Source: Octopus sinensis (lineage: Eukaryota). Taken from it: a DNA stretch of 64,000 nt. The translations under genes were made by a program, and so were the position numbers. The DNA lies in the NCBI RefSeq assembly GCF_006345805.1, contig NC_042998.1, positions 180,110,001 to 180,174,000 on the forward strand. Reading direction: 5' to 3'. Shown here one piece after another: positions 1 to 64,000 of the stretch (positions are counted from its first letter, which is position 1; every line of letters begins with the position of its first letter). Under the pieces are notes generated by a model. The model ran no database searches. It was not told where the DNA came from and saw only the letters and a program-made list of their open reading frames with translations.

Positions 1-1000
1 TGGTGTTGGTGTTGGTGTTGGTGTTGGTGTTAGCGTTGCTGCTGGTGCTGATGATGATAACGGTGGTGGTGGCAATGATGTTAATGATGGAGAAGAGGAG
101 GTGGAGAAGGGTGGTGGTGGTGATGATTATGCTGATGCTGATAATGATAGTAGTGGTGGTGGTAGTAGTGGTGATGGTGGTGATAGTGATGATGATGGTG
201 GTGGTGGTGGTGGTGGTGGTGGTAGTGGTGGGTGGTGTTTTTGGCGGTGGTGGTGTTGGTGTTAGCGTTGCTGCTGATGCTGATGATGGTAACGGTGGTG
301 GTGGCGGCGGCAATGATGTTAATGATGACGAAGAGGAGGAAGAGGAGGATGGTGGTGGTGGTGGTGGTGGTGGTGGTGGTGGTGGTAGTGGTTGCACTAA
401 TTGTTGTATGGAAGGTAGTGATGGCAAGCGTAAGCGGAAGAAAAAGATGGCTGTCGGTGGTGTGTTGGTCTAACTATTTGGTGATGTCGGTCGGTTGTGA
501 CTACGTTGATGGCTATGACGGTGGGTACGAGACGAGTGAGGATCGTGGCATTTAAGTAGCATTCTGAGTGCACATTTAAATGGACTGAGTATATTCGGTG
601 ACGCTGTCGATCATGGTTGTAATGATAAGCGGTGCCGCTGGGGTAACATTTTGTAGAAACGGTTATGGAACTGTTTAGTGTCTGTTGCTGGTAATGGGGT
701 ATATAGGTGGCTGCGATAGTTTTTAGTGATTACTTTGGGAAGATTCGGTGGTGGTGGTGGTGGGGGTGGGATAGTGGGGGTGGGGGTGATGGTGGTGGTG
801 GCGATGGTGGTGGTGATGGTGGTGGTGGTGGTGGTGATGATGGTGGTGGTGGGGAAAGTGGTGGTGGTGGTGGTGGTGATGATGGTGGTGGTGGTGATGA
901 TGGTGGTGGGGAAAGTGGTGGTGGTGGTGGTGGTGGTGGTGGTGGTGATGGCGGTGGTGGAGGTGGAAGTGGTGGTGGTGATGGTGATGGAAGGAAGAGA
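1..1000. repeat. (GGT/GAT)n-rich degenerate trinucleotide low-complexity region (1-470 and ~720-1000)
   Basis: Runs of ggt/gat/gtg; explains the poly-V/G/H/T ORFs in the track. Confidence 0.95.
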
Positions 1001-1189
1001 CAATATCGCTAATGTCTTCCCCAGTCAATGTTGGGGGGAAACATTCCCGGAAGATGCGATGCTACCTTGACAACACTGTCCACTTTGATAGACTTTAAAG
1101 ATGTCGCCGTCGTTATTAATGAAGGTGACTGGCTTCTCCTCAGTGACACAATTGGCAGAGAGGAGAGAAAAGGAAAGAAAGAAAGAGAG

Positions 1190-1241
<52 letters not shown>

Positions 1242-1895
1242 TGAGTGAGTGAATGAGTGAGAGAAAGAGTGAGTGAGTGTGCAGATAAGAAACTCCATTT
1301 ACATGAGATAGACAGTCAACAATGACAAATGGCGTCGTGACCGTCAAACCAAGTGAAAAATGCCTCGGGAAACTCAAATTCGAATAAATCTAATGTGTAA
1401 ATTAGAACAGTTTGATTGAGAAAACCAGATTTTATTTAATCACGACCATTGCTTTCTAATAAATTATCCGTTCCTTTTACATGTTTATGGCTCACAAATA
1501 TAACTGTCGGATTGGACTTTAAGCTGTGTTAGAACCAGGATCTTGTTTATAGTGTGCGGTTTATAGTCACTCGTCCGACACTAGCGAGAAATAATGTCAC
1601 AGTATTACGCTCACAAACAAGTGCATATACAAACATACACACGAAAACATATACACGCGTGCTCTTCGCTCTCATGTATGCACATCTCTATATATATGCA
1701 TGTATTTGGTGTGTTAGTATATAAATGAATTATAAATGAATTTGCTAAGAACAATGTTATAAATAATATTAAACGGTAGATTTCGTAAACAACCAAGGAG
1801 GGAACTCCCTACGAGCTCACTAGGCATTCAAGAAATAGCAATCAGGTCTGTTTCAAAGAAGCCTATTATCTTAACATATGCAGTGTTTAAATAAG

Positions 1896-2311
1896 GGCAG
1901 TGAGCAGGCAGAATCGTTGGCACACCGGGTAAAATGCTTAGCAGTATTTCGTCTGCCCTTAGGTTCTGAGTTCAAATTCCGCCGAGGTCGACTTTGTCTT
2001 TCATCCTTTCGGGGTCGATTAAATAAGTACCAGTTACGCACTGGGATCGATGTAATCGACTTAATCTATTTGACTGTCCTTGTTTGTCCCCTCTGTGTTT
2101 AGCCCCTTGTGGGTAGTAAAGAAATAGGTATTTCGTCTGCCGTTACGTTCTGAGTTCAAATTCTGCTGAGGTCGATTTTGTCTTTCATCCTTTTGGGGGT
2201 CGATTAAATAAGTACCAGTTACGCACTGGGTTTGATGTAATCGACTTAATCCCTTTGACTGTCCATGTTTGTCCCCTCTATATGTAGTCCCTTGTGGACA
2301 GTAAAGAAATA
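1896..2311 (+). mobile_element. tRNA-like SINE family A (tail ...ccccttgtgggtagtaaagaaata), head-to-tail dimer: full unit 1896-2126 plus 5'-truncated unit 2127-2311
   Basis: Head ggc(g)gcgagctggcagaatcgttagc, B-box-like gttctgagttcaaattcc and central cctttcatcctttcggggtcgat; matches many other copies in the window. Confidence 0.9.
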
Positions 2312-2551
2312 AATATGCATAGTTAATATTATCTTCTTCAGATTTTAACAAAATATTAATCTTGACTAAGCATCGAATACATTGCAATAGCGAGAATTAA
2401 CCTCAAATAAAGTGTATAACTTACGTATTAGAAGATAATATATTATGAGTGAATCTGAAGGAATGAGCCCATGAAAACAGTATTCTGGGGGCAAAGAACT
2501 ATTGGTAAACTGTTCATGTATAAATATATCACACTATATATATATATCACA

Positions 2552-2746
2552 TGGCCAGCAGTTTCGAGGGAAGGGATATGTCAATTACATCGAGCCCAGT
2601 TCTCAACCGGTACTTAATTTATCGACCCCTAAGTATTAAAAGCAAAGCGGACTCCGGTAGGATTTGAACTCGCAACGTGATGACGGAAGAAATGCCGCTA
2701 AGCATTTTTTTTTCTGGCGCGGCAACGATTCTGTCAGCTCGCGGCC
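2552..2746 (-). mobile_element. Older short-tail SINE related to family A
   Basis: Reverse complement of the same head and central domain (atcgacccc...ggatttgaactc...ctgtcagctcgc). Confidence 0.75.
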
Positions 2747-3461
2747 TTATATATATTTATATATTGTAAACAAACCTATAAGAGCCTAGTAAGTGGGTAT
2801 TTATGTGGAAGTAACTTAGAAAATTGGACAAATACTTTTTAGGATATGGGAAAAAAAGGAGTCAGCAATCCTCTACAGTGAATCGAACCCTGCATCTCAC
2901 AAATTAAGAAAAGAGACAATTGACAACAAATACCGTCCCATGGCGCTTATAAGTTTGTTTATAAAATGTTCTCAGTTTCCAAAAAAGGCTATTATTTAGC
3001 ATTATAAAAAATGACATTTTTCTGTTAGGGGATCTCTTACCTTAATGGTACAAATCGTTCAACCGGGATTTGGAAGGCACTATGTTCGACTCTCCGCAGA
3101 GGCTTGCTGGCCACTTTTCCCCCGTGTGTATATTTATATATATATTTTTTTTTGGCGCTCCTTTTTCTACGTTATAGACTGACTACAGTATATCTGTGTC
3201 ATTTTATACAGAGCATTATAAAGAACAGTACTTTAACGTGGTTTGGCTATCGGAAATCTTGCATTTTGACACATTATTAAGTACACACACAGGCATATAT
3301 ATAGCTATTGTATATTCTGTTAAGAACGTAGGAGAGTACAGTATAAAGCTCGTCCACCTTCAGATTTAACTTGTGCTAACCCGAAGTAGTATTATACGTA
3401 CCTCCAGGTCTGCGTTTGGGAATCAGTCGTGTGTGAATGTATATTTTTAAAAAATGGAGTC

Positions 3462-3804
3462 AACAAGAAGGGGTACGGTTGGACATTTATTTCTTAATCA
3501 CTACAATTGTTTCCACGCAACGTACTTCTCCAGGAGTGCAGGTCCTTGATTATGACTACTACTAAAATTAGTAGTAGTGACTACTAATAAATTCAGGTCA
3601 CGTCAGACAAAGGGGATGTTCTTGAAGCAGAGGATTTTAAACTTACGGAAACAATATTTACATATTGCCTGAGGAAACACAACTAGATCTCATAATGCAG
3701 AGAAACAGTTGCATAATGAATAACCTTCACTCCCGGAAAACTACGTTGCGTGGAAACAATTGTAGTTGTTAAAAAATAAATGTCTAACCGTCCCCCTTCT
3801 TTTT
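3462..3804 (+). mobile_element. Inverted-repeat mini element, probably PLE terminal-repeat derived; arms 3462-3543 and 3723-3804
   Basis: About 80 bp imperfect inverted arms; decayed ctgagga...gaaac motif at 3669-3706; abuts (TA)n. Confidence 0.65.
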
Positions 3805-3835
3805 CAATTATATATATATATATATAATATATTAT

Positions 3836-3869
<34 letters not shown>

Positions 3870-3877
3870 CATATATA

Positions 3878-3995
3878 TGGCCTGCTCGCTTAGCCAGCAG
3901 GGTGGCGTCATTCGAAGGCTAAAACAATGCGAACGCATTGTGACCAGCGATGTGTGACTACATCTGATGGACTGGTTGGTCACGTGATCACGTGA
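3878..3995 (+). mobile_element. 3' fragment of the tRNA-SINE seen full length at 24349-24638
   Basis: ggcctgctcgcttagccagc...gatgtgt...acatctgat is the reverse complement of 24349-24452. Confidence 0.85.
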
Positions 3996-4006
3996 CATAT
4001 ATATAT

Positions 4007-4052
<46 letters not shown>

Positions 4053-4251
4053 GAGGTGTGTTCTGTTAAGAACCTATTCGAATGCAAATAGAGCTCGTTC
4101 ACCCTTATTATACAAGTAAATCGTTACCTAATTTAATTTAAAATTAAATCTTGTATGTACATAGATCTATATGCTTCGAAACATTTTTAGTGACATTTAA
4201 AATGCTGCCTAACCGTACTTACGCTTCCTTTTGACTCTTTTACTCTTTACT

Positions 4252-4305
<54 letters not shown>

Positions 4306-4335
4306 TATATATATATAATATATATATATATATTA

Positions 4336-4373
<38 letters not shown>

Positions 4374-4431
4374 GATATATATATTAATATATTATATATA
4401 TATATATATAATATATATATATAATATATAT

Positions 4432-4716
4432 ATTGGTAAAACGGTAAGATAACAAAAGAAAGAAAGAAAACCTCAACATTATGTAAATAGAGGAAATTTA
4501 TCTATAAAATAATATGTTACATTACTCGATAGTCAAGATAAAACTCTGAGTTTCAGATGCCGAAGTGGAAATCCACAACACCATCTCTTCGGTTATCTGG
4601 CTATTTGAAAACGCGTTTTCAAATAGCCAGATAACCGAAGAGATGGTGTTGTGGATTCCCACTTCGGCATCTGAAACTCAGAGTTTTATCTTGACTATCG
4701 AGTAATGTAACATATT

Positions 4717-4719
<3 letters not shown>
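4432..4719 (-). mobile_element. (TA)n-associated mini-PLE-like element with a 212 bp fold-back palindrome (4508-4719)
   Basis: Palindrome centred on aaaacg|cgtttt (4613/4614), no spacer, one mismatch seen; non-palindromic relative at 12923-13098. Confidence 0.85.
4630..4690 (+). ncRNA. Type I hammerhead-ribozyme-like motif (mirror copy 4537-4597, -)
   Basis: gataa|CCGAAGA|gatg..catct|GAAA|c-tc-a-ga-g|TT|ttatc: stem I gataa/ttatc, core with U4>C, stem III ctc-a-gag, GUU triplet. Confidence 0.7.
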
Positions 4720-4759
<40 letters not shown>

Positions 4760-4790
4760 TTTATTTTAAGCAGCAGAAAATTCAACAAAT

Positions 4791-4828
4791 CTGTTACTCT
4801 GAGTTTCTCGTTGCCGTTCATCAGACAG
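4791..4828 (-). ncRNA. Minimal type I hammerhead-like motif
   Basis: Minus strand: ctgt|CTGATGA|acg-gcaa-cga|GAAA|ctc-a-gag|TA|acag; GUA triplet, stem I ctgt/acag. Confidence 0.75.
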
Positions 4829-4844
4829 TTTTTGCTAGAAAAAA

Positions 4845-4882
4845 CTGTCTGATGAACGGCAACGCGAAACTCAGAGCAACAG
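4845..4882 (+). ncRNA. Minimal type I hammerhead-like motif (U16.1>C, likely inactive)
   Basis: ctgt|CTGATGA|acg-gcaa-cgc|GAAA|ctc-a-gag|CA|acag. Confidence 0.7.
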
Positions 4883-4983
4883 ATTTTGTTGATTTCTGCT
4901 GGTTAAAATAAAGCATATTACTCTACCACTGGTATTTGAGTACTCTTTTTTCCACCTTGTTTCACATTTATGTGTTACTCCGG

Positions 4984-5033
<50 letters not shown>

Positions 5034-6297
5034 TACATCATAACCAAGTTTTGGTATGGTTCATTGTGGATGCAAAAAAAATATCAATGCAATAGGAATC
5101 AACACCAAGCACAGGAGCACACATGTTCCTGAGCCATCTTTCGATAGTGAAGAAATTCATTGACGCTATAGTTTAATTATAAAAAAAGGGAGTTTTGTTT
5201 CTTTGAGTTAGCGGGGCAAGTCACCCCGAATGGGTACAGAGCAAGAAGAGGCTAAAATATGAAGAGTTTAACGAATTGTGCGGGGCACGAGTATTATTCC
5301 AGGTACAAATATACAACATCCTACGTCTACTTCCACGAGGTTGTAGGTCTGCTTCAGAACCCAGAATGTTCTACTTAGCTGACATTAGATTTAGGAATAC
5401 TAACAAAGGTGTGATTCACGAACTTGAGAGGTATTGTAAGAAACAGTGCAAAAAAGAAAGCCTCAGCAAGCAGTAAAATGAAATACTTGCTGCATGAATG
5501 GAGTGTTTAAGATGAATACAGCTTAGTATGGTGTATGTATGACCAATGGAGAAAAAAAGCATAATGGAACATGACCGAAAAACATAGAGGTTCTTTTGTA
5601 GCATCAATGCTGATTGCCATCGCTGAAGAGAGTGTTAGTCAGAATGTGCTGAAATCGTTATTATCCCTAGCAGACAGCTGATGAAGGAGATGTCACACAG
5701 GTGTATGTATAAAATATTATGTATTTGAGTCTCTATGCGTGAGCGTGCTTGTGTGTATAGCTATGTTCCTTGTCTCACATGTTATTCTGTGCAATATTTA
5801 TTCATAACTTAAACCAGTACTAAGCACCTCATATTCCTGTTTCAATTCGTCTCTCTAAAGTACCAGTCTTTCGAAAATATCAGAGTCGCCAGGAGTTTGT
5901 ACTTAGCGCAGCATAAGAATTATAACGCGATATTACCCAAGTCAAGCTTACATTATATGATACAAACATACATACATACATACACACATATATATGTGTG
6001 TGTGAGTGTGTGTGTATATAAATAGATAGATAGATAAGATAGATAGATAGATAGATACAGATATAGATATGTATGCATGTATATTATTACTTCCTAAAAA
6101 AAGTATAACTCCAATTTATAGACATCACCCATTCATCGAAAATACTTAGTCCTAAAGTGATCCTAATAATCAATAGTTAGTGTATATTTATTTTCTGGAA
6201 ATGAGGCCAAACTTAAAAAATAACAGAGCTTAACACAGGAATCGAACCACAATCACACACACACACACATACACACACACACACACACACACAAACA

Positions 6298-6343
<46 letters not shown>

Positions 6344-6410
6344 AGGCATGCACACGCACACACAAATAAACACACAGAGACACATACAAACACACAATCA
6401 CACACTGAGT

Positions 6411-6452
<42 letters not shown>

Positions 6453-7091
6453 GCAGACAGACAGGCAGGCAGACTGGCAGACTGGCAGACAGACAGACAG
6501 GCAGATAGATAGCTTATGTGTATGTTATGTGTTAACGTTTGCGGATGTTTCCTATAAACCCGGTTAACTGTCTTTGTATGAATGTATTTGATCTTTTATA
6601 TTCGTTCGGCTTACAAAATAGCTCTGGATTCTGTATTTGTTTGTTTTTGTGTATATAGCTTTGTGTTATGTGAAATGTGTGTATGATTAGTGATTGTATG
6701 CTTCTTTTAAGATGTGGTGAGCCAAAAAACAAAAAATAAAAGGCAAAAAACAAACTGGTGATACAAAAATCTACACTTTGCTATTCTGTGTCTTCACCTT
6801 GTATAAGTGATTATGTTATATAATAGTCAATTAAAGTTCCCATTCACTTAGACAGAGGTTAGCACCGTGTCGGGTGGATGACTTTCGGAAACTGTTCCGG
6901 CTCCTCGCTTTCTGACAGCAACGCCTGAAACGGCGCCTGTGCCAATCTTTGTATTGTTAATTGGTTAAAATTACGTTTCTGCGATCTAATTGCTATCTGT
7001 TTCTCTCTCTCTCTTTCCCTCTACCTGTCTCCTCTACCCGCCTCTCTCTCTATATGTGTTTCCTGTATGTATATGTATATACATACACACA

Positions 7092-7179
<88 letters not shown>

Positions 7180-7191
7180 GTATACGTATCG

Positions 7192-7520
7192 ATCAGTGGT
7201 TAAAGCGCCGAGCTTACGGTCGTGAGGTTGAGAGTTGTAATCCCGGACTGGGCTGCTTGTTGTGTTCTTGAGCATGACACTATTTCAAATGACTTTGGAT
7301 GTCACTGGTGCCAAGCTGCATTGGCCTTTGCCTTTCCCTTGGATAACATCAGTGGCGTGGAGAGGAGAGGCTGGTATGCATGGGCGACTGCTGGTCTTCC
7401 ATAAAACAACGCTGTGTTGTGCGTTCGCCTGTGAAGTGACTTTCCGCCTAGACTTGTACCCCGAAGGGGAACCTCTTAGGTGTACCCACCCATGGTCATT
7501 CGTGACCGACGGAGTCGTGT
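7192..7520 (+). mobile_element. tRNA-derived SINE family C
   Basis: A box cagtggttaaagcg, B-box-like gttgtaatccc; shares its body with 35067-35410. Confidence 0.85.
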
Positions 7521-7526
7521 TCTAGT

Positions 7527-7581
<55 letters not shown>

Positions 7582-7713
7582 TGTGTGTGCGTGCATGCAT
7601 ATCTATATCAATCTATCTATCTGTCGATCTCTCTCTATATATATATATCATAAATACAATATAATATATTATGTAATGTAATACACACACACACACATAC
7701 ATACATACATACA

Positions 7714-7761
<48 letters not shown>

Positions 7762-8773
7762 TTGATGTAATATATATATATATATGTATTCCTAACTTTA
7801 CTTGGATAACATTCTTAGATGTAGAGGAGAGGATTTATTTCGTTCGTGTGAAATTTCTTATGCTACACACACACACACAAATTGCTTTAGTTTGCAAATT
7901 TAACAGGAACTTTCTAGGTGCAAATACTAGGATTTCAGTCTCAAGGCACTGCTCAACCCAAAAGCTATTGTACATTAGATTTACTTAACGTGCTGTGGAA
8001 GTGGACCGCAGTTGGAATCCTGTGGGTGGGAAGTAAAGTTTCCGGTTTCACGAAATTAAAACTGAAATGAATTAACTTTAAAACTTTAATCGGGAATCTA
8101 AATTGGATAACTCGCTAAAGCCCACTGGCGGTTCGCAACTATTCTGCCGCACGCGCCACACAAATGGAAATATCAGTAATTTTTTAACCTGAGTGTACAA
8201 GGGTCAATAATTTACAAATTAGAGATGTTTTGTTATTCATCGGTTTTCTTCTGAAAAAGTAATTTTAAACATGAATGCAGTGAAATTGTTTGAACTAAGA
8301 AAATACATATGGTTATGGGTTGAGCTTTTGAGGTTCTCCCTATATATCTATAATACTCACCACAAAGAAATGTATGTGTTTATGTTGTGAATGCTTTTGT
8401 CAGAGGAGGACCGATAACGATGTGAGGCGACTGGACGCAGCAGTTTGGACGGTGGTCATTTGGCCTGGCTGACTGGACATTCAGCCTGTTCTGTCATTGG
8501 AGTCAAACATACACATACACGCTCGCTTGCAGTAATATATAGACAAATGGATAGAAAGAGAGAGGGAGAGAGAAAGTGAGAGAGAAAGAAAGAAAGGACG
8601 GAAGGAAGGAAGAAAAAAGAAAAAGAAAGAAAGCAAGAAAGAGCAAGGTGAGACATTACAATTTATTAACAGAACACGAGTGACGTAAACACTTTTCTTC
8701 TCATGCACATACAGAATTATGCTCACGCAATCAGGCACGCAAACATAAGGAGACGGAGAAAAGACAGACAGAC

Positions 8774-8774
<1 letters not shown>

Positions 8775-8857
<83 letters not shown>

Positions 8858-8905
8858 GGATAGATAAATAGATAGATAGATAGATGGATAGATAAATAGA
8901 TAGAC

Positions 8906-8980
<75 letters not shown>
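8775..8980. repeat. (GATA)n microsatellite
   Basis: Direct inspection. Confidence 0.97.
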
Positions 8981-10751
8981 CAGGTAGGTAGGTTTAGTCG
9001 ATAACATCGCGCCCTTTGCTCAACTGGTACTTTATTTTATCGATCGCAAAAAGATGAAAGGCAGAGTCAACCGAAGCAAAATATAAACTCGGAAAGTAAA
9101 GCCAGAAGAAATACAAGGTCTTTAATATTTAGGATCCAATAAGTGTGGTCGCTCGAATTGCTAAAAAGAGAAGGCAAATCTCTCTGAAATTATATGCTAT
9201 CGTCTTAAAAATAATATTAATAAAAAAAAAGGATATATGAACATAATGTAGATAGCAACTATATATGTAAAGACTGGTTGGTCATAGAGAAATACCTTTG
9301 GACATGGACTATTGGACCAGCATAGGGCTAGATAACAACATTTTTGATTTTCATTGAATAATCGTGTTGTTCATGTTTACAGAAAAAAGGAATAGTCAGG
9401 TGAAATGAATCAAGAATATTACTGGTACTAAATGTAGCGAATCTCCAAAGGCAAATGGCTGAATGAACTCCATCTGATTTCGATCTTAGTACATTGAGGG
9501 TAGAACGGTACTAGTGTAGGTTAGTTAGTTCCGACCCTGTTTAGTTTCTGCCATTTCACTGCCTTACATATATACAGAATATTAATGTTAAGTGATATTC
9601 AAAATTCAACAACGTCTTTGTGTTTATTTCCTGTAAACATACTTAATCTTGTTTGTGAACGAAACTCAAAGAGATAGAGACAGACAGACGGAGAGAGAGG
9701 GAGAGAGATGGAGAGAGAGAGAGAGAGAAGAGAGAAAAAATATCATCTATTTTAAGCTGAAGTGTTTGAATAAGAATTTTATCCCTAGGGCATTTAAACT
9801 GACTACAAATCTGTTGAATGGATTGTATATAGCATTATGGATTTGAAAAATCCCATGGCTAACATCGCATGGAGAAAGACAACAGCAGTTATCCACGCTT
9901 GAATTAGCTTTATGAAAATCTGACAACCACAATCTGTAAGGTCCAATCCAAGGAAGAGAATAATCTGGAAACATTTTCGCATGCATTCTTGATTCAAATG
10001 CATTTATTGCTAAGCGATAACCAAAATTCAATTCCTACATGAGCAATTATTGATCTTCTCAGAATTGACAGAGAAGTACTATTACTATTATTACTACTGC
10101 TAGTAGTAGTAGTAGTAGTAGTAGTAGGAGGAGGAGGAGGAGGAGGAGGAGGGGAAGAATCAAATAGAATTATATTTGCAGCCGGGATACATCATTTTGT
10201 TGCTTGCTGCATGAAGGAAATTCAATGGTGTTATGTATAAAAGGATAATATTGATAGCGATATTTAAAGTAGTAGTAGTAGTAGTAGTAGTAGTTGCTGT
10301 TACCGTTTATGTTATTGTTGCTGCTGATGATGATGATGATTATGAAGGTAGCTGTGTGTTGGTGAGGGGTTTGACGATGGTGGTTATGAATATGATCAAA
10401 TGATGATCATCACGACGACAACTGCAAAAGCGAAGATGTTAACATAACCTAATTGTAAAAAAAAACAATATAATTAGTAGAAGATATCAATTGAAAAATC
10501 CATGCCACCTAGCGCAGCACATCATAGCAGTAAATGTATTGATAAAATGATAAAAATGATTCAAATCTTTGTTTTTCTCATAGTTTAAATAAATCTGATG
10601 CTATTCCAAGCATGATCACAAACAATACAGTTTAATCGCTTTAAAAATTCTGAAGAACTAAATAACCTCCAACATGAAAATAAAGACAAAGAAAAACGAA
10701 ATTAAATGAACTTTATGACTTTATTGATTTCAAACCTATTCAGACATGTAT

Positions 10752-10784
<33 letters not shown>

Positions 10785-10786
10785 TC

Positions 10787-10875
<89 letters not shown>

Positions 10876-11519
10876 CGATGTCGGTCAGGATTGCAATCAC
10901 ACAACAAATGTTGTTTGGGTGATTAGGCTAAACGTACATACACTGTAACCAAAATAAACTTTATGAAAGTAATATTAAGTGTTATTCTCTGAGGATTCAA
11001 TGTAAACATTTATTTAATACAAACTTAATTCAAATTAATCTTATACAAACATTTATTGTAAATGCACTTAAATCAGCTTACAGCCTGCGAAATGCAACAA
11101 GGTCACACTTGTTTATGAGCGGAACAGCCATATTTTCTCTACCAAATGTTGAATGTAGAAATTGAAAACAAATAAATATTATTACATCAGAACTTTTTTT
11201 TATTCCTTTTCTGGTTCATCACTGGACTAGGGCGAACTTGAGGCACTCACCTTCCAGTATTCAAACGATAATATTTATCCCTGTATATATTTTAACCTGT
11301 TATTGTATTGTTTACTATTTGCCGAACGCAAAATTATAGGGCATACAAGGACAGTGCAAACAACAGTTTTTAGGCTAATGTGTGAGCATAAAGACACTCG
11401 TAATACATATTTATTTAGATACGTACATAAATCCAAATGCGCGCACTCGCGCACGCAGTTATCTCTCTTTTTATATATAAGTAAATGCATGCCATTGTAC
11501 TAGCCTGTTGTCTGTTTGT

Positions 11520-11730
11520 CTTTTATTTTTTACTTGTTTCTCTCATTAGACTGTGGTCATGCTGGGGCACCGCCTTGAAGAACATTTTAGTCGAATGAAT
11601 CTACCCCAGTACTTTTTAATCCAGGTACTTATTCTGACGGTCGCTTTTGCCGAACCGCTAAGTTATGGGGGCGTAAGCATACCAGCACTAGCTGTCAAGT
11701 GGTGGAGAGTGGGGCAAACACATACATACA
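11520..11730 (-). mobile_element. 3' half of tRNA-SINE family B
   Basis: Reverse complement of the gcggtgccccagcatg...gaaacaag tail and ttagcggttcggcaaaag body. Confidence 0.8.
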
Positions 11731-11732
11731 TA

Positions 11733-11775
<43 letters not shown>

Positions 11776-12188
11776 GATTAATCAGCCGAAATTGCGATGA
11801 TCCGGTTCTTGACTGATGATTGAGGGCTTCGAATGTCCCGTCCTGGTTTTTTGTGTCGTCTTCTAAATGTTTCACGTTCTTGTCCCAATTTGTATATATA
11901 ATCCAGTACCGAGTTGACCAGCATTTACTTGTTCTGACCCATTTGAGGTAAGACATTATTATTGTTCACTGATATTTTTTCCTATCTTGTCTGTAATAGA
12001 TTTGTGACTTTTCGGTGGTACAGAAGTATTTTTCGACTTCTATCATTAGCGATATAGGTACTCATGTAGTACCCTCGTGTATATATGTACATATCTAATA
12101 TTGTATATATATATTTTGTTAATTTGCCTGTACGGTAATAATTCGCTTACCACTTGTGATGGTATTTTAATAATACCATCCCTATATT

Positions 12189-12220
<32 letters not shown>

Positions 12221-12846
12221 TGTATGTATGTATGTATGTATGTATGTAGTATGTATGTACATAATAGGTAATATAGAAAAGATTCAAATCAAGCAGATGA
12301 CGATTAGAATGTCCCCACCATCAGGGAAAAATGCCTATTAATTTCCCTATATTATATTTTGAATTTATAAAAACCCCTTTTTTCTATATTCCATTATTAT
12401 GTTTATCTATATTCTGTTATTATTATGCTTACATATCTATTTATCTATATGTCATGTATGTTTTTAGTAATTTTAGTATTCATATATTTTTATATTTCTA
12501 TATTTTTATATTTCTAATATATCAATATGTTTCAGATTGGACAATTCTCATTTTATCCTAATTAAACCCATATATGTATGTGTTAATTGTAGTCTGCCTG
12601 CTTCGAATCTTTTCTGCTGTATCTGTTTTATTTGTCTAGCGCCTCGAGTTCGACTTGAGCACTTCTACGCTATGTTTTTCGAAAGAAAAAAATAATTATA
12701 TATATATATACATATATATACCTGGAAAAGGATGCGTGGCGTTCGATCATATAATAATACAAATAATGCATGTATATATACATATATATGTAGGTATGGA
12801 CATATATGTATGTATATATGCATATATTGATATATCATTTATATAT

Positions 12847-12922
<76 letters not shown>

Positions 12923-12925
<3 letters not shown>

Positions 12926-13098
12926 TGATAAAATAGTAAGACAACAAAAGAATAAAAGAGACCTCGATATTATGTAAATAGAGGAATTTATCTGTAAATG
13001 TAATAGGTGACAATTATTCGGTAGCCATGATAAATTTCCGAGTTTCGGATGCCGGGGTGGAAATCCACGACGCCATATCTTCAGTTATCGGGCTATCA
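12923..13098 (-). mobile_element. Single-arm copy of the 4432 mini-PLE family; hammerhead relic 13029-13089 (-)
   Basis: Aligns to 4432-4606; minus strand gataa|CTGAAGA...cc|GAAAC tcgga|AAT|ttatc (cleavage triplet mutated). Confidence 0.8.
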
Positions 13099-13117
13099 CA
13101 TATATATATATATATAT

Positions 13118-14100
13118 ATACAAAGTCTAGCAGATAAATTGAGACAATTTTTACGATGCATAAATCTGGTTATAAGTGCTAAAATAATAGTAGTATACAA
13201 ATATAATATTAATGTAGCATTCATTACAACAAAAACATTATCACTAAATATGGCTTCCCTTTTGAGCAATACTGCCTCCACACGAGAACGACATTGTTTT
13301 GCAGCTTTTTGATTTTCCGTGTCGCACGTACGATGCAGATCTTCAAACTGTTGACATTCGAGTGTAGTGTAAGCATTTGGTCCTTGTTTGAAGTACGACC
13401 CATAAAAGGAATCGAGAAAGTTATGATCTGAACTATTTATTACTGGGCTAGATGTTGGCATCATAAAAAATGGCAGCTTCTCACCAAAGAAGGCCTATGT
13501 TGCTTTTGACCCATGGCATGGTGCAGAATCCTAGATAAGCACCACATTGTGAAGACCAAACTTCTGTCCCATCCGAGGTAACAGATACTTCTTCAGGATG
13601 TCCAAATACTCCTTTGTGCTAATCTTCAAGCCAAACTCCATGAAGTGTGGATCCATGAAAGTTTCACCACTCGTTACGGCTTCAAATACCATCACAGCGG
13701 GGATGTCAGCCGAGAAGTTCTACGATTTATCTTAGTGTCACAGTGAACTTCTCGTCCACAAACACAAGAGTTTGTTATGCACCATGATGCTTGATGAATG
13801 ATTGAAGCTGTAAGCTTTTCTCGGATCTGATTGCTTTTACCTTGGCTGTTAGGAGGTGACAGTGTCATCAAACATAGTTAGTCATGCCAAGGTTCCTGTT
13901 CATAGCTCGAACACCGTGGAAAGGGACACATTGCATTTCTTTGCAAGACTTGTCATGGATGCCCAGTTTCAGACTACTAAATTCCACTTGCAATGTACTG
14001 GTCAACCCAAGATTGGCGTAGAAGATACTTGGGCATGATGACCACCTAAAGGACTGGACCGAAACCATGCAGTTGCGAACGGAACATAAACTTACAGCAT
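13118..14100 (-). mobile_element. Decayed Tc1/mariner-superfamily transposon (transposase pseudogene)
   Basis: Minus-strand remnants QDSAPCHGSK and PTSSPVINSSDHNFLD (WPPSSPDLNPLD-like); several stops and frameshifts; element ends uncertain. Confidence 0.7.
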
Positions 14101-16009
14101 GTCAGCACCTATTTTTTTTTGTTTTAAGTGAATACATTGTGATTTTTTTATAAAGTAAAAGCTTTCGTAATTGTCACTAATATTTCTTGGAGTTTTCGAC
14201 TAAACTCGCCGACGGTTATGTTTTAATGTAATTTCAATCTCAGTCACACTTCTTTACTTGTGCTCTTTCGCATATCCTTTGCCGCATTTTCACTATTATG
14301 ACTGATATCACACAAGGAAAAACTTGACATTTCTCACCAACGGAAGAAAACCTAATATCAGAAATTGAAGCTTTTATTAAAGAATGGTATGCAACCAAAT
14401 TTCCTATTCGTGTTTGCTGCGACGGTTTTTCAACTAGATCGGTACACTATTTCCTGCAGAAGATTGGTTTGGAAAACAGACAACTGAAAGAAAAATGGCC
14501 ACTAACGAGAAAGCCATAACATCTAGCATTTCAGGTGAGAAGAGACTGCAGATGGAATCCTGACCCTGAGAGACTAGCTGAAAATACGAATAGGTTTTAA
14601 AGATCATGATTGCTTTATTAACCCAGGGCAAAGTGTCTTTGATATTTATATTACCGATTACCATGTCAAAAATGAATGTAACAAAAATTAAATGTATATT
14701 GCTTTTGCTTTTCTAAATTTCCTGTAAATCAACATATATTGACTTACATCTTTTCCGGCCGGGCATGAACTCTAAAACCCCCAATACACATGAAAGCTCG
14801 TAAAGTACATAAGTACTACACTACTTCAGTTGGTTAGCTTATAGAATTAAAAGAAAAAAATATTAAACTGAAGTTGGTCATATTTATTCATAGATATTTT
14901 CTTTTCTTTATCTCCTTATCATCTATCATTTTAGAAATTCGCGACCTTAGTTCATTATTGTTTTTGACGATATTATTATTGTCAATAAACGGATATAAGT
15001 TTTTGAGATAAAGTTCTAAAATTATATCAGTTTAAGAAAAAAAATGTTTAAGAGTGATTTGGTTTGGAACTGATCTTGTCACAAAGATAATCGATTGAAA
15101 TGTTCTTGTCTGGCAAATATGACTGCCTACAACATGATTTTCTCTCTCTCTCTTTCTATTTTTCATTTTATATTTTTATTTTTTATATTATTTTGTTCTC
15201 ACGCAGATAATATCTTCAATTGGTATCGTCTGGCTAGAGATGTTAGAATAGAAATTAATCAAAATAAAAGCTACAAAATGAAAACAAAAAAAACAAACGT
15301 ATTATTTTATTTAATGAGCTGCTTTAAAAGCTCTGAATATCTGCTAATTAGACTAGCTCACAATAGCTGTTGATTTTTAAAATTGTCATTTGTTTGTTCT
15401 TCACACCGCAGGAGAAATATGAATATGGCTATATAACTATAGTGAACTAATGAGTAAACAATCCACAATGCGCTTCCCATGGAAATCAGACAAACTCGAT
15501 GTTGCCTGATGGCCCGTATATGGCAAACTCCGAGTAGCGGGGAAGGTCGTGTGGATCTTGAGTAGTCAACAACTAAATATGAAATTTGCTTCAGGTATTG
15601 AGTTTTCTTTCCTGTTTGCAAAACACACACACACACTTTAATTAAGGAATTAAAAGAAAACAACTGGAGTCGCGCAATCACATTCATTAGCTTACAGCTG
15701 TTACTGCTTGGAGAAGCTCTGCACTTCCTCAAAGCCAATTAGTATAGTGGTCTGTGATCGACTAACGCTCTGCACTAAGTATATTTTTTTTCTAATATCT
15801 CGTTATTCATATCGCTCTACCTGAGCGAAATCATAATACATACATAGACACTTGCATATATTCACCCCACTCTATATATATATCACATATATATTAGAAA
15901 TGAGGTGGGAATAAAAAATATGTCAAGAACTTTCTTAGCTTAGAGCTGTTTCTGCTGTTAGATGCAATGCACTCATATTTGAGTACTTGTGTATCACTCT
16001 ATATCTTCA

Positions 16010-16712
16010 TTGAAGTTTCAAAAATTTTCTCCATTTTCGAACAGTTTTGAATCACCCATGAAGAGAAGGTGGTTGAGACGTCGTCTATACTTTCTCAGCC
16101 CTTAATGCGCGTTGACTCAACGTAGACCTACAGAAAGTGGGATCAAGGCAATAACAAATAAAGGTGAAAAAAAATCTCCCTGGAAGATACCCACTTTGAT
16201 TGTTAGCTCGGCTAAGTGCTGGTTGTTCGAGAAAAGATGAGTTTTCCAACTAGGCATTCTGTTCTTAATCAGTGCACACACGTTCTCAGCAACTCCACAC
16301 ATGTCTAGTTTCCAGAATCCACGAATTCGGCAAAATCTTGTAAGCCTTATAAATGTGTAAGCCTTATTAATGTCGTAAGCCTTATTAAAGCACAATTTTT
16401 GGGGTACGGTTTGTGTGTTGACGAAAACCATTTGATCCAGTAGCCTTGGATTCCGTCTGGTCCTGCTGCTTTCTAGTTTGGCAGTTTTGATACCTGTGTT
16501 ATTACATATTCCGTTGTTATGCGTACATGATCCTGTCGTGGAACCTCAGGGTGATGGGGTTAGGATCTCATGGAATAAATCCACCCAGCAAAGTGGGTGT
16601 GGGAAGCCTCTTGCTACCCGATGTTATTCCAAAATTGGCCAGATTCCTCTGCTTCAGGAGGTATATTATCTTTTGTATCTCCTCCTAAGCTCTTAAAAAC
16701 TGCTTCTGGTTA
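16010..16712 (-). mobile_element. Old, internally deleted R4/Dong-clade RT fragment (different lineage from 48566-52560)
   Basis: Minus-strand remnants LPN*KAAGPDGIQGYWIK, GIFQGDFFSPL and LNHLLFMGDSKLF. Confidence 0.8.
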
Positions 16713-16844
16713 TTTGTGAATATGACCCCAAAAGGATGAAAGGCAAAGTCGACCTCGGCAAAAATTGAACTCAGAATCTGAAGATGGATGAAAAACCAAT
16801 ATTTCGCCTAGCGTATCAAAGATTCTGCCAACTTGCAGCCTCAA

Positions 16845-17155
16845 AGCCATGTGTTGAGAGGAATTCTTTGGGGTTTGAATAATTCACCTCTGGAAACATG
16901 GGTGTTTTGTTCATCATCCTTAAACAAACCTTATTCAGGTACCTTTTGAGCGGGATGGGCTACTAAACCTGAAGAAAATTCTAACTGGGCCCCACCTGCA
17001 AGATCATGTGCTGTTTATCTAGATATAAGAACAACATGTATGTCGCGCACATGTGGTTGTGTACTCCTATCAGACGGGTAGTCATGATGGGTATATTGAG
17101 CTTCGTATAATTGTACTCCAGTGTCACTTTGATGACATGCGCTGCTCTCTTACTC

Positions 17156-17156
<1 letters not shown>
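16845..17156 (+). mobile_element. 5'-truncated copy of the ~560 bp TAA-associated element (family D)
   Basis: Matches reverse complement of 43291-43610 and 47967-48290; ends ...ctctcttactca followed by (AAT)n. Confidence 0.85.
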
Positions 17157-17192
<36 letters not shown>

Positions 17193-17219
17193 GTATTAAT
17201 AATAATAATAATAATAATA

Positions 17220-17256
<37 letters not shown>

Positions 17257-17303
17257 GGATGATGATGCTGATGCTGCTGCTGCTGCTGCTGATGATGATG
17301 ATG

Positions 17304-17353
<50 letters not shown>

Positions 17354-17372
17354 TATAATAATAATAATAATA
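17157..17372. repeat. (AAT)n/(GAT)n/(GCT)n compound microsatellite
   Basis: Direct inspection. Confidence 0.95.
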
Positions 17373-17377
17373 AAAAC

Positions 17378-17597
17378 AACAAGAGTACTCATAGAGCGCA
17401 AACCTCCGCCAAGGCAACAGCAAAATCCTCTCAACGATTAGCCGGAGGGGATTTTTAAAACGAGAATATCTGAAGTAAACTCGACTGCCCTCACAAGCGA
17501 AAATATTAAACATGAAACCCGATCTCTCTCAAACATTAAGCAAAAAGACCGGAAAAATAAATAACGCAGAATCCTTTCCGGTCCCTGATCGATCTCA
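17378..17597 (+). mobile_element. 5' half of a HINE/DINE-like (Helentron-associated) non-autonomous element
   Basis: Starts aacaagag...cctccgccaagg; the cctccgcc motif recurs in the 3' stem-loop at 18704-18727. Confidence 0.6.
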
Positions 17598-18192
17598 ATG
17601 GTAGTCATGGAATGTGAAGATGCATGTCGGTTCGTGTTTGTAATGCTGTGTGTGTGTCGTTTGCAGTGAGAACAGGGACAGTTTTCTCTATGAAGGCCCC
17701 TTTTTAGTCTTCACGACCATTAAGGTCTATAGTGAAAAATTAGCCGTGCGCGAAAGAAAACGGGAAGGACCTGCTGTTAAGGGAGGTTTAACAACATCAT
17801 TGCGCACAAAAACGTGAGTCCAAGAAGTGAAGCTTCCTTCTACGAAGAGCTAGGAATGCCATTGTCAAGTAATTAAGAGGTTTTAAACAAGAACAATATA
17901 CTGAAAATTGGTAAAACTAAAAATTATCGAGGATAAGTTGGATTTATTATTGTTACTGAATATGTTAGTGTAATTTAATTTCTGAACGGTTTTGCTGTTT
18001 ATGTGTTTATGTAGTTTGATTTCTTTATCCATCAGTTTCTGCCAAGATAGAAAAGCGAGTAAAATTAATAACAGAGAAACGAAAATAAATCTTTGGAAAC
18101 AGCAACGCCGCCATAACTTACGTGGAAACCACGAGCGTGCTTTCAAGGTAGGTAATCAGAGAAAGACTTAAAAGTGAACGTATGATCGTAAA

Positions 18193-18532
18193 GCGTGGCA
18201 CCTTGGGCAAGTATCTTCTGCTATAGCCTCGGGCCGACCAATGCCTTGTGAGTGGATTTGGTCGATGGAAACTGAAAGAAGCCCGTCGCATATATGTATA
18301 TATATATATATTTATGTGTGCGCGTGTATGTTTGTGTGTCTGTATTTGTCCCCCTAGCATTGTTTGACAACCGATGCTGGTGTGTTTATGTCCCCGTCAC
18401 TTAGCGGTTCGGCAAAAGAGACTGATAGAATAAGTACTGGGCTTACAAAGAATAAGTCCCGGGGTCGAGTTGCTCGACTAAAGGCGGTGCTCCAGCATGG
18501 CCGCAGTCAACTGACTGAAACATGGAAAAGAG
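18193..18532 (+). mobile_element. tRNA-SINE family B (CORE-like ggcaccttgggcaag), 5'-truncated
   Basis: Matches 55278-55659; 3' tail gcggtgctccagcatggccgcagtca-ac-tgactgaaac. Confidence 0.9.
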
Positions 18533-18540
18533 TATAACAA

Positions 18541-18730
18541 ATATCCAGAATCTTTGTTCAGTACCGGATCGATTCCAAAATCTAATCGGTTCATGCCAGT
18601 CACGAGGTTAAACATCCCTCAAAGTTTCATCCGAATCCACCAAGCGGTTCTTGAGATACCGTGTCCACGGTCAAACAAACAAACAAATACGGCTGAAACA
18701 ATTCCTCCGCCTTCGCTAAGGCGGCGGTAG
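18541..18730 (+). mobile_element. 3' half of the HINE-like element
   Basis: aaagtttcatccgaatcc core, (CAAA)n tract and terminal stem-loop cctccgcc-ttcgctaa-ggcggcgg. Confidence 0.6.
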
Positions 18731-19562
18731 TAATAATAATAATAATATTAATGATAATAATAACAATAATAATAATGATGTTGATGATGATATTTTCTTT
18801 ATTAACCACTAAAGGTTCATAAAAATGGTTGGGGATCGTATATGACGATACCTTGTGGTGTTATATAAAAGCGTGTAAATAGGAAAATAGGAGAAAGAAA
18901 GAAACGAAGATTCAAACAAGAAATAATTCCTCTAAATACTAAGACCTGAGGACTTCTAGTGGATACCCCACAAAACCACAGTCCCATTAACCATTAGGAC
19001 AAACGCCCACTCCCTATTATCTTTCCTCATACTCATAGTAAACCTATTCCTTGTCATTCTCATCCATCTCCCAAAAAATTGTGCTGTAAATTTGTACCTC
19101 TCCACCTTCAGTTTACTTCATTACAAAAAGCCACGAGATAAAGGATGTTTGCCTGTCCTCACAGCTTAAAAGAAAGTGGGGATGAACGATCTTCACAATG
19201 GACTCAGCCGAGAATCGAATCTGTCTTACAAGCCATAGTAGATGTCCAACATTAAACCACGAGTCACTAATGCTAGGACACAAGAGAAGAGCGAGCAGAA
19301 TAATTTTGTTGCTCTGCACGCGTTTTGGTCAGGCCCAGCAGATGATATTTGCGTGCCCCTAGATTTTAACCCGAACCGACTATGCAGCTCCCTTTCCCTG
19401 GTAGCAGTGCCAGGCTAGGTTCTTCAGCAAAGTACACCTGGCCGCGACCCGAAAGTCCTTCTGAACTGTACTAATCAAATACTGGGCAGAATGTTTTCAG
19501 CTCATCTCTTTCCTCAAATTACTGGCCTTTTGCCCAAATCAAAAGCCATTATTCTTCACAGT

Positions 19563-20080
19563 CTATCTTCTTCTTCTTCTTCTTCTTCTTGTTCTTCTTC
19601 TTCTTCTTCTTCTTCTTGTTCTCCTCCTTCTCCTTCTCCTTTTTCTTCTCCTTTTTCTTCTTCTTCTTCTTCTTCTTCTTCTTCTCCTTCTTCTTCTCCT
19701 TTTTCTTCTTCTTCTTTTTCTTCTTCTTCTTCACCTCCTTCTTCTTCTTCTTCTTCTTCTTCTTCTTCTTCTTCTTCTTCTTCTTCCTCGCCCTCCTCCT
19801 CCATCTCCCTTCCTCCACCTCCCATCCTTCCCCTTCTTCGTCTCTTGTCCTCCTCCTTCTTTTTCTTCTTCTTCTTCTTCTTCTTCTTCTCCCTCTCCTC
19901 TTCCTCGTCCCCGAACTCCTTTCCTCCCCTTCCTCCCCTTCTTTGTAACTCCTCCTCCTCCCCATCTTCTCCTTCTCCTCTTCCTCGTCCTCCTCCTCGA
20001 TCTCCCTTCCTTCACCTCCTTCCGTTCATCGTATCTCCTTCTCTTCCCCTTCCCCCCTCCTCCTCCCCTTCTTCTTCTTA
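19563..20080. repeat. (TTC)n/(CCT)n polypyrimidine low-complexity tract
   Basis: Direct inspection; source of the poly-S/E/K/F ORFs. Confidence 0.95.
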
Positions 20081-21136
20081 ATACGCGAGATTTCAACACT
20101 CGTTGATAAATTATTGAAATCTCATACCCTGGTTAGTGAATATCCAGAGACTGCTCACATCCATTCAGGTGTTCTCATATTTCATTTTTTTCTTACCTGC
20201 ACCCCATCTCCCATTGTCTGTTAAGTTTTTATATTCAATGATAAGATGAAAGGCAAGTACCAACTCAACTGAGCTTTGATGGAATTGCAGAGCAAAGAAG
20301 CCGCTCTTGAGGTAAATAACAATGAAACAAACTGATACATCAAAATTATACATATATATACATATATATGAATTGTTTAACAAACATGACACAATAGAAT
20401 TTTTTCAAGTTGTACGCAGAAGAGTATGGAATGTACCGGGTAATCTAAACTTTCATTGTTTGTGTACAAATCTGATATTAATATCTATATAAAGTTTACG
20501 AGCAAAAACATCGGAAACAAAAAGAAATTGCTTGTCGCAACGTGATATATATACTCTCGGAGACTGTCTGGGAGATGTGTGATTCAATTAACATTGAGTA
20601 ACTTTGACTTTTTTTTTTTTCCTTTTCATACTTCCTAAACAGTGAGAAGCAACAGAATGTGTATATAGCACTTTGAATTATTTATCAACCAATATACTAG
20701 TGCTGTCAAAGTAACGGCTACTTCAATTAGATACTATACCTTTGTAATTATATTTATATAATTTTTGACATTTTCGTGATTCTTCTTTGGTTTCGTGATT
20801 ATTCTGTGACTTTGTAAGATTTAATCTCCAACTTTTTTCTCTTGATATCTTTGTGAGAGATGTGTAGAAATTGTGGTCAGGTTTATAAGCATGAGATATG
20901 GTATTTTGATTCGAATGAAAACACAAAGACATCAAAAGAAATTTGAAACTTCTTTGCCAAATATGTTACACATGTCAAAGAAAACCAAATGTCTGAACTG
21001 CTGATACGAAGACTCGAGCCACTGGAGCATCCTTACAATTCCTTGATGACATACATTCACGCATACATACATACATACTACATACATACATACATACATA
21101 CATTACATACATACACACACACACACACAACACACA

Positions 21137-21172
<36 letters not shown>

Positions 21173-21244
21173 ATATATACTTATACTACATATATATATG
21201 CATGCACACTTAAATATGTATATATACATACATACATACATACA

Positions 21245-21278
<34 letters not shown>

Positions 21279-21302
21279 CATACATACATACATACATACT
21301 CA

Positions 21303-21512
21303 ATATGTGACCGCCTGTGTATCGTTGGCGATTTTCTTTCTCCGTCTTCCCTTCTTTGGACTTTTCCTTTTTCTATGTTTCCGACGAAGAGTTCCGCTCG
21401 AAACGTTAAATCCTCCTTCTTCGTTTTCCTTTCCTGAGCGTCCAATAACACTATACTTGTTCCACGTCCTCGCGTTGTTGTGTTTTCTCTTTGTTCATAT
21501 TTGGATTAACTA
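21303..21512 (+). mobile_element. Mini-PLE (solo terminal-repeat-like) element
   Basis: Pyrimidine-rich leader, hammerhead-like motif and cttcc(t)gagcg...cttgtt tail; same layout as 31120-31270 and 63495-63720. Confidence 0.7.
21377..21410 (+). ncRNA. Minimal hammerhead-like motif with palindromic stem III
   Basis: gttt|CCGACGA|A|gagt-tcc-gctc|GAAACGTT|aaa; core U4>C. Confidence 0.7.
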
Positions 21513-21776
21513 GACACACACACACGTACTCGCGATTCCCAGACAGAGTGTTGCGTTTTGTTCTTGAAAAAAGCACACCATTTCACGTTGCTCTCTGATC
21601 ATTTTGTCATCTGACATGTGGCACCCGTGGTACCTGTGCATGCAATATCGATCTGATAGGGGGAATGACCTTATGTGTACACAAACATTTGATCACTATA
21701 AAAAAAAATCATCTGTGTGGTTGTTCGGTAAAAAATTGTCGAACCCTTGTCTGACAATGGGAGAGTCCATCATATA

Positions 21777-22022
21777 TACTATGTGTGTGTGTGTGAGTGC
21801 GGAGGGATGGATCTATGTGTTTGTCCCTCCGTCACTGTTTGCCAACCAGTGCTGGTGTGTTTATGTCCCCATAAGCTAGCGGTTCTGCAAAAGAGACCGA
21901 TAGAATAAATACTAGACTTAAGAAATAAGTCCTGGGGTCGATTTGTTCCATTAAATCCCTTCAAGACGGTGCTCCAGCATGGTCGCAGTAAAATGACTGA
22001 AACAAGAAAAAGAATAAAAGAA
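21777..22022 (+). mobile_element. 3' half of tRNA-SINE family B
   Basis: Body and cagtaaaatgactgaaac tail. Confidence 0.85.
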
Positions 22023-22929
22023 TATGTGTGTGTGTATGTATGTATGTATGTATGCAAGCATGTTTGCATGTATGTATGTATATGTGCGCACATGCGTGTG
22101 TGTGTGAGACACTTGATACCTCACTATATTCATAACACATCCGCAACAAAATTATTGCCCATGAATCGAAAGCCAATGTTTTAATGTCAAACCATCGCTC
22201 ATATTCACTAGACTATAATTCCACCCAAAAGACGTTTGTGAAATACATTACTGCTCAAAGTTATGCGCATAATAGGCTTTCATTATGAGTTTTACATTAT
22301 ACTTGAGATATTAACCAGAAATTCCATTACCTAAGTGGCGTTCACAGTATACCATGTTAGAAAACACAACCAAAATATATGTTTACATAAAATTGTGCTA
22401 ATACGCTATTTATGTTATGCATCATAAAGCATTTTTGACGTATGTAATAGTAATTATAGCCAAATAAAGTGGTGAGACCCTTAAAACAAGATATAAGCTC
22501 CCGCTATAGAAAAGCTTTTTCAATTTCTGTAAGTTTCACGTGAAATTCGCTCATGCTTCGAGAAAGTCATGAATGCCAAAAAATCCCATATTGTTCTCCT
22601 TTAAAACAAAGGACCAGTGATACTAGAATAGAAGAAAGAAAAGTTTGTGGTCTTGCAAACAAATTCAGCAAATATAGTACTTTATTTATCGATGATTTCT
22701 CTTAATTTTTTCTAATTTTGGTACAAGGCCAGCAATTTTGAGAGGTGGAGGATATCGATTCCCCAGTGATAAGGAGGATAGAAGTAGATTGCATTGACTC
22801 ATTATGTACGACAGGTACTTTCAAATCCAGGAGTGATGACGGACGAAGTTGTGCCGGGTGGTATTTGAAAACCACAGGAAAGAAATGAATTATAAAAAAT
22901 AACGATGGAAGTAAAGAAGATGATAATAA

Positions 22930-23148
22930 TAATCCTTTCTGCTGTAGGTACTAAGGCCTGAAATTTAAAGGGAAAGGGTTATTCAATTATATCAACTCCA
23001 ATGCTGTACTGATTCTTATTTTATCGACTCCGAAAACATGAATGGCAAAGTCGATCTCGGCTGCATTTGAACTCAGAACTTAAAATGCCGGGTGAAATAC
23101 CGCTGAGCATTTTGTCCAGCGGGGTAATGATTCTGGCAGCTCGCCACC
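22930..23148 (-). mobile_element. Older short-tail SINE related to family A
   Basis: Reverse complement of the central domain and head. Confidence 0.7.
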
Positions 23149-23169
23149 CTAATGGTATTTATTTATAAA

Positions 23170-23529
23170 CTAGCAGTATAGCCCGGCGTTGCTCGGGTTT
23201 GTTTCTTTTCGACCCTTTAGAATTGGAATTTTTGAAAAGTAAAAAATTTGCATTATGTAGCTTGTTATTCTCTTTAAGTAAACATTTCTCTGGTTGAAAT
23301 ACACCGAATAAAGGCAACACAGCAGTCAAAAAATCGTAAAAAATAGGGATTTTCATAGAAAAAAGCACCCTTTTTCATGTAAATAATTTTTGGTTTTAAC
23401 ATGGTCCGATTTGAATTTTTTCTTCTACGGAATGATGAGCAAGCCTTCTTCTATCATACTCTCAATTTTGGTCAACTTGCGCCGCAGGGTCTCGGAGGAG
23501 ATAGTGTTAGTTGAAGGCTACCAAACCTG

Positions 23530-23597
<68 letters not shown>

Positions 23598-23616
23598 CTT
23601 CAGCTTTATATATATA
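23170..23616 (-). mobile_element. Non-autonomous Helitron (family 1)
   Basis: Minus strand ends with a GC hairpin (cccgagcaacgccggg) then CTAG|T; (CA)n near the other end; same body as 56625-57002. Confidence 0.75.
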
Positions 23617-24348
23617 ATCACCAGTTTCATGGATACATATTAATGCAGAAAATAAGTTATCAGTTCCATTGAAGTATTTTTACGAGAAATCATAGGATCA
23701 ACAACAAAAACATTTACAAGGAAACAGTCTGTAGGCACAAGGATATGCTCCTAGCAATAGTAACAAAATCTCTCTCGAATCACAACCTATCAAATACGAT
23801 GGGCTAGTCACGTCTGGAATAACTATTATCATAGTTCTGTAACAATTACACATCACCAACGACAAGAACAGCAAAAACAACAGCAACAGTAAACGAATCA
23901 ACTAAAAGAAACTTCTTTAAAACACGCTCAAAGGACTCTATATGCCCCGAGTCTATATCGAAATTAACTTACAACAACAATAGTTCATTTACTTTCACTT
24001 CAACAGATGACCAACATCATTAACATTCTCAGCAAAATAAACTGTACAGACATCAGTTGTATAATAACCTAGCTTATACATTTATTCCAGAAATAGTTGC
24101 TACTGCTAAAATAATTAAATGCTCTCTTTTACCATATGGCAGCAGATAAGAAAATTACGTAACACTGTTTCTTTTCTTTGCATTGACTGAATTTTGGGTT
24201 GAAGTGATGTCAAAGTGGCCTAGACGTTGAAAGTTAAGAAATTAAATAATGAGAGAGAATTCATAAGGAGGTATTCGTAAGATTAATCAGAGAAAATTGA
24301 AAATTTGTAGAGATTAAATATTTATATAATATTCTTTTTTCTCTTCTT

Positions 24349-24638
24349 CCGACCAGGCTATCAGATGTTGCTACACATCGCTGGACACAATGCGCTTCGC
24401 ATTGTTTTAGCCTTCAAATGACGCCATCTCGCTGGCTAAGCGAGCAGGCCAACAGAAGAAAGAGTGAGAGAAAGTTGTGGCGAAAGAGTACAGCAGGGAT
24501 CGCCACCACCCCCTGCCGGAGACTCGTGGAGCTTTAGGTGATTTCGCTCAATAAACACAACGCCCGGTCTGGGAATCGAAACGGCGATCCTACAACCGCG
24601 AGTCCGCTGCCCTAACCACTGGGTCATTGCGCCTCCAC
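24349..24638 (-). mobile_element. Full-length tRNA-derived SINE with 12 bp TSD
   Basis: A box (t)gacccagtggttagggc, B box gtttcgattccc; atataatattct at 24324-24335 and 24639-24650. Confidence 0.9.
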
Positions 24639-24661
24639 ATATAATATTCTGTCAACTGAAA

Positions 24662-25198
24662 AAGCGGCGAACTGGCAGAATTGTTAGCAGCCGGGCAAAC
24701 TGCTTAGCAGCATTTCGTACGTCCACGTTCTGGTTTCAAGTTCTGCGGAGGTTGACTTTCATTTTTTCGGGTCGATAAAATAAGCACCAATCAAGTCATG
24801 GGGTCAGTGTAATCGACTTACTCTTTCTTCCCGAACTTGCGGGCCTTGGATCAAAAATTGAAATCAATATTCTATCAAATATTTTGCTCTAAATATAATT
24901 TCTTTTTCTCGAGCCCTACCACTCATAAACAGCCAGTAAACCGTTTCCCACGTCGTATAACTGACCGGGTCGCAACAGTTTCTCTGAACGGGTCGTCGGC
25001 TCATTGCAAGGCTCAATGCTTGCAATTTTTAGGGGAGTAGACAAGTCAAATTACATCGACCCCAGTATTTGACTGGTACTTTACTTTATCGATCTGGAAG
25101 AGATGAAAGGCAAAGTTGACCTGTGGGGCTTTGAATCCAGAACGTAAAGCACCTAAAGAAATGCTGACATGCTAACCATTCTGTCTGCTCGTCGCCTC
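24662..25198. mobile_element. Two older family-A-related SINEs (24662-24860 +; 25040-25198 -)
   Basis: Degenerate head and central domain. Confidence 0.65.
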
Positions 25199-25748
25199 CA
25201 ACTATAATTACTGGGACATAATTTCACTTATAATTTCACTAAGTGACGGGAATCTGTACAAGAGGTGATGGGCTCATGAACGTGATGCTCTACATATCCT
25301 GTTTTTTCAAAGGTATTGTATTGTGTCCATAGCCAAAATCAATATAAACTGTTGAAGGGGACATGAATAAAACTCAAGCGTTGCCTTTCGTCTTCCTATG
25401 AAAACACTACACTAATAGATTCTATTTGGCGAATTCCAACATTTGAAGGCTTTTATGCAAATCCGCTATAGTATTATATTAGTCCAGGACACCTAAGGTA
25501 ATAGGTATATATGAAAATCTATAAGCTGTATATTAGAGCTGTAAGTTTCTCATTAGTTATTCATAGATGTTCACCTCTTCCCAAATTTTGAGGAAACATT
25601 GATTATTGACGGGCTGATGCTCTCGTAAATAGAGCATGACATTTTTCTCCCTGTTCCAGATAACAATACCTCACCTATAATGTTTACTCTGAGCTCCTGT
25701 TCTTATTGGAAATGTACTCCCAGCTTTCATACATCTTGTATCTTTGTA

Positions 25749-26118
25749 CTAGCAGTATCGCCCGGCGTTGCTCGGGTTTGTAAGGGAAATAACTATAAAG
25801 CATTTTTAGAGAGTTATAGCCAAAAAGTAGCAAAAAAATGGAAAAAAAATTATGGTAAATTTTTTTGAGAGTTAAAAAGGTCGAGTTGCGTCCCCTAGAC
25901 AGTCTGTGGTTTGTGTTTCTGATTCTCGACCCCATGTCGAATTTATCGATTTTTTTCAGAACTGGGGGAACTTTTCAAAATTTTCTCTGCGTTAGTTTTG
26001 AATTATGACATTGGGCTATGTGTGTTTAAGTTTCATCAGAATCGGTTGAAAGCCGTGGTCAGGGTGAGGGTACAACCTAACAGAGACATAGACAAACTGC
26101 TGTTTATATAGAGAGAGA
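25749..26118 (-). mobile_element. Non-autonomous Helitron (family 2)
   Basis: Minus strand A|TC...hairpin...CTAG|T termini; body differs from family 1. Confidence 0.8.
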
Positions 26119-26217
26119 TGAATGTATTTGCAGACTTATGGAAATCATGGCGTTTGCTTATTTGCACATTTTGATCTCCTGTACATGTTCCAGGCTAACT
26201 CTCTGGAATGAATGATA

Positions 26218-26675
26218 CGAACGGGTGCTTAAAAGTTCTTAGTTTTAAAGGTATCACGAAAGGCCTGGTTGGAGGCCCAAACTTCTGAATTCTTTTAAAA
26301 GACTTAGAAAAACTGAAGGACCGCTGCAATAAGTGTGTGAATCTGAGAGGGGAAATATGTTGAATAAAATCATAATTAACTGATCTTCCTGTGTTTTCTT
26401 TTACTCAAAGCCAGGAATTTCCAGCACCCCTCATACATACATACATACATACATATGAGGGGATGCTGAAAACATCCTGGCTTTAAGGCTGTCTTGAAAG
26501 GTCTGGCTGGAGATCCAGCCTTCCGAGCTCTTTTACAATGCTTAGAAAAACTGAAGGACCGCTGCAATAAGTGTGTGAATTTGAAAGGAGAATATGCTGA
26601 ATAAAATCATAATTAACTGATCTTCCTGTGTTTTCTTTTATCTGAAGCCAGGAACTTTTTTCAGCACCCGCCTCG
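26218..26675 (+). mobile_element. Two tandem ~215 bp mariner-derived MITEs (26218-26433, 26456-26675) separated by (TACA)n
   Basis: TIRs ta-cgagggg(g)tgctgaaaagttcctggc / gccaggaacttttcagcacccctcg-ta; internal gaccgctgcaataagtgtgtgaat (mariner C-terminus relic). Confidence 0.8.
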
Positions 26676-27813
26676 TATAATTTAACTCATCCTTTAACTC
26701 TTCCATTAATGGCTTCATTGTAAGCTTCTAAATAGTTGAGTCCTCTCTTGGTTTGTGAAGCTCAATTTCTGAAATCGGTGCTGAGGTGGTTAGTTATATA
26801 ACCAAATACATGAATAACCACTGTTATGAATCTACACATACACTTCAGAGGCAGTACCAGCAGGTTTTCCCTCAGATCGCTATAAATGTCTTCTTTTTCT
26901 TCAATGTTTAATGTTCTCTTAACGTGCACATTATGACTATGCATATTGTCTTTTCTGTCTCAGCTCATTACATCACGACTGCTGTGTTTACACTTTACAG
27001 AGATGTCGACAAAAGCAGTTATCCCGTATTCTTTTATCTTATTGTGTATTATACCCTGCAGACTATTCTCTATTCTTACATTTTGATTTTTAGGAGGTCT
27101 TCCTTTTTATGAAATGCATCGTTTAGTCCTTTGACTATTACAGCATATCTTATCGGTAAATATTGTCGAGATTAGATTTTCCAGCAGTTTCTTTGATGTG
27201 GGTGATACCTCCCTTATAACCGAGTGAGTTAGTTGCATAACCAAATGCTCCAATATTCTCATATATGTTTGTGCGTATGTGTGTATATATGTATGAATGA
27301 ATATCCCATCTCTGTTGTTTAGATATAATTTATCTACAAATTCCTAGAAGCATATGCAGTGAACTATTCATAGTCCTGTTACACAAATATGCGCATCTGC
27401 TCTAGCGCGTACGCACATATACATACACACATACACTTCCAGTTAAAACGTCCATCAAAGTTATTGTTCACGAATGCATGTAATAAATAAAATATGTGGA
27501 TAGCACTACATATTTATTCTTTGTCTCTGTTAACCATCTGACGCAGCATTTCAAAAAGACAAGGATGAAAACGTCAGCAACATTAGAGCTTACTTCCAGA
27601 ACACAAAACCGCAAATAGATAAAGCGAATTCGTGCGTCGGTGACAAGCGTCACTTATAGCACATTATACATACGAGCTTCTGAATATTTTTCAGTTTTTC
27701 TTTTGTCTGACAAAATTTTGTTCTCTAAATTGACCGAAGACTGGTGGGGACAGTTGTAACAGAAGTGACAAGGTAGGAAAAAACAACATACCCGAGGCTG
27801 GCAATTGTCAGAT

Positions 27814-27981
27814 ACCTATTTCTTTACTACCCACAAGGGGCTAAACACAGAGGGGAAAAACAAGGACAGGCAAACAGATTAAGTCGATTATATCGACCCC
27901 AGTTCGTAACTGGTACTTATCTAATCGACCCCGAAAGGATGAAAGGCAAAGTCGACCTCGGCGGAATTTGAACTCAGAACG
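27814..27981 (-). mobile_element. SINE family A, 5'-truncated
   Basis: Reverse complement of tail and central domain. Confidence 0.9.
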
Positions 27982-28789
27982 GCGAACAACTTATCTTTAA
28001 AAGGTTATGCTTTTAGCTAGATCTAGCTGCTAATACTAGCAAGTCGATCAAGCACGTATATTCTCTCTCAGTAGACCGTGGGGTAATGTTTGTGGCCTGT
28101 TGTGGTTAAAATATTTTCCTACAAGACGTTTGATACATATTTCTAGATGTGATCCAGGGATTGCTTCTGTATATTACAGCCCCACCGTCCCACATTATAC
28201 TAATGCAGTATACATTTTTCTCTTTTAGAGTGTAGGCATTATTTCGGAGCTGAAGCATTGTTTCGAAATTCAACCTTTATGACGCAGACTTGGTTATGTT
28301 ACAAATATGTGGTGAACTTGAAAGGGCATCAGACGCTGTGAGGCGTCGCGTTTTTGTAGAGAATTTTATGGTTTTATGAGCGTATTATGAATAATTCTTA
28401 TTTAATAACACGTATCATGGATGGAGAGAGCGAAAAAGTAAGAGTCAGAATAGAATCTAAGAGCGTGGAGAAACATGGCAATGGACCAGCTTCGAGGAAG
28501 AAGAGCAGATGATGTATTATGGTTGATCGTAGTGGAGAAGGTTATAGCTTCCGATCTTCAAGAACGACGCAGAAGTTGTATATTAAGATAAAGATTATTG
28601 CGCAAACTTGTGACGGAAGGAGGATAATTTTCTCGAGTAAATTTTAAATGAACACAATAACATAATTCTAAGGGAAATAAATAAATAAGAGATATAACGT
28701 TCAATATATTCCCATAACTTTGACGTTAACCCACTGTGGTGGAAACAAAACAGAGAGGAAAATATTTCAACCAGAGAGAGAGGGGGCAT

Positions 28790-28792
28790 ATG

Positions 28793-28828
<36 letters not shown>

Positions 28829-29016
28829 TGTATGTATGTATGTATGTATGTATATATATATATATGTATATATATATACATATACATGTATATATATACA
28901 TATATATATACATATATATATACATATATAAATATATATATATAAATACATACATATATAAATATATATATACACACATATATATATATATATATATATA
29001 CATACATATATATATC

Positions 29017-29068
<52 letters not shown>

Positions 29069-29090
29069 GAGAGAGAAGAGGCAGATAGAG
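28790..29090. repeat. (TATG)n/(TA)n/(GA)n compound microsatellite
   Basis: Direct inspection. Confidence 0.95.
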
Positions 29091-30065
29091 ATCAGGGGCG
29101 AGAGTTTAGATTTTATAACTCCAAGGAAAATTGATCTATAAACCGTAAAGCTGAAATTAAACATAAAGAAGAGAAATTAAAATAGCTGTCATTTTTGATG
29201 GTCCGGGTATAAAGAGAAAAGCAGAAGTGAATAATCAGTAGTGTGTATTTAATAAACAACAAATATGACTCGACGAAGATGCAATAGATTTCAATGATAT
29301 TTTCGAGTAATTAATTCCCCAAAAGTTAGATAAATAAGCAATTTTTACATAAGGTGAAATTTAATTTTAAGGGACATCATTGATCTTGAGTAAATCATAG
29401 TTTTCCTCTTCTACAATTCTGTACATTGATTGTTTTAAAAATATAAACCGTTGCATCTTACGACAAAATGGTGTCTTTCGATGATGTTGCTTTTGCTATC
29501 AAGAAAAATAAAACAAAAGAAAAGCGATGTACACAAAACTCTGTTGTGAAGTTTTGTTCTTCGATGCATCCACTGAAAGGATAGAATAATCTAGTGGAGC
29601 GAAAAATTAAAGTTATATAAATCGTTATCTTTACTTTCTCTTTCATTTCTTTTCTTTTCTTTTCTCCCTCATTTATAACTTACACTTAAAATCGAATGAA
29701 TTTGACTATCAAGTGCCTCAAAATTACATTTTGGAGAAAACTTCATTCTCGAAAACTATTCATAAAGAAAATAAAGAATTCCTTGTGGCAATTTATCTGG
29801 CTAGAATGTATTAAATTGCACGTGAGATGTCTCCGTTTTTCACAGCATAAGAAAAATGATTTTCTTTTATACTTTTCTTTCCTAGAAAATAAATAAAAAC
29901 AAAAAAATGAAAAGAGTATACTTGCTGAGTTTCTTTTATAAAACTGTCGAAGTTAACTGATCACATTTAAATTTAAATTTAATAGCTTCTGTATAAGTCT
30001 CTGTTAAATCACACACACACGCACACATATATATATACAACACACACACATACACACAGACACAG

Positions 30066-30116
<51 letters not shown>

Positions 30117-31017
30117 CTATCGTTGAGTTGCATTTGTGCATATATTATGCAACTATTTAAGTTTAATATCTTTTTCTGTTCGTCGTTTAATATCAGCCAT
30201 TGAATTTTAAATCTAACTGATTTATATTTTTTCTTCCTCCATTTTCTAATTTATAATCCTGCTGAGAGATGACCTTTTAAACAGGCACCTTTTGCGTTTA
30301 GTCAATTTTACCTGTTTGGAGACATTGCTTTTTATCAAAGTTATCACATATTATTGTAGAAGTGCCCTACAGTGTACTCACACATTTTAATTATATTCTA
30401 CCGCAATAGAAAATCTGAAAGTTTCTTAGTTCAAACTTCAACTCCTTTCCTTGTATTCAATCTGGCTCCTTGCCTAGTTTTACTTGTCATACACTTGTCA
30501 TAATCAACTGACAGCCGTACCTGTAAAAGGTAAAGCCCGGCAAACAGCCAAATTGAATTCAAGATCAGTTGAAGTTTGAATTGACAATCGAAATATTTCA
30601 GATTTTCTATTTAGCCAAGCTTTAATTAAGTGGTGTTAGAATCAGCTTCGATACTTAGTTTAGTCGATAAAGTCAATTAACATTGAAATCCGTTTACATG
30701 GAAAGGTTTAATTACTTTCCTCTGGACTAACCTTATCGATTTTTAATATGCTGAGTTGAAATCTACTTGTAAAGAATTATCGAATTGGGTCAGAGTATTC
30801 TACATAAGAAAATATACATTAGTAAAATTTTATATTTGTCGCGTCAACTTTGCAGGTGACCAAATATGACTGAAGAAAAATCTCAGATATGAAAAATTGC
30901 CTGAAAATATCCACGAGGACTGTTAGATATAAAGCAGAAACAAGAAATTCAGAAGAGCTAAAGTTATCGGAAAAACTCAACCCCCTAGTAATTTTTTTCT
31001 CCCGTTCTCTCTCTCTT

Positions 31018-31076
<59 letters not shown>

Positions 31077-31085
31077 TTCTTTCTC

Positions 31086-31120
<35 letters not shown>

Positions 31121-31152
31121 TCGGTCTCTCTCCATATTTTCCTCTCTCATCC

Positions 31153-31188
31153 CTTTCTGATGAAGAGCGTAGGCTCCAAACGTCAAAG
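31153..31188 (+). ncRNA. Minimal hammerhead-like motif, single core lesion G12>C, in mini-PLE 31120-31270
   Basis: cttt|CTGATGA|A|gagc-gtag-gctc|CAAAC GTC|aaag. Confidence 0.8.
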
Positions 31189-31269
31189 ATTATTCCATTC
31201 TTCCCGAGCATCACACTAATAAATCTTCTTGTTGTTCCCTCAGCTGTCTTCGTCATTTGTTTCCTGTAG

Positions 31270-31314
<45 letters not shown>

Positions 31315-31367
31315 TATATATATATATATATACATAGATATATATATGGGTAGTAGGTATTAAAGTG

Positions 31368-31399
<32 letters not shown>

Positions 31400-31619
31400 G
31401 ATATATAAAGAGGGCGTGCTGGCAGAGTCGTTAGCACGCCACCAGGGCAAAACGTTTTGCAGCATTCCAACCGTCTTTACGATCTAAGTTCAAATACTGC
31501 CGGGATCGATTATGACTTTCGTCCTTTCAGGGTCGATAAAATAAGTACAAGTGAACACTGGGGTCGATTTCATCGACTAACTTTCGTTCTCAAAATGTAT
31601 GTATGTACGTATGTATGTA

Positions 31620-31781
31620 TGCGCAGCCATAGCTGTGTGCTAAGAAGTTTGTTTCCCAACCACATGTTCCCGAGTTCAGTCCCACTTTACGGCACTTTGG
31701 GCAAGTCTCTTCAATTATAGCCTCGGGCCGGTCACAGCCTTGTGAGTGGATTAGGTAGACAGAAACTGAAAGGGATCCGTC

Positions 31782-31854
<73 letters not shown>

Positions 31855-32090
31855 TGTATATATATTTATATACATATAAATGTGTGTGTCTATGTGCGTG
31901 TGTTATTGCCTGCATTGTCTCCCACCAGCGCTTAATGACTTTACGTCCCAGTAACTTAGCAGTTCGGCAAAACAGACAGAATAAGTACCAGAATTTAAAA
32001 AGAGATTACTTATGTTGATTCGTGCGATTAAAACACTTTAATGCTGTGCCCCAGAATGGCCGCAGACTAAAGGAAGTAACAGGTAAAAGA
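31620..32090 (+). mobile_element. tRNA-SINE family B with expanded internal (TA)n
   Basis: Head gcgcag...gctgtgtg-taagaagtttg..ccaaccacatg; degenerate tail. Confidence 0.8.
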
Positions 32091-33265
32091 TGCCATCGTA
32101 GAGATTAAGAATATTCTTTTTTTTTGGTCAAGTCAGTCTTTTGCTATTCTCAGTTTCGCCTCAGGGCACCCAATCCTAACTTGCCTGAAGGTTATGTGCA
32201 TCCACAGCCGAAACTAAGAGTAATAAGAGACTGTTTTGATCGAAATAAAAATACTACTCTCACACGCGCGTGCACACACACACACACACACACACACATG
32301 ATTGCATTATCTAATCTGCTTGTCTTTCTAAGGTGGTTAATTGAGGAAGAATTTTATTGCTTTTTCTAGCATGTTAGTTGACCATCATATAGAAGCTTCC
32401 TTGATGGCTCTCATATGTTCTTCTGTTAGAACTTTAATATCAGGACTTAGAAAGAAGACAAGACAAACGATTTACTTCTGTTTAGAATTTTTGCTGTGTA
32501 AAACACTTATTAAAAGCATAAGACAGCTGGCGACTGATAGGATAGAAAGATAAAACTGTTTGTGAATGATACCCATGAAGAGAACAGTCTGCAGAAGAAT
32601 ATGGAAATATTTTTAGAATTTGCCTTTTCACGAAACTGCAAACAAAACAAAAAAAAAGAGTAAGAAAAAAAAAATGAGTGTTGCAGAAATAAAGCATTCT
32701 TACACAAACGGAATTTTTATCCTTAAACAAACAACTGATGAAGGCGAACACCAGTCTTGATTATACAAAAACAACACATCAACCGTTTCAGCTGTGACAC
32801 ATACAAACAATCAAAGCGAATGTAGCAACCAGCCAAAAACCAACAACTTACGCACATCATAGGAAATTACGAAACCAGGAAGACACGATGAGTACCAGCT
32901 CAAAACTAGGGGCATATGAAAGCTTTAGAAATATAATATACATTCCTTAGAAACTGGGTAAACAATATTATCGGTTGTTTGACTTTTCTTTTTGTTTTTC
33001 CATTTAGCATCTAACAAAATTATGTCTATCAAGCCAAAAACAAAAGCAAGGAAGTTACCACCAGAGTTGAGAGTCGACGCCATGCTTTTCAAATGTGAGG
33101 ATATTTAAACATTGACGCACAGGCATTATGGTAGCTGATTTTATTGGATGTTACTTAAAAGCGTTTCATAAATGTCCATGTAAAGAAACAATCAACCATT
33201 GTTGATGATTGACGTATGGCGAGTTCGTTTCACAGCTCGTTCGCCTGAAATATGAAACATGACTT

Positions 33266-34134
33266 CGAGGTCTGATCAATAAGTATCCGGCCTGTTGCTG
33301 TAGTAACGAAGCTAAAGCATGCGGAGTAAAGCCGCTTGGTACAGATTGAACTAGCACTCTGTTGTGCAAGTGCGCTAAGTTTCAACATTCTAGCTCACTG
33401 TCGCTGTTTACAGCAGTGATAGGAAGGAACGTGTGTAGTATGTGATCGTCGCCTTGACCATGACACTGAATGTTGTCATGGCAAAACCTGCTCAGAAGTC
33501 TACGCAAAGTTGCAGAAAGTGTATGGAGAGGAGTGTATGAGCTGCACAGAAGTGTACGAGCAGTTCAGACGTTTCCAAGATGGCCAGAAAATGTCGATAT
33601 TGACGAACGTTTCGGGAGACCCGCAACCAGCAGAACTGAGAAAAACATGTGCATGCATCTGTGAGGGGAAATCGTCGAATCACAATCCGTGAGTTATCAG
33701 AGAACATGCAGATTAGTTACGATTCAGTTCAGTCCATTATCACTGAAGATTTCGATATGAGACGCGTAGCTACCAAGTTTGTGCTAAAATTGCTTTCAGC
33801 TGGCCAAAAAGATACTTGGGTTTCAATTGCACAAGATCTTGATTGTGTCGAGAACGATTAAAAAAATTTTGAAAACTTTGCGTAGGCCTCTGAGCAGGTA
33901 CCGCCAAGCTTTTGTCAAAATTTGATTTAGATTGTGCTCAACTTCCTCTGTCATGATCAATACAACGAACACACTTCTATGCACTGATGTAAACAGCGGA
34001 AGTGAACTAGAACGTTAAAACTTAGTGCGCATGTACAGCAGAGTTGACGATCAATCTGTGACAAGCGGGTTCACTCAGTGTGCTTAAACTCCGTTACTAT
34101 GGCAGCAGTCCGGATACTTATCGATCAGACCACG
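33266..34134 (+). mobile_element. Non-autonomous mariner with ~155 bp imperfect TIRs and the N-terminal (HTH) part of the transposase
   Basis: cgaggtctgatcaataagtatccgg / ccggatacttatcgatcagaccacg; translated GKTCSEVYAKLQKVYGEECMS..VYEQFRRFQDG, DDE.SGRP-like and RRVATKFVLKLL (WVPxxL region). Confidence 0.85.
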
Positions 34135-34600
34135 TCTGTATGTGTGGATGCACGTTTGTTATCCAAAGGAATAAATGAAATAATCTTTGCCTTTTATTTA
34201 TTCCTGAGTCAATACGAATTCCGAATAATTTAATACTGTTGATTGAATCCGTAATACACGTTGCAAAATCCAACGTACACTTATGTAATGATTCAAAGCA
34301 TACGTAGATATTCATTATGTAGATGCTTATGTATGTGTGAATAAGCGTATGAATCTATTGAGATTCAATAATTCGGGCAACGTATTATCCGTTACACTGT
34401 TCACATTATATGTTCACGTTTAAAATATCCTCTACAAAGATCCTGTATAAAGAAGCTGTTATTAAGCAATACTTTCTTATTTGAGCTAAGTCAAAAATGC
34501 AATTCCGATAATAAATTGAACTAGATTTTATTTCTATTGGGATCATAGGGTTTTTACACTCAAGCACACAGACGTACACATATATGCGCCGAAATGACGG

Positions 34601-34681
<81 letters not shown>

Positions 34682-34960
34682 GTGTGTGTGTGTGGTGTAG
34701 GGTATGAGAGGTATTGGTGTCAAGAAGAACCAAGGGTGTCAGGTAATGCTGAGCAAGTGCTATGGACAGACTATAGTAAGCTCCAGGTTCGATAATGATG
34801 CGTATGAGGAGTCCAACGTTGGTCGTGTATTAGCATGTATATATATATATAAAAATTAATAGATTGCGATAAAAATTCCAAGGATATGAATAGTTTTCAG
34901 AACATGTATAAATGTTCTGAAATCTATTCACACACTTGGATCTTTTATCTCATTCTGTTA

Positions 34961-34997
<37 letters not shown>

Positions 34998-35006
34998 CAT
35001 ACACGA

Positions 35007-35037
<31 letters not shown>

Positions 35038-35066
35038 TGTGTGTGCGTGTGTGTGTGTGTGTGTGT

Positions 35067-35410
35067 GAAGGCGCATGGCTCAGAGGTTAGACCATGGGGC
35101 TCACACTCATGAGGTAGTGAATTTGATTCCACGACCCGGCTATGTGTTGTGTTCTTGAGCAAGGCACTTTATTTCACGTTGCTCCAGTTCACTCAGCTGT
35201 AGAAATGAGTTGCAACGGCATTGGCACCAAGCTATATCGGCTTTTTGTCTTTCCCTAGGATAACATCAGTGGTATGGAGAGGGGAGCCTGGTATGCATTG
35301 GCGACTGCTGGTCTTCCATAAACAGCCTTGCCCGGACTTGTGCCTTGGAGGGGAACTTTATAGTTGCAATCTCATGCTCATTCCTGACCGAAGTGGGTCT
35401 TTGCCCTTTA
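35067..35410 (+). mobile_element. tRNA-derived SINE family C, full length
   Basis: gaaggcgcatggctcagaggttag A box; tttgattccac B-box-like; body shared with 7192-7520. Confidence 0.9.
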
Positions 35411-35413
35411 TAA

Positions 35414-35455
<42 letters not shown>

Positions 35456-35669
35456 GAATCCTAGCTGGTGGGGGTGTTAGCCTCCCCTTCGCAAATATAA
35501 GGACACAAGTAATGTGTCAAAGCCGACAGGAAGCGTTGATGCTTCCTAGGGCTAAATTGCGGTAGTGTAATTCCCTTACGGGACTGTCACGTTAGGTTGA
35601 CAGTATACGACCACTCTCTCTCTATATATATATGTGATATATATATATCATATATATATATATATATAT

Positions 35670-35694
35670 ATAGATAGATAGATATAGATAGATG

Positions 35695-35790
<96 letters not shown>

Positions 35791-35792
35791 TA
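35670..35792. repeat. (GATA)n microsatellite
   Basis: Direct inspection. Confidence 0.97.
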
Positions 35793-36209
35793 CTACTGGA
35801 TTAATTGTTCCACCAGTGTTCCTGCAGAAAATTTTGATATAGAATGCTTATTTGTATACGAACAATGCCATTACATTTGTGATAATAATAAAGGTGACAC
35901 GCCTAATGACCCATGCCAGGGAGTATTTTGGACTACAAATAAAATTCTCTGGACCATCTATTTATTATATATATTGTTCTTTTTCTTTTGTTTTATAATA
36001 TGTGAGTAATTAGAAAATTCATTGTTGATATTTATACGAAATAAATATTTAAGGAAGGAATACTAATGAAATGCAAGTGCTTGATATGTATGGAATTTGT
36101 CCGCCTAAGTACGCTCGGATATGAACCAATTTGATTATTTTCCGCTACTTAGATTTGTGGGAAATTTTAATATATAATAAACTCGGTCATCCTGCACTTA
36201 ATGGTTAAC

Positions 36210-36653
36210 TCTTTACTCTTTGCTCTTTTACTTGGTTCAGTCATTTGACTGCGGCCATGCTGGAGCACCGCCTTTAGTCGAGCAAATCGACCCCAGGACT
36301 TATTCTTTGTAAGCCTAGTAATTACTTATTCTATTGGTTTCTTTTGCCGAACCGCTAAGTTACGGGGACGTAAACACACCAGCATCGGTTGTCAACGAGC
36401 TGGTAGAAACGTTAGCACACCGGGCGAAATACTTACCGGTATTTCGTCTGCCGTGACATTCTGAGTTCAAATTCCGCCGAGGTCGACTTTGCCTTTCATC
36501 CTTTCGGGGTCGATAAATTAAGTACCAGTTACGCACTGGGGTCGATGTAATCGACTTAATCTCCTTGTCTGTCCTCTCTGTGTTTAGCCCCTTGTGGGTA
36601 GTAAAGAAATAGGTTGTCAAGCGATGTTGGGGGCGGGGGCAAACGCAGACACA

Positions 36654-36701
<48 letters not shown>

Positions 36702-36864
36702 CGACTGCTTTATTTCAGTTTCCGTCTGCCTAATCCACTCACAAGACATTAATCGACCCGAGGCTATAGTAGAAGACACTTGCCCAAGGTGCCACGTAGT
36801 GGGACTGAACCCGGAACCACGTGGTTCGTAAGCAAGCTTCTTACCGTACAGCCACTCCTACGCC
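36210..36864 (-). mobile_element. tRNA-SINE family B (-) interrupted by a family A SINE (+, 36396-36611) with TSD ggttgtcaa
   Basis: ggttgtcaa at 36387-36395 and 36612-36620; the host sequence is continuous once the insert is removed. Confidence 0.92.
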
Positions 36865-37789
36865 TATTGAAAAGATTTATTACAACTTGTGGCTTGTATA
36901 TTTTATCACACGAATTTACCAGACTATCACCTAAGTCTACCAGTAAATATATTCTTCTTGCCTTACCTTGCAAATTTCACTAACTGCAATATCATAGCAT
37001 ATCTTCTCTAGAAATTTAAAGTTATACTACTCCTTACTTTTTGTTGTTGTTTTATTTATTTAGTCCTTGGTAATCGCCTCATCGAGAACACCTATCGACA
37101 CATGAATTTCAGCTCCAATAATCTCGTCTTTTTGTTATATATATCTAGACCCGTGTTGTCTAATCAGAGCTTCCTTTTCAAGATAGAAGAGTGACATGTA
37201 AGGAAGATTTTGCAGCCATTTCTAGTTGATTGAGCAATTATTGCGTAGATATTTCTTTGTTATAGGAATCAAGTTATTTTGATTTCAAACTGAACATCGA
37301 CTCCACGACCTTTCAAATACTGGAAGACCAGCAAAGATCAACGGTGTCACACTCCTCCGTGAGCTAGATGATAAGACACAGAGACTACTACATCATAAAC
37401 AAAATGCGAAAAAGAGAGATATAGAGAGAAGCCAGAAAGAAAAACAGTAAAAAGAAAGAAAAAGAAAAGAAAGAAGCGGGGGAGGAAAATGGGGTCCTGC
37501 AATGAAACATTTTGCAATTTTGCTACGAGTATTTTGCTTTGTATTTCAAATTTCTTTAATGTATAATCTGAGAAACAGACCATAGTTTTACTTCAAAGCC
37601 GCCAATCTACCAATAAAAACAGTAATTACATTCGCCATATTTTTCTTTCCTTTTGGTTTTCATTCTTTCTTCCTTTCTTTCCTTTTTCTTTCTTTCTTTC
37701 TTTTCTCTTTCGTTCATTATTTCTACAAATGTTTTTTTCCGCATTATTTACAGGAATTGTTGAAGGGAAAAATTATCTCTGATCTTTTT

Positions 37790-37837
<48 letters not shown>

Positions 37838-38814
37838 TATTATTATCATCACACTCATCATCATCATTATTGTTGTTGTTGCTGTTATTTTTGTTGTCGT
37901 TGTTATTATTATTGTTGTTGTTGTTGTTAACTCATTAGCATCTTATCGGAAGCATTTGTTGCTAATTATGAAAATATTTCCCATCGATTGAAAGATGTTT
38001 TTGTTTCACTTTTATCATTATATATTTTCACATCTGCTACTTACAGGAAGTGCTTTAAACTTAATATCTTAACATTGTTTCTTGTAGAAGTCAATGAAAT
38101 GATTCAGGACATTCAGTCACTTCACACGACTCGAAAATTACCAGGGATATTTCCTCGACAGTGTATCAAAACTTAGCCACTATAACGGCTTTTCAGAATA
38201 TAACTATTTATTCAACACTGCATTCCTCCGGTAGCATTATAACAAACATAAGAACTAGTTCACCCTTCAAAAATGTACAATAATGCCTCGATATATGAGT
38301 TAATTTGTTCCCGTAGATAGCTCGTAAAGCGAAAACTCGTAAAGCAGAATAATAATTTCCTATGGCAGCAATGAAATTTTATGCCGTCATTTTATGGCAG
38401 AACCAGTGTTGCTACAAGTACTGACTGTGACAAAATGGCTGTTTAACTTTCTAATATTTATTATAAAATAAAACTCGTCAACCCGGGGGTCTCGTAAAAT
38501 GGGCCCTTTTAAAGTGAGGTATACATCAGTATGATATTATAAAGATTTCGCCCAACTGAGTTGGGCCTCCCTCTTTCCTCTTCTTTTTATCTCTCTACCC
38601 CTCTCTTTCTCTCTCTCTCTCTCTCCCCTAGCTCTCTCTCTCTATCAGCTACAGTAGTTTTATTATTTTAGTAAGAATAGTACTGCAAGTGACTTCAAAG
38701 TTTCGGCCAGCCGATGGCTTAGCTAACCGATACTTCGAGGTTACAATCAATACTATTTTTGTTAAAAGATACTGAACTTGTACTGTAACAAATTTATTGA
38801 GGAATCCTTTTCTT

Positions 38815-39010
38815 TTTTGGCAGAATCGTATCACGCCGGGGAAAATGCTTAGCGGCATTTCGTCCGTCCTTACGCTCTGAGTTCAAATTCGGCCACGATT
38901 TACTTTGCCTTTCATCCTTTCGGGAACGATAAAATGAGTACCATTTGAGTACTGGTGTCGATGTAATCGACTATACTCCCCCAAATTTCAAGTCTTGTGC
39001 CTATTGTAGC
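38815..39010 (+). mobile_element. Older short-tail SINE related to family A
   Basis: Head and central domain. Confidence 0.7.
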
Positions 39011-39399
39011 AAAATACTCGTAGCAAATTATAATATAAAAACAAACATTGGTATATGTATGTATGCATGTATATGTGTCTGTCTGTATGTGTGTGTATGT
39101 ATGTGAGTATGTATGTATATGCATACATGTATATCATGTGTGTATGGTCAGATGCACGAACACTACTGTATGGGTTAGAGCTCCAGGTAGATTATCATCA
39201 TGCATCTCGCTTTGTATAGAGGTTAGTCTACCACTGTACTTAGCAACGTTAGTAGGTATGATGTACAGAATATAGGTAAGAGGAAATTAAGATAAAGACT
39301 TCCTATCAATTATTAGTTCCTACGTACGTTTCACGATTAGAAGTGTTTAGAACTCAGTATCGAATGAGATCTAGTATTGATTTCAAATTTTGTTAAGAG

Positions 39400-39630
39400 A
39401 CCTATTTCTTTATTACCCACAAGGGGCTAAACACAGACGGGACAAACAAGGACAGACATAGGTATTAAGTCGATTACATCGACCCCAGTGCGTAACTGGT
39501 ATTTAATTTATCGACCCCGAAAGGATGAAAGGCAAAGTCGACCTCGGCGGAATTTGAACTCACAACGTTACGCAGACGAAATACCGCTAAGCATTTCGCC
39601 CGGCGTGCTAACGTTTCTGCCAGCTCGCCG
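39400..39630 (-). mobile_element. SINE family A, full length
   Basis: Near-consensus reverse-complement copy. Confidence 0.92.
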
Positions 39631-39775
39631 AATTTCATGGGAGAGGTTAAGTCGATTACATTGACACTCTCTTAGGACGATATCTAATATGACAGAAGGT
39701 ATCAGGCGGCAAGCTAGTAGTATCGTTAGCACGCTGGGCAGAATGCTTACAATATTTCACCCGTCTTTACCTTCT

Positions 39776-40383
39776 TAGGACTACTGCTCCCAACTATGGT
39801 CACCACACAATATAAAATTCTCGGCGGAACTCGAAGCAATCCAACGAAGTTAAACTAAGAAAATTGTATCAATGCAACGTATCAGCTGCTGGGAAAGACT
39901 GAAAGAATTAAAACTCCTCTCTCTAGAACGAAGGCGGGAAAGATATGCAGTGATATATATCTGAAAAATCCTGGAAGGCCTTGGAGCAAACTTTGGCACT
40001 GAAATTTACTCAAACTGCAGAACGGGGCGCCACTGCATAGTGCCAAAGATCCCAGCATCGCTACAAAAATACAGGACCAGATACTGCAACAGCTTGGGTT
40101 TCAAGGGCTCACAGCTCTTCAGTATCCTTCCAAAGTGCCTGAGAGACCTGCTATAGTGTGGATGTAGGTGCCTTTAAAACACAACTGGATCTCCTCCTGT
40201 CAAGAGTTCCAGACGAGCCTACCTCGCGGCAGAAAACATATGAAGGCAGCGGCAACAAACTACCTCATTGACCAAATGCCACATAGAGGAAGTTTCAAAT
40301 AAGGGTGTAACTCAGTGTAATTCAACGGTGGTGCCCCAGTGTGACTATAACTTTGAGCTGAAACATTTTAAAGATTTAAAGAT
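39776..40383 (+). mobile_element. 3' fragment of a CR1/L2-group LINE (RT C-terminus, 3' UTR and tail)
   Basis: Translates DYCSQLWS..LEAIQR..WERLKELKLLSLERRRERY..; tail ggtggtgccccag...gagctgaaac then (tttaaaga)x2. Confidence 0.85.
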
Positions 40384-40443
40384 CTCTCTCACCCTCTCAC
40401 TCCCTCCATCCCCCCTCTCTCTCCCTATATATATATATATATA

Positions 40444-40560
40444 TACGGCCATATCACGTTGAAAGCACCGGTTCTCGTCTGATCACCGAAGTTAAGCAAC
40501 ATCGAGCCTAGTTAGTACTTAGATGGGTGACCGCTTGGGAAACCTAGGTGCTGTAAGCAT
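40444..40560 (+). pseudogene. 5S rRNA copy lacking its first ~3 nt, fused downstream to a LINE-type tail (40577-40634)
   Basis: tacggccatatcacgttgaaagcaccggttctcgtctgatcaccgaagttaagcaac...gttagtacttagatgggtgaccgcttggga...ggtgctgtaagc; box A and box C recognisable; helix ccTAG/CTAgg still pairs; single copy, not an array. Confidence 0.92.
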
Positions 40561-41758
40561 TCCCTTCATTTTAAATGGCGTTGCCCCAGCATGGCCACAG
40601 CTCAAGAGCTGAAACTGGAAAACATAAACATAAATATATATATATATCAGTGATAAAAATCCGCTCTCAAATTTACATGATTCTTGATTCTATTTTGATT
40701 TAGGATCCCTCATATTTTCGAACGCAACGGTAAGAAATTATTTGCACACAAATTTCAACTAGACTTGAAGCGCTATTCCAAGGAGTGGCTGATACTTGCG
40801 GAAATCTTCTCATTGTTAGTTCTTGATTTAGAGCATATCATGAAAAATACTTTGCATTCTTTTATTCTTACCATTGTTCGTAACAAAGCTAAACGTAGTC
40901 TATGGGCAAAACTATCTATGAATAAAGCAAGTGGATAATTTCTTTTCAACTATTGACTGCAAGCCATCCAAGTCCCAAAACTTGACAACGCCATCTCAGC
41001 AACTATTTAGCTTACACGTATATTACGCAATTTGTAACGAATGTACAAAGCTCTGTTCTGCTTCGATAGACGTTCTCAACCTCAAAAATTCGTTCACATA
41101 ACTTAGCACTCAATGCAAAACGAAGCGCATATGACATAAATTGGTACTGTCAGTGGTTTCAAAAAAGCACTACAGAAAGGAATTTTGTGTGTTTTGATCA
41201 TTTTTTTATTATTTCATCAACTGCAATGTATTGACACAGACTCTACGAGGTAGTTATATAATAAACTGGACATTCCACTGAAAGTTGTAGTATTGTCAAG
41301 GAGACATTTTAACTCGCTATCATAATTGCTTAGCACATCAATAAATTCGACGTAGTTACTGTATTTAATGAACTAGTTATTGGCCTCACCAGGACCTCTA
41401 AATACTTGCCTCTTTTAACAAAATAATATGCTATATCAAAAGAACGCTCCATGAATTTTCTGTTCCTTTTAACAATTTATGCTCATTATCTGGAACATTC
41501 CTTTGATCACTCAATCCAGACTTACCAAAGGACTTTTATTTTCTGCTAATATTACAACATGCAAGTGATTTGCTTATAGTCTGCATATTTTAATTGCTTT
41601 ATGTACATGTGACAAATCCTTATATCTGTAAGTATTCAATATAATTTTATCATTTAAATACAGAAGACATCAGCAACAATAAACTCTTAGCACACTAATA
41701 AATCCAGCAAGCCTTTCTATTGTTGATGTAAATTTTAATGGTAGTGATCAGGCAGGAA

Positions 41759-42172
41759 GGCGGCGAGCTGGGAGAAACGCTAGCACGCCGGGCGAAATGC
41801 GTGGCCGTATTTCGTCTGCCGTTACGTTCTGAGTTCAAATTCTGCCGAGGTCGACTTTGCCTTTCATCCTTTCGGGATCGATTAAATAAGTACCAGTTGC
41901 GCATTGGGGTCGATATAATCGACTTAATCTGTTTCTTTGTCTTTGTTTGTCCCCACTGTATTTAGCCCCTTGTGGGTAGTAAAGAAATGGGTATTTCGTC
42001 TGCCGCTACGTTCTGAGTCAAATTCCGCCGAGGTCGACTTTGCCTTTCATCTTTTCGGGATCGATTAAATAAGTACCAGTTACGCACCTGGGTCGATATA
42101 ATCGACTTAATCAGTTTGTCTGTCCTTGTTTGTCCTTTCCGTGTTTAGCCCCTTGTGGGCAGTAAAGAAATA
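41759..42172 (+). mobile_element. SINE family A dimer with 15 bp TSD, inserted in the head of an older SINE (42173-42378)
   Basis: gtagtgatcaggcag at 41741-41755 and 42174-42188; second unit starts ~41990 at ggtatttcgtctgcc. Confidence 0.9.
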
Positions 42173-42959
42173 CGTAGTGATCAGGCAGAACCGTTAGCGC
42201 ATCGGACGAATTGCATTTCTTCCGTCTCTTAACATTCTGAGTTGAAATTTCACCAACGCTGACTTTGTCTTTCATCCCCTCGGTGTCAATAAAATCCGTA
42301 TCAGTTGAGCACTGGGGTCAATGTAATCGAGTAACCCTCTTCCATGAAATTGCTGGCCTTGTAACACAATTTGGAACTATTATTAACGTACATGTAAATG
42401 TTACGTTCTGAAACACAGATTTTTTTTTTTAACTCTTAAATGAAAATTAAATTTAGAAATATGTTGGCTTTCTTTCCAAAGAAACTTTCTTATTGAAGAG
42501 TCATGTATTCTAGTTTAGGGGCAAATTAAATCTAATTAAATATATCGAATCACCTCTGAATGTCAACTAAACTTCTTATATTCTACGATGGCATTAGCTG
42601 TAGTCTTATATAGTAATTACGCCTCATTCAAAACGAAATCTACCAAACTCGAAAACATATTATATCATTATCATTGAAAAAGTTAATAATACTTTTATTA
42701 ATGCAATAAATTAATAATATCATTATTAATTTAATAAAACAATAATGCAATTATTAATGTAATAAATTAATGATACCATCATTAATTTAATAAATTAATA
42801 ATGGTTTGAAATTTCAGAGTAATATAAATTGAATTTATAATATTTTTCCAAAACGTTAACGTCAGTTTTCAAGTACTATGATAATGATGAGGCTAGTTGT
42901 CGACGATATTGTAAAACAGAAATGGATATGAATTTACGATTGAACTTAATGAACATATA

Positions 42960-42997
42960 CTACTACCACTACCACCACCACCACCACCACCACCACC

Positions 42998-43030
<33 letters not shown>

Positions 43031-43290
43031 TACTTCAGAAGAAACGTAGTACAAGCAATAGCAGCACATCAGCGGCAGCAGCAGCAGCAAATGTACTACT
43101 ACTACTACTACTACTAATACTGCTAGTAGTAGTAGTAGTAGCAGCAGCAGCAGCAGCCGTATCAGCAGCAGCCGTATCAGCAGCAACTGTAGTAGCAGTA
43201 GTAGTGCTAGTAGTAGTAATACAATAACATTGGTAGCCGCAGCAGCATTATCATTATTATTGTTATTATTATTAATATTATTATTATTAT
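42960..43290. repeat. (ACC)n/(ACT)n/(AGC)n/(AGT)n/(ATT)n compound microsatellite
   Basis: Direct inspection. Confidence 0.93.
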
Positions 43291-43965
43291 TGAGTGAGAG
43301 AGCAGTTCATGCCATCAAAGTGACACTGGGGTAAAATATACGAAGCCCAATATACCCATCATGACTACCCGTCTGATAAAGGTACACCAGGCACATGCAT
43401 CACAACCATATGTGCGCGACATGGTGATCTCATATCAAGATAAACAACACATGACCTTGCAGGTGGGTCCCAGTTAGAATTTTCTTCAGTTGAGTAGCCC
43501 ATCCTGCTCAAACGGTCCCTGAATAAGGGTTGCTTTAGGATGTTGAACGAAACACCTATGTTTCCAGAGGTGAACCATTCAAACTCCAAAGAATCCCTCT
43601 CAACACATGGCCATGATGCTCCCCCACTACTTCTGCTCGTGATCAGAGATGCACATATCGTCAGCCACTAAGGGACATGCTCAACTGGTTAAGGTCAAAC
43701 AACTGACAAGCAAACCTGTGGTATTGAGCAGAATATTTGCTGTAGCCCATCTTTTATACCAAGACAAAACAATGTACATGATAACACTTCCAGTCAGTTA
43801 AGATCAGAAGCCATGAGAGCCACTGCCTGGTACTGCATCAGGGCATTGGTATTGAGCAGAATATTTGCTGTAGCCCATCTTTTATACCAAGACAAAACAA
43901 TGTACATGATAACACTTCCAGTCAGTTAAGATCAGAAGCCATGAGAGCCACTGCCTGGTACTGCA
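43291..43965 (-). mobile_element. Family D element (43291-43847) plus an exact 119 bp duplicate of its 5' region (43719-43837 = 43847-43965)
   Basis: Identical direct repeats; (TAA)-type tracts on both sides. Confidence 0.9.
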
Positions 43966-44023
43966 AGTATTATTAGTATTATTATTATTAGTAGTAGTAG
44001 TAGTAGTAGTATTATTATTATTA

Positions 44024-44110
<87 letters not shown>

Positions 44111-44269
44111 CAGCAGCAGCAGCAGCGGCAGTTGTAGTGGTAGAAGGAGCAGTCAGTGGTACGCTGAGTGATTTCAAATCCTCTTGTAAAATTAAGTCAT
44201 CACTTGTCATCTTGATTCCAAAATGTAATTTTATATTGTAAAAAATGAGGAGGTTATGCAAATGGAATA

Positions 44270-45397
44270 CGAGAGTGGATTGAAAATTTCATAGGTTGAC
44301 TATGAAAGAGTGATGCTAGAGTTGTGAAATTTTGCATGCATTAACTTCAATAATAACAGCATTGTATGTTTCCAAGTAAACTGACATGTTACCGTTCAAA
44401 GAAGTCTTCAAAAGTAACCAGTAGAGACTTCTCTTGAAAACGGACAAAATTTGAAATCGTTCATGCTGACATGGTTGCTATATTACGGGATGATGATTCA
44501 GGTTTTCCAACAGTGCAAAAATGGGCAGCTGAATTTAGGAGGAAAACATTTATCATATTAACACGAAGATGGATGAGAGGTTATTGACTATCAATCAAAA
44601 TAGCCAGTGTTGGGAGCATATCTCGTGAGAGAGTTGAGAATATTCTACATAATGAACTTAGCATGACGAAGGTTTCTGCTCCGTAGGTGTCACGTATTCT
44701 GGACACCTGATCAAAAGCGCATCAAATTGACCACGTCACGAGGAAAAATCTGACATTGACTGAGGCAGACCCAGCTGGTTTTCTAAAACGTTCTCTTCAC
44801 CAAAGAAGACCAAGTTTGCTTCATCTGTAGGAAAAATGACGGCCTCAGGTTTTAGGATGCAAAAAAGCATAATGTTTATTGAATATTTTCAAAAGGGCCA
44901 CACTATCAATGGAGAGTACGATGCCAACTTTCTAAGGCAGTTGCGAAAAGCTTTCAAAACCGAACGTCCAGGAAAAATGACGAAAGGGATTTTGTTTGAT
45001 AAGGACAATGTTCCTGCACACAAGTCTTTGGTTTCGATGACTGTTGTGTGTGACTCTGGCTTTGAACTGATTGATCACCGCCTCTATTCTCTTGATTTGG
45101 CCCCATCTGACTATCACCAGTTCCCCAATATGAAAAAACACTTGGCTGGGAATCAGAATAGTAGTGATGATGACGTCATATCTGCTATTGGTGACATTTT
45201 TGCGAACAGGATGAAAGCCTATTTTGGATAATAGCTTCTTTTGGCGAACAGAATGAAACAAACAGGATCCAAGCACTGCAACCCTGATGGAAGAAGTGCA
45301 TGGATCGCAAGGGAGAGTATGTTGAAAAATAAGCCTCTTTTGGTTACATTCCATGAAGGTATTTTGGTCAGAGTGCGAACATTTCAGGCGACCCTGG
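44270..45397 (+). mobile_element. Decayed mariner transposon
   Basis: ta-cgagagtggattgaaaatttc...gacc-ctgg-ta ends; translated FDKDNVPAHK...YSLDLAPSDYHQFPNMKKHL (D,D34D-type catalytic region). Confidence 0.88.
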
Positions 45398-45611
45398 TAA
45401 TGTGTTTTTGAGTGAAAACGTTTCAAACGGCAAGTATTCGTCTTGCAAGTTTTAATTACCGGAAGCCCTATTACAGTAAGTATAAAATCACTGAGTCCTC
45501 CACACAAAAATGTTTAAATAGCTTATTAAGTAAATGAAAATATTTCCACTTGGATAGAATATTTTTTATCAAGCAATCGATGCTTATATTGTATCTTAAG
45601 AGTGCACATCA

Positions 45612-46408
45612 TATATTGGGTTGGCCAAAATGTTTATTTGGCTTTTGTTTACTCTAAGCTTCAAGCACCCTAATAGTAATTAATCTGTCTGTTCTTTGTA
45701 CATGCGCACTCGTTTGATACTTGACATTTCAACGTAGTTTGACGCACTTGCTACGAGACATGTATTTTGTGTGGTTGAAAATGGACATTATTGATAAATG
45801 ATTTTTTGTGTTAAAATAAACACAGGCAAGAAAACGGCGATAACCTGCAGATACATATGCGTTGTATACCGAGAGGATGCTGATATAGAACTTATGTGCC
45901 AGAGGAGGTTTTCAAGAAATCGATAGAGAAATTTTTCCATCTTCGCTCTGGGTAGCTAACTGGAATCAACAGCAACATTAACCCCCATTATACGACCAGA
46001 ATGATCCAGTTATTTCCTAGATATGCAAGTGTTGCAGCCCACATGCATCAATTTGGTTACGTTAGCAGACTCGATGCTTTAATCCCACATCAATCGAATG
46101 AGTCTAACGTGGCAACTCGTGGCAGAAGCCCGAAGAAAAGAATCCTTTGTTGAAGAAAATGATTACAGGAGTTGAAAAAGGGATCAGCCTTAACAATGTG
46201 AAGCACAAATGATCATAAGAGAAGTGTGGTGAACTCGTCAGAAACAACCTCCGAAGTAGGACTTCACACGACGATGATTAAACTTCAATTTAGTGGAGTT
46301 GGAAGGATGTTCTCTTTTACGATCTTCTTCCTATGGACAGGTACATTCATTCGAATAAGTCTACTGTGACCAACCGGACAAATTAAACCCAGAAATATAC
46401 CAGAAGCA
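45612..46408 (+). mobile_element. 5' two-thirds of a second, more decayed mariner, truncated where the PLE begins
   Basis: TIR-like tattgggttggcc; remnants MCQRRFSR, GYVSRLDALIPHQ (WVPHEL-like), LKKMITG, LHT..LQF.WSWKD..YDLLP, YCDQPDKL. Confidence 0.7.
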
Positions 46409-46410
46409 GT

Positions 46411-47760
46411 CAGCGTTTGACATAATGATATACAAAAGCATTTGCATGTTTCCTGTAATCCCCTGTGTCAGTACAAATCCGTTTTATCCTCAAAAATTGG
46501 GATTTCGGATTTGACCGAATAAGATGACGTGGATGATCGGAGCGGCGGTGGAGATAAATGTGGGATGACGTGGGCTTGCAAAATAACTCTCTGTCATTAT
46601 TCTGCCTCCAGAAAACATGACTTTTGTGTCCAAATATTGAACGCTAGTTTTTGAAAAAACGATTAAAGAAAATAGCAAATGAAATAGCTAAGATTAGCAA
46701 AGATAGTCGAACATATACGCATAATTTTAGCAAACGCAATACAATAGATGAGAGAATTCCTTTAGTGATTAACTGGTACCGACATTTCGTTGGCATTTCA
46801 AAAGTGTTGCATGAAAGTTACCAGCATGTGGCGAAAAAATATCCTCGTTTCAAACAGATATTTCCTCAGCCGCCTATTGTAGCCTTTGGATGGAATAAGA
46901 ATATAAGAGAATTATTGACCTCTATATCTGACTCCAAGAAAACGAACATTGGAGTATCTGCACACTGTACCTTAAAGAACAGCTGCAAAAATGGTAAGCC
47001 CTGTTCATTGTGCAACAACATGAGTGAAGTGGATTCCATCAGAAATCATTACAGAAATGTTGTGATTTATACAGGAGGTGGAACATGTAAAGGTTCCCCA
47101 TTTGGTGTACGCTGCAGAATGCACGAAGCACAATTTATATTGGTTGTACAACAGAACAATTAAGCAAAAGGTTTAATGGGCACAGATTCGAAGTCAGGCA
47201 CAATAACATTAGTACGCCAGAAATTGCTAAATATTTAGTTTCAAGCGGCTGCAATTTTGAAGAAGACTTGAAAATACATATTCTCAGAGAATATTCTGAA
47301 TCTGCTTCACATTCACTTCTCAGAATGTATGAGGAAAAATATGTTTACGCGTTATTAACATCACGCCCTGCAGGAATGAATAAGATGACAGCAGAATAAC
47401 ATCAAATTTACACAAAACTGTTTGATTAAATATTCGTCTTTCTCTCTTTTTCTTTCCTTTCTTCTGTCGTCTTCTTTTTTCTGTTTTTTTTCTGCCTTTT
47501 TCTTTTCGCCTGTTATAAAATTGTAACTTAAAAACTGATTATGTCATTTCATCAACGAGTGGACGCTGGTTGCTCTCGTTCATACTTTACGTTTAAATTT
47601 CTGTAATTTTGAATTTTTATCCCTTCTTACTTTGAACTTGACCAAGACAGACGTACTGTTGAAATATCGTTCAACTAATAAAATATCTTACAATCGAATT
47701 GCGCTCTTCGTCTTGACTATTATTTTAAATTTTTGTTGTTTGACTTTTTCTTTACATTTG
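46411..47760 (+). mobile_element. Penelope-like element 3' part: inverted RT C-terminal segment (46411-46650, -), then linker and GIY-YIG remnant (46650-47400, +) and 3' terminal repeat region
   Basis: Minus: VQYLDTKV..GRIMT/ELFCKPTSSHIYLH..SDHPRHLIRSNPKSQFLRIKRICT; plus: RIPLVINW..IFPQPPIVAF..NKNIRELL, C..CSLC, VYAAEC..YIGCTTEQLSKRFNGHR, LLTSRPAGMN. Confidence 0.88.
47632..47674 (+). ncRNA. Degenerate minimal hammerhead-like motif downstream of the PLE GIY-YIG
   Basis: ttgaac|TTGACCA|A|gacag-acgta-ctgtt|GAAATATC|gttcaa; perfect 6 bp stem I and 5 bp stem II, core variant. Confidence 0.6.
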
Positions 47761-47893
47761 TACAAGTTGGCTCCAAGTCTTACCCAGGGACCTCAAGAGA
47801 CAACACGTTGGAAGTTCATGTTGGTGTTATGCTTTGGGTGCCATATATTTGGTTATGTACATAGTGTCGTTCTAGAGAATGTTTAAGAAATCC

Positions 47894-47963
<70 letters not shown>

Positions 47964-47966
47964 CAT

Positions 47967-48534
47967 TGAGTGAGAGAGCAGGGCATGCCATCAAAGTGAC
48001 ACTGGGGTAAAATATGTGAAGCCCAGTATACCCATCATGACTACCTGTCTGATAAGGGTACACTAGGCACGTGCATCACAACCATATGTGCGCGACATAG
48101 TGATCTCATATCAAGATTAACAGTACATGATATTGCAAGTGGGGCCCAGTTAGAATTTTCTTCTAGTCAAGTAACCCATCCCACTTAAAAGGTCCCTGAG
48201 TAAGGGTTGTTTAAGGATGTTGAACGAAACACCCATGTTTCCAGAGGTGAATTATTCAAACCCCAAAGAATCCTTCTCAACACAAGGCTATGATGCTCCC
48301 CAACTACTTCTGCTCGGGATCAGAGATGCACATATTGTCAGCCACCTGGTTAAGGTCAAACAACTGACAAGCAAATCTGTGGTATTGAGCAGAATATTTG
48401 CTGTAACCCATCTTTTATACCAAGACAAAACAATGTACATGATGACACTTTCAATCAGATAAGATCAGAAGCCATGAGAGCGACTGCCTGGTACTGCATC
48501 AGGGAATAGCCACTGCCTGGTACTGCATCAGGGC

Positions 48535-48538
<4 letters not shown>
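47967..48538 (-). mobile_element. Family D element, full length, with a 29 bp-period duplication at its 5' end
   Basis: actgcctggtactgcatcaggg at 48483-48504 and 48512-48533; (TAA)n at 47895-47966 and 48539-48565. Confidence 0.9.
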
Positions 48539-48565
<27 letters not shown>

Positions 48566-48568
<3 letters not shown>

Positions 48569-51500
48569 TAGTTTTATTGTTATAGCGTGCTTTCACTTCA
48601 CTACCGAGCGCAGCTCTGTGTGCCTTGGGTATGTCCTGTGATTTGTTGTGATGCTCTGATGGTTATTGTATGGAAAGAGTTCTGCGTAGGATGTGTGCAG
48701 TGCCTAGTAGTGCAATTTTCTGTATGTTATATGTGTTTGTAAGTCCTGGTGTTTTTGTTATGTATTTGTCTGAATATTTTTTTATCATGCCTAATGCACC
48801 TACTATGATAGGAATTGTTTCTGTTTTCAGATTCCACATTCTAGTTACCTCTATTTCCAGGTCTTTGTATTTTGAGAGTTTCTCCATTTCTTTTAGAGAC
48901 ACGTTGTCATCTGCCGGTATTGATACATCAATTAGAAAGCATTTTTTTTCTTCATGATCTCTGACAACTATATCTGGTCTGTTGGCCTTAATTTCTCTAT
49001 CTGTGTGTATCGGCATATCCCAGAGTATGGTTGCTTTCTCGTTTTCTGTGACCTTTCCTGGTGTGTGCCTATACCATCTTTTTTCTGTTGTTATTCCATA
49101 ATGTTGGCATAGCTTCCAATGTATGTAGGTTCCAACTCTGTCATGTCTGTGAATATATTCCTTCTTAGCCAGGACTGGGCAGCTAGAGATAATATGATTT
49201 ATTGTTTCTTGTCCATCTCCACATATTCTGCAGTTACTTGTAATATTTCTTTTCATTACATGTTTTTGGTAATTTCTGGTGGGGAGGCTTTGGTCTTGTG
49301 CTGCAATTAAAAATCCCTCTGTTTCTGCTTTGAGTCCTGAGCTTCTCAACCATTGCTGGGATTTTTCTTTGTCTATTTCTTTTGCGTTTAGTTTAGTGCA
49401 GTATTTACCATGAAGGGGCTTTTCTTGCCATCGTTTTATCATGGTTCGTTGCTGTTCTATTTTTAGTTTGGATTTCATTTGTTTTATAGCTTTTGTTGTT
49501 TCTTCATCATCTTCTTCTTCTTCTTCGTGTTTATTAGGTGGTATGATTTCTTGTTTGTATTTGTCAGCTTCCTTAAATACTGAGAACAGTTTTTTGTTTT
49601 GCTCGTGTTTTGCTGCTATCTGGATCAGTTTTCCTTCCTTCTGAAGTAGGTATTTTTGCAGTCCTATGGTGGTTATTTTATAGTAGTTTTCCAGCTGTAT
49701 AAGCCTCTACCACCTTCTATACGTTGTATATATAGTCTTTCTATGTCAGATTTTGGGTGATGCATCCTAGATCCTGTCAGTATTTTTCTTGTTTTCCTGT
49801 CTATTTTGGACAGTTCATTTCGTGTCCAGTTAAGGATATTGTAGCTGTAACTTATAACTGGGACAGCTAAAGTGTTGATACCTATTATCTTGTTTTTAGC
49901 ATTGAGCTCTGTTTTTAATATTGATCTAACTCGTCTATAATATTCTTTTTTTATTTTCTCTTTCATTTGTGTGTGTTGTGTCTTATCTAGTTCATGGATT
50001 CCTAAGTATTTGTAAGTTTGGCTTTGGTCTAATTCTTTTATTTCATTGGTTTTATCTAGTGTGATGTTGTTACTCTTAACTAGTTTTCCTCTTTTCATGG
50101 TTACTTTGGCGCATTTTTCTAATCCAAATTTCATATCTATTTCTTTGGTAAATCCATGAACTGTCTTTAATAGTTTTCCAGCTGTTTGTCATTTGCAGCG
50201 TATAGTTTTAGGTCATCCATATATAAAAGGTGGCTGATCGTTTTGCCGTAACATCTATATCCGCATCCAGTTCTATTTAGCATATCAGATAGAGGTGACA
50301 GTGCCAAGCAGAAAAGGAGTGGAGAGAGCGTGTCTCCCTGGAATATTCCTCTTCTAATGGGGATGTCTTTGGTTTTCATGAGTCCCTCTTTTGTTTGGAG
50401 GTGTAGGACTGTTTGCCATTTATTCATGGAGTGCTCTATGAATTTTATGATTGTTGGTGCTACTTTGTAAATGGCTAGTGTTTCGAGGATCCATGTGTGG
50501 GGGATGCTATCAAACGCCTTTTTGTAGTCAATCCAGGCCATACTGAGGCCTTTCTTCTTTCTGTGGCTGTCTTTAGTTACGGCTTTATTAATCATTAGTT
50601 GATCTTTACAGCCATATGAGCCTTTGCGGCATCCTTTCTGCTCTTCTGGGAACAGTTTGTTTTCGTCCAGGTGCTTGTTCAGCCTTTGCGATATCACTGC
50701 AGTAAATGCCTTGAACATAGTAGGGAGGCAGGTTATTGGTCTGTAGTTTTCTGGTTTTGCTGTTTTATTTGATTTGGGAATTAAGATGGTTTTCCCCTTC
50801 GTGAGCCATTCAGGCATTGTCTCTGGCTCTGCTAGTATGCTGTTAAAGTTTTCAGCCAGCTTTTTGTGCATTCCTGTTAGATATTTCAACCAGAAGTTGG
50901 GGATCTTGTCATGCCCAGGTGCCTTCCAGTTGCTTAGTTTTTGCAGTGCCTGGGTGACCTCTTCAGTTGTTATGGGGGTCCAAAGTTGTTCAGATGCCGA
51001 GTTTGTTATTTTCATACTCCTTTTTTTTGGCTGTTCGTTCGCCGACCATATTTCTCTCCAGAATTCTTCCAATTCTTCTGCCGTTGGTGCTGCAGTGACT
51101 TCTATTTTATTTTTGCCCAGTTCTTGGTAGAACTTTTTGGAGTTGGTGTTGAACTTTTTGTTCTGTTCAAAGAAGCGTTGGCGTTTCTCGTACCGGCGGA
51201 TCCTTTGAGCTTTGGCAAGGATATCTTGCTTCAGCTTTTCTTTTATATCCGGCAAATCTTTTTCTGTGATGTTATATTTGCGGAGCATTTTTGTTCTCTT
51301 TTTGTTGCTCAGTAGCGTTGATTGTTTGCTGATTTCATTAAGAATCGACAGGTCTTTTCTAATTTTTTTATTTTGTTTTGGATGTTATTATCCACAGGGT
51401 TTGTTTGGGTGGTGGTACTCCTGTTTGGGCGGGTTTGGGTGAGTATCCAGCTTCTTTTGTGGCTGCAGTGGCTGCTGCGTATATCAAGTCATTTAGCTCA

Positions 51501-52560
51501 GTGTTATCACTTTTTTTTGTTTCAGTGGCTAGTTCAGTGACGGCTAGGTTTATGCTGTTTATAATTGGTGTTGTTATTTCGTTTATTTTGATTCTTGGGA
51601 GGTATGGTCGGTGGTCCATTTTGGGCTCTGTGGTTTTCAGTTCTTTGATTATTATTTTTTTATTATCATAATCATTAGGCTCCCCTTCGTTGTTTACATC
51701 GTGTTTGTTGGGAATGTTGCGTTTGTCTTCGTGTCTTACAGTTTCAGTGTTTATATTATTGGGCATTGTTGTGTGGCTTCTATCTACATTTTCCTGGTGT
51801 ATTTTTTCTTTTAAATGTTCTATTTCTATTTCTGATATTTTTTTGGCTTTGAGAATGTATCTTCGTACGTTAGCTAATTTATTAGGGTTCATTGCTGTAT
51901 CCAAGTCTAAATCTCTATTATTTTCCTTCCATATTTTATATGTATGTGTTGTTGTATTTTCATTTTGTGGGTAGAGCATTGCTGTGAAGTATGCGTGTAA
52001 GATAGAAATGTATTCCTCACGTGTCCATTTACGTCTTTTGGGTTTTATTTGCGGGACATGAGGTACAACGTCCGGCCCATTATTTTGACGGTCGTCATTT
52101 TCGTAGGGTAACGGTCCGTTTATTTCTGTTGTCACATTATTTCGCACGAGTAGTTTTTCGTACATTTTTTGTTGTAAGTTTAATGTACGTACCGTTCGAT
52201 TGTTATTCTTGGGTTGAATAGTATCGGTGGCATTTAATTTCTTCGTAGTTCCTTTGTACATGGTGTTTGAGGTCGGGGATGATCGTGATGTTCCACGCAT
52301 GTTTACATGTGTTGTGTTAGAGGTGGAGATAATATCGAGTCAAAATACATCATTTCGTTTCGAAAATAGTAATAAATTTCAATTAGTATTACTTACTCGG
52401 ATACAGTCCAATTCTTTGTTAGTAAATCTTTGGCTCCATAGGATGTCCTTGTTTTCGATGTTTGTGGATAGATTTCGGAGCTCTGTATTTTCCTTCTTAC
52501 ATCTTAAACGTCCCCGGTGTTCTCCTACGTCCCCGGTGTTCTCCTCACGTCCCCGGTGTT
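48566..52560 (-). mobile_element. Apparently full-length R4/Dong-clade non-LTR retrotransposon inserted in (TAA)n
   Basis: Single long RT-endonuclease coding region, short UTRs, (TAA)n on both sides (48539-48565, 52561-52776); Dong-type elements are known to target TAA repeats. Confidence 0.93.
48663..52300 (-). pseudogene. R4/Dong polyprotein (~1210 aa reconstructed): N-terminal domain, reverse transcriptase, CCHC knuckle and restriction-like (PD..D/E) endonuclease; 3 frameshift regions
   Basis: NWKAPGHD, NYRPITCL, AWIDYKKAFDS, GIFQGDTLSPLLF, LYMDDLKLY, KFGLEKC, GGRGL, CRICG..ETINHIISSC, HRHDRV, RPDIV..LIDVSIP, KLSKYKDL; track ORFs 51368-52300, 50167-51288, 49673-50134, 48663-49478. Confidence 0.93.
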
Positions 52561-52582
52561 ATTATTATTATTATTATTATTA

Positions 52583-52631
<49 letters not shown>

Positions 52632-52680
52632 GTTGTTATTATTATTATTATTATTATCATTATTATTATTGTTATTATTG

Positions 52681-52763
<83 letters not shown>

Positions 52764-52776
52764 ATTATTATTATTA
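52561..52776. repeat. (TTA)n/(TTG)n microsatellite at the 5' flank of the Dong element
   Basis: Direct inspection. Confidence 0.95.
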
Positions 52777-54242
52777 TGGCAACGAACTAGTTGGACAAAA
52801 TGCGTAACGCTATTTCGTTCTTCTTTATGTTCTGAGTTCAAATGTCATGACGTCGGTTTGGTCTTTCATTATTTAGTGGTCGATAAAATAAGTACTAGTT
52901 GAGCACCCTGCCACAAAATTTCATGCCTCGTGCCTATTGCATAAAGTAAACTGTTTCTTTATTAATTATAACCTGAGAAATATATCACGTTTACATCTTT
53001 AAAAACAAAAATTCTTTATATTCTGGGGGACATGCAAAGCAGTATTTAGTATTAACAAATGCTGTGTGAGAATGCCCTTACAATATTTTTATAGTTAACC
53101 CTACTGACGGTTTGTGAGACATAACGTCTATCTTTACAGAAAAAATTTGTCAACGTTTTCATATAAATAGTTGTGTAATTACAGATGAGTTGACAGATGT
53201 ATTACTTAACTACCTCTGTGGCTTTAATACACCAGCAAGATCGATAAAATTACTTAGATTTTCATCTCACGTCTGCACAACAATATAGTCATTTGGTATT
53301 GCTCTGAGAGTAATTAGTACGCTATTGTCATTCTTCTCATGAAAATTAATCTCAGGCATAATAATGTACCATCTGGTGGTCTGCCGTCTCTATGCTATTT
53401 TTATTAAGTTTTTCATTGTGATTTACAGAGACGAATGGATGTTCAATGTACTAGGTGTATCTAAAGGAACTTTGTATGTTATCATGTCAATAAGTATATT
53501 TTATTTGAATTTCTGTTGGACATCCTGATCAAATATGGTGTATTAATACTTCAAAAAAATACAGCCAATTTTCGTCATCTATATTAGTGGAATTAGAAAG
53601 GTGGATCGCTGACAGAATAATTAGCAAGAATCTGGCATATTAGCCTTGATTTTTCTATTACTGTTTATCGACATATCTCAGGGTATGTTTGCTTTGTCAT
53701 TTTCTGTGAACTTTTCTGGTATATATATTTATATCTTTTTTTTGTGCTGTCCTTCCTTAGGGCAAGCACATCTTACAACGTATATAAGTTCCCTTTCTGT
53801 CATATCTTTGGATATATTCTTTCCTTTATTCATTTAATAGGCCTAAGGGCCTTACAAAGAAAGAAAGCTGCGGGCTGGATACGGACATAATGAGATGGAA
53901 TGATAATAATAAGAGTGACACTGGTTAGCTAGAGAATTTACTGTTGCTTCCTCATTACTAGATATGCTGCAGATACTAATTGTATGTTTCTTCATTATGC
54001 ATTTTTAGTGTTTTGGAGGGGGGGGGCAGGGATTTAATTTTTACTATTTCTTCTCTGTTTGGCTTATGTAAGGACATTTCCTACCGTGGTTTTATCGTGG
54101 CATTTTGTAGTCCCAATTTTAACTTAGATTTTAATCGTTTTACAGTTTTTATTGTTTCTCTTTTTGCCTCACATTTGTCATGCGCTATTTTTCGATATCT
54201 TTGAAGACAAAAAAGACTTTTTTCATCTTACTACTATTATGA

Positions 54243-55170
54243 AGGCGGCGAGCTGGCTGAATCGTTAGGACTTCGGTTAAAATGATTAATTAGCGGAATT
54301 TCGCTCGTCTTTACGTTAGGAGCCTCAAACTTGTGGATGGGGGGACTACTCAATTATATCGACCCCAGTGTTTCACTGGTACTTAATTTATCGACCCCGA
54401 AATGATTAAAGGCAAAGTCGAGCTCGGCGGAATTTGATCCCAGAACATACGGACGGACGAAATGCCGCTAAGTATTTTCCCTGGGCGTGTTAACGATTCT
54501 GCCAGCTCGCCATCTTAATAATCCTTTCTACTGGAAGCACAAGGCTTCAGATTTGGATGAAGGGATTAAGTCGATTACATCGACCCCAGTGCATAACTGA
54601 TACTTATTTAATCGACCCCGAAAGGATGAAAGGCAAAGTCAATCCCGGCAAAATTTAAACTCAGAACGTAGGAACAGACGAAATACCGCTAAGCACTTCG
54701 CCCAGTGTGCTAACGATTTATATTTCTTTACTGCCCACAAGGGGCTCCAAACAAGGGGGACAAACAAGTACAGAAAAACGGTTTAAGTCAATTATATCGA
54801 CCCCAGTGCGTAATTGATACTTATATAATCGACCCCGAAAGGATGAAAGGCAAAGTCGACCTTGGCGGAATTTGAACTCAGAACGTAGCGGCAGGCGAAA
54901 TTCCAAGCATTTCACCCGGCGTGATAACGTCTCTGCCAGCTCGCCGTCTTAATAATAATAATAACAATAATAATGCGAAGTGGCAGAATTACAAAACGCC
55001 GAATGAAATGCTTAGCGGTATTTCTCCTGGCTTGTTACGTTCTGAGTTCGATATTGCTTTCGTTGTTTCGAGATTGATAAAATAAACAATAGTTGAGCAC
55101 TGGTTTTGATATATGACTTACCTATCCATTCCCTCTAAGATTGCTTGCCTTGTGCCAAAATTAAAATGAA
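54243..55170. mobile_element. Cluster of at least 5 family A and related SINEs in both orientations (youngest 54720-54948, -)
   Basis: Repeated head and central domains. Confidence 0.8.
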
Positions 55171-55199
55171 TGATTATTATTATTATTATTATCAGTTAT

Positions 55200-55806
55200 T
55201 ACGAGGTGGTGCTGGAAAGTTACTGGTTTTAGGGTAAAACAGAATACAGGTGAATCAACTAATTATGATTTTATTTAGGCGCAGGAGTGGCTGTGTGGTA
55301 AGAAGCTTGATTACCAACCACATGGTTCCGGGTTCAGTCCCACTGCGTGGCACCTTGGGCATGTGTCTTCTACTATAGCCTCTGGCCGACTAAAGCCTTG
55401 TGAGTGGACTTGGTGGACGGAAACTGAAAAGAATCCCGTCGTATATATGTATGTGTGTGTGTGTGTGTATGTTTGTTTGTGTGTGTGTTTGTCCCCCCAA
55501 CAGCGCTTGACAATCGATGCTGGTATGTTTACGATAGAATAAGTACTAGGCTGACAAAGAATAAGTCCTGGGGTCGATTTGCTCGACTAAAGTCCTGGGG
55601 TCGATTTGCTCCAGCATGGCCGCAGTCAAATGACTGAAACAAGTATAAGAATAAAAGAGTAATACATTCCCCTCTCGGATTCACACACACTTATTGCAAC
55701 GTTCCTCTAGTTTTTCTAAACTCTGTAAAAGAACTCGGAAGGTTGTGCCTCCAGCCAGCCCTTTCATGAAATTCTTATAGCCCGGAACTTTTCAGCACCT
55801 CATCGA
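55200..55806 (-). mobile_element. Mariner MITE (same family as 26218) interrupted by a full-length SINE B (+, 55278-55659)
   Basis: TIR tacgaggtggtgctggaaag at 55200 and ggaacttttcagcacctc at ~55800; MITE body resumes after the SINE. Confidence 0.75.
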
Positions 55807-55929
55807 ACATAATACTAATACAGGCAGTGATAAGGTAGAATGGTTAGCCCGTCGGACAAAGATACTTAACGGCATTTTTTCTGGTTCTTTATATACTGAC
55901 TGCCTGCGCACATACATGCGAGTACTGTC

Positions 55930-56167
55930 CAAATCTCCGACCAATCACATACAGCTAGCTGGCATTCAACTGGCGTATCAAGTTTCGGGCATTTTGATTG
56001 GATTTTGGATAGAAAATTCACAACAAAGTCCCTTCTATTGATTTTTTTAATGGCTTTGCTGGGTGACTGGGAAATTGTAAAGATGTGCACAACCACCCTT
56101 GGACGGTTTTGAATGACCATAGAAAGTGCGAGCCCTCTAACTGAAAAATTGTGGATTTGTATAAAGG

Positions 56168-56250
<83 letters not shown>

Positions 56251-56273
56251 TTTGCCGTTTATATATAGAGAGA
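55930..56273 (-). mobile_element. Non-autonomous Helitron (family 3), 5' part only
   Basis: Minus-strand A|TCTCTCTATATATAAA start followed by a (GT)n tract, as in families 1 and 2; CTAG end not seen. Confidence 0.55.
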
Positions 56274-56624
56274 TTTCAAGTACAACTGAGATCGACTTTG
56301 CTGCATCCTTTCAAAGCCGATAAAATATGAAATACAAAATGAGCACTAGGGTCGATGTTATTGATTTTCCCCTTATCCTTAAAACAGCTGGCCTTGTGCA
56401 AAAATTATAAAGAATTATTGTTAATATTATCTTCATTACCTCCATTATAATTTTTATAATCAATTTCTTTCGTTTACGGTGTTTACAAATACAACAAATT
56501 GTGACGCTGTCATCACTCTTGGATCCAAAAGTATCAGTAATATGAGTCTATGCAATCGACTTCGCTCTCCCTCTTTAAATTTCTAAATTTTTGACGATAT
56601 TGTCCTTGTCATCAGTATCATTAA

Positions 56625-57002
56625 CTAGCAGCATCGCCCAGCGTTGCTCGGATTGTTTCGACCCTTTAGAATTGGAATTTTTCAAAAGTAAAAATTTTGC
56701 ATGATGTAGCTTGTTATTCTCTTTAAGTGAACATTTTTCTGGTTGAAATACACCGAAAAATGGCGACACAGTAGTTAAAATATCGTGAAAAATAGGGGTT
56801 TTCATAGCAAAGAAAGCACCTTTTTGATGTAAATAATTTTTGGTGTTAACATGGTCCGATTTGAATTTTTCCTTCTACGGAAGCCTTCTTCTATCATACT
56901 TTCAATTTTGGTCAACTGGCGCCGCAGGGTCTCGGAGGAGATAGTGTTAGTTGAAGGCTGCTAAACCTGCCATACACAGACAACTTCAGCTTTATATAGA
57001 GA
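56625..57002 (-). mobile_element. Non-autonomous Helitron (family 1)
   Basis: A|TC...CTAG|T termini; high similarity to 23170-23616. Confidence 0.8.
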
Positions 57003-58700
57003 TAGATTAAGAACACCGGCAAGTATATAGAAACGGTAAATTTTACTTTTATCCATCTACCTATTTCTGTTGGCAATGCGACCCTTCTTCGCTCCAGTTT
57101 GCCTTTAGTTTCTCAGGAGGTCTGTTGTTGATTGAATCGACTGTAACACAAATACGTTGTTCTTATGACTATATAAGGAATCACTATTATTATAAGAGAT
57201 GCTACCGTCGAATAGTCGTGTCAGCTCTGGCATGGAATATTTGGTTGAAAACAAACTATAGCAAAGAAAAGAACAACGCCGAGTCGCCATGTTTTCTTGT
57301 TGACAACCAATCATGTTCTCTCCGATGTCTTTTCCCCACTTCAGTCTCCCAGTCTCTCTTTCCCTCCCCCTCTCGTTCTGTCTTTGTGCTTTTTATCAGA
57401 TTATGAAAATAAACACGATGAATGTTGGTTTTTATTTCTCTAACTGTTCAAATAATTAATAAAACAGCAACTTTGGCAAACAACACACGAAGGAAACGCC
57501 TCAGAGTCATCTCTGTTTTCCTTCTCTCTTTTTCCTCTCTCCCTCTCTCTCCCTTTCACCCAATATCCCCGACTCGAACTTTACTTTTCTATCTCATATT
57601 TCTTTTTTGCCCTTTTTGTTCTCCAGCTTTCCTTCTATCTTTCTCTCTCCGTTCCCCCGTTTTCTCTCCCTCTATTTCACACTAACACTTAGATCTTTCT
57701 AACTTTATTCTTCTAGGCAATCGCATCTGGAAATGGTGTTGTTTGCACAGAGCAATCACACCCTACCACATCCACGAATATAGATGTGTAACACGCACAT
57801 ATGTGTACATATATGTACATTACAAGTCCTTCGCATGCATGGCTCAACATAAATACACATACGTATATATAATGGGCATATATATATATATATATATATT
57901 TACATATATACACATGTGTGTGTGTGTGTGTATACAAATGTATGCATACATACAAAATATTGCCGGAAGGCGCTTACTACCTGGTAAATACATTGGCTAG
58001 TTAAGCCGACCATGTTAAAGAAAGTAAATTTTTACCACCATCTCTCAACAACCAAACAAAACTTCACGTATACACCAACACAATGACATACACGCATATA
58101 CATAAAAATACTCATAAACACACTCACGCACACGCGCGCGCGCACACTTACACACATGTATATAAAACGTGTACACATGTATATATATATTGGTATGTAT
58201 GTATATATATATATATAAATATATATATATGAATGAATATATGATAAAGTTTTATGTGTCAGCATTTATAAGTAATGTGTGGGCATTTATCAACACGAAA
58301 CCAGTATATACACACACCACACACACACACACGCACTCACTGTCGGTCAAGAACTCAAAAGCAGTGCTTTGATACGCAAAATATTCCCTATAAATATAAA
58401 CATCACAAATATGATAAACGCATTTTAATCAAAATAGTATATCTATCCACCTATCTATCTATCTATGTATGTATCTATCTATCTATCTATCTATCTATTT
58501 ATCTATCTACTTATCTATCTATCTATCTATCTATCTACCTATATATCTAGCTACCTACCTATCTATCCATCCCTCCATTCACACTATGTATCTATCTGTC
58601 TGTCTACCTAGTTATCTGTACACACACATATACACATACTTGTGTGTGTGTGCGCGTGTTAACACAATTCTTACATATATGTGTATGAATTTATATACCT

Positions 58701-58931
58701 ATTTCTTTACTACCCACAAGGAGCTAAATACAAGGGGGACAAACAAGGACAGGCAAAAGGGATTACGTCGATTATATCAACCCCAGTGCGCAACTGGTAC
58801 TTAATTTATCGACCCCGAAAGGATGAAAGGCAAAGTCGACCTCGGCGAAATTTGAACTCAGAACGTAGCGGCAGACGAAATACCGCAAAGTATTTCGCCC
58901 AGCGTGCTAACGTTTCTGCCAGCTCGTCGCC
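58701..58931 (-). mobile_element. SINE family A, full length, 19 bp TSD
   Basis: tgtatgaatttatatacct at 58682-58700 and 58933-58951. Confidence 0.93.
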
Positions 58932-59329
58932 TTGTATGAATTTATATACCTTTATGCGTTTGTATGTATGCATGTATCTATGCATGCATTTAAAAATTTA
59001 CATATATAACTCCCTGTGTAGGAAAAGAGAAAAGAGACAAGATATAAGCACAATGCTTTTTTCTTGTTTACCTGAAATTCATAATTTTCTGTTTCGCACT
59101 TATTAATCAACTGCATTTTTGTTATTGTATTTGTCTTACAATCCTGCTTCGAAACTCAGGAATAGAATCAGTACTTGCTGTAAGTGAAGTTATCTTGGGG
59201 AACTAGGGACTTGTAAATGTTTGCAGCTTCATTTTCGTTTACAACGGAGCTCAATCGGAATATAGACTTTGACAACCAAAGTTTTATCTGCAGAAGAATT
59301 GTATTTATCATCGTTTATACATTTTGTGT

Positions 59330-60370
59330 TTTTTAATTTGTTCTGTTGCAGCGGTGGGGGGCATACTAGTGACTTTCGTAGCTACCCACCGCCTAATGAG
59401 ACAGAGGAAATCGATAATATTGTCGCTCTACCTCAGCAGTTGTGAATCGACGGCTGTTGTGAGGATATTCCAAGGGATAAGCATACTAGATAGAAAAGGA
59501 CAGGGCGTGTTTGTTTGTATATAACTTGAGACAAGAGTGGAAACAAAAATGTGTGACAATAGAAGTAAAGTTAGTGGGTGAGGGCCTCTGAGTAAAAGGG
59601 GTACGACTGACTCACTCAGAAGAGTAGGAGCCTACTGAAAGAAGAGATTGCATGATCGTGAATCAGGGGTTGCAATATGTCTGTGAGGGACTTCATGCCA
59701 ATCAGACAAGTAACCTTTCTTTGAATGAAGTCTTGGATGCCTATATGCTTATCTAGCAGTTGCACCTTGCCAGATCCGAATGGAATATTCTATTGTGGAT
59801 CTACTCTGAGTGTTTTTGAGGGTTGGTTATTAATGATCAGTTTTGATGAATTTTCTGGGCTTGAACAAGAATGCCAGTCTTCGTGAAGTTTTGCGTTCTG
59901 CTGGTATCTGTAGGCCTAGTATCTGTAGCTATTTTGCATCGTTTCGCTATGCTGTTCATGTTTAGGTAGAGATTAATGTAAAATAATATTCTCTTGGTTA
60001 TCTGTACTGAGTGGGTCTTTGTGATAATGCAAGAGACAAGATTGACATGTTTTGACAGGAGAATGCCATCAAGGTCTCTGTTTATGGATTCAGTGTAGGT
60101 CGACATGGTATACACCAGAGTTGATAGAATGTGAATTATGGAGAACCTTTTAGCATACACTTCAATGATGCTGTCTAACAGAGACTCACTGATGAAACCA
60201 ACCAGAGAGGGACAGAGTCAGAATTTTTTTAGACAAGATGAATGCTTCGCAGATGTTGAGATAGAGAACACTGTTTGCAGTGACTTAATCGTGTGCTGGA
60301 GTAAAAGAGTAAAATACTCGTAGGTCTAGGTTTTCGAAGACCATACTGGTGTCTTTAGTTAGACGTTAAT
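59330..60370 (-). mobile_element. Possible heavily decayed non-LTR retrotransposon 3' remnant
   Basis: Higher-complexity, A/C-rich minus strand with a 107-codon open stretch loosely like an RT C-terminus; no diagnostic motif. Confidence 0.3.
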
Positions 60371-63300
60371 GTTTTTCTTCGGCACCTTTGAAATTATGGA
60401 ACAATTATGGAAGTGATTTCAACCCAGCACTAAGTGGAAAGATCAGAATTGTTTCTAAAGGAAGATCACAGCAGGAGCTGAGAGAGAGAAAGAGAGAGAG
60501 AGAGAGGGAGAGAGAGAAATGGATAGCGATAAATGGAGAGAGAGAGAAATAGATAGAGAGGAGAGAGAGGGAGAGAGAGAATGAGGAGAGGAATGGAGAG
60601 CGAGAGAGACTGACAAGTTAATTCGAGGAAAGTAGAAAGAGCATTATTAGCGGAGTGTTGTGAGCGATTATAGATAGTTTCGTACTTATAATGTATATAT
60701 GAATCGTTTTCAGTTTATTGACGTAGTAAAGGATCGCCCCCATAGCTATGCCTTACAGTGTGTTGTTATTTGGAAACAGGAAACAATAATCTGAACTTTC
60801 TCTTATCCGGAACATTCATGGTGTAGAAATGAAATAAAAATAATAAATTCGGCAAATTAGTGCAGGTCCTCTTGTCCTTTTGGCTTGGGACTAATTCATT
60901 CGAATGCACTTTGGTAGACAGTATGGCTTGCAGGATGTTTAATGCACGTATTAGAGTAATTTCAGAGCTGCATAAAAGCCATCCAGATGTCGGCAATTTT
61001 CTCCAATCATTGTATGATATCTGCTTCATGATATCTGCTTCAAATCTTGAAGTCTATATGTGAACGAAACCCCTGAGGTACTTAAAGATTTAATCTTTAT
61101 ATCCTACAAAACATAGATGTATTATTTGAGCATCGAATACTGCTTTGAAAGATCCTCTCGTATAGATGCACCGTGCTAAAAGCACATGTATATATCAAAG
61201 CAGAAGAAAACCGCCCATTACAGACGCCAGAACTGCCAGAAAACGTGATCTCAAGCGCTTCCTCAGTAACAAACAGGTGTCCAGCCCTGCATACCTGTCA
61301 AATCTTACTGCCAAAGATATATAGAGTTACAGTGGCTTTTCACTCAGTGGTGCCGCAAATAACCAACCAGCTTATTAAAATATAAATATTAGTGACGGAA
61401 TGCTGAGCTCGTTACCTGCCACTGAGGAAGTTCACGACGCAGATCTGACAAACCCGCCCTTTTACTAGATGGTTCTCGTCTACTAAGATATATGTCTGCT
61501 TTTAGCACCGTACGTCGTTATGAGAGGATCTTTTCGGGCATATACCACAGTATTTGGCATTCTAATAATACATCCACGATTTGTAGGTTATGAATATTGT
61601 GTGTCTTGGTATTAATGTTGCTTCCATTGCAAATATTTATTTTTTAATACGCCGGTTTATTGTTTGCGGCACCAGACATAGAATTACATTTTATTTGAAA
61701 GAGTGGAAGAGGAATATTTTGAACCAGAGTAACTGGAAACTGTTGTATCGGATATTCAAGTGATAGAGTTGAGTGGCGAGGCAAGTAAAATCTAGAAATG
61801 TACAGATAGCACCTTTCAAAATGAAACGCGAGTATAAAGTGTAGATTAGTCTGCAAAGATGGATTGCAGACAACTTGTATTTTTGTGGCGTATCGCACTC
61901 TTTTCGCACATATAATTCGTTATAGGATAGTATACTTTGAGCTTAACAATTTTATCCTTTTGGTCTACGTAGATATGATGCAGCATCAGGCAATTTCAGT
62001 AATGGATTATAAAGAGAATTAGATAACAGCACAAAATATCTCAGTGTGTTACATGAGTCTATATGTCAAAACAATCACATGAATTGCTGTTATATACATG
62101 GATGTTAGTGCCACCTGTTACGTCTGTGTTTTAGTACCTTTAGTACTCGAAAATGCATACCTATTTACAAGTTATTTATGCATGCTCCGGTGAGGGGTAA
62201 CAGATTAGAGATTATCCCCTGCTGAGTAGAGTTCGCAAATTGTCTTCGATTTCCAACATTTGCATTACTATTACTCTTCTTAGAAAGAATAAACATGAGA
62301 ATATATGTGCTTATCAATTTCTAAAAATACAAAATTCTGCATAAAAGCTAAACACTGGCCAACGAGGGAGACTTAATTTATTAAAAAGAACTGGACAAAC
62401 ACACCGTACTGCTTCCAACAAAGGAAAGGAACGCTAGGCAATGTTGTAATAAATATGAGTGATTTAAGGACAATCACACGCAGAACACCTTTGATTAAAG
62501 GTCAGATCGATCAGTGCTGATCTGATGGTTAAACAAACAGTAACGACTCTATAAAGTTAAGAACAACTATCGGAAAGCTGAAAAATCACAACTAAACAAT
62601 TTGTCACACTTTCTCATCACTTAAGTCATAGAATTAAGTAATGTCTTGTCTTTTCAATAAAAGCAATGCTATGAATATTTCATTAAGTGATGTATATCCA
62701 TCAGATAGCGTTTGTTTAAGACGATGTTTCTATGTATTTATTTATTCATTCCAGAATAAATATGAAAGAAAGTGCTGATCTATAAAAGACTGAGTATCAC
62801 ATTTTTTTAAATGAACATGTGAGCTCTTAGAAATATCTAAATATCTCCCAAATTAAAACCTCCTGTCCAGAAAATGTGACCCTTGAGATACACTTCGTCA
62901 GAACGAAAGAACAGTTGGTCATGACTGGAACTATAAAATCCAGCAATAGCAAGGTTAAAAAGTTCTAACATGAACTGCAGCAGCATCAGTAACCAGAAAT
63001 CATTTGGTTGCTGCTGTATTTTTTTTGTGTTGATTGGCGGTAAGGAAGATTATTTTGTCCGCTTGCCTATCTATGATGACTCAGATTGGCGAGTATCATT
63101 CATTAATGCAGCTGATGTTACTGCATCTGCCGCTGTTGTATTTGCTGATGATTATGACAACAAAAATGGTTACTGATCATAACGAAATAGGATAGATTTT
63201 TTTGTTTGTTTTGTATTGGAGTTTTTAAACGATTTTATCCGATTCATTAATTATTGCTATTTTAAAAAAATTTTCACTGCATTACATCTTTTGTAATGTT

Positions 63301-63494
63301 TTCCTCTGTTGTTCCCTTGGCAAATAAAGAAATTGTAATTATCATTATTGTTAATATTTTTATCTCAGTGTTATTTTCACAGCGTGTTTTCACTGCACAA
63401 TCGAACATATATTATACTTCTTGGGTGCTTGCTGTGACTTGCTTTTGCATATCTGTTGCACTGAATGTACTCTACATGATATATATATATATAG

Positions 63495-63720
63495 GGGGAA
63501 AATTCACAAAAATAAAAAACAAGAGATGAAGACAGGTGGTGTAGAAAGCAAACAGATGTATTAGTATAATGCTCGGGAATTGAACCAGTCTTTAATATTT
63601 CAAGCCTACGCTCTTCCACACCAAGGAACACAGAAAAAAAACAAGGAGAGAAAAAAATGTGTGTAGTGGCTATCACGGCGAATGCCGGACAGAATAGTCA
63701 CACAGAACTAAGTAGTAGGG
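63495..63720 (-). mobile_element. Mini-PLE of the 31120 family; CpG-decayed hammerhead relic 63590-63626
   Basis: Minus strand gtgtgga|a|gagc-gtag-gctt|gaaatatt|aaag followed by ttcccgagca...ctaata..tcctgtcttc-like tail; abuts (TA)n. Confidence 0.7.
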
Positions 63721-63739
63721 GAGATAACAGGAAAGTTTA

Positions 63740-63794
<55 letters not shown>

Positions 63795-64000
63795 GAGTTT
63801 TACGTAAAGTTCATAAAGTTCCAAGGCTTCAGACGTCGTGGTGTATTGGAGCGATTTTCTATCAACAAAAGGGTCCAGAGTAATCCTTAGGCAGGAGACC
63901 TGCAGCCGGAGTGTAGAAAGTCCAAAAGAGAATCTGTAAAGGGTAGAGAGGTAGAAAGTCCAGTAGAGAAGTTCGTGGGTGATGAGAGGAGACAGGATGT

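What the first reader, a model, noticed from the sequence alone, without database searches (positions are those of the whole stretch)
40444..40634. 5S rRNA head fused to a CR1-type 3' stem-loop tail: candidate 5S-derived SINE (SINE3-like) or 5S-LINE chimera
Seen: an almost complete 5S sequence (first ~3 nt lost into a (TA)n tract, internal promoter boxes A and C kept), a 16 nt linker, then ggcgttgccccagcatggccaCAGCTCaaGAGCTGaaac and a short (aacata) repeat. The same tail ends the CR1-like LINE fragment just upstream (40325-40383, ...gccccag...gagctgaaac) and, in variant form, every SINE B copy. Established: SINEs borrow a partner LINE's 3' tail, and 5S-headed SINE3 elements with CR1/L2-type tails exist in other animals. 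Inference: a ~190 bp 5S-promoter SINE, or a one-off template-switch chimera, mobilised by the local CR1. I am not aware of one described from octopods. Caveat: a T4 run at 40569-40572 could stop Pol III before the tail.
Basis: partly seen in the sequence, partly recalled or inferred. Interest (0 to 1): 0.8.

Follow-up and report, generated by a model that had tools for sequence, protein, structure and literature searches.

The report
5S rRNA copy fused to LINE tail
A roughly 190-base retrocopy of 5S ribosomal RNA, joined to the 3' recognition tail of a local CR1-like LINE, sits as one block inside a (TA)n microsatellite; it is an ordinary kind of element (a 5S-headed SINE copy or a template-switch chimera), and the genome-wide count that would decide between the two could not be run here.

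Summary
Window 40441-40559 (+) is a full-length 5S rRNA match (Rfam RF00001, 103.5 bits against a threshold of 38). Its first 3 nt are replaced by a (TA)10 tract.

About 17 nt downstream begins a 3' module: a GGCGKTGCNCCAGCATGGCC box hairpin, a second hairpin, CTGAAAC and (AAACAT)n. This is the genuine 3' end of a CR1-like LINE clade. It ends the truncated LINE 60 bp upstream, three related LINE copies in marine metagenome contigs, and all six 'SINE B' copies in the window. The second hairpin covaries.

Only the whole 5S+tail unit is flanked by a direct repeat (14 nt of AT). Neither part alone has one, so it entered as a single block.

SINE family or non-propagating chimera is unresolved. No collection available here holds cephalopod DNA, so the junction count could not be done, and the window has only one copy.

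Two published octopus repeat annotations already list a 'SINE/5S' class. I favour a decayed copy of a 5S-headed, CR1-tailed SINE (about 0.55) over a chimera (about 0.35). Either way it is a known kind of element. Interest is modest.

The parts
39690..40383 (+). A 5'-truncated, decayed CR1-like LINE fragment. It holds the ORF2 C-terminal remnant, the 3' UTR, the tail GGTGGTGCCCCAG...GAGCTGAAAC at 40327-40364, and (TTTAAAGA)2 at 40367-40383. It is a neighbour of the 5S element, not part of it, and a likely relative of the tail donor.
   Evidence: Frame translation shows several stops. There are 41 protein homologues, the best at 63% identity. The tail pattern was found and the terminal repeat by TRF.
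40426..40445 (.). (TA)10, the 5' flank. It is one half of the split microsatellite and a candidate target-site duplication.
   Evidence: TRF. It shares a 14-nt direct repeat with the 3' flank.
40446..40561 (+). 5S rRNA-derived head, corresponding to native positions about 4-6 to 120/121. By positional correspondence, box A is about 40490-40504 (AGTTAAGCAACATCG), the intermediate element about 40507-40512 (CCTAGT) and box C about 40520-40537 (TAGATGGGTGACCGCTTG).
   Evidence: Rfam RF00001, 103.5 bits, aligned at 40441-40559. Box positions come from 1:1 numbering against the Xenopus 5S internal control region (boxes at +50-64, +67-72 and +80-97), which I recalled from memory.
40562..40576 (+). 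Spacer. CCCTT(C) is of unassigned origin. From about 40566-40573 onward (CATTTTAAAT) the sequence already aligns to the region just upstream of the tail in LINE and SINE B copies. It contains a T4 run at 40569-40572, a potential Pol III terminator.
   Evidence: Sequence and local alignments.
40576..40597 (+). Tail hairpin 1. This is the conserved box (U)GGCGUUGCCCCAGCAUGGCCA, the equivalent of GGCGGTGCTCCAGCATGGCC in the LINEs and SINE B.
   Evidence: Alignment A1. The same fold is predicted in the 5S element, SINE B and L001.
40598..40611 (+). Tail hairpin 2, CAGCU-CAAG-AGCUG. Its stem covaries among lineages: CAGCC/GGCTG, CAGTC/GACTG and CAGCT/AGCTG.
   Evidence: 87% of cells are paired, two pairs switch CG<->UA, and 0 of 500 shuffles reach the observed covariation score. 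Folds.
40612..40633 (+). The conserved AAAC that completes CTGAAAC, then TGG, then a short tandem repeat (A)AAACAT x about 3. This is the 3' end of the element.
   Evidence: TRF. LINE tails in L001, L002 and L007 have matching (AAAACATT)n, (AAAAGAAT)n and (TTAAAGAA)n ends.
40634..40647 (.). (AT)7, the 3' flank. It is the other half of the split microsatellite and a candidate target-site duplication.

Best explanation
The element at 40446-40633 is a decayed, slightly 5'-truncated copy of a simple 5S-headed SINE (SINE3 type). It consists of a whole 5S rRNA sequence, which carries the internal Pol III promoter, joined after a few nucleotides to the last 50 nt or so of a CR1-like LINE 3' UTR.

Proposed mechanism:
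- A master copy is transcribed by Pol III from box A, the intermediate element and box C, and transcription reads on into the tail.
- The tail consists of two hairpins, CTGAAAC and a short tandem repeat. The reverse transcriptase of the CR1-like LINE recognises it in trans, as it does for the abundant SINE B that carries the same tail.
- Target-primed reverse transcription starts at a nick in a (TA)n microsatellite.
- The 5' end is joined at the UA of 5S positions 4-5, by microhomology with the TA array.

This particular copy is probably dead. It lacks the first 3 nt, has transitions in the intermediate element and box C, and has a T4 run before the tail.

Shown here: the 5S identity, the LINE identity of the tail, the conserved and covarying hairpin, and integration as a single block into a TA array. 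Inferred: Pol III transcription, mobilisation in trans, and membership of a multi-copy family.
For: 1. The head is a full-length 5S match (103.5 bits).
2. The tail is the 3' end of a LINE clade. The box, hairpin, CTGAAAC and short-repeat architecture recurs in the adjacent LINE fragment, in LINE-bearing contigs L001, L002 and L007, and, more distantly, in L009 and L010. It also ends all six SINE B copies.
3. Hairpin 2 is kept through compensatory changes, as expected for a reverse-transcriptase recognition element.
4. Only the whole unit has a flanking direct repeat, 14 nt long. 5S alone or the tail alone has at most 4 nt. Random spans of the same length reach 14 nt in 0.36% of trials.
5. Literature. 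An Octopus vulgaris annotation lists SINE '5S' at 9.83 Mb in 4 families, and CR1 at 62 Mb with 787 recently active insertions (PMC13282606). That density predicts about one 200-bp copy per 64 kb, which is what the window shows. SINE/5S is also listed for O. bimaculoides and O. vulgaris in PMC8967140, Table S2. About 24,000 5S-derived loci are reported in the giant squid (PMC6962438).
6. Inference. If the window is an arbitrary 1/44,000 of a 2.8-Gb genome, meeting a truly rare chimera in it would be improbable.
Against: - There is only one copy in 64 kb, with no second 5S hit even at E <= 5. No second junction was seen anywhere, so the defining criterion of at least 100 copies is untested.
- The T4 run at 40569-40572 lies between head and tail. 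If the master copy had it, Pol III would stop before the tail.
- The 5S part runs exactly to its native 3' end with almost no body. That is also what a fresh template-switch chimera looks like.
- The published '5S' class is a pipeline label. Its 'recently active' entry is 7 insertions covering 42 kb, which looks more like 5S rDNA arrays than SINEs.
- I could not verify that the window comes from an octopus.
Confidence: 0.55

Rival explanations
1. A template-switch chimeric retropseudogene, either one-off or one of many independent events, that is not a self-propagating SINE. The LINE reverse transcriptase initiated on the 3' tail of a LINE or SINE B RNA, copied about 50-55 nt, jumped to the 3' end of a mature 5S rRNA and copied it almost to its 5' end. 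The hybrid cDNA then integrated into a (TA)n site.
For: - The junction lies at the native 3' end of 5S, and the head is the whole 5S.
- Only a few unassigned nucleotides separate it from sequence that aligns to LINE and SINE B 3' ends.
- The unit entered as a single block.
- The T4 run between head and tail is harmless under this model.
- There is a single copy in the window.
- Template switching of LINE reverse transcriptase to small RNAs, including 5S, is the accepted origin of such chimeras and of 5S heads (Buzdin 2003 and Nishihara 2006, as cited in PMC4824008 and PMC4758252).
Against: Rare events are unlikely to appear in an arbitrary 64-kb window. Published octopus annotations list multi-copy SINE/5S families at a density that matches one copy per window. 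This model also describes how a SINE3 is born, so it is not exclusive of the best explanation. It differs only in whether the product went on to amplify.
Confidence: 0.35
2. Chance adjacency of two independent insertions: a 5S pseudogene or orphon, and a heavily 5'-truncated LINE or SINE B tail fragment about 55-70 bp long that landed right behind it.
For: Short 5'-truncated tail fragments are common products of LINE-type retrotransposition (general knowledge). TA-rich microsatellites are frequent here, at 2% of the window, and may be preferred targets.
Against: - There is no direct repeat around the tail alone or around the 5S alone (at most 4 nt), while the outer flanks share 14 nt.
- No TA tract lies between the two parts.
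- A bare 5S cDNA has no way to be primed by a tail-specific LINE reverse transcriptase.
- The boundary falls exactly at the RNA's 3' end.
Confidence: 0.05
3. A functional, dispersed 5S rRNA gene, or a remnant of a 5S rDNA array.
For: The covariance-model score is high (103.5 bits) and most helices are intact.
Against: - The first 3 nt are replaced by TA repeat and two helix I pairs are broken.
- It is a single copy with no tandem unit.
- There is no T-run terminator directly at the 3' end. The first T4 lies 8 nt downstream of the 5S end.
- It is embedded between a LINE tail and a microsatellite.
Confidence: 0.03

Closest known systems
SINE3 of zebrafish (Kapitonov & Jurka 2003), the founding 5S rRNA-derived SINE class
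   Same: A 5S rRNA-derived head carrying the internal Pol III promoter, and a 3' terminal region shared with CR1-like LINEs. This is from my own knowledge and from citations in PMC10886601 and PMC10946416.
   Different: SINE3 has a sizeable body between head and tail and is a demonstrated multi-copy family. Here only about 17 nt separate head and tail, and copy number is unknown. [quoted passage not shown]
HaSE3 of Helicoverpa armigera (PMC3272025)
   Same: A 5S head grafted onto the 3' part of a co-resident tRNA-type SINE that itself shares its tail with a LINE. It is interpreted as a 5S/SINE recombinant. Here the 5S element shares its tail with the abundant SINE B and with the LINE.
   Different: HaSE3 shares the body plus the tail with HaSE1, and its partner is an RTE LINE. 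Here only the last 50 nt or so are shared, and the partner is a CR1-like LINE with a hairpin plus a short-repeat tail.
Chimeric retrogenes made by LINE reverse-transcriptase template switching (Buzdin et al. 2002/2003: U6-, 5S- and 7SL-L1 chimeras)
   Same: A full-length small RNA at the 5' side, fused at its 3' end to the 3' part of a LINE or SINE transcript, with the whole flanked by one target-site duplication.
   Different: The mammalian cases use L1 with poly(A) tails and are low-copy and non-propagating. Here the donor is a tail-specific CR1-like LINE. The product carries a Pol III promoter next to a complete recognition tail, so it would be competent to become a SINE.
The 'SINE/5S' classes in published octopus repeat annotations (PMC13282606, Supplementary Table 1; PMC8967140, Table S2)
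   Same: Multi-copy repeats with a 5S-like head in Octopus vulgaris and O. bimaculoides. Their genome density is compatible with one copy per 64 kb.
   Different: These are pipeline labels only. Part of that class may be 5S rDNA.
UnaSINE1/UnaL2 of eel (Kajikawa & Okada 2002), the stringent-type tail recognition model
   Same: A SINE and a LINE share a conserved 3' stem-loop followed by short tandem repeats, which the LINE reverse transcriptase needs in order to initiate.
   Different: The eel SINE has a tRNA head. The function of the tail was shown experimentally there. Here it is inferred from conservation and covariation only.

Membership tests
5S rRNA-derived SINE (SINE3; SINEBase definition, PMC3531059) | A head at least 60% identical to 5S rRNA over at least 60 nt | tested here: met
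   Rfam RF00001, 103.5 bits, model positions 1-120, at 40441-40559.
5S rRNA-derived SINE (SINE3; SINEBase definition, PMC3531059) | Extra non-5S sequence (body or tail) that distinguishes it from a plain 5S pseudogene | tested here: met
   A spacer plus a LINE-derived 3' module and a short tandem repeat at 40562-40633.
5S rRNA-derived SINE (SINE3; SINEBase definition, PMC3531059) | A 3' tail shared with a partner LINE | tested here: met
   The same box, hairpin and CTGAAAC in the adjacent LINE fragment and in LINE contigs L001, L002 and L007. The hairpin covaries.
5S rRNA-derived SINE (SINE3; SINEBase definition, PMC3531059) | [quoted passage not shown] | not testable with these tools
   There is one copy in the window. 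Junction scans of the metagenome, prokaryote-genome and viral collections found 0 hits, but the tail-only control found only bacterial chance hits, so these collections hold no cephalopod DNA. The protein collection lacks the host genome. The literature lists SINE/5S in octopus, but identity with this element is untested.
5S rRNA-derived SINE (SINE3; SINEBase definition, PMC3531059) | The Pol III transcript includes the tail, with no internal terminator between head and tail | tested here: inconclusive
   This copy has TTTT at 40569-40572. The homologous positions in LINE and SINE B copies lack a T4, so it may be a copy-specific mutation. No consensus is available.
5S rRNA-derived SINE (SINE3; SINEBase definition, PMC3531059) | Inserted as one unit with a target-site duplication | tested here: met
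   A 14-nt AT direct repeat flanks the whole unit only. Caveat: a split microsatellite would give the same picture without a true duplication.
Template-switch chimeric retrogene (Buzdin type) | A complete small RNA fused at its native 3' end to the 3' portion of a LINE or SINE transcript, with a single flanking repeat | tested here: met
Template-switch chimeric retrogene (Buzdin type) | A unique or independently arisen locus: the junction is not shared by a family of copies | not testable with these tools
   The host genome is unavailable.
DeuSINE / AmnSINE1-type 5S SINE | A 5S head followed by a tRNA-related segment and a Deu central domain | tested here: not met
   Only 17 nt lie between the 5S end and the tail. 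There is no tRNA signal.
Functional 5S rRNA gene | An intact 5' end and helix I, a terminator directly after the 3' end, and usually a tandem array | tested here: not met
   The 5' 3 nt are replaced and two helix I pairs are non-canonical. It is a single copy. There is no adjacent T-run.
CR1 clade (partner LINE) | Reverse transcriptase and endonuclease phylogeny placing the LINE in CR1, plus a 3' hairpin followed by short tandem repeats | tested here: inconclusive
   The tail architecture fits: a hairpin plus 6-8-bp repeats. The C-terminal motif LSLERRRERYAVIYIWKILEG resembles the CR1 motif LSLEKRRLRGDLI..Y, which I recalled from memory.

The most novel reading that the evidence does not exclude
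This is a copy of a so far uncharacterised, octopod-specific simple SINE3: a whole 5S head placed directly on the recognition tail of the CR1-like LINE that also drives the dominant octopus SINEs. That would make it the first 5S-headed SINE described structurally in a mollusc, and an independent birth of the class by template switching, caught in its minimal head-plus-tail form.
Probability: 0.5. Interest if true: 0.4.

Novelty: new member of a known kind. Interest (0 to 1): 0.3.

Why it matters
If it is a family, it adds a lophotrochozoan example to the short list of independently born 5S-headed SINEs. A 2024 review lists these only in fish, reptiles, mammals and insects. It would be the minimal form, a head plus a LINE tail with almost no body, which illustrates how template switching can create a new SINE in one step.

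It also defines the recognition tail (two hairpins, CTGAAAC and a short repeat) that the CR1-like LINE, the abundant octopus SINE B and the 5S element all share. That is useful for curating the very large 'unclassified SINE' fraction of octopus genomes.

It does not change any concept. The class, the mechanism and even the presence of a SINE/5S label in octopus annotations are already in the literature.

Tried and rejected
1. Junction count in public DNA. The pattern AGTACTTRGATGGG-N45-75-CCAGCATGGYC gave 0 hits in JGI metagenomes, GTDB genomes and IMG/VR. The tail-only control gave only bacterial chance matches or nothing. The negatives therefore say nothing about the host genome.

2. 'Protein trick'. 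I searched a six-frame translation of 40503-40634 against 5.8 billion predicted proteins, hoping for spurious ORFs called over other copies. There were 67 candidates, and none scored E <= 10.

3. Reaching host DNA through LINE proteins. The decayed CR1-like fragment finds at best 63% identity, in unnamed short ENA or TARA contigs. The young reverse-transcriptase LINE at 50167-51288 finds at best 52%. The host genome is therefore not in the collection. These contigs did give LINE tails (L001, L002, L007, L009, L010) but no 5S.

4. Thermodynamic folding of the 5S part and of the whole element. Neither is more stable than shuffles (z = 0.29 and 0.08). This is uninformative, because 5S is recognised by the covariance model and not by minimum free energy.

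5. Divergence of the head from the species' own 5S rRNA. No cephalopod 5S sequence was obtainable (PMC326244 is not held). I therefore make no age estimate, and I make no claim that the helix IV/V differences are compensatory rather than native.

6. Assigning the tail donor. Local alignment scores are similar for SINE B (72) and the LINE tails (67-70). The GAGCTG half-stem and TGCCCCAG are shared with the adjacent LINE fragment, so the donor could be either.

7. tRNA origin of SINE B. ARAGORN and Rfam found no tRNA. This was left open.

8. The Albertin 2015 octopus genome paper is not held.

Full report
**What is there**

Window 40441-40559 (+) matches Rfam 5S_rRNA over the whole model. The score is 103.5 bits against a gathering score of 38, with E = 1.4e-21. 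It is the only 5S match in the 64 kb, even at E <= 5.

Numbering runs 1:1 with a 120-nt eukaryotic 5S, so native position n falls at 40440+n. The native first three bases are replaced by the end of a (TA)10 array at 40426-40445. That accounts for two of the four non-canonical pairs in the alignment.

By position, box A is AGTTAAGCAACATCG (40490-40504), the intermediate element is CCTAGT (40507-40512), and box C is TAGATGGGTGACCGCTTG (40520-40537). Compared with the Xenopus control region, which I recalled from memory, the intermediate element and box C carry G>A and C>T transitions. The promoter is therefore recognisable but probably weakened in this copy.

The 5S ends at about 40560-40561 (...GCTGTAAGCAT[T]). 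Then comes TTCCCTTCATTTTAAAT, with a T4 run at 40569-40572. Next is GGCGTTGCCCCAGCATGGCCACAGCTCAAGAGCTGAAAC (40577-40615), then TGG and an (A)AAACAT repeat (TRF 40620-40638), and finally (AT)7 at 40634-40647.

**The tail is a genuine LINE 3' end**

Upstream, 39690-40383 is a 5'-truncated, stop-ridden remnant of a LINE ORF2 C-terminus and 3' UTR. It ends ...GGTGGTGCCCCAGTGTGACTATAACTTTGAGCTGAAAC followed by (TTTAAAGA)2.

A protein search with the remnant found 41 unnamed homologues, the best at 63% identity, all on short marine or host-associated metagenome contigs. The contigs of the three closest show the LINE's 3' end:
- L001: GGTGGTGCACCAGCATGGCCACAGCCaactcGGCTGAAAC + (AAAACATT)n
- L002: GGCGGTGCTCCAGCATGGCCTCAGCCactGGCTGAAAC + (AAAAGAAT)n
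- L007: GGTGGTGCTCCAGCATGACCACAGCCatatGGCTGAAAC + (TTAAAGAA)n

More distant relatives at 45% identity (L009, L010) keep the same architecture with different letters.

In the window, the core TGCYCCAGCATGGCC occurs 7 times with up to 2 mismatches, against 0.02 expected. The other six sites all end copies of 'SINE B', as ...GGCGGTGCTCCAGCATGGCCGCAGTCaaatGACTGAAAC + (AAAAGAGT)-like repeats.

RNA folding gives the same two adjacent hairpins in the 5S element, SINE B and L001. On the 11-sequence alignment A1, hairpin 2 is paired in 87% of cells. Two of its pairs switch between C-G and U-A. None of 500 shuffles reaches the observed covariation score, and sliding the partner by 1-3 columns drops pairing to 7-31%.

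The clade name CR1 fits the hairpin-plus-short-repeat end and, from memory, the C-terminal motif. It was not shown phylogenetically, because the fragment has no reverse-transcriptase domain.

Local alignments place the start of LINE/SINE B homology at about 40566-40573. Only about 4-10 nt of the 'linker' are therefore unassigned.

**One insertion, not two**

The 25 nt before 40446 and the 25 nt after 40633 share a 14-nt direct repeat, ATATATATATATAT. The flanks of the 5S alone, or of the tail alone, share at most 4 nt. Random 188-bp spans in this window reach 14 nt in 0.36% of trials. (TA)>=6 arrays make up 2% of the window.

Whether this is a true target-site duplication or a split microsatellite, the 5S and the tail entered a (TA)n tract as one block. 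That argues against chance adjacency, and against an independent tail insertion with its own duplication.

**SINE family or chimera?**

This is the crux, and it could not be settled. The window has a single copy.

No collection I could search holds cephalopod DNA:
- The junction pattern found nothing in the JGI metagenomes, the prokaryote genomes or IMG/VR.
- The tail-only control found only bacterial chance matches.
- A six-frame 'protein' query over the junction found nothing.
- Even a young LINE in the window has no relative above 52% identity.

The evidence is therefore indirect.

The literature favours a family:
- The curated Octopus vulgaris annotation lists SINE '5S' at 9,831,953 bp in 4 families, and CR1 LINEs at 62 Mb with 787 recently active insertions (PMC13282606). 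That is 0.35% of 2.8 Gb, or about 225 bp per 64 kb, which amounts to one copy like the one seen.
- An independent RepeatModeler-based study lists SINE/5S at 0.03-0.04% of repeat copies in O. bimaculoides and O. vulgaris, and more in the giant squid (PMC8967140, Table S2).
- The giant squid genome paper mentions about 24,000 5S-derived loci, 'likely SINEs' (PMC6962438).
- An arbitrary 64-kb window is about 1/44,000 of such a genome, so finding a truly rare chimera in it would be improbable. This is inference, and it assumes the window was not chosen for this feature.

Other points argue against, or for caution:
- The pipeline label may include 5S rDNA. Its 'recently active' entry is 7 insertions covering 42 kb.
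- I could not check that those families carry this tail.
- The host species is unverified.
- The T4 before the tail would stop Pol III if the master copy had it.
- A complete 5S abutting a short LINE tail is exactly what a fresh template-switch product looks like.

Template switching of LINE reverse transcriptase from a LINE or SINE RNA to 5S rRNA is also the accepted origin of 5S heads (as cited in PMC4824008 and PMC4758252). The two readings therefore differ only in whether the product went on to amplify.

My estimates are: SINE family copy 0.55; non-propagating chimera, one-off or recurrent, 0.35; independent adjacency 0.05; functional 5S gene 0.03.

**Comparison with what is known**

It works like SINE3 of zebrafish (5S head, CR1-like tail). 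It most closely parallels HaSE3 of Helicoverpa, a 5S head grafted onto the 3' part of a co-resident tRNA SINE that shares a LINE tail (PMC3272025). It differs in having virtually no body and in its host phylum. [quoted passage not shown]

Against the SINEBase definition (PMC3531059):
- the head, extra-sequence, shared-tail and single-unit criteria are met;
- the criterion of at least 100 copies is untestable here;
- the 'no internal terminator' criterion is inconclusive for this copy.

It is not a DeuSINE/AmnSINE1-type element, since it has no tRNA or Deu segment. It is not a functional 5S gene.

**Verdict**

The element is an ordinary kind of retroelement. At best it is the first structurally described 5S-headed SINE of a mollusc, and octopus repeat annotations already list that class by name. 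Interest is 0.3.

Noticed in passing
window 4496-4731 and 4778-4895: Two back-to-back long palindromes sit between (TA)n arrays: 2 x 118 nt at 97% complementarity and 2 x 59 nt at 88%, each with no spacer. The centre of the first scores above threshold for Rfam mir-9 on both strands (61.3 bits against 58.6). Its arm TCTTCGGTTATCTGGCTATTTGA resembles mature miR-9 in about 19 of 23 positions (miR-9 recalled from memory). The second gives sub-threshold mir-980 and mir-745 hits. It could be a foldback element, an assembly artefact, or a miR-9-derived hairpin repeat.
   Followed up: partly
window 11500-11760 (-), 18330-18560 (+), 21850-22040 (+), 31900-32120 (+), 36200-36420 (-), 55450-55680 (+): Six copies of 'SINE B', with the core ...ttgacaaccgatgctggtgtgtttacgtccccgtaacttagcggttcggcaaaagagaccgatagaataagtactaggcttacaaagaataagtcctggggtcgatttgctcgactaaaggcgg followed by the tail. 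Several are directly preceded by a TG/TA microsatellite, and that in turn by a CORE-like SINE (...ccttgggcaagtgtcttc...gaaactgaaagaagcccgtcg). This suggests a compound element. ARAGORN and Rfam detect no tRNA in any of them.
   Followed up: partly
window 48663-52300 (-): A LINE with long open frames of 310, 373, 153 and 271 aa, including a reverse transcriptase (PF00078 in its homologues). It looks young, yet its best relatives among 5.8 billion proteins are only 52% identical.
   Followed up: partly
L001 1221-1279, L002 742-796, L007 559-707, window 40327-40383 and 40577-40647: Each lineage of this LINE/SINE tail has its own terminal short repeat: AAAACATT, AAAAGAAT, TTAAAGAA, TTTAAAGA or AAACAT. 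Several copies run straight into AT-rich microsatellite, or the contig ends there. This hints at a preference for microsatellite targets.
   Followed up: no
L009 990-1092 and L010 890-1000 (TARA and ENA metagenome contigs): More distant LINE relatives (45% amino-acid identity) keep a homologous 3' end, GGCGGTGGATCACCATGGCCRTGGACaagaGTCTTCAAC plus 8-9-bp repeats. The tail architecture is therefore old and widespread in marine animals.
   Followed up: no
window 44836-45231 (+): A 131-aa ORF that resembles the C-terminal part of a mariner/Tc1-type transposase (...DKDNVPAHKS...DLAPSDYHQFPNMKKHLAG...). This is judged by eye.
   Followed up: no
window 40384-40425: A 42-bp CT-rich, low-complexity tract lies between the LINE's end and the (TA)10. 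A similar tract plus TA array occurs in reverse at 28995-29073.
   Followed up: no
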